Source: Eledone cirrhosa
Lineage: Eukaryota
Length of the DNA stretch: 64,000 nucleotides
NCBI GenBank assembly: GCA_964016885.1
Contig: OZ024744.1
Span: 55,676,001 to 55,740,000 of the forward strand
Direction: 5' to 3'
The notes below the pieces were generated by a model. The model saw only the letters and a program-made list of their open reading frames with translations. It did not search any database and had not been told where the DNA came from. Of the stretch, positions 1 to 64,000 are shown piece after piece. Positions within the stretch are counted from its first letter, which is position 1. Each line of letters opens with the position of its first letter. Both the position numbers and the translations under genes were made by a program.

Positions 1-13641: not shown

Positions 13642-15078
13642 CTAGCAGTTTAGCCCGGCGTTGCTCGGGTTTGTTCATTTGCTATGAAAAGTTACATACA
13701 GGTAAATGTGGCTTGAAAGTGAATAAGCTTATCAATTAAGTGCATAAAGCAGTTGAACTGGTTATTAAAAGTTACAAACCAATTAGCATTTTGGACAATC
13801 AATGATGGGTTAATAATCTTCCAATAGCGAATTTAGCAAACCAAAGTTACAAGATGGTGGCCCTGATGCCGCTGGGTGTCAGATCTGTCTGCCATAGGTG
13901 ACCCTACCAGGAAATAGTTTTCCAGATGGCATAGCTCCAACACCTCCAACACCTGCACCAACATCTATAGCACATCTTTGTAGACGATATTGCATGTCAT
14001 CCCTTGAGGAGTGTAAGCAAAAACTCCATTCCTGCTCCCTACGCAGGAACAGGCAACATAAAGTTGGCCATGGGAGAAGCATAGCTCCCCGAAATGGATG
14101 CCTGCCACCGACAATGTTTGCCCTTGTGACTTGTTAATGGACATGGCAAAACATGGTCCCACCGGGAATTGGGATCGTCGGAAATCGAACAGGATATCTG
14201 ACGCCGAGAGGAAAAGGTTCATCCTTGGCAGTGTATTCGGCAGAATTGCCAGAAGTACAACACTATGGATGTTGTCATAACCAATTAAAGTCGTAAAAAA
14301 TAAATAATTTAAACATTCTGATTCATATGTCTATAGCATTAATCTGTTATATGAATTGTTATTTTGCGGGTTGTTATTTGCAATAAGCCGATTTAAAATA
14401 CCCCAGAAAAGCCATATGTCAATACAGAACTCCAATGACTCTCCCAGCAGTTAAATTATAGAGAGGTGGAATAATCTATTATAGAGAGAGGGAAGAGCGA
14501 CAGAGAGAGTAAAGCTAAGAAAGTATAGGGAGGTGTGTAAAACAGTATTGTCATATAGAGAGTGAAGAACGACAGAGAGAGTAAAGCAGTTAAATTATAT
14601 AGAGGGGGAATAATCTATTATAGAGAGAGGGAAGAACGACGGAGAGAGCGTTATGACTATGCTTGTTGTATAAATTGATGTGTTGCTTAGTTTTCAAAGT
14701 TTATGTCGCTTTCCTGAACGAAATTTTGTCGCTGTTGTAAACTGTAAGAGAGTTGCATAGGAGATTGAGAGGGGAGTAGAGGGAGGGATGAACTTTTTAA
14801 AGAGAGTTGCAACATGTATGTAGTTACATCGATTTTTGAGGGTAGTAGAGAGAGGGATTAAGCGTGTAAGAGAAAGGGTTACAGCATGTATTTAGTTTTA
14901 TCGATTTTTTTCATAGAAGCAGGACATTTTTGGCAAAGTTTATTACGCGTTGACCATCGTCGGTTAATTTTGATTGAGTACATTGGAAAAAAAATCATCA
15001 AAATCAGTAGAGAAATGTGGAAATGCATAAAAATCATACACACACAGACAGACATCTTCCATTTTATATATATAGAGA
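13642..15078 (-). mobile_element. Internally deleted Helitron retaining Pif1 helicase C-terminal motifs
   Basis: 5' TC end at 15078; subterminal hairpin CCCGAGCAACGCCGGG and CTAG 3' end at 13642; A|T target; FAMSINKSQGQTL...FSHGQLYVA. Confidence 0.88.
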
Positions 15079-15356
15079 TAAAGAGCAAAGTTGTCCACAG
15101 TGAGATTTGAACTCTGTACACTAGTCTATGAAGGTATATATGTTAACCTTGAATTCACCAATTAATTCTAGAAAAGATTATAAATATATTTTGGAGTTGT
15201 ACAAGTGGCTTGTTCTGAGCCTATGTGTTGAAACTGAAGCAGAAGATCATCATTATCATCCTTTTTACATCAAATTTTTGCCATGCTTGCATGAGTTGGA
15301 TGGGTCTATTCCAGCATAGTTTCCTTCTACTTGTGTTATTTCATCATTTCATGAAT

Positions 15357-15537
15357 TGGCAGTATCAGTAGAGGGTCGGACGCCATGCTTTGACGCATAG
15401 AGTTACGGCCCTTGCCATTCTGAGTTCAAATCCCGCCGAGGTTAACTTTGCCTTTCATCCTTACGGGGTCGATAAAATAAAGTACTAGTAATACACTGGG
15501 TAATTGCTGGCCTTGTGCCAAAGGTAGAAACAGTTAT
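15357..15537 (+). mobile_element. tRNA-derived Nin-domain SINE
   Basis: B-box GAGTTCAAATCC, then TTGCCTTTCATCCTTACGGGGTCGATAAAATAAAGTAC; copies at 29411, 40189, 45246. Confidence 0.85.
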
Positions 15538-16260
15538 TTCATCATTTCATCTGTGAGATCATCTCTCACCGGTTCTGCCCAGGTCTTTCTTGATCTTCCG
15601 CTACTGCAGCTCTCTTCCAAGATAACTCCTGGCATTTCTTCATCCAATGACCATCATGCATATGTATTTCCTGGGTTATAAAACCAACCTGAGTATCCCA
15701 GTGACACTGTAAATATACACACATACTTGGACATATATGCATATTAACATACAGATTAACCACTCACTGCCTGCTACAATCATCTACACTCACTATTCAG
15801 AAGAAGGGCTTGTTAAATATTGTGGCGACACAGGCTGCAGCCCAATGAGCCCTACCCCAGATTCGATCCGTGAATGTTCTGTCGTTGTTGAGGGTATGTT
15901 TCCTTATGCCATGCCCATCAACAACCACTTTACAAGATGCACTAGGTGCAGTTTGTCATTTGACAACAGTCACTAGAGTTGTTGTTTTTGCACCACATTC
16001 ATGACTACCCTTTATTCTACATCCCCCCCCATTCCTTTCTCTCTCTCTCTCTCTATCTATCTCCCCATCCCCACCCCAACACTCTCTATATACACACACA
16101 ATATCTGGTGACATCATCATTTGTTTGTTTGCACCATCTGTCTTGCCCTGGTTGTTCTCACCATCTGTGTTGCAGACTGTATATACATATGTGTGTGTCT
16201 GTGTGTATTATATACATATATATATATACATATATATCTATATATATATGTATATATATA

Positions 16261-16297
<37 letters not shown>

Positions 16298-16331
16298 CGT
16301 GGAAGATAGACGTTAAACGTTGATGATGATG

Positions 16332-16362
<31 letters not shown>

Positions 16363-16885
16363 ATTATGTATGTATCTATGCATGCACACACAGACCCCCC
16401 CCACACACACACACGCACTCACACTCACACACACATGCACGTGCACACACACATATATATGCCGTTGGAATACTCCAGTTGATTCAACCAAACGGAAGTG
16501 CCTGCTCATAAATGTAACATGTTAGTAGCTGTGCATTCCAAAGATATGTATGCCTTTAATGTTGTTGTTCTCAGGGAGATTTAGTGTGATGTGGGACATG
16601 GCTGGCTCCTGAATTACAAGTACATACCTTGTTTGCCAACTGAGTGGACTGAAGTATGTACCCCCTGTCAGAGCATGGAACTAACAACCTTATAGTCATA
16701 AGCCCACCACCAATAACTACTGCTAAGCCATACACATTCACATACACACATATATCATCATCATCATCATCATTTTACGTCCACTTTTCCCTGCTTGCAT
16801 ATATATATATATATATAAATATATATACTGTCTAACCCTTGCTAGCATGGAAGATGGATGATAAACGATGATGATGATGATGATG

Positions 16886-16918
<33 letters not shown>

Positions 16919-17234
16919 AAGAGATTTTATTAGTCCAAATTAAAAGTTTAAGCAAAGAATTTCTGCTTTTATCCTAAGTGGGATTTTCTGAAACACACCC
17001 ACACACATACACACACAAATACCCCCCACGCACACATACACACACAAACACATGCATTTTTATTGCAAGGTTCTCCGATAACCTTAATAATTACTTTTAT
17101 TTGATGTATACATAATTTCTTAATATATGACCAAAATTTGAGTAATTATTATCATTTGGAATATAAATGTTGGACTATCCAATTACTTATGACTCAATCT
17201 GTGTATATATTAATGTTTGATAAATTTATTTATA

Positions 17235-17763
17235 CTAGGTTGAGGAAAAAGTTTGTGAGCTGTGTTAAAATAATGATTTTTTATGCAAGAATTTATTCAA
17301 AAGCAACAACAACTATTCTTCAAAATAAAGACCATCATTGCCCACGACCTTCTGCCAACGACCTGCAGGCTTTCGGATTTGGGCAAGGTACCAATCCTTC
17401 GGCTTTCAATCGAAAAATTCTTGACAAGCTTCTTCAACTTCATTGAATGACTCAAATCGGCGACCTTTCATAGGGTGCTGCAATGATCGGAAGAGACCGT
17501 AGTCAGATGGAGCAACGTCTGGACTCTAGGCTGGATGCAACAGAACTTCCACACTGTCCAATTCTTCAATCTTGTTGCTGGTCTTTCTGGCGGTATGTGG
17601 CTTTGCATTGTCTTGTTGAAACAAAGCGCGTTTTCGATGAACAAGACTTCAGTACTTTTCAACCAGCGCATCGTAGACTCGATCAAGTTGCTCGCAGTAA
17701 AGTTCAGCGTTGATGGCGCGACCATTATTTTAACACGGTGCACAAACTTTTTCCTCAACCTAA
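17235..17763 (-). mobile_element. Internally deleted mariner with both TIRs and TA target duplication
   Basis: TIR CTAGGTTGAGGAAAAAGTTTGTG / CACAAACTTTTTCCTCAACCTAA; internal SPDVAPSDY motif on minus strand. Confidence 0.88.
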
Positions 17764-17887
17764 TATATATGTCAATCGATCTTTTAATTTTATAATAAAT
17801 GTTTGGATTTATTCTTTGAGTTTCTTCTGCAGGTGGTATGATGCATGTTTGAGATTTTCTCAGACATGACATCTATATTTTTTATAG

Positions 17888-17942
<55 letters not shown>

Positions 17943-17959
17943 TACTTGGGGAGGGTCAT

Positions 17960-19352
17960 ATTGTTGTAATAATATTGCCAGAAATAATAACAGAACATAC
18001 TCACTGTTTGGTTGGTTTTCGCTTCTGTATCTTTTATATCTCCACAGTTAATTCATTTGGTCCTCAATGTTTATTATTGACTGACCAACGGTAAAAAATA
18101 CAGATATAAATACATATTTATAGTCTAACAAAGTTCTTTCGTTGCACATCTGCAAAATCATCAGTGGTACTATTATGATCCTCCTGTTGTATTGTATGTC
18201 TACGCCATTTTTATTTTATCTGTTTATTTATTTATTTATTTTGGTCTTCTCTGTGCATGCATTTGCGCGTGTGTATAGTGTTTGGTGTGTGTGTTCGCGT
18301 TTGGGTGACTGTGTTTTGGTTATTGTATTCTATCTTAGTTTACTAGTGTGTGTTTATATGCGTTTGTTGTTATTGTGCTTGTGTATATATATATTTATTT
18401 ATTTATTTATTTATATTTCTCTTAAGTCAGTGTTGTTTGTTTGGGTGTTGTTGTTATTCCATTCATTTTTTCTGTTTAGCTTTGGCTTTCTATTTTGCTT
18501 GCCTCTATTTTGCTTGCCTCTCTGATTTGCCTATCTGCTGGCTCATTTCTATGTTTAGATATTATTTTAATTTCTATGTTGTCTATGTTACCGTCATGTT
18601 GTTGTCTGGTGTGTTTGTATAGTACTGAACCATTTTTTCGTCCTTTTAATTTCCCCTGTGTTGGTCCATCCTTTCATCTATGTTACGAGCTGTCTCACCT
18701 ATGTATGTTGTTGTCATGTTTCTGCAAGTGTACATCTTATGCTATAGACTACATTTCTAGTTTTACAGTTTATCTGGGGATTTACTTTACATATAACACA
18801 TTTCCTATTAATACAGTGGGTTTTCTTAAAATGGTATGTTTTGCTGATCAGGGATTTTATGGTAGTTCCTGACTTTTCTACCACTTTAATCTTTAAGTGG
18901 GTCTTTCTCAGGGCCTTTCTACATTAGTTAGCTAATTTCTCTCCAGGGGTAGCGTCCATGAACATGACACTCTGGTATCTCTGGTTGTCGTACCATGAGG
19001 TGGCTTTCCCTATCTTATGTTTGGTCCTATCTAAGCTATTCCATGCTTTGCTCCTGTATAATGGGCAAATTCCTTTCATGTCCAGTTCTATGAGGGTCTT
19101 ATACTTCTCCGTGGCTCCTTTGTATACTCTGATTCTGTCTCTTTGGTTGTAGCCAGAGAACTGCATGCGGTTGATGAAGTGTTGGATGTGTCTTTCCATT
19201 TCTGTTGGGTTGCACATGCGGGACACGTTCTTCATCACTCGTACCAAGTCTGCGATCAGAATATTAAACTTAGCACTACTGGACATTGCTGAGTTTTTGA
19301 GTATCAGGTATTTGGAGGCCATGGGTTTAGTGTAGTGTGAGTGGGCTATAAT
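17960..19352 (-). mobile_element. Penelope-like element 3' part (RT thumb, frameshifted GIY-YIG, simple-repeat-rich 3' region)
   Basis: HYTKPMAS...NSAMS...SGY; downstream CKTRNVVYSIRC / YIGETAR. Confidence 0.8.
18120..18173 (-). ncRNA. Degenerate hammerhead ribozyme in Penelope 3' region
   Basis: CUGAUGA-UUUUGCA GAUG UGCAAC-GAAA; stem I imperfect. Confidence 0.5.
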
Positions 19353-19399
19353 CAATATCGGGAAAAATGAAAGTGCCCATGACCATCCGGAGTACATAA

Positions 19400-19832
19400 G
19401 TAAACTATGTCTTAAATACAACGCTTGTAGTTTTCTAACGCTCTTGCAGTAGCTTTACGTTCAGCATCTTGCGATCATCCAATTGCAGCCTCCATTGATG
19501 ATTCATTTGCTTTTCTTCTTTTCCCTCTCTCAGCTTTCGCCGTTTCTCAACCAATGGCGGATCTCTTCCTTGGAGGCATTATCTAAGGAAAGAGGACATT
19601 ACACACTAAGATAAGTAAAATGTTAACCAACAATTATTTAAGTTTCGTGACTGTCACGGTGATCCAGAGACAGCCTTCGTCTACCTTAGATAAAAACTTG
19701 AACATTTTATGAGTCCACAACATTTCTAGGAACATAACGCATGTTTGTTCCAAAGCTGAAGAAAATCAGTTGCTAACTGTAGAAGTTATGTAGGTACGGA
19801 CATACACACATCCTCAGTTTTATATATGTAGA
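19400..19832 (-). mobile_element. Helitron 5' fragment
   Basis: TCTACATATATAAAACTGAGGATGTG 5' end; MPPRKRSAIG... start resembles the RepHel start at 56990. Confidence 0.65.
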
Positions 19833-19932
19833 TATATAAGTGTTGAAGTTTCCGTGGAAAAAGTAAAAGGAATGAAGAGTGCTCTATGTAAGTAACAGAG
19901 CTAAATATTTAATGTATAATAAACAACACAGT

Positions 19933-20097
19933 ATAATTACCTCATTACTCGAGGTTTCCCGAACAGGATGAACACAAGAGATGTCCACATTCGTTCATCA
20001 GATAAGGCAATATCTGATATTGCTTTATCTGACAAATGAATGCGGACGTCTCTTGTGTTCGTCCTGTTCGGGAAACCTTGAGTAATGAGGTAATTAT
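19933..20097. ncRNA. Fold-back palindrome with two hammerhead motifs (minus 19937-20010 intact core; plus 20020-20093 with CUGACAA)
   Basis: Minus: UUGCCUUAU CUGAUGA ACGAA...UUCGG GAAA CCUCGAG UA^AUGAGGUAA; 9-bp stem I. Confidence 0.7.
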
Positions 20098-20099
20098 TT

Positions 20100-20810
20100 A
20101 GATGCATGTTTGTGTGCGTGTGTGCGTGCGTGCGGACATTGTAACTTCCCCGGACACACACAACGCACACACACTCACACACACACAGAGTCACAGTATG
20201 GCTTGTGTGAAAGAGAGAGAGAAAATAACGTACGGTTGAGGAAGGGGGAGAGTTAAACAGTGTGTACAGAATAAATAAATAAAAGTTAAAATTATCGAAC
20301 ACTGTTATCATTTTCTCCCCTCCCCAAACCCCACTCTCTTTTTTTCTTTCTCAAACCCTCTCTTTCTTTTTTTCTCATACTCTCCCCCCTCTCTCTCTCT
20401 GTCATACCCTCTCTCCCTTTCTCTACAGAATGGAGAACAATCAAGAACGCACATTGTCGTCTGCTTTGTTTGAAATTTCTCTATGTATATTTCTAAGTTG
20501 TTGCCTCGTTTTGGAGGACTGAGTTGTGGGAGGAGGAAGGGGAGTAGTGGGAGGGAGAGTTTGACATAATGTAATAGTATCTCCTCTACCCCTCTCTCAC
20601 TGAAACGTATTGTCTTTCCTCCTCCATTGTAAAGATGTTCCCAGGGGTTTCATTATTGATTTTTATTGAAATCCAATTAGCCAGTCTTGTTTCTGAATAT
20701 TAGCTTAACATGTGTGTAAAGTTTCATCAGGATCAGATCACTGGTGTAGGGACCAAGTGGTTATACACATGTACACAGACAGACAGAAATTGCTATTTAC
20801 ATAGTAGGTA
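20100..20810 (-). mobile_element. Probable non-autonomous Helitron-like element
   Basis: End ACAGACAGACAGAAATTGCTATTTACATAGTAG resembles the other Helitron 5' ends here; other boundary uncertain. Confidence 0.45.
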
Positions 20811-20882
20811 TATATATAATATATATATATGTGTGTGTACGTATATATGTATATCTCTATATGTACTTCTCTCTACATGCTG

Positions 20883-20961
<79 letters not shown>

Positions 20962-21068
20962 TATATATACCTCCTTCCATACACCTCCCAAGCCCCAACA
21001 CCCACCATCGTTTTTATGTCTGCTTTTGGACTACCCGATTACTTTCAACTTACCTTGTACATATATAT

Positions 21069-21165
<97 letters not shown>

Positions 21166-21199
21166 AAACAAACAAATAGTTTGTTACGACAAACAGTAC

Positions 21200-21425
21200 C
21201 CCTCACTCACTGTGAAGTGGTCATGTAGGTGTCACAACAAAAAGCATCCAGCACACACTGTAAATGTGATGGCATTAGGAAGGACATCCAGCCATAGAAA
21301 CCTAGCCATAAACAGTTCTGTATGAGCAAGACACAGTCACCCGTCCTAACTTGCCTCTAATGGGACAACCTGTCTAACCCATGCTAGTGTGGAAAATGGA
21401 TGTTAAACGATGATGATGATGATGA
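21200..21425 (+). mobile_element. RTE-tailed SINE-like element
   Basis: TTAGGAAGGACATCCAGC motif; CTAACCCATGCTAG...(GAT)n tail. Confidence 0.8.
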
Positions 21426-21624
21426 TATATATCACTGTCATCTCTCATCATCTTTACATCTGCTTTTGGACTACCCAATTACTTACAACTCACCTTGTAC
21501 ATATATATTAACATATATATATATAAAACAAATAAATAGTTTATCGCTCTACATGGCTGAATACAATAAATATAATCTGAGTTTTTCGAATATAATAATA
21601 TTTGATTCATTTGCAATTATGCAA

Positions 21625-24600
21625 ACAAGGGTCATTCTCCATGCGCATCACATGTCCATACCAATGCAGTCTTCTCTCCTGCACACTACAGCTTATCCCT
21701 CTTATACAGTTTCCCTCTCAATTCGTCTATGCTTGGTTGTTCACACACATTGACATTGCACATCCAACTGAGCATGCTTACTTCATTTCTCTCCAGCTGT
21801 CACATATCCTCTGCAGTTGCTGTCCATGTCTCACTACCATGCAACATCGCGCTTCTCACATAGTCATCATATAACCGGCCTTTCATTCATAGGGAGAAAC
21901 CCTTCTTTGTCAACAGAGGAAGCAGCTCCCTAAACTTCTTCCAACTCATCCTTATTTTAGATATTATGGCCTCGGAGCACCCTCCTCCCTTGTTAATCTG
22001 ATCACCTAGGTACCGGAAGCTATCAACCACCTCTATAGGTCCTACCTGCATTTAACAAATGTGTCTATCAATGCGACTTCTACTGTCAAATTCCCTTGTA
22101 CATCTACTGCATAGGTAGTTTTCCCTACCTGTTAGTTTGCCTGCTATTCCACTACATCTCTTGTGTATCCAAAAGCTGCATTGTGTACATTTTATAAAAT
22201 TTATGCCAATGCCTTTCCTACATATCAAACAAGATCATTTCCCTGATGGAATCAGTTTTGTCCTCTTTTCTACTCATCAACACTTTTGTCTTAGCTAGGT
22301 TCACTCTCAGTCCTCTTGATTCCAACTGCTGTTTCCATAGCCAGAATTTATTCTTTAGCTCCTCTACTGATTCTGCTATACGTACCAGATTGTCAGCATA
22401 GAAAAGTTCCCAATGGGTAGCCAGTCTTAAACTCCTCTGTTATGGCTTGGAGGACTATAATGAACAAGAGCAGGCTGAGGACCGAACCCTGATGTACTCC
22501 TACTTGTATCTGGAATTCCTCACTAAACTCCATTCCTACCCTGACTTTACTGAGAGTACCTCTGTACAAAGTTTGCACTGTCCTTACAAGCCATTCCTCA
22601 ACACCTAGCTTCCTTAGGGACCACCAGATGACAGATCGGGGTACCCTATCAAAGGCCTTCTCTAGGCCAACAAAAGCTAAGTATAGTGGCTTATTCTTCT
22701 CTAAGAACATCTCTTGTACTTTTCCCAGGCACAAAACTGCATCTCACCTAATTTGACCCTTTCTCTAATTAGTTGGGCTAGTATTCTTTCTGCCACTTTC
22801 ATAACCTGATCCATCAGTTTTATGCCCCTATAATTCTTCCTCTCCAGAGCATCCCCTTTACCTTCAGTCTTTGGGTATGACTCTACTATGTATAGCTTGA
22901 TGGACGATGCGTGCAACCAGTTTAGTTCCTACTTCTGATGCCTTCAGCATCTCAGCAACTATCCCTGACAGTCCAGTGGCCTTACCAGTTTTCATTTCCT
23001 TAATTGCCTCTTTGACCCTATAGCCGTCAATCTCAATAGCTGGTCCCTCTGTCGGGTTTACTGGGGGCAGTTTCTTTCTCTCCCATTCGATCTCAACATT
23101 CATCAGTCTCTCATAATGACATTTCCAGGCCTCCTTTTTCTGAGCATCAGTGACACTAAGTGCACCAACATCATTTCGGACACACTTATCTCCAACAACA
23201 TCCTGATTTACACTGACACACTGCCTTGCAATGCGGAACACCACATGTCTCTGATCTTCTCAGACAAACATTGGCAAACCTCCTACTCTCAGCTTTCCTG
23301 CGTGCTAAGTACACCTGACGTCTAGCTTCTCTCTTAGCGGCTGTATATCGGTCTCTACTCCCACCATTTTCCCAAGCCTTCCATGTTAGTTTTTTGTCTT
23401 TAAAGGCCCTATCTGTCTGGTCACACTCTGTCTGGTTGGAGCCCTGCTCCAGCCATAAGTTTCTTCAGTAGCCTGCAGTAAGTTGTTACATAAGAAATTC
23501 CAGTTATTATCTATGTCATACGATCCTAACTCATCTTCCTTTTCGTCATACACATCTTGAAGGGCTTTCCTAAATATATATTTTAGTGAAAGGTCTTTTA
23601 TCTTCCAGACCTTCCTTTTCCACACCTTCCTGTTTGTCTCATTTTGTATTTTGCTTATTGAGATGTCACTAACGACTAACCTATACTGGAGGATACATTC
23701 TTCCCTGGGGTATGCCTTAGTATTTGACACCATCTGTCTGTCTTGTTGCCTAACTAGCAAGAAGTCAATCTGGCTTATGTGCTCACCTGATTGGTAGGTT
23801 ATTAGGTGGTAGTAGGTTTCTTGAAGTTAGTGTTGCAAATGGTTGCATCACAAAATTTAAGAAGCCTCACTCCTTCTTCATTTCTTGAGCTATAACCATG
23901 ACCACCATGGAGCTGTCCAACATGTCTATTGAAGTCCCCTGCTAGTATAACTAGGTCTCTGTCCTCTGTCATTGTAGTTGTTTCTAGAAGTTGCTCCTTG
24001 AGATAAAGCTGTACCTTGAGATAAAAAGGACAGATCCTGAACACTATAGATCTTGCCTGCAATCTGACCTGAATACAATGCAACAATGGATCACAGACTG
24101 GTAACTCAAGCTGGCTGTGGACAAGTGTACCACCATGCATTTTGGGAGTAAAAACCCAGCATGCACATACTCCCTCCACAACACTAATATCAAGAAGTCT
24201 TCTTGTGAACGTCCCCTGGGCATTATGGTCAGCAGCGATTTGCGTTGGATGAAACACATCTCTAAAATTGTCAAGAAGACCGAGGGTGTCTTAGCATCAC
24301 TCAGCAAGACCTTTGTCAGCTGCTCTCCAGCTATCTATTTAAAGCTGTATGTAGCTATGGTACTTCGAATTTGCATCACCAGTCTGGAACCCCTATCTTG
24401 CTCAAAATATTGACCGCCTGGAAACTGTTCAGAGACGTGCAACCAAGCGAATACCCTCCATCAGGCATCTACCATACTCTGAATGCCTTGCTTCCCTGGG
24501 CATGGATACATTGAAGCTCCGATGTCTGGCAACTGACTTGGTAAACACCCACAAAATCATTAACCATCTTGCAAACAACAACCCTGAGTACCTTTTTGAT

Positions 24601-25495
24601 TTCCATGTGTCTAACACACGTGGGCATGCCCACAAAGTCAGAAAGCAGCACAGTTCCCATTACTTTCGGAAACATTTTTTCACGTTCAGAGTTGCTGAAG
24701 CATGGAACAAACTACCTACATCAGTTGTTAGCTGCTGGGACACTGCATCCTTTAAAACCTCCACGCTTCCTGAGATTCGCCAACACTACACCTAATATTC
24801 CCTTTCCATACATACGCACACATGTATATCATAACTCATACACTATTCACTTCCCTGACATTTGTATATTATTCTATGTACTATAAATGCACCTTTGACG
24901 AGTTGTAGTGCATCTGAGCACTGTACACAATAATTTCATTATATATTATATCAAAAGCAGTCCTTCTCTTCTTTACCTAGGCCCACCTGGGGAGCATGGG
25001 TAAAGATAATTGTCAGCAGACTCTTGCATATAACTAATCTAATCTTAATTATTCTATTACTGACTCTAACTACCTCTACTGTCTTATTGATCCACCTCTC
25101 GGCCAGTAAAATGCCTACCCCACCTAACCCACCATCATTTCCTACCCAGAAAAGCTTATAGCTGAGATGTTTGCCTGTGATTAGTCTTGCTGAGGCACCT
25201 CTCCATCTCACCTCTTGCACACAGCACACATCCACATGTCTTCTCTCTAACATCTCCACTATTTCACCAGATCTACCTGTTAGGGGGCCAACATTAAGAG
25301 TGGCAACCCTGAGATGCGACGTCTTTAGTTGTTTCTTCCTTTTCTACAAAGAAAAATGGTTTATAATCATGTTGTGTGATTGCTTGATGACAGTCGGGGG
25401 TTCTTGCACATGGCTGCACTAGCCACCCCACTACCATGCGCAGCCCTAACATGGTTAGTGTTATTGTTCTTCATGCAGTTATTGCGATATATATT
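21625..25495 (-). mobile_element. Near full-length decayed RTE LINE, interrupted by a CR1 insertion
   Basis: APE (CCVQEVRW, AGDFN) and RT (LEKAFDRVPR, GVHQGSVLS); collinear with 59460-62430. Confidence 0.92.
23996..24950 (+). mobile_element. CR1-group LINE 3' fragment nested in the RTE
   Basis: NTRGHAHK...HFFTFRVAEAWNKLP; tail CTGAGCACTGTACACAATAATTTCATTAT. Confidence 0.88.
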
Positions 25496-25562
25496 TGTTG
25501 GTGTGCTCATAACTGTATACAGCTTTAAATAGATGGCTGGAGAGCAGCTAACAAAGATCTTG

Positions 25563-28500
25563 CCAGCACACTCGCAGAGTTGCCTCAGGTGATGGCGAGG
25601 CTGATGCGCTAAAACAGCCAAGCACCCTCGCAAGATTCGCCAGTCACCTCTATTAGGCGAACCGCCAGTGAGAAAAGGAACCTCGCAGTCAGCGCCCCAC
25701 TCCCCCAAACGTCTCGAAAGCCACAAGCTGAAAAATGTAGCTGGCCGACAGATCAGAGTATTTGAGGGTCTTACTCCGCTCGGCTGCAAAAGCTGTGGCT
25801 CTCATCCTAACCGCAGCATCCAGGATGTGGGAAAGAGCAAGAGTCACTAACAGTGATGTCCCAGACAAGGCACCTACCTCTCGACTAGGGGCACAGGGTA
25901 AGGCCGTCAGGTCTTTTGCCGTTACTTCTGGACACCCCAGTTTGTTCTAAGACTGAGGGGATATTCGCCCGGGCCAAAGCTCTCTTCAGAATGAGGTTTA
26001 GCTCCGTGTGACGCGCAAAGCGGCCGACATTCAGGCAGCAAGAAAGACCGTGGAGGCCTGTAGAGTCAAGGAGTTTGCCGCATCGGCACCTCAAACCCAT
26101 GCAGACGTCAGCTCCCACTCTGAGGGCGATGGAGACACGAAGTTTGTCCAGGCTGAGTAGGCCACCAACGTTGGCCAGGGGTAGGGCATCAACCCAGTCA
26201 CCTGAGTATTTGGCGCTAGCAGATAGTAAGCGACACCTTGTAAACTGACCTGACTGGACGAAGAGGGAGTCGAAGGTGACCTTTGAACTTATGAATAATA
26301 ATAATAATGAAAATATTGTGTACAGTGCTCAGGTGCACTACAACTCATCAAAAAGTGTATGTATAGTACATAGGGTAATGTACAAACGTCAGGAAAATGA
26401 ACAGTGCATGAGTCATGATATACATGTGTGCATGTGTATGGAAGGGGTACATCAAGTGTAGTTTTGGCGAATTTCGGGAAGCATGAGGGTTTTAAAGGAT
26501 GCAGTGTCTCGGCAGCTAACAACTGACGCAGGCAGTTTGTTCCATGCTTCAGCAACTCTGAGCGTGAAAAAATGTTTACGAAAGTCATGGGAGCTGTGCT
26601 GTTTTCTGACTTTTGTAGGCATGTCTACGTGTGTTAGACATGGAGATCAAAAAGGTGCTCAGGGTTGTTGTTGGTGAGATGGTTAATAACTTTGTGGGTG
26701 TTTACTAAGTCCATTACCAGACATCGGAGCTTCAATGAATCCATGCCCAGGGAAGCAAGACGTTCAGAGTATGGTAGGTGTCTGATGGAGGGTATGCGCT
26801 TGGTTGCACGTCTCTGAACAGTTTCCAGGAGGTCAATGTCCTGAGCAAGATAGGGGTTCCAGACTGATGATGCGAATTCCAAGTGTGGTCGTACAATAGC
26901 TGTATACAGCTTTAAATAGATGGCTGGAGAGCGGCTAACAAAGGTCTTGCTGAGTGATGCCAAGACACCCTCGGCCTTCTTGACAATCTTAGAGACATGC
27001 TTTATCCAACGCAAATCACTGCTGACACTAATGCCCAGGTCACGTTCACAAGAGGACTTCTTGATATCTTGATATATTATGCTGTCCCAAGTTCTCTGAC
27101 TTTGACTGTCCTCCACCTTCTCAGGAAGAGACAAGCCCAACTCACTCCATTGCTGGAGAGCTTCACCCAACTCTCTGTTGGAACTAGTCCATGTTGGAGA
27201 GGAGAGGATGCTGCTCACGTGGGTAGAGGAAAGGAAGCAGGGGAGAGAGAGGGACGAACACTTACAAAGACCAAGACCTCCAAATCGCTTGGGCAACGCA
27301 GCCTGATCGCGGGACTCTGGAGAGAGTCTAACATTGACCAGGCACTCGAGTCTCTCGAAGATTAGGTCGTCGAAGTGTTGGAGGCAGGACGGAAATCTGT
27401 GAGAGGGCCTGACCCTGAGCAGATACAGAAGCTTAGGAATGGATAGGTAGTTCCTGAGTATGAAGAAACCTTGATGGGGTTCGATAATTTCGATATTCCT
27501 CAGCAGCTGCTCAAGGCCAACCATCTTTGATTGGAAAATTGACTCGAAGGCCAGGTCTGTGACAGGGGCTCCTAAGGAGCACCAAACCAACGGGGGAGGG
27601 ACCGCGATGGAAGGGAAGGACTCTGCAAATAGGTTGATTAGCTGTTGGTGTTGAGAAGCCGGGTGGTTGAGGATCCAGAGCTCACATTTGGAGCTATTGA
27701 TCTGGAGACCCCGGTGGCCAAGCTCCTCAACCATCTTGTTGGCAGTAGCGAGACCCATATCCGGAGTTCCCCCCCAAACAGGCTTCATCGAGGTACCAGA
27801 CATTGAGATCCAACTCAACCCCCATCTTGGTGACATCATCAATGCCCAGTGCAAACAGAGCGGGCCCAAGTGGGTCACCCTGTTGGACTCCTGAGGCAGA
27901 GGTGATGATTTGGTCACCGAAAGAGAGGTAGGAGGGCTCTCGATAAGCCTGCCAAGCAAAGTGGTAGAGTTGTGGGACCCTTTTTCTTACTGAGCTGAGG
28001 GCGATGTCGCGGCTGACGGAGTTGAATGCATTCTTGAGGTCAAGTTTGAGGATGACCTTGGGGGATGAGGAGGGCAAGTTGGTAAATGCTCTGGTAACGT
28101 GGACAGCAGCCTCACATCCCAACCTGGTACCCACCCCCAGCTGGATGGGGGAAAATTCCTCCGCCAGTGAGTTGGAGACCAACAGCAAACACGCCTTTGC
28201 AGTGAGGCGGCGAAGAGTGCAGCCAACCGCAATGGGGTGCAGGGCCCCGTTGGGCTTGGTGAGACCAAATAGCTTCGCACCAAAGAACTGTGGGCGGATG
28301 ACCGGGAGAACGTTCAGTGAAAAGAACTGATTCACAAACTGAGTCAGACTCTCCAAGAGCTCGAGTCCGGCATCACCGGCCGATAAGGAAATACCATCCT
28401 TGAGGTGTTGAGGACGAAGGCTGTCAATTCCCGCACCTGACCCAGCGGGGAAGGATGAAATCGCCTTTCTGATGATATCGGGGGTGTAAACCGGTCTCAA

Positions 28501-29290
28501 GTATTCTGGTGGTTCGGGCCAGTGCAGCTGATCATCTGGGGGTGCCGATGGGTGCTTCTCTTTCAGACGTTCAAGAGAATCAGAGTTGCACGGAGCGAGG
28601 GAGGACAGAGAAGAGAGGAGAAGAACAGCCCCTTTAATGTCAAATTTGCTGAATTTGGCATTGACCCCTCACCTAAGGTCTACCAGTTGTTTGTTGGTGG
28701 ACACCGAGCTTGATGTCTAACTGAGATGAGACGTGGTTGGGGTGGTCTCAAACAGCTGGAACTGCCGCTTGAGAGAAGACGTGAGGGAACCCGAATTCGC
28801 ATTGTGCACGTGAAGAGAGATGAGAGGAAACAAAAACAATTTCTGCAGTCAGATCTATTGTTGGATGAGCAAATATTTTTCAATAAATTAGAGAGGGCAC
28901 GTGCAAAGATCTCCTTTAGGGATCCAGTTAACGAGCTTTGATTTGGAGAAGCCCTGAAGGGCTGTGGCAAAATCCTTGGTAGAGAGTTGGTCATCGAAGT
29001 GTGGGGCATCCCCACGGAATACATTGGAGCTGAAATGGCACCGATTACAGGTCCAGTGTTGAAGCCTTTCGGCTTGACCTTTGGTGATGCCGACACAGCT
29101 TCTGTGGTAGCTTGCGTGGCATAGGTGACATTTAATTGTCTTTAAGTATCGGCTAGTGCAGGCACAGAGACCGCAATCAGGTGGTGGGCTGGCAGCAGCC
29201 GACAGTAGAGGGCCAGCGTTGAAATTCGGTGGAGGGAGTGAGTCAGTAAAGGAGGCAGGAATATTGAAAGAAATCAGGAAATTGAAAATT
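25563..29290 (-). mobile_element. CRE-clade non-LTR retrotransposon (RT plus restriction-like endonuclease), frameshifted
   Basis: HPIAVGCTLRRL, QLGVG..GCEAAVH, LDLKNAFNSV, GVQQGDPLGP, WYLDE; C-terminal CRCG...HGLSC, RH, KRPDG, WDIT; 5' boundary approximate. Confidence 0.85.
26294..27076 (-). mobile_element. CR1-group LINE 3' fragment nested in the CRE element, 5-bp TSD TTATG
   Basis: VRPHLEFASSVWNP; (TTA)n tail; TTATG at 26289-26293 and 27077-27081. Confidence 0.88.
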
Positions 29291-29410
29291 TAACACTTAT
29301 CTTCGCTCTGCCTTCAACACTAATGGATGTTTTTTTGAAACTCACATCTCAGCATTGCTTAACACAACGATCTCCTAACACAGATTTTTATCATACACAG
29401 AAATACACAG

Positions 29411-29595
29411 ATAATTGTTTCTACTTTAGGCACAAGGCCAGCAATTACCCAGTGCATTACTGGTACTTTATTTTATCAACCCCGTAAGGATGAAAGGCAA
29501 AGTCAACCTCGGCGGGATTTGAACTAAGATCATAAAGGGACGTAACTATGCTGGAAAGCATAGTGTCCGACCCTCTACCGATAATGCCAATCCAC
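29411..29595 (-). mobile_element. Nin-domain SINE
   Basis: Reverse complement of the 15357 family. Confidence 0.85.
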
Positions 29596-29775
29596 TGCCT
29601 TGAAATACACAGATAATGCCATCCTATATAAGAAATTATGTATATATATATATGCACACACATACATACATGTAGACACACACTCAACACCCATATATAC
29701 AGCTATATATGATCATACACATCAATATGTATTTATATATATATATATACATATTTATTAAAATAACAAATTAAA

Positions 29776-29824
29776 GTTTAAGCAAAGAATCGCTGCTTTC
29801 ACCCTTAGCGGGATCTTCTGAAAC
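29776..29824 (-). ncRNA. Hammerhead-like motif with variant core CAGAAGA
   Basis: GUUU CAGAAGA UCCC GCUAA GGGU GAAA GCA..UGC UU^AAAC; relatives at 16946-16994 and 57565-57613. Confidence 0.5.
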
Positions 29825-30124
29825 ATTTATTATTATTACTATATATGCACATATATATGTATATATATATATATATGTAAAAGGTAAACAGAAATAACAA
29901 CACAATCGATACAGTATATGAAAGGGATATATTAGGTTAACGCTTGAAATAGCAGGAAAGAATGAGAAATAAGATAGACTGAGGGGATGGGCGGGCTGGA
30001 ATTGGAAAAGATGTCTTTAGATAAAAATAACAGGTCTGACTATATATGAACATCCAAATGAGCAACCCAGCGTTGCTTAACACAGCGATCTCCTAACACA
30101 GCTTTTTATCATACACAGAAATAC

Positions 30125-30166
<42 letters not shown>

Positions 30167-30170
<4 letters not shown>

Positions 30171-30484
30171 CTGGTAAAAGGATGATCAACACTAATAAGC
30201 GATATAATAGGGTTTTATTCCAAACATTAACATATGTTTCATTACCTTATAAGCAATTAATTCTTGTCTTGAAACTGCTATCATCACTATTGTGAAATTC
30301 CATTTTAAATACACAAAACAATGTAGTCACTAAGTGAATTATCAAAATACTGAATTTCACAATAGTCAATTGATTATTGATTATAGCGGTTTCAAGGCAA
30401 GAATTAATTGCTTATTAGGTTAATGCTTGGAATAAAACCCTATTATATCGCTTATCAGTGTTGATCATCCTTTTACCTGTTATA
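30167..30484. repeat. Fold-back palindrome beside (TA)n, Penelope-terminal-repeat-like
   Basis: Arms TAACTGGTAAAAGGATGATCAACAC.../...GTGTTGATCATCCTTTTACCTGTTA; minus arm has GAAACAUAUGUU. Confidence 0.8.
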
Positions 30485-30689
30485 CTTACTCCAAGAACTA
30501 CTAATCATGGAACTTTCAGGAATCTACCCTCCAAAAACATAAGTAAATATCTTGTTGAGTCAACTACCACCATACACTGAAATAATCCTCAGTACAGATT
30601 ACTCGTAACCTGAGTTTAGGTAACCTTAAATGATATCTTGTTCACTTTGATATATATATACATATATACACACACACACATATATATAG

Positions 30690-31190
30690 CCACGGAGTAG
30701 GCAGACCCAGAAAAACCTGGGACGACTTGATAAATTCCGACCTCACCAAGACAATGTCACTGGACCGAGATCTTTGGCGCTACACAGTAATAGAGAAGAC
30801 CCGCCTTACCTAAATACAAAGTAAAACCTACTACAGTCAGTAGGCACCTCTAACAAAATACACCCCCGTCCCACTACCCCCACCCCATCCACACCACCCC
30901 GTTCTATGTAAAGTTATGTTGGTACCACAACATCCAGGCCGAAACAAATGAGGTCGTGTAGGTGTCACGACAAAAAAACACACAGTCCACGCTGTAATGT
31001 GGCCGTGTAGGTAACATGGTAAAAACCTCCCAGTTCCACACTGTAAATGTGGTTGGTGTTAGGAAGGGCATCCAGCCATAGAAAACCCGCCAGACAGTCC
31101 TATGCGAACAAGACAACAACTCTTGCCTCAAGTGGGAAAACTCCCGTCCAAACCCATGCAAACGTGGAATATGGACGTTAAACGATGATG
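30690..31190 (+). mobile_element. RTE-tailed SINE-like element
   Basis: GGAAGGGCATCCAGC and (GAT)n tail; close inverted copy at 36671-37130. Confidence 0.85.
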
Positions 31191-31194
31191 AATC

Positions 31195-31705
31195 ATCATC
31201 ATCATTTTTATCTCCTTATTTTCATGCTTGCATGAGTTGGATGGGTCCTTCTCAGCACAGCATCCCTCCACTTGTCATGATCCTTTGTCATGTCCATGAG
31301 TCTCAGTAATTTGAGGTCATCTCTCATAATCTCTGCCCAGGTCCTTCTTGGTTTACCTCTACTGCACCTTCCTTCCATTGTCATTTCCTGGCATTTCTTC
31401 AACCAATGATCATTTCACTTGTGCATCACATGTCCATACCAATGCAGTCTCTCTCCTGCACATAGCTCATGTTTCACTACCATGCAGCATCGCACTTTGC
31501 GCATAGGCGTCATACAGTCATCCTTTAGTATGTAGGGAGAAACCTTTTGCGGTCAACAGTGGGAGTAGCTCACTGAACTTTTCCCATCCTATCTTTATTC
31601 TAGCTATTATACTCTCAGAGCATCATCCTCCATTAATAATTATGTCACCAAGACAGCAGAAGCTATCAATCACCTCTATGGATCCTTCCTGCGAATGGAA
31701 GGATA
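31195..31705 (-). mobile_element. RTE LINE 3' fragment
   Basis: EGRCSRGKPRRTW; (GAT)n tail. Confidence 0.85.
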
Positions 31706-31752
31706 TATATGGCCATACTCGATAATGAGGGGGCAACCATCATATATATATG

Positions 31753-32292
31753 TGATGGCTGCCCCCTCATTATCGAGTATGTCCATTGCATGATATACCA
31801 TTATTAATAATTATTAATTAATTCTATCGTACAATGCCTGTGCGTGAAGCATATTTTTAAAGTGAGGAAAGACTGTGCACTGAGCCAATCCCGCTCTCTG
31901 AGCCGCAGGTTTTACATCGGAGTTATCCCAGTTTCCTGAGTTGCCTTCTCATAGAAGAATGCCTTGACAAAGCTAGGGGTCCTTCACTCCCAGTGTTTTA
32001 ACCGCCCGACTATTTCTATGTCCCCGCACATATACATACACATCCACCCATGTATATACACATATACATACATATGTACATGTGTATACACATATTTATA
32101 CACTTTTGGATGGCTGTTGACTCTTATGAGTTCTTCCGCCCTTTGTCAGGTTTTGTTTTTTGTCCTGCAGGGTGTCCAAAATCACCCTCCTCACCAAGTA
32201 AACTTGGTCGGGTTGCCGGTTTAGTCACCGACAACCATGCGACAGGTTGTACTGGGTTACATGTTACCAGTAGCACTCAAGAGTGACCTGAC
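31753..32292 (-). mobile_element. Bipartite RTE-like non-autonomous element
   Basis: 5' part matches 49747-49937; 3' tail ATACTCGATAATGAGGGGGCAGCCATC resembles 50325-50353. Confidence 0.65.
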
Positions 32293-32319
32293 ATAATATA
32301 TATATACATACATACACAC

Positions 32320-32780
32320 TACCACCAAATGAGCCAACGGAGACTAACAAAGTCACTAAGGAGATGAGAAATGGTAAAACTGTTGGACCATCAAAGATAG
32401 TTGTTGATGAAGTAAGAGTTGAGCTAGTCATACACATAGTCAAATAAGTAATATATGATGATGCCACATCCAATTACTGGCATAGTAATATACTTATTAA
32501 TTGTTACAAGAGAAGGTGATACTCTAGAAGGCATAAAACTAATGGATCAAGTTATGAAAGTGACAAATAGTTCTAGCACAGCTAATTAGGGAAAGAATCA
32601 AATTAGATAAGATGTAGTTTGGTTTTGTGTAAGTGAGAAACATTTCATATTCTCCCTTTATAGTGTGGCAACCGCAACAGAAGTTCTTGCTTAAGACCCT
32701 CTTCCTGCTATTTCAAGCGTTAACCTAATATATCCCTACCATATACTGTACCGAATATGTTGTTATTTCTGTTTACCTTT

Positions 32781-32815
<35 letters not shown>

Positions 32816-32926
32816 CGAAGGAAATGTGGTAATGAACCAGGTGGACCATAACGCACCAAAGTACTCAATACTTGAGGTAGTAGAGTGGGTAATAGGAACC
32901 AGTAAGACCCCGGGGTCTTACTGGTT

Positions 32927-32981
<55 letters not shown>

Positions 32982-34175
32982 TGGTGTGTATGATTATATA
33001 TAGCTTTATATATGGGTTTGGAGTGTGTGTCTACATGTATGTATGTGTGTGCGTATATATATATATATATACATAATTTCTTATATAGGAAGGCATTCTG
33101 GAGAATGCCTTCAACAGAGTACCACAGAATGCCAACTGGTGGTCCTTGAAGAAACCGAGTATAAAAAAAAAAGCTTGTGAGAGCAGTTCAAACCAAGTAC
33201 AGAAGTATAGTCAACAAAGTAGGTACTGAGTTTAGTGAGGAATTCAATAAGCAAGTAGGAGTTTATCAGGGATTAGTCATCAGCCCTCATCTGTTTATTA
33301 TAGTTCTCTGAAAGTTTAAGACTGACTATCAATAAGAATACTGTATGCTTATGACTTGGTTCTTGTAGCTAAATCAGTAGAAGAGCTAGAGAAGAAATTC
33401 TATCTGTGGAAACAGAACTTAGAGTCTTAGAGTAAACTTGGGAAAAACCAAAGCTTCAATAAGCAAGAAAGAAGATGGAACCCTGATCTAACCAGGGAAG
33501 TGGCCATGTTCAATATATAGAAAAGGAATAGATAGAAACTATATAATGTACACAAGAAGTGTAGTGGGAAGAGAAAAGCTAGGCTCTATACGTAGAAGAT
33601 ATACAAGGATAGTTAGTAGTAAAAGTATCAGAGAAATATACTTTATCCAATCACGAGAAAGCTCCATATAAGTTGTTGATAGCTTATGTTAACTTGGTGA
33701 CCAAATTATCAGTGGAGAAGGATGCTCAGAGAGCATAGTAGCTAGAATAAGAACAGGATGGAGAAATTTCAGTGAGCTAATGTCTCTGTTGACAATAAAA
33801 TGTCTCTTGTCTAATGAAAGGCTAGATGCTTGTGTGTGATGTATGATGATGCATGGTAGTGAGACATGAGCAGTGAATGCAGAGGTTGTATGAAGGCTGG
33901 AGATGTGCTATACCAAGAGTGTGAATAGCAAAGCAAGAATGGGCTGAGAGAAAAACTAAATATAAGAGGAATCAGGTGTAGTGGGCAAGAGGTGCCAAGA
34001 AATTCCAGTGGAATAAGGCTGTAGTAAGGAAAGACCAAGGAAGACCTGGCTAGAGGTGGTGAGAGCTGATTTCAAATCATTAAAGCTCACAGAAGAAGGG
34101 AAAAATAAACATAACAAGTGGAAGGATTCTGTGCAGGAAAAGACTCATCCAACTCATTCAAGCATTAAAAAACAG
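32320..34175 (+). mobile_element. Old RTE LINE remnant with an insertion at ~32697-33098
   Basis: Decayed collinearity with 60900-62640. Confidence 0.75.
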
Positions 34176-34179
34176 TTGA

Positions 34180-34545
34180 ATTCCATCTGTCTAACATCCG
34201 TGGACATGCTTACAAAATCAGAAAACAGCACAACTCCAATGACTTTCAGAAACATTTTTTCACACTCAGAGTTGCTGAAGCATGGAACAAACTACCTGCA
34301 TCAGCTGTTACTTGCTGAGACACTGCATCCTTTAAAACCTCCATGCTTCCCGAAATTCGTCAACACTACACCTGATATTGCCCCTCCATACACATGCACG
34401 CATGTGTGTGTGTCTGTGCGTATATCATGACTCATACATTGTTCACTTTCCTGACATTTGTACATTATTCTATGTACTATACATACACCTTTGATGAGTT
34501 GTAGTACACCTGAACAGTGTATGCAATAATTTTCATTATTATTAA
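34180..34545 (+). mobile_element. CR1-group 3' end
   Basis: Same 3'UTR as 24600-24940. Confidence 0.85.
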
Positions 34546-34908
34546 AATGATGATGGTGATGATGATGAAGTTGTAGGGATCCAACAACAACAGGCAACAT
34601 CTTGCCTGCATTCAATTTCAAAATCATTCATGCTGGGTTGGATTGAGTTCTTTTCAGACCTTATGTACTGCATTTAAAAGATTATGGTGTCTTTCTCTGG
34701 ATATAAACACTGCAAACATTTTTTTTTTATAATTACAAATACATTTAATTTTAATAATCACTTGATACCCTAAACATATGTTTATTTTGTTTAATGGCTT
34801 ATACAGCTCTGACACACTCGTAAAGTCATCTCAATACTGATATGAAAAATAAAACAGTTTATGTGTGCAGACTAAAACAGTACACCATATACACTCTGTA
34901 TAAATTAC

Positions 34909-35057
34909 CTTTCCATTTTACATAGAACAGGCCCATGACATTATTCTTGTCATTCCTCATCTTTCTAACCCTCTGCTCCTTACCAATGGCATCCTTCAAA
35001 TCCGTCCTCCATAGGGTAAAGAGGCCTTTTAAGTTGAATCGTTGACTAACAACCTCC
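34909..35057 (-). CDS. Probable internal host-gene exon: EVVSQRFNLKGLFTLWRTDLKDAIGKEQRVRKMRNDKNNVMGLFYVKWK (Sfi1-repeat-like)
   Basis: Not repeated in this window; 49 open codons; CTAG acceptor (alternative TTAG 12 nt upstream); strong donor AAG|GTAATT; F/Y-x-x-W-R/K motifs 32 aa apart. Confidence 0.55.
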
Positions 35058-35589
35058 CTAGTATTGGTACTAACTTAAAATTCACTCCAATCATCATCAT
35101 CATCATTTTACATCTCCTTTGATGATGATTGGAGTGAATTTTAAGTTAGAACCAATACACTGACTAAAGTGGTTGGTATTAGGAAGAGCATCTAATCAGA
35201 AATTATGATAAGAATGGTTGAGATGACATTCTAATCATAACACAGCAATCTGGTGGCACGAAAAATGCACCGAGTACACCCTGCTAAGTGGTTGCTGATA
35301 CGGAGGGCATTCACCTGTAGAATCTATACCAAAAACAAGACAGAGAGTACTTATCATTTGTATTAAGGACATAACAACCTTTCCAGGCTTGATGAAATAC
35401 ATGATAAACTCACCCAATATAATCTGTAAAGTGGTTGGTGATAGGAAGAGTATCAAGCCATAAGAAATAGGCCAAACAACCCTATATGTGGTAGCTGTAC
35501 ACTTAGCAATAGTTTCAGATCTACAACAACTATATCCCCATCATATACACATCATTCATATGCATTTAAAATAATATATATATATGAAG

Positions 35590-36206
35590 CTTGAATGCTC
35601 CACTGGATGTGTAATAGTAATATACGTGAATGGCAAAGTATAAACAAACTGAGAGAGAAACTAGGCATAAGAGGAATCAGATGCAGTGTGCAGAAGAGGA
35701 AATTGCGTTGGTATTGACATGTGATGCATATAAAGGTTGACAACTGCTTAAAAAGGTGCAGAGCACTCAAAGTTGATGGAAGCCTTGAACTTGGGATGAG
35801 GTGATAAAAGCTGACCTTGGCCAATTACACCTCTGAAAGGCGATGATACAGGACAGAGATCTCTGGCATTACAGAAGACCCAACTTCCCATGGGCACAAC
35901 CTGAAGCTGAAGCATATACACACTGAATGCCCTCCACCGCCCACTGAAAAGTGGTCGTGTAGGTATCACAACAAAAACATCCAGTACTCACTGTGAATGA
36001 GGTTGACATTAGGAAGGGCATCCAGCTGTAGAAACCATGCCAATTTCAGTCTTGTATGAGCAAGACATGGTCAACTGACCTAGCATTGCCCACAACAGGA
36101 CAATTTATCTAACACATGCTAGCGTGGAAAAATTGTTGTAAAATGGTGATGATACATATATATATACACACGCACTCATATATATAATATATAATATATA
36201 TATACC

Positions 36207-36237
<31 letters not shown>

Positions 36238-36645
36238 GCCTATATATATATATATATACCTATATATATATATATACCCCTAAAAGCCGACCTTACCCAA
36301 TTGCACCTCTCAAAGGCGATGGCACACAACCGTGACCTCTGGCGTCACGCAGTAATACAGAAGACCCGACCCCCCCATGGGTACAAGCCGAAGCTGAAGC
36401 ATATAGACAATATGTCCCCACTCCCTCCCACTACAAAGTGGATGTGTAGGCGCCATGGAAAAAAGCACCCGGTACTCACTGTAAATGAGGTTGGTGTTAG
36501 GAAGGGCATCCAGCTGTAGAAATCAAGCCAGAATCAGTTCCTGTCTGAGCAAGACATAGTCAGCCGACTGAGCACTGCCCACAACAAGACAACCCATCTA
36601 ACCCATGCTAGCTTGGAAGAACGGACGTAAAACGGTGATGATGAT
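35590..36645 (+). mobile_element. RTE 3' remnant followed by two RTE-tailed SINE-like copies
   Basis: GGAAGGGCATCCAGCTGTAG at ~36012 and ~36500; GAT tails. Confidence 0.75.
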
Positions 36646-36670
36646 CATCATCATATATATATATATACAT

Positions 36671-37130
36671 ATCATCATCGTCATCATCATCGTTTAACGT
36701 CCATCTTCCATACTTGCATGGGTTTGGACGGGAATTTTCCCACGTGAGGCAAGATTGGTTGTCCTGCTTGTATAGGACTGTCTGGCGGGTTTTCTACGGC
36801 TGGATGCCCTTCCCAACACCAACCACGTTTACAGTGTGGAACTGGGAGGTTTTTACCGTGTTACCTACACGACTACATTACAGCGTGGACTGTGTTTTTT
36901 TGTCGTGACACCTACACGACCTCATTTGTTTCGGACTGGATGTTGTGGTACCAACATAACTTTACATCGAAAGGGGTGGTGTAGATGGGGTGGTGGTGGT
37001 GGGATGGGGTGTATTTTTGTTAAGAGGTGCCTACTGACTGTAGGTTTCGCTTTGTACTTAGGCAAGGCGGGTCGTCTGTATTACTGTGTAGCGCCAAAGA
37101 TCTCAGTCCAGTGACATTGTCTTGGAGAGA
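36671..37130 (-). mobile_element. RTE-tailed SINE-like element
   Basis: Reverse complement of 30745-31190. Confidence 0.85.
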
Positions 37131-37254
37131 TATATATGTGGCAATACAGAAGACCCAACTTCCCATGGGCACAGGCCGAAGCTGAAGCATATATACAGTA
37201 TGGACCACCCCAACCCACCCTCCCCCCATACATCTCTCACAAGCACAGGCCGAA

Positions 37255-38320
37255 ACACTGTAAAGTGGTCGTGGAGGTATTACGACAAAAAGCACCCAGC
37301 TCACACTGTAAAGTGGTCATGTAGGTGTCATGACAAAAAGCACCCAGTCCACACTGTAAAGTGGTCGTGTAGGTGTCATGACAAAAAGCACCCAGTCCAC
37401 ACTGTAAAGTGGTCGTGTAGGTGTCATGACAAAAAGCACCCAGCCCATACTGTAAAGTGGTCGTGTAGGTGTCATGACAAAAAGCACCCGATCCATACTG
37501 TAAAGTGGTCGTGTAGGTGTCATGACAAAAAGCACCCAGTCCACACTGTAAAGTGGTCGTGTAGGTGTCATGACAAAAAGCACCCAGCCCATACTGTAAA
37601 GTGGTCGTGTAGGTGTCACGACAAAAAGCACCCGGTCCACACTGTAAAGTGGTCGTGTAGGTGTCATGACAAAAAGCACCCAGTCCACACTGTAAAGTGG
37701 TCGTGTAGGTGTCATGACAAAAAGCACCTGGTCCATACTGTAAAGTGGTCGTGGAGGTATTACGACAAAAAGCACCCAGCTCACACTGTAAAGTGGTCAT
37801 GTAGGTGTCACGACAAAAAGCACCCAGCTCACACTGTAAAGTGGTCGTGTAGGTGTCATGACAAAAAGCACCCGGTCCACACTGTAAAGTGGTCGTGTAG
37901 GTGTCATGACAAAAAGCACCCAGTCCACACTGTAAAGTGGTCGTGTAGGTGTCATGACAAAAAGCACCCAGCTCACACTGTAAAGTGGTCGTGTAGGTGT
38001 CATGACAAAAAGCACCCAGCCCACACTGTAAAGTGGTCGTAGAGGTATCATGACAAAAAGCACCCAGCCCACACTGTAAAGTGGTTGTGGAGGTATCATG
38101 ACAAAAAGCAACCAGCCCACACTGTAAAGTGGTCGTATAGGTGTCATGACAAAAACCACCCAGCCCATACTGTAAAATGGTCATGGAGGTATTACGACAA
38201 AAAGCACCCAGCCCACACTGTAAAGTGGTCATGTAGGTGTCATGACAAAAAGCACCCAGTCCACACTGTAAAGTGGTCATGTAGGTGTCATGACAAAAAG
38301 CACCCACCACGCACTGTAAA
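37255..38320 (+). repeat. 48-bp minisatellite (~22 copies) amplified inside a SINE-like element (37140-38482)
   Basis: Unit CACACTGTAAAGTGGTCGTGTAGGTGTCATGACAAAAAGCACCCAGTC; present 1-2 times in sister copies. Confidence 0.95.
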
Positions 38321-38887
38321 TGAGGTTGGTGTTAGGAAGGGCATCCAGCTGTAGAAACCAAACAAGAATCAGTTCTGTATGAGCAAGACATGGTCACCTG
38401 ATGTAGCATTGCCCACAACAGGACAACTCGTCTAACCCATGCTAGAGTGGAAAAATAGACATAAAACAATGATGATGATGATAATACATATTGTCGTATT
38501 TGGGGATGGTCATGTTGCTAATATATATATATATGTGAGTGTGTGTGTGCGCGCATGTGTGTGTGTTTATATGTATATGTATGTGTATGCGTTTGTAGTT
38601 AGAGAGTGTCAATGAAACTAATGAGTAATATTGCTATAACAGTTACCCTGGTGACCTTATCTTAAATACATGCTTGCTAGTTATATAATGGAGTGGGTGG
38701 CATATGTTGGTCAGCTGCCTGGTGGAGGCCAAGGTGGAAGCTATGGTGGTGAGGAGTCAATAATCGTTGTGTAATCATTCTTTTTACTTGTATCTCATTC
38801 TTTTTTTTTCTCTTGGTCATGTTGCTAATATATATATATATGTGTGTGTGTGCATGTGTGTACATATATATATATATATATATATTA

Positions 38888-38986
38888 TATATCACAGAAA
38901 AAAAGAGAATCAGTGTTGCGACGAATGTAATATGTCCAATAAATTCCATTCGTCGTAACACTGATTCTCTTTTTTTCTGTGATATC
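38888..38986. repeat. Short fold-back palindrome beside (TA)n
   Basis: ATATCACAGAAAAAAAGAGAATCAGTGTTGCGACGAATG / CATTCGTCGTAACACTGATTCTCTTTTTTTCTGTGATAT. Confidence 0.85.
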
Positions 38987-39243
38987 ATACTCTGCTCTAT
39001 GAGAGCATCGAGTGCTCATACAGCCTACCGCATACGGACGCTTTAAGCATCCAACACCAATTATATATATATTTAAATATATATATATCATCAATATATA
39101 TGTATATATAAGTTGACGGGACTAGCATAAGTTCCACTGCTAGTACTGGTTGTATCTCAGCATACTCAATAGGTAATGCTATGTAAAAATCCTAGAGTAG
39201 ATACAAAGTTATTTGCTTCAATAAATGAGTACCACAAATTTAT

Positions 39244-39356
39244 ACCTGTACTTGAGTTTCAGCCACACTTAATGCAGCAAGGGAGTTCACAGCATCCACT
39301 GTCTGCATTTATTATGCAATAATGCACAATCAGCGCATGTGGCTTCATCAGTGGGT
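39244..39356 (-). ncRNA. Decayed hammerhead with an ~84-nt stem II domain
   Basis: ACCCA CUGAUGA AGCCACAU...GUGUGGCU GAAA CUCAAG UA^CAGGU. Confidence 0.6.
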
Positions 39357-40188
39357 CTCGCCTAATCAATAACCAATCGACAGAATTCGATTCCAGTCCA
39401 TGCCATCTATGTCAGTGAATGTGGCACAGTAGTACATTAGTAACTGGAATCTCTACACGTTATATATAGAGAGAGATAATATAGATATAGATATAGTTTA
39501 ACGCTTGATATAGAAGGAAAAAGACTGTTTCACACACTAGTCCTTCATCAGAAGATAGAATGAGAAATAAAAGAGGAAATAGAAAGATAGAGAGTGAGAA
39601 AAGGAAGAAACAGGAAAAAATCTTTTTTGAGTAAAAGCGTATATGTATTCAGTCAGCCATTATTTATATATACTGTTCCACATTGTAAATGTGGTTGGTG
39701 TCAGGAAGGGGATCCAGCTGTAAAAGGGAGGTTTTCTGCTAGCATAATATATTGATATTATACGCAATTATATATACATGTAGATATGATATGTCAAATA
39801 AAATCACAATTGACAATATACACAGAAATGAAGAGAGTCTGTGTTACACTGTCTTATGTAATCAGTAACGTAATCCATGATACATTAAAAAAAGACGATA
39901 TTATATATAAACTGCATTAGGAGAAAATTAGTGACAGAAAATTAGTATATTTATTTAAGCGATCGCCACCGGAAGTGTTGACATTTGAAAATTTTAAAGA
40001 AGTGAATCTTTAAATAAATAATAAAATATATTTAATGAACAGCTACGAAATTTAGTAGATAAATTATGTAATATTCATTCATTATTTATTCAAAGTAATC
40101 CAACTTATTTTACTAATGGGATAAAAAATTATAAACCGTACGCAGTCCCGCGCTTCTTACTTTATTATAGTTTAGATTATCATTATTA

Positions 40189-40368
40189 TTGGCAGAATCG
40201 GTAGAGGGTTGGATGCCATGCTTTCTAGCATAGTTACGTTTCTTTACAGTCTGAGTTCAAATCCCGCCGAGGTTAACTTTGCCTTTCATCCTTACGGGGT
40301 CGATAAAATAAAGTACCAGTAATGTACTGGGTAATTGCTTGCCTTGTGCCTAAAGTAGAAACAATTAT
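40189..40368 (+). mobile_element. Nin-domain SINE
   Basis: Same family as 15357. Confidence 0.87.
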
Positions 40369-40384
40369 TACATATATATATATA

Positions 40385-41730
40385 AAGTTATAGCACAGCT
40401 GATTAGGGACTGGGTTAATCTAGATGAGATGTAGTTCGGATTTGTGCCAGGCAAATGTATTATTGATACTATCTTCCCTGTGAAGCAACAACAGGAGAAG
40501 TACTTAGCTAAAAGTAAGACCCTCTATTTGGCATTTGTTGATCCTGAGAAAGCTTTTGACAGAGTTTCCCATGCCACAATCTGGTGGGCTCTAAGAAAAC
40601 TAGGAGTAGATGAGTGGTTTGTGAGGTTGGTATAAGCCATGTATAGAGGAATAGTCAGCAAAGTTAGGATTGACAATGACTTGAGTGAAGAATTTAGTGC
40701 TCTGGTAGGTGTCCAAAAGGGTTCTAGTCTTGGTCCTCTCCTGTTTATTATCATCCTGCAGGCTATAACTGAGGAGTTTAAGACTGGCTTCCCATGGGAA
40801 CTCCTGTATACTGATTATCTAAATCTCATAGCTGAATCTATGGTAGAATTAAGTGATGAAATTCCAAATCTAGAAGCATGGTCTAGAATTAAGTGATGAA
40901 ATTCCAAATCTAGAAGCATGGTCTTAGTTTCAACCTGACAAAGACTAAGGTCCTAGTAAGTAGATGGGAAAATAGGGACCTGATTCCCTCAGGGAAATGA
41001 CCTTTCTCAGTGTTTAGGAAAGAAGTGGGTAGAAATTCCTGTGTCCCAAATACAAACTATAGGTATACAAGAAATGGAGTGAGATATTAAGTAGGTTAGC
41101 TAAGGACGTAGGTTTTACATGTGATTTTTGCACAGAAGCAGTAAGCAGTAAATGCTCACAAGAAACAAGCACTATGAAATTCTTGGAGGGCTCTGTAGAA
41201 TCAGTAGTCAGCTTCTTCTACCTGGGTGACGAAATTAGTAGCAGAGGTGGGTGTTACAAAAGTACAGTAGCCAGAGTGAGAATGGGATGGAAAAAATTTC
41301 AGGGAGCTAATACTGCTGCAAGCTACAGAGGGTTTTTCCCTCAAAATGAAGGGTAATGAATACAAACAGCAATGTTGCATGGTAGCAAGGCCTGGATGCT
41401 GTTTGCAGAGGACCTGCAAAGATTATAAAAAAAGGTATTTTGCATGCTTCAATGGATGTATAATAGTTATTTACATGATTGGCAAAGTATAAATGAACTG
41501 AGAGGGAAACTAGGCATAATAGGGATCAGATGTAGTGTAAATGAGAGGAGATTGCATATGTATGAAGGATGTCAGCTGCATAAAAAAGGTGCAGGGTGCT
41601 CAAAGTCGATGGAAGCTATGGAGCAGGGAGACCTAGAAAAACTTGGGATAAAGTGATAAAAGCTGACCTTGCACAATTACACCTTTCAAAGGTGACGACA
41701 CAGGATTGAGATCTCTAGCATTATGCAGTA
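40385..41730 (+). mobile_element. Decayed RTE LINE
   Basis: AFVDPEKAFDRV, GVQKGSSLGPLLF; local ~37-bp tandem duplication at 40843-40926. Confidence 0.85.
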
Positions 41731-41862
41731 CTGCAGAAGATTTGCCTTCCCATTTAGTATGCACCATTTTATCCTTCCCTTCTCTTCCATACACCTCCCA
41801 CACCCTAACACTACACCCCCCCCCCTCTGCCCCCAATAAAAAAAAAATTAAATCATTTCGCT

Positions 41863-41929
41863 GATTGATGAATGTTTCAATTAATATAACAGGGATATTC
41901 ATTCCTGCTATATTAATCTCCTCAGAATC
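41863..41929 (-). ncRNA. Hammerhead motif with a long (~18-bp) stem II
   Basis: GAUU CUGAGGA GAUUAAUAUAGCAGGAAU GAAU AUCCCUGUUAUAUUAAUU GAAA CAUUCA UC^AAUC. Confidence 0.65.
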
Positions 41930-42669
41930 TATTAAATAACATTAATAATTACCAACACATGTCCATAAGATCACAAGACCAAAAATGACTGGAATTTGAA
42001 CTCAGAACTTCAAGGGTTGTAATTTTATGTTGCAAAGCATGTCCAATACTCTACAGATAGTGTCAATCTACCAGTCATCATCATCATCATCATCGTTTAA
42101 CGTCCATCTTCCACGTTAGCATGGGTTTGGACGGGATTTTCCCACTTGAGGCAAGATTGGTCGTCTCGCTCGTATAGGACTGTCTGGTAGGTTTTCTATG
42201 GCTGGATGCCCTTCCTAACACCAACCACGTTTACAGTGTGGACTGGGAGGTTTTTACCGTGTTACCTACACAGAATATGCTTATATTAAACAAACATAAG
42301 TGCCACGAAAAATTACACTTTGAAAGGTGGTTGATGATAGGAAGGGCATCCTGACTTAGATAGCATGCCAAAAAATGGTCAAGAGTATTGTTTAGTTGTG
42401 TCAAAGACATGATAGCCTCCCACAATAAAATGCACCTGATGCACTCTGTCAAGTATGCAAACGTATGTAAGGGATATGCAGGCCCCCAGCTCATCTGAGA
42501 GGTTATTAGCTCTGAATAATCACTGACTTCATCTGAGATGACCTCTCCAAAACTTGTGAGCAAGGAAAATGGACAAATGATGATGATAATGATGATGATG
42601 ATAATGATACATATATCTATATATATATATATCTCTATACATTATATAACTATGTGTGTTTGTGTGTGT

Positions 42670-43080
42670 GAGGACCAGTTGGGAAAAGTATTCCGGTTTG
42701 CAAGAGAGTATAGAAGAGAAAACCAGGACGTTGTGGGAGAGAAGTGTATAGGAAACAACAGTAGCACACTTACCCTTACTGATGCCAAAAAGAAGGAAGC
42801 ATAGAAGTGTTATTATGAGAAAAATGCATGGGAGAGTTAGGGTCTATTTCAAGTAGACTGAGCTGAGGGAACAACCATCAAAGTTGACAGCAGTGTGATA
42901 GATAAGATGATTAAGGAAATGAAGGTAGGGAAGGTAGCTGGATTATTGTAGAAATGGCTAAATTATCTCATGGAGCAGGACACAGACTAGTCACTTATAT
43001 AGTAAACCAGGTAGTACAAGATGGTGTCATATTCAATGACTGATTTTATAGCATCATTGTCAGCTACTACAATGGTAAAG
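42670..43080 (+). mobile_element. RTE remnant
   Basis: VFRFARE...NQDVVGEKCI. Confidence 0.75.
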
Positions 43081-43083
43081 TGA

Positions 43084-43131
43084 GAGAATGTCACCGATGA
43101 AGGATAAAAATCCAGAAAGTCTGGCATTCTC
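43084..43131 (+). ncRNA. Relic hammerhead (U4C, stem III deleted)
   Basis: GAGAAUGUCA CCGAUGA AGGAU AAAA AUCCA GAAA GUC^UGGCAUUCUC; 10-bp stem I. Confidence 0.6.
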
Positions 43132-44011
43132 ATCAGTTACTGAAATAGCTGTGACTTAGGCAAGCCAGGTCAGATGACCATGTCTTACTCATATAGAACT
43201 GATTCTGGCTATATTTCTATGGTTGGATGCCCTTCCTAACGCCAACCACATATACAGTTGTTACTGGGTGCGCTTTGTCGTGGCACCATCTCCGTCTGCT
43301 GCAACAATAACACCAAATTCATGGGCCATCTCCGAATCAAATATTTTCTCTTTTCGTGTTTGCTGTAATTCCTTTTATTGATTAACTAATTATACAATCT
43401 GCACCAGATGATGTCACCATGGTCTTACAACACAACCAGGCCATTAAAATATGTATAGTATGTTTTACAACATTAAAACTTTAAATGGACCCAGTCTCCA
43501 AAGTACGGTTCCATTGTGAGCACAGTCCCAATATGGGCAAGGTACGGCACGGCCATCTGGCTAGATTTGATGCATATCAAGATCACCCAGTAACATGGCT
43601 TCCTCATTGTGGGACAACCGAGCTCCAAAATTACGGTTCCGATGTGAGCAGGGTATAGCGCGGCTAACTGGACAGACACTCCTCATAATAGCTCCACTAT
43701 GAGTAAGGCTTGGTGCAGCCAACTAACCAGACCAACCAGATCCCAAAATACAGTAACAGTCACGATATGTGCAAGGTATGGGCATGGCCATCTAGCCAGA
43801 CTTGGCTCATAACAGGACCACCCAATAACATGGCTCCACTATGTGTAAGGCTTGGCCTGGCCAACTAATCAAATCCCCCTCATAGATAGTGGGACCACCA
43901 GGTTCACAAATTATGGTTCTGATGTGAGCAGAATATGGCTAGATTCAGATCTAGCTGTCGAAACGGCCGGAGCTCAGCCATCAGGGTCCTGACTCTTTTC
44001 CTATATATATA

Positions 44012-45467
44012 TATGGAGGGGCTTCAAATGTAGGTATACAGTAACAAAAAACAAAATGTATTTTATTGATTATACAAACATATCAATAATAAATATATTA
44101 ATCTCTCAAATGTTCAAACTGTTTGGCCCCTGGAATTTACACTCTCCACTAGTTGAGTGTGGACATCCATGCACAGTCTGGTACATAGGTCTTTATCGGC
44201 ATCAATTTCCTGGCAAGTCAGCCATATGAACTGGATCATGGCATCAACAGAATTTGGCTTGCATGTGAAAATTCTATCTTTTACACATCCCCAAACAAAG
44301 AAGTTCATAGCAGTGAGATCCTGCAAACGAAGTGACCAGTCTATGGGAAATTGTTTGACAAGTAGTGCACACACAGTAAGTACGAAGTGTGGTGGTGCCC
44401 CATCTTGCTGAAAGCAGAAGTTTTTCTGTTGCTGTCCACATACCTTTGGTATAATTGTATCTGTCAGCATATTCAGATACACGTGTTGATCGACAGTGCT
44501 GTGCAGAATGATAGGTCCAACAACACCTTTGCAGGACAGGCCAGCCCACACTGTCACTCCAGGCTGATTGAGCTGTTGCTCAATTGTGACTTTAGGATTT
44601 TTAGTTATGCAGTTCACACAATTGTGCTGATTAACAGCACCTAATAGCTTAAAGTTTGCTTCATCGGACCACATGATTTTGCCTAGAATGCCATCACCCT
44701 CTTGTGCCTCATTCAGGATGTCTTCACAAAATTGTAAATACTGATATGAGTCATCCTCCAATAAACCATGTATCAAATGTGGCATGTACATTTTAAGTCC
44801 TACATGGTACATCAAACGACCCAACAATCTGCGTTCAATACTCAATTTAGATGACAACCTGTTTTTCGATTTCTGGGGGCTCTGTGTGAATGCCAAGGCA
44901 ACTTGCATTGCATTCTCTGGTGTTGTCATGGCGACTGGTGGATCACTCTTTGGCGAGTTGCTCAAACTTGTCATGTATCTGGTAAATCGTGAGCCTCGTT
45001 TGTGGAAGTAATGTAAATGTTTCTCAACACTGTCCTTGCACGTGTTCACTATTCTATCTTCAAAATCCAATTGAGCTCCTCGTCTGTTAAATAACCAGCT
45101 ACTGTTAAATTGCCACTTTACCTGCAAATAATAGATGTATTATAATAAGAATTATGAAAATAAATATATTAGAAATATTAATAATGATTTCAATGAATTA
45201 AATGAATTCTAGTATTAAATGAATCCTAACACCACTATTCAGTATCGGCAGAGGGTCGGATGCCATGCTTTGCAGCACAGAGTTGCGGCCCTTTTACGGT
45301 CTAAGTTCAAATCCCGCTGAGGTTAAGTTTGCCTTTCATCCTTACGGGGTCGATAAAATAAAGTACCAGTAATACTCTGGGATAATTGCTGGCCTTGTGC
45401 CAAAAGTAGAAACAATTATTATAACACTGGTAATACTGTTATAATCCTTACTATAGACCTACTTTTA
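44012..45467 (-). mobile_element. Tc1/mariner-superfamily transposon with decayed transposase ORF 44114-45127; Nin SINE inserted at 45246-45420
   Basis: WSDEANF, VTVWAGLS, QQDGAPPH, DLTAMNFFVWG; imperfect TIR AAATGTAGGTATACAGTA / TACTATAGACCTACTTTT. Confidence 0.85.
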
Positions 45468-46151
45468 TATAAATATGTATATAATACACACAGGCACACA
45501 CATATGTATATACAGTCTGCAACACAGATGGTGAGAACAACCAGGGCAAGACAGATGGTGCAAACAAACAAATGATGATGTCACCAGATATTGTGTGTGT
45601 GTATGTACGTGTGTATGTGTGCTTTGTGTGTGTATGTATGTATGTGTATGTTCATGTATTTGTTTATATATGTGTGCATGTGTATGTGTGTAAATATACA
45701 CGTGTGTGTAAATATACACGTGTGTGTGTGCGTATATATATAAGTGTGTGTATGTGTGTATGAATATGTGTGTGTATAAAAAAAAAGTCTGTACAATTGT
45801 TCTTGTTTATATGCATATCATGTGCATGTTTCTGTGTGTACGTATGTGAGTGGAAAGACAGAGTGTGTGTAGGAGTGAGTATATAAGTGTGTGTATGTGA
45901 AAGTACACGTGTGTGTATCTGTGAGACTTTGAGTATGTGTATGTCTGCGAGTGTGTGTGTTTGTGAATATCTATGAATATGTGTGTGATACTATGACAAC
46001 AACTACAACAAAACCAACATTCAAAACAACAACAACAACAACATCAATCATCACCACAACAACATTAGTAAATACCATGTTTGGATCCCTTCTACACTAC
46101 CACCACCACTACGAATACCACCACCACCACCACCACCACCACCACCACCAC

Positions 46152-46452
46152 CAATACAGAAGACCCGACTTCCCTCAGGTACAAGCCGAAGTTGAAGCAT
46201 ATAGACAATATGCCCGCCACACCCTCCCACTGCAAAGTGATCGTGGAGCTGCCACGGCAAAAAAGCACCGAGCCCACACTGTAAAGTGGATGTGTAGGCG
46301 CCACGAAAAAGCACCCAGCACTCACGGTAAATAAGGTTGGTGTTAGGAAGGGCATCCAGCTGTAGAAATCAAGCCAGAATCAGTTCCCGTATGAGCAAGA
46401 CAAGGTCAGCGGACCGGACACTGCCCTCGACAGGACAACCCGTCTAACCCAT
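46152..46452 (+). mobile_element. RTE-tailed SINE-like element
   Basis: Homologous to 36355-36610. Confidence 0.8.
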
Positions 46453-46882
46453 TCTTGATTATTAAAAAAATTATTTGAAAATCATAGGTAATCTTTCATT
46501 AGAAATATAATAATTAAAAGGTTACACTTTGCATTTCCACAGTATAATTAGTTGTTATTTATGCTCAACTCTGCACCACCTCTTCCAGTTTTAATGCTTC
46601 TGTTGTATGATGTGCTGTCAGGGAAAAGCATAGCTTCCCTTACCTCTTGGGTTCTCTCCTAGCGTTGATCTTGTCCAGATGGGATATTATCCGGTAAGAG
46701 CTCTACCTACCTAACCTCTGGCCAGAAACCTAGAGCTCAAATCAAGATGACAGTCAAAGGGAAAGAAACCCACACCACTCATCTCTCGACTTATATGACA
46801 TCACTGAGCCCTACAATACCGGCAACCCATTTACCCCACTCAATGTTAATGTTTTATAGGGAAATAAGAAAAACTTGCAAAG

Positions 46883-47757
46883 CAGGGCTAGATTAATGAA
46901 ACTAATGGACACAGAGCTAGAGCACGTTGGAGATCTACCAACATCTGCACATAAGAAATTTACTGAAAATTAAAATACAAAAATACATAGAGTGATGCTG
47001 ACATTCAAGCATCCTTACATGCTGACTTCTAAAACATATACACCAAAGGAAAAAGAAATGTATTTAATAACAATTGTAATATTTGGGGAGAGTCATGATG
47101 TTATAATATTGCTAGAAAAATATATAGTAAAACACACCCACTGTTTGATTTGGCATGTTTTTTGCTTCAGTATATTTTACATTTCTATTAATTATAGCAT
47201 TAAATTAAAAATCGATTGACATATATAAAATAAACACATCAAACAATTACATGGGATAATTTGTAAAGAGTGTAAACACACATAGTTACGTAGGTAACAT
47301 TTTAAAATTTAACGAGAACTTCAAATATAGATACCTTACAATAATGATTAATCTCCTTTGTATATATTTCATTAAAGAAATATATTTCACCATTAATCGG
47401 TAAATCAGAGAAGTCAAATAATTAATTATAGAAATATAAAATATACTAAAGCGAAAACCAACCCAAACCAAAGAGTGAGTGTTTTATTATATCTTTCTGG
47501 CAATATTATAACAACATGACCCTCTCCAAATATTACACTATCTGTTTCAACATGATTTCATATTAAAAAAAAAAAAACCTTGCAAAACAAATTCATCGCC
47601 GTCACAATAATTGTAATATTCTAAATTTTGATGAAGTTGTACTTTACAGCAGTAATATAACATATATTTTAATATATATTTAAAACAAGATGGGGTTTCC
47701 CTGAATTATGAGACCCTGGGCTGTAGCCAACATAGACCATGTGTAAATGGGGTACTG
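46883..47757. mobile_element. Probable hAT-type MITE with an internal ~120-bp inverted repeat
   Basis: Ends CAGGGCTAGATTAA / TAAATGGGGTACTG; approximate TSD CTTGCA(A/G); internal arms ~47075-47195 and ~47420-47537. Confidence 0.5.
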
Positions 47758-48063
47758 CTTGCAGGTTTGTAAGGGCAAGAGGTCTTAAGATATCTTAAAC
47801 ATTGTTTAGTTTTCACAATAGAAAACTATAACGATTATATTAACTTTGAATTAGTTAAAAAGACAGAGAAATAATAAACTGGTATAGATAAACAACTTTT
47901 CAATAAGTTAAGTTATTATCTATTTAAAAATATGCAGACGAAGCAGTGTGACTAATTAAAACAATGCCAAACCCACCTAACTCCATTGCCAAAACAACAA
48001 TTTATGTCTGAAATTGTTTTTCTTTTTTTTCTTTTCCCTTTTTCATGTGACGCCCATAAATAT

Positions 48064-48095
<32 letters not shown>

Positions 48096-48241
48096 CATAT
48101 ATAATATATATATTAAAGAGTTAAACAAGATTCAATGAGTTTTATAGTAGATTGGAAGCACTCTATAAGTAAAATATTTTCCAGAGTTATTAATGTTAAA
48201 ATAAAAATATTAATAAAATAGATGTTCTTGTGATCAATTAA

Positions 48242-48294
48242 ATTTTATTATACATATTTCAGAGGTACAACAGTACGTCCTCATCAGATAAAAT
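48242..48294 (-). ncRNA. Type-I minimal hammerhead ribozyme
   Basis: AUUUUAU CUGAUGA GGACGUAC UGUU GUACCUCU GAAA UAUGUA UA^AUAAAAU. Confidence 0.75.
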
Positions 48295-48560
48295 AAAATG
48301 ATACATGACATACCCTGAGATGTTAAATGGTTAAGATTTAATCAAGGTAGTCTACTACCTGGATTAAATCTTAACCATTTAACATCTCAAGGTATGCCAT
48401 GTATCATTTTATTTTATCTGATGAGGTCGTACTGTTGTACCTCTGTATAATAAAATTTAATTGATCACAAGAACATCTATTTTATTAATATTTATATTTT
48501 AATATTATATATATACACAATATATTAATAAATGGAAACTATATTTATAAAACCACATTT

Positions 48561-48624
48561 ATTTTATTATACATATTTCAAGAGCAACCAAGGCAGATTA
48601 TGGTGCGCTTTCATCAGATAAAAT
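48561..48624 (-). ncRNA. Type-I minimal hammerhead ribozyme
   Basis: AUUUUAU CUGAUGA AAGCGCACCA...UGGUUGCUCUU GAAA UAUGUA UA^AUAAAAU. Confidence 0.78.
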
Positions 48625-48744
48625 ACAAATTTGTTTTATAAATAAATATTGACATACCCGGAAAAAAGACAACCTTAACGGTTGGAGCTTCCAAGGTTGT
48701 CTTTTTTCCGGGTATGTCAATATTTATTTATAAAACAAATCTGT

Positions 48745-48808
48745 ATTTTATCTGATGAAAGCGCACCATAATCTGCTTTGGTTGCCCTTGAAATATGTAT
48801 AATAAAAT
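48745..48808 (+). ncRNA. Type-I minimal hammerhead ribozyme (other arm of the palindrome)
   Basis: CUGAUGA 48752-48758; GAAA 48790-48793; 7-bp stem I. Confidence 0.78.
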
Positions 48809-49054
48809 AAATATAGTTTCCATTTATTAATATATTGTGTATTTACTCCACTAATTTGTTGAGTGCTCTTTATATCAGTTATAAAAATGTTTAAGCTTGT
48901 TGAATCCCAACAAATTAAATATAACCTCTGCATATATATATATATATATATATGTGAAGTAATTCCATCGGAAAAGTCCAGGAAAAAAGAGTGCTCTATG
49001 TAAGCAACAGAGCTTAATTATTATTATTATGTAATAAACAACATAAGGCAATTA

Positions 49055-49114
49055 TTCCATTTACCAGTGGTTTCTTAAAAGCAAAAGGTTTTGCTTTCAA
49101 TCCTCAGAATGAAA
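49055..49114 (-). ncRNA. Type-I hammerhead ribozyme
   Basis: UUUCAUU CUGAGGA UUGAAAGCAAA ACCU UUUGCUUUUAA GAAA CCACUGG UA^AAUGGAA; inverted 3'-half copy at 49381-49438. Confidence 0.72.
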
Positions 49115-49431
49115 AATCCTGGTTTGTTTATTGAATATGGATTCTAAAAACAAAAATGCAATCTATATGAAAGTGAGGCTGGAAAAGGGAGAAGGAAAGG
49201 AAAAATAAAATAAAATAAAACTACACATGCAAACACACACAAAAAAACACAAAAGCATACTTACACACACACACATATATACACATATAATTTGCACGCA
49301 TACACATATACACATACACACATATATAATATATATATATATATATATATACACATACATACATATATATACATATGTATAAGAAACCACTGGTAAATGG
49401 AATAATTGCCTTATGTTGTTTATTACATAAT

Positions 49432-49483
<52 letters not shown>

Positions 49484-49555
49484 GAGTTATAAACTCAAAT
49501 AGTCTTTTACAATTAAATAGCTCAAAGAAAGGAATATTTCTGAGCCTTGTAATAC

Positions 49556-49693
49556 AAATGAATATATGAGAGGGATAAACACTGATACAAGTATACATGT
49601 GTTCGTATGGCAAATGACCAACTTAACTTGGTCATTTGCAATGCGAACACATGTATACTTGTATCAGTGTTTATCCCTCTCATATATTCATTT
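49556..49693. repeat. Near-perfect fold-back palindrome, half-hammerhead-like
   Basis: Arms ~65 bp; right arm GCGAACACATGTATAC. Confidence 0.85.
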
Positions 49694-49694
49694 G

Positions 49695-49746
<52 letters not shown>

Positions 49747-49748
<2 letters not shown>

Positions 49749-62662: not shown

Positions 62663-62879
62663 TATATATATATATCATCAGTGTTTAGTGTCTATTTTCC
62701 ATGCTGTTACGGGTTAGTTAAGTTGTCCCTCTGCGACCATGTTTTGCTCATACAGAACTGTCTCTGGTTTGGTTTCTATAACTGGATGACCTTCTTAATG
62801 CCAACCACCTTACAGGGTTGACTTTTTGTGAACACATTACATGGACTTGGGGCTTTTGTTGTGTTATTCATATAGAAAT

Positions 62880-63875
62880 ACACACACACACATACGTATA
62901 TATGTATACATGTATGTATATCCATATATACACACATGCATATGAATGTGTGTATATATGTATGTATATCCATACACACACACAAGCATATGAATGTGTG
63001 TCTATATGTATGTATATCCATATATACACACATGCATATGAATGTGTGTTTATATGTATGTATATCCATATATACACACATGCATATGAATGTGTGTGTG
63101 TATGTGTATGTGTATTATTTGTTTCATGCATTAGAAAATGAATTCTATAAATGTTTCGAATTGCTATATTTAAATTCCAACACACACACACACACATAGG
63201 CTTATGTAAGTGAGTAAATATATGTATGTGTGTATGTGCATGTGAGTGTGTGTGTGTGTCTGCGCATGTGTGTATGTGTGTCTACATATATATGTGTGTA
63301 TATGTGTGTGTCTACATATATATGTGTGTATATGTGTGTGTGTGTGTGTATGTGTGTGTGTGTGTCTACATATATATGCGTGTATATGTGTGTATGTGTG
63401 TATGTCTGTGTGAGTGTCTGCGCATGTGTGTATGTGTGTATATATATATATGTGTGTATGTGTGTGTGTGTATGTCTACATATATATGTGTGTATATGTG
63501 TGTATGTGTGTATGTCTGTGCGTGTGTCTGCACATGTGTGTATGTATGTCTACATATATGTGTGTATATGTGTGTGTGTATGTCTACATATATATGTGTG
63601 TATATGTGTGTATGTGTGTATGTCTGTGTGTGTGTCTGCGTTAGTGTGTATGTGTGTCTACATATATATGCGTGTATGTGTGTGTGTGTGTGTTTACATA
63701 TATATGTGTGTATATGTGTGTATGTGTGTATGTCTGTGTGTGTGTCTGCACATGTGTGTATGTGAGTCTACATATATATGTGTGTATGTGTGTATGTCTG
63801 TGTGTGTGTCTGCGCATGTGTGTATGTGGGTCTAGATATATATGTGTGTATGTCTGTGTGTGTGTGCGTGTATAC
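62880..63875. repeat. CA/TG-derived minisatellites (46-bp unit at ~62905-63100) and (TG)-rich compound microsatellite
   Basis: Direct reading. Confidence 0.9.
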
Positions 63876-64000
63876 ATATTATTTTGGTCTTCTCTATTCT
63901 ATTCTGTGTCCACAAGAAATGCCCTTGACACAATGGCAGGAGAAAACAAGTGATGTCATACCTCTGGGTTTAAAATAATTACAAAACTAATACAATAAAA

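Follow-up and report, generated by a model that had tools for sequence, protein, structure and literature searches.

Adjacent hammerhead-bearing palindromes in Eledone cirrhosa as probable truncated insertions of Penelope-like elements

Two palindromes in the DNA of Eledone cirrhosa, called A and B here, lie side by side and carry hammerhead ribozyme motifs in their arms. This raises the question of how such a pair arose and whether its ribozymes could act where they now stand. The window, i.e., the whole stretch of 64,000 nt that was analysed, consists of AT-rich animal DNA and contains numerous microsatellites as well as decayed ORFs of retroelements and Helitrons. In this setting A and B are most probably, at a rough probability of 85%, two adjacent insertions in a (TA)n tract, both of them dead ends, that derive from the pseudo-LTR, the hammerhead-bearing 3′ end of Penelope-like elements (PLEs).

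An earlier note on this DNA described two adjacent palindromes of about 320 bp, and the alignment of the arms agrees with it. Palindrome A spans 48191–48507 and palindrome B 48510–48842, each consisting of two arms placed head-to-head. The arms of A (48191–48351 and 48354–48507) align with 148 matches, 6 mismatches and one 7-nt gap, those of B (48510–48676(92) and 48693–48842) with 149 matches, 4 mismatches and one 14-nt gap. The note missed that both units are asymmetric, as a tail is present on a single arm, measuring 77 nt in A (48114–48190) and 89 nt in B (48843–48931) and followed by (TA)n, and the other arm runs straight into TA repeat. All four outer ends are therefore within TA repeat, which makes a target-site duplication unreadable at A and B. 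The ribozyme core is separated from the centre of the palindrome by 59–64 nt in both units. Both arms of A begin at the same base, for which random truncation alone is no explanation. A tandem-repeat search gave no tandem array at a score of at least 80, and A and B are not head-to-tail repeats. The features are as follows:

48082–48113, no strand: (TA)n-rich microsatellite bordering the tail of A, the likely target judging from its sequence
48114–48190, minus: one-sided 77-nt tail of unit A, present only beyond the left arm; diverged contigs and reads cover it from 48130
48191–48351, minus: left arm of A in minus-strand sense, with its 5′ end at the palindrome centre
48242–48294, minus: hammerhead motif of type I in A, intact and with cleavage predicted after 48249
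48354–48507, plus: right arm of A, an inverted copy that lacks a tail and has its outer end in TA repeat
48411–48456, plus: broken hammerhead of the A right arm, with a 7-nt loss in GAAA/stem III
48504–48514, no strand: short spacer of TA repeat, shared between A and B on the sides where they have no tail
48510–48692, minus: left arm of B, tail-less and in minus-strand sense, exceeding the right arm by 14 nt on the 3′ side of the ribozyme
48560–48625, minus: intact hammerhead motif in the left arm of B, with cleavage predicted after 48568
48693–48842, plus: right arm of B in plus-strand sense
48744–48809, plus: intact hammerhead motif in the right arm of B, with cleavage predicted after 48801
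48843–48931, plus: one-sided 89-nt tail of unit B, with deep coverage up to 48920
48932–48955, no strand: (TA)n microsatellite that follows the tail of B and also borders a neighbouring unit, C
50768–53084, minus: 5′-truncated PLE of another family than A and B, with the end of a GIY-YIG ORF at 52745–51951 and the same architecture

The abundance of these sequences was assessed with records from four of the 12 listed runs, laid on 48130–48920 at a likeness of at least 80%. Matching records amounted to 7730 contigs in X1, 633 contigs in X4, 49 contigs in X5 and 24892 RAD reads in X10, figures that are record counts and not copy numbers. X10 has the same species label as X1 and stems from a separate study, its molecule ends, which derive from a DNA RAD library, being disregarded here; X5 represents a different organism, and X1 may be the assembly's own source. 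The likeness was under 99% for 6014 of the 7730 X1 contigs and for 24644 of the 24892 X10 reads. As judged from these records, A and B are members of high-copy repeat families, which are dispersed, multi-copy and variably truncated. Among the records listed, 55 X1 contigs leave the palindrome at 48842 and enter (TA)n, tail-less, and coverage goes on through the B tail.

A scan with a type-I hammerhead descriptor locates intact cores at 48287–48249 (minus), 48617–48568 (minus) and 48752–48801 (plus), each with a stem I of 7–8 bp, AUAUGUAU as stem III and a predicted cleavage after AUA. When stem I has to be at least 7 bp long, the descriptor yields four matches in the window, compared to none in each of 30 block-shuffled windows. 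The type-I core CUGANGA...GAAA...UH is thus present together with stems I and II in three of the four arms, and the plus arm of A is broken by the loss of 7 nt from the GAAA/stem III region, as had been claimed before. The earlier note likewise stated correctly that stem I, the core and the self-complementary stem III are common to A and B, as all 33 ribozyme nucleotides compared are identical (14 of 14 and 19 of 19), and that two minus-strand copies lie about 320 nt apart, with cut sites at a distance of 319 nt. The self-complementary stem III also supports its view that these hammerheads would be of the dimer-requiring type, and the stem III homoduplex of AUAUGUAU is weak (−2.2 to −4.2 kcal/mol). 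The 10.1–11.1 pair is G–U in A and A–U in B, with no extra nucleotide before stem II, and a change at 48261 that yields a G–C pair occurs in 488 of 1281 X10 reads. Among the 40 of 124 differences listed for the records, none affects the core, and the stem I differences at 48289, 48565 and 48804, as read from the same table, retain a G–U pair. Rfam gave no hammerhead match at the gathering score and none among 72 matches at E ≤ 10. Matches to Rfam miRNA families were rejected, being below the gathering score and reflecting hairpins. Upstream of the ribozymes of A and B, the motif GGGUAUGUCA is common to 48306–48315 (minus) and 48710–48719 (plus) in otherwise unalignable sequence, a likeness whose score is reached by 26 of 2000 shuffles; it may be a splice signal or a protein-binding site.

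Outside the ribozyme nucleotides the two palindromes are hardly related. Every segment other than the 14 + 19 identical nucleotides is 44–52% alike, the 3′ parts of A and B stay within the range of shuffled sequences (67 of 1000), and the similarity between the two tails is not significant (186 of 2000 shuffles). The supposition that A and B differ in stem II only therefore does not hold, as they differ almost everywhere, and the comparison indicates that they are different families with a common ribozyme scaffold. Stem II itself had been described as unrelated and swapped between A and B, yet still paired. Pairing is indeed found in all four arms. The swap finds no backing, given the 44–52% likeness outside the core and stems I and III. 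In the left arm of A and the right arm of B, a C–C mismatch comes after the first three base pairs of stem II; the left arm of B has C–U at this mismatch, where most copies have C, and the right arm of A has an extra U–U. Further stem II types occur at loose ends beside the shared 19-nt motif, the commonest among the 24 of 608 listed being represented by 9622 and 2223 X10 reads, and in the fold of the commonest of these types a mismatch likewise comes early. The low likeness of all other segments together with these additional types points to a stem II that would have diverged with conserved shape, rather than to an exchange of unrelated modules.

We infer a PLE origin from the architecture of the units, the ribozyme type and the neighbouring elements, since neither A nor B has an ORF attached to it. 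Insertions of endonuclease-positive (EN+) PLEs are described as having an adjacent inverted 5′-truncated copy, a one-sided tail of 30–40 bp and a bias for microsatellites, and palindromes at head-to-head PLE junctions are interpreted there as self-priming (PMC8557442; PMC3846280). According to a biochemical study, a PLE protein cleaves and extends both strands at AT-rich DNA, the tail made by purified PLE equals the distance between two start sites of the reverse transcriptase (RT), and the protein-assisted hammerhead is dispensable for insertion in vitro (PMC11167929). With EN+ PLE insertions, A and B have in common the head-to-head inverted copy, the tail at one end and a microsatellite or AT-rich target (PMC3846280; PMC8557442; PMC11167929), as well as a hammerhead near the 3′ end and several insertions that are nested. 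They differ from these insertions by the lack of ORF sequence, by tails of 77–89 instead of 30–40 nt and by a target-site duplication that is unreadable.

The ribozymes themselves resemble the minimal type-I hammerheads of metazoan PLEs, sharing the CUGAUGA/GAAA/UH core, the long stem II and the palindromic stem III, next to the occurrence of many families per genome and of opposite-strand pairs a few hundred bases apart (PMC4209133). The same paper reports dual minimal hammerheads at a distance of 100–700 bp on opposite strands and characterizes minimal hammerheads by a stem III that is palindromic, by numerous variable families in each genome and by a low activity as dimers (PMC4209133); dimer cleavage of hammerheads is reviewed in PMC6765202. 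Compared to these minimal hammerheads, A and B have a longer stem I (7–8 bp versus 4–5 bp in schistosome PLEs; PMC4209133), a G–U or A–U pair at 10.1–11.1 without an extra nucleotide before stem II, and stems I and III that are identical between otherwise diverged families. A giant squid genome paper tallies 235 hammerheads without detail (PMC6962438).

Within the window, the plan of an inverted copy with a tail recurs in unit C (48956–49438), unit D (49484–49697), unit G (~19835–20100) and the GIY-YIG PLE at 50768–53084. The latter has an inverted copy of its 3′ end that is 99% identical, a one-sided tail of ~32–38 nt and (TA)n at both ends; it encodes a CxxC linker, and longer relatives of this element bear RT and GIY-YIG domains. 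No hammerhead was found in its 3′ region. For another, broken PLE-like ORF at 19454–18460 (minus), identity amounts to 66% with a protein whose label is that of an RT-domain protein from Octopus; its other relatives have weak RT and GIY-YIG scores under the Pfam cut-offs. A decayed hammerhead-like motif, read by eye, follows this ORF near 18170, and the 3′ end of the fragment 19454–17940 is homologous to an inverted repeat at 47075–47537 (72–78% identity). The host's retroelement proteins are nearest to those of molluscs, with one named match from Octopus.

A PLE ORF belonging to A or B was not found. When 123 PLE proteins were compared to the arms and tails, no match was convincing; their N-termini, compared to 47000–51200, gave only weak scattered matches, the best of them (E 0.009) outside A and B, and no ORF start in the tails. 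Comparison of A and B with an ORF-linked 3′ end, H, revealed no significant similarity 3′ of the ribozyme (618 and 771 of 1000 shuffles, respectively), and homology of the A tail to C, D, G or H is not significant either. A homology between the B tail and C is not claimed, as the score was reached by 17 of 1000 shuffles and the pair is one of 15 tested. A strict pattern of the family had no matches in metagenome and viral contigs. A relaxed pattern matched at least 119 loci; two of these 119 had a stem I of at least 6 bp, neither with a stem II, and none of the 119 matched the PLE protein, so that the loci were taken as chance. The missing ORF, the tails of about twice the published length, the lack of similarity to H, the absence of a hammerhead from the neighbouring GIY-YIG PLE, the unreadable target-site duplication, the 10.1–11.1 pair that is not G–C in this copy, the missing extra nucleotide before stem II and the common first base of the A arms were counted against a PLE origin.

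Following the PLE reading, the two palindromes could have formed by a PLE protein that was supplied in trans and nicked AT-rich DNA. Reverse transcription would have started at two alternative sites of the element RNA, giving a tailed and a tail-less end, and would have halted early, upon which the two short copies would be joined at their 5′ ends, either by two-sided priming or by fold-back. The hammerhead would stem from the source element; there, cleavage by the dimer would take place in tandem transcripts. Due to the head-to-head joining in A and B, the antisense arm is transcribed ahead of the ribozyme on either strand, which would lock the ribozyme in a hairpin.

A different function was put forward in the earlier note, in which dimeric cleavage by the two ribozymes of the minus strand could release an RNA of ~320 nt, which would be retrozyme-like, with the antisense arms acting as a restraint. 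The distance of 319 nt between the cut sites fits this model, identical stems I and III allow a heterodimer on paper, and monomers of animal retrozymes are reported to measure 150–450 nt (PMC7229834). A and B are also similar to animal non-LTR retrozymes in being non-coding, in the type-I hammerhead, in the ~320-nt spacing and in a probable PLE ancestry (PMC7229834; bioRxiv 10.64898/2026.07.22.740005). However, retrozymes are defined in these texts as tandem repeats (PMC7229834; bioRxiv 10.64898/2026.07.22.740005), the non-LTR type having head-to-tail units with one ribozyme each, whereas A and B are two different inverted units that abut. Head-to-tail tandem units bearing the hammerhead are absent, so A and B are not retrozymes in this sense. 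Unlike a retrozyme monomer, the 319-nt piece between the cut sites is not a repeat unit; it is a chimera of the 3′ end of B, the TA spacer, the antisense arm of A and most of the ribozyme arm of A, and is predicted to fold, mostly as a hairpin, at −160 kcal/mol. The spacing is explained by two insertions of similar size placed side by side. Folding predictions agree with the restraining role that the note assigned to the antisense arm, as the full palindromes are computed to fold at −207 to −222 kcal/mol compared to −5 to −7 kcal/mol for the ribozyme fold. Equilibrium predictions for six transcripts (both strands, full or from a centre) leave no more than one intact ribozyme free; the remaining ribozymes are 85–98% paired with the antisense arm, with a probability of 0.0 for stems I and II, and the ribozyme of the left arm of A is 85% paired whenever the same RNA includes the left arm of B. 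When pairs of ribozymes were cofolded freely, no active dimer resulted and stem I and core mispaired, in a nested-structure model that cannot represent the dimer. The ribozymes of A and B are thus predicted to be buried in a hairpin of 150 bp and inactive, none of the six modelled transcripts frees the two ribozymes, and release of a ~320-nt unit is very improbable.

Two further explanations concern the palindromes as such. The whole palindrome might be the mobile unit, copied in one piece as a fixed non-autonomous fold-back or MITE-like element, which would agree with the lack of an ORF, the very high copy number and the shared first base of both A arms. Several junctions among the 15 of 34 joints listed, most of them seen in one contig, also have the boundary 48691–48692 on one side. 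The other side varies, as this boundary is joined to 48835, 48837, 48868 and 48886 and, in the table of letters between joints, to 48899, and additional listed joints connect 48658–48659 to 48695, 48711 and 48750. Moreover, X5 copies run beyond both centres into different sequence, and the ends of the units are asymmetric, so that a palindrome moving as a whole is an improbable explanation, albeit less so than the release of a 320-nt RNA. Least probable of all is that the palindromes are fold-back artefacts of assembly or library. No listed record spans the whole stretch and palindromes are difficult to assemble, but an artefact would give identical arms, and those found here differ by 6 and 4 substitutions and by indels of 7 and 14 nt and have one-sided tails.

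Read as PLE insertions, A and B are ordinary, adding more truncated copies to those described. The remaining interest lies in the invariance of stems I and III across diverged families. In a dimeric hammerhead, stems I and III pair between the partners and stem II pairs within one partner. This pairing between partners would explain why stems I and III are identical while stem II drifts. It may be speculated that several diverged PLE-derived families of this genome have a dimer interface of constant sequence (stem I, core and stem III) and a common shape of stem II because their ribozymes cleave as cross-family heterodimers, an idea that we consider unlikely. If it is true, RNA of one family could license the processing of another's. 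No published account of the A/B family or of cross-family heterodimers was found in a search of mainly open-access papers. A, B and their relatives offer stem II variants of natural origin on a scaffold of stems I and III that does not change, which would make heterodimer cleavage by PLE hammerheads easy to test and bears on the question of the role of the ribozyme.

Several other units of the window have related parts. Unit C contains a hammerhead at 49107–49062 (minus) with ACCACUGGU as stem III, a tail of ~63 nt and an inverted copy of 59 nt that begins inside stem II. Upstream, around 49262–49177 (minus), a GTAAGT donor-like site and a polypyrimidine-CAG acceptor-like site are present, which suggests a retained intron. 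Unit G is a hammerhead-bearing palindrome that belongs to the family of C (the score of the likeness between C and G is attained by 0 of 1000 shuffles); its core lies at 20001–19946 (minus), with a 10-bp stem I and a stem III containing CUCGAG, and its centre is a few bases 5′ of stem I. Unit D consists of a 146-nt palindrome and a 68-nt tail. Like palindrome E (50366–50504), it appears to be centred on hammerhead stem II, the arms of D and E each containing only the 3′ half, i.e., GAA and a palindromic stem III-like sequence. Sequences at 50606–50703 (F) and 43946–44004 are related to E.

Elsewhere in the window, a lone compact type-I hammerhead motif at 58357–58387 (minus), ~120 nt from a TA repeat, has a 6-bp stem I, a short stem II and ACAUGU as stem III. 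A decayed Helitron with Helitron_like_N and PIF1 domains (53197–56800, minus) adjoins the GIY-YIG PLE. An isolated 98-nt hairpin with 39-nt arms, in which no ribozyme motif was seen, is located at 35061–35158, and a tandem repeat of 73 bp occupies 4150–8561 in ~60 copies, with 94% matches and an inverted repeat inside its unit.
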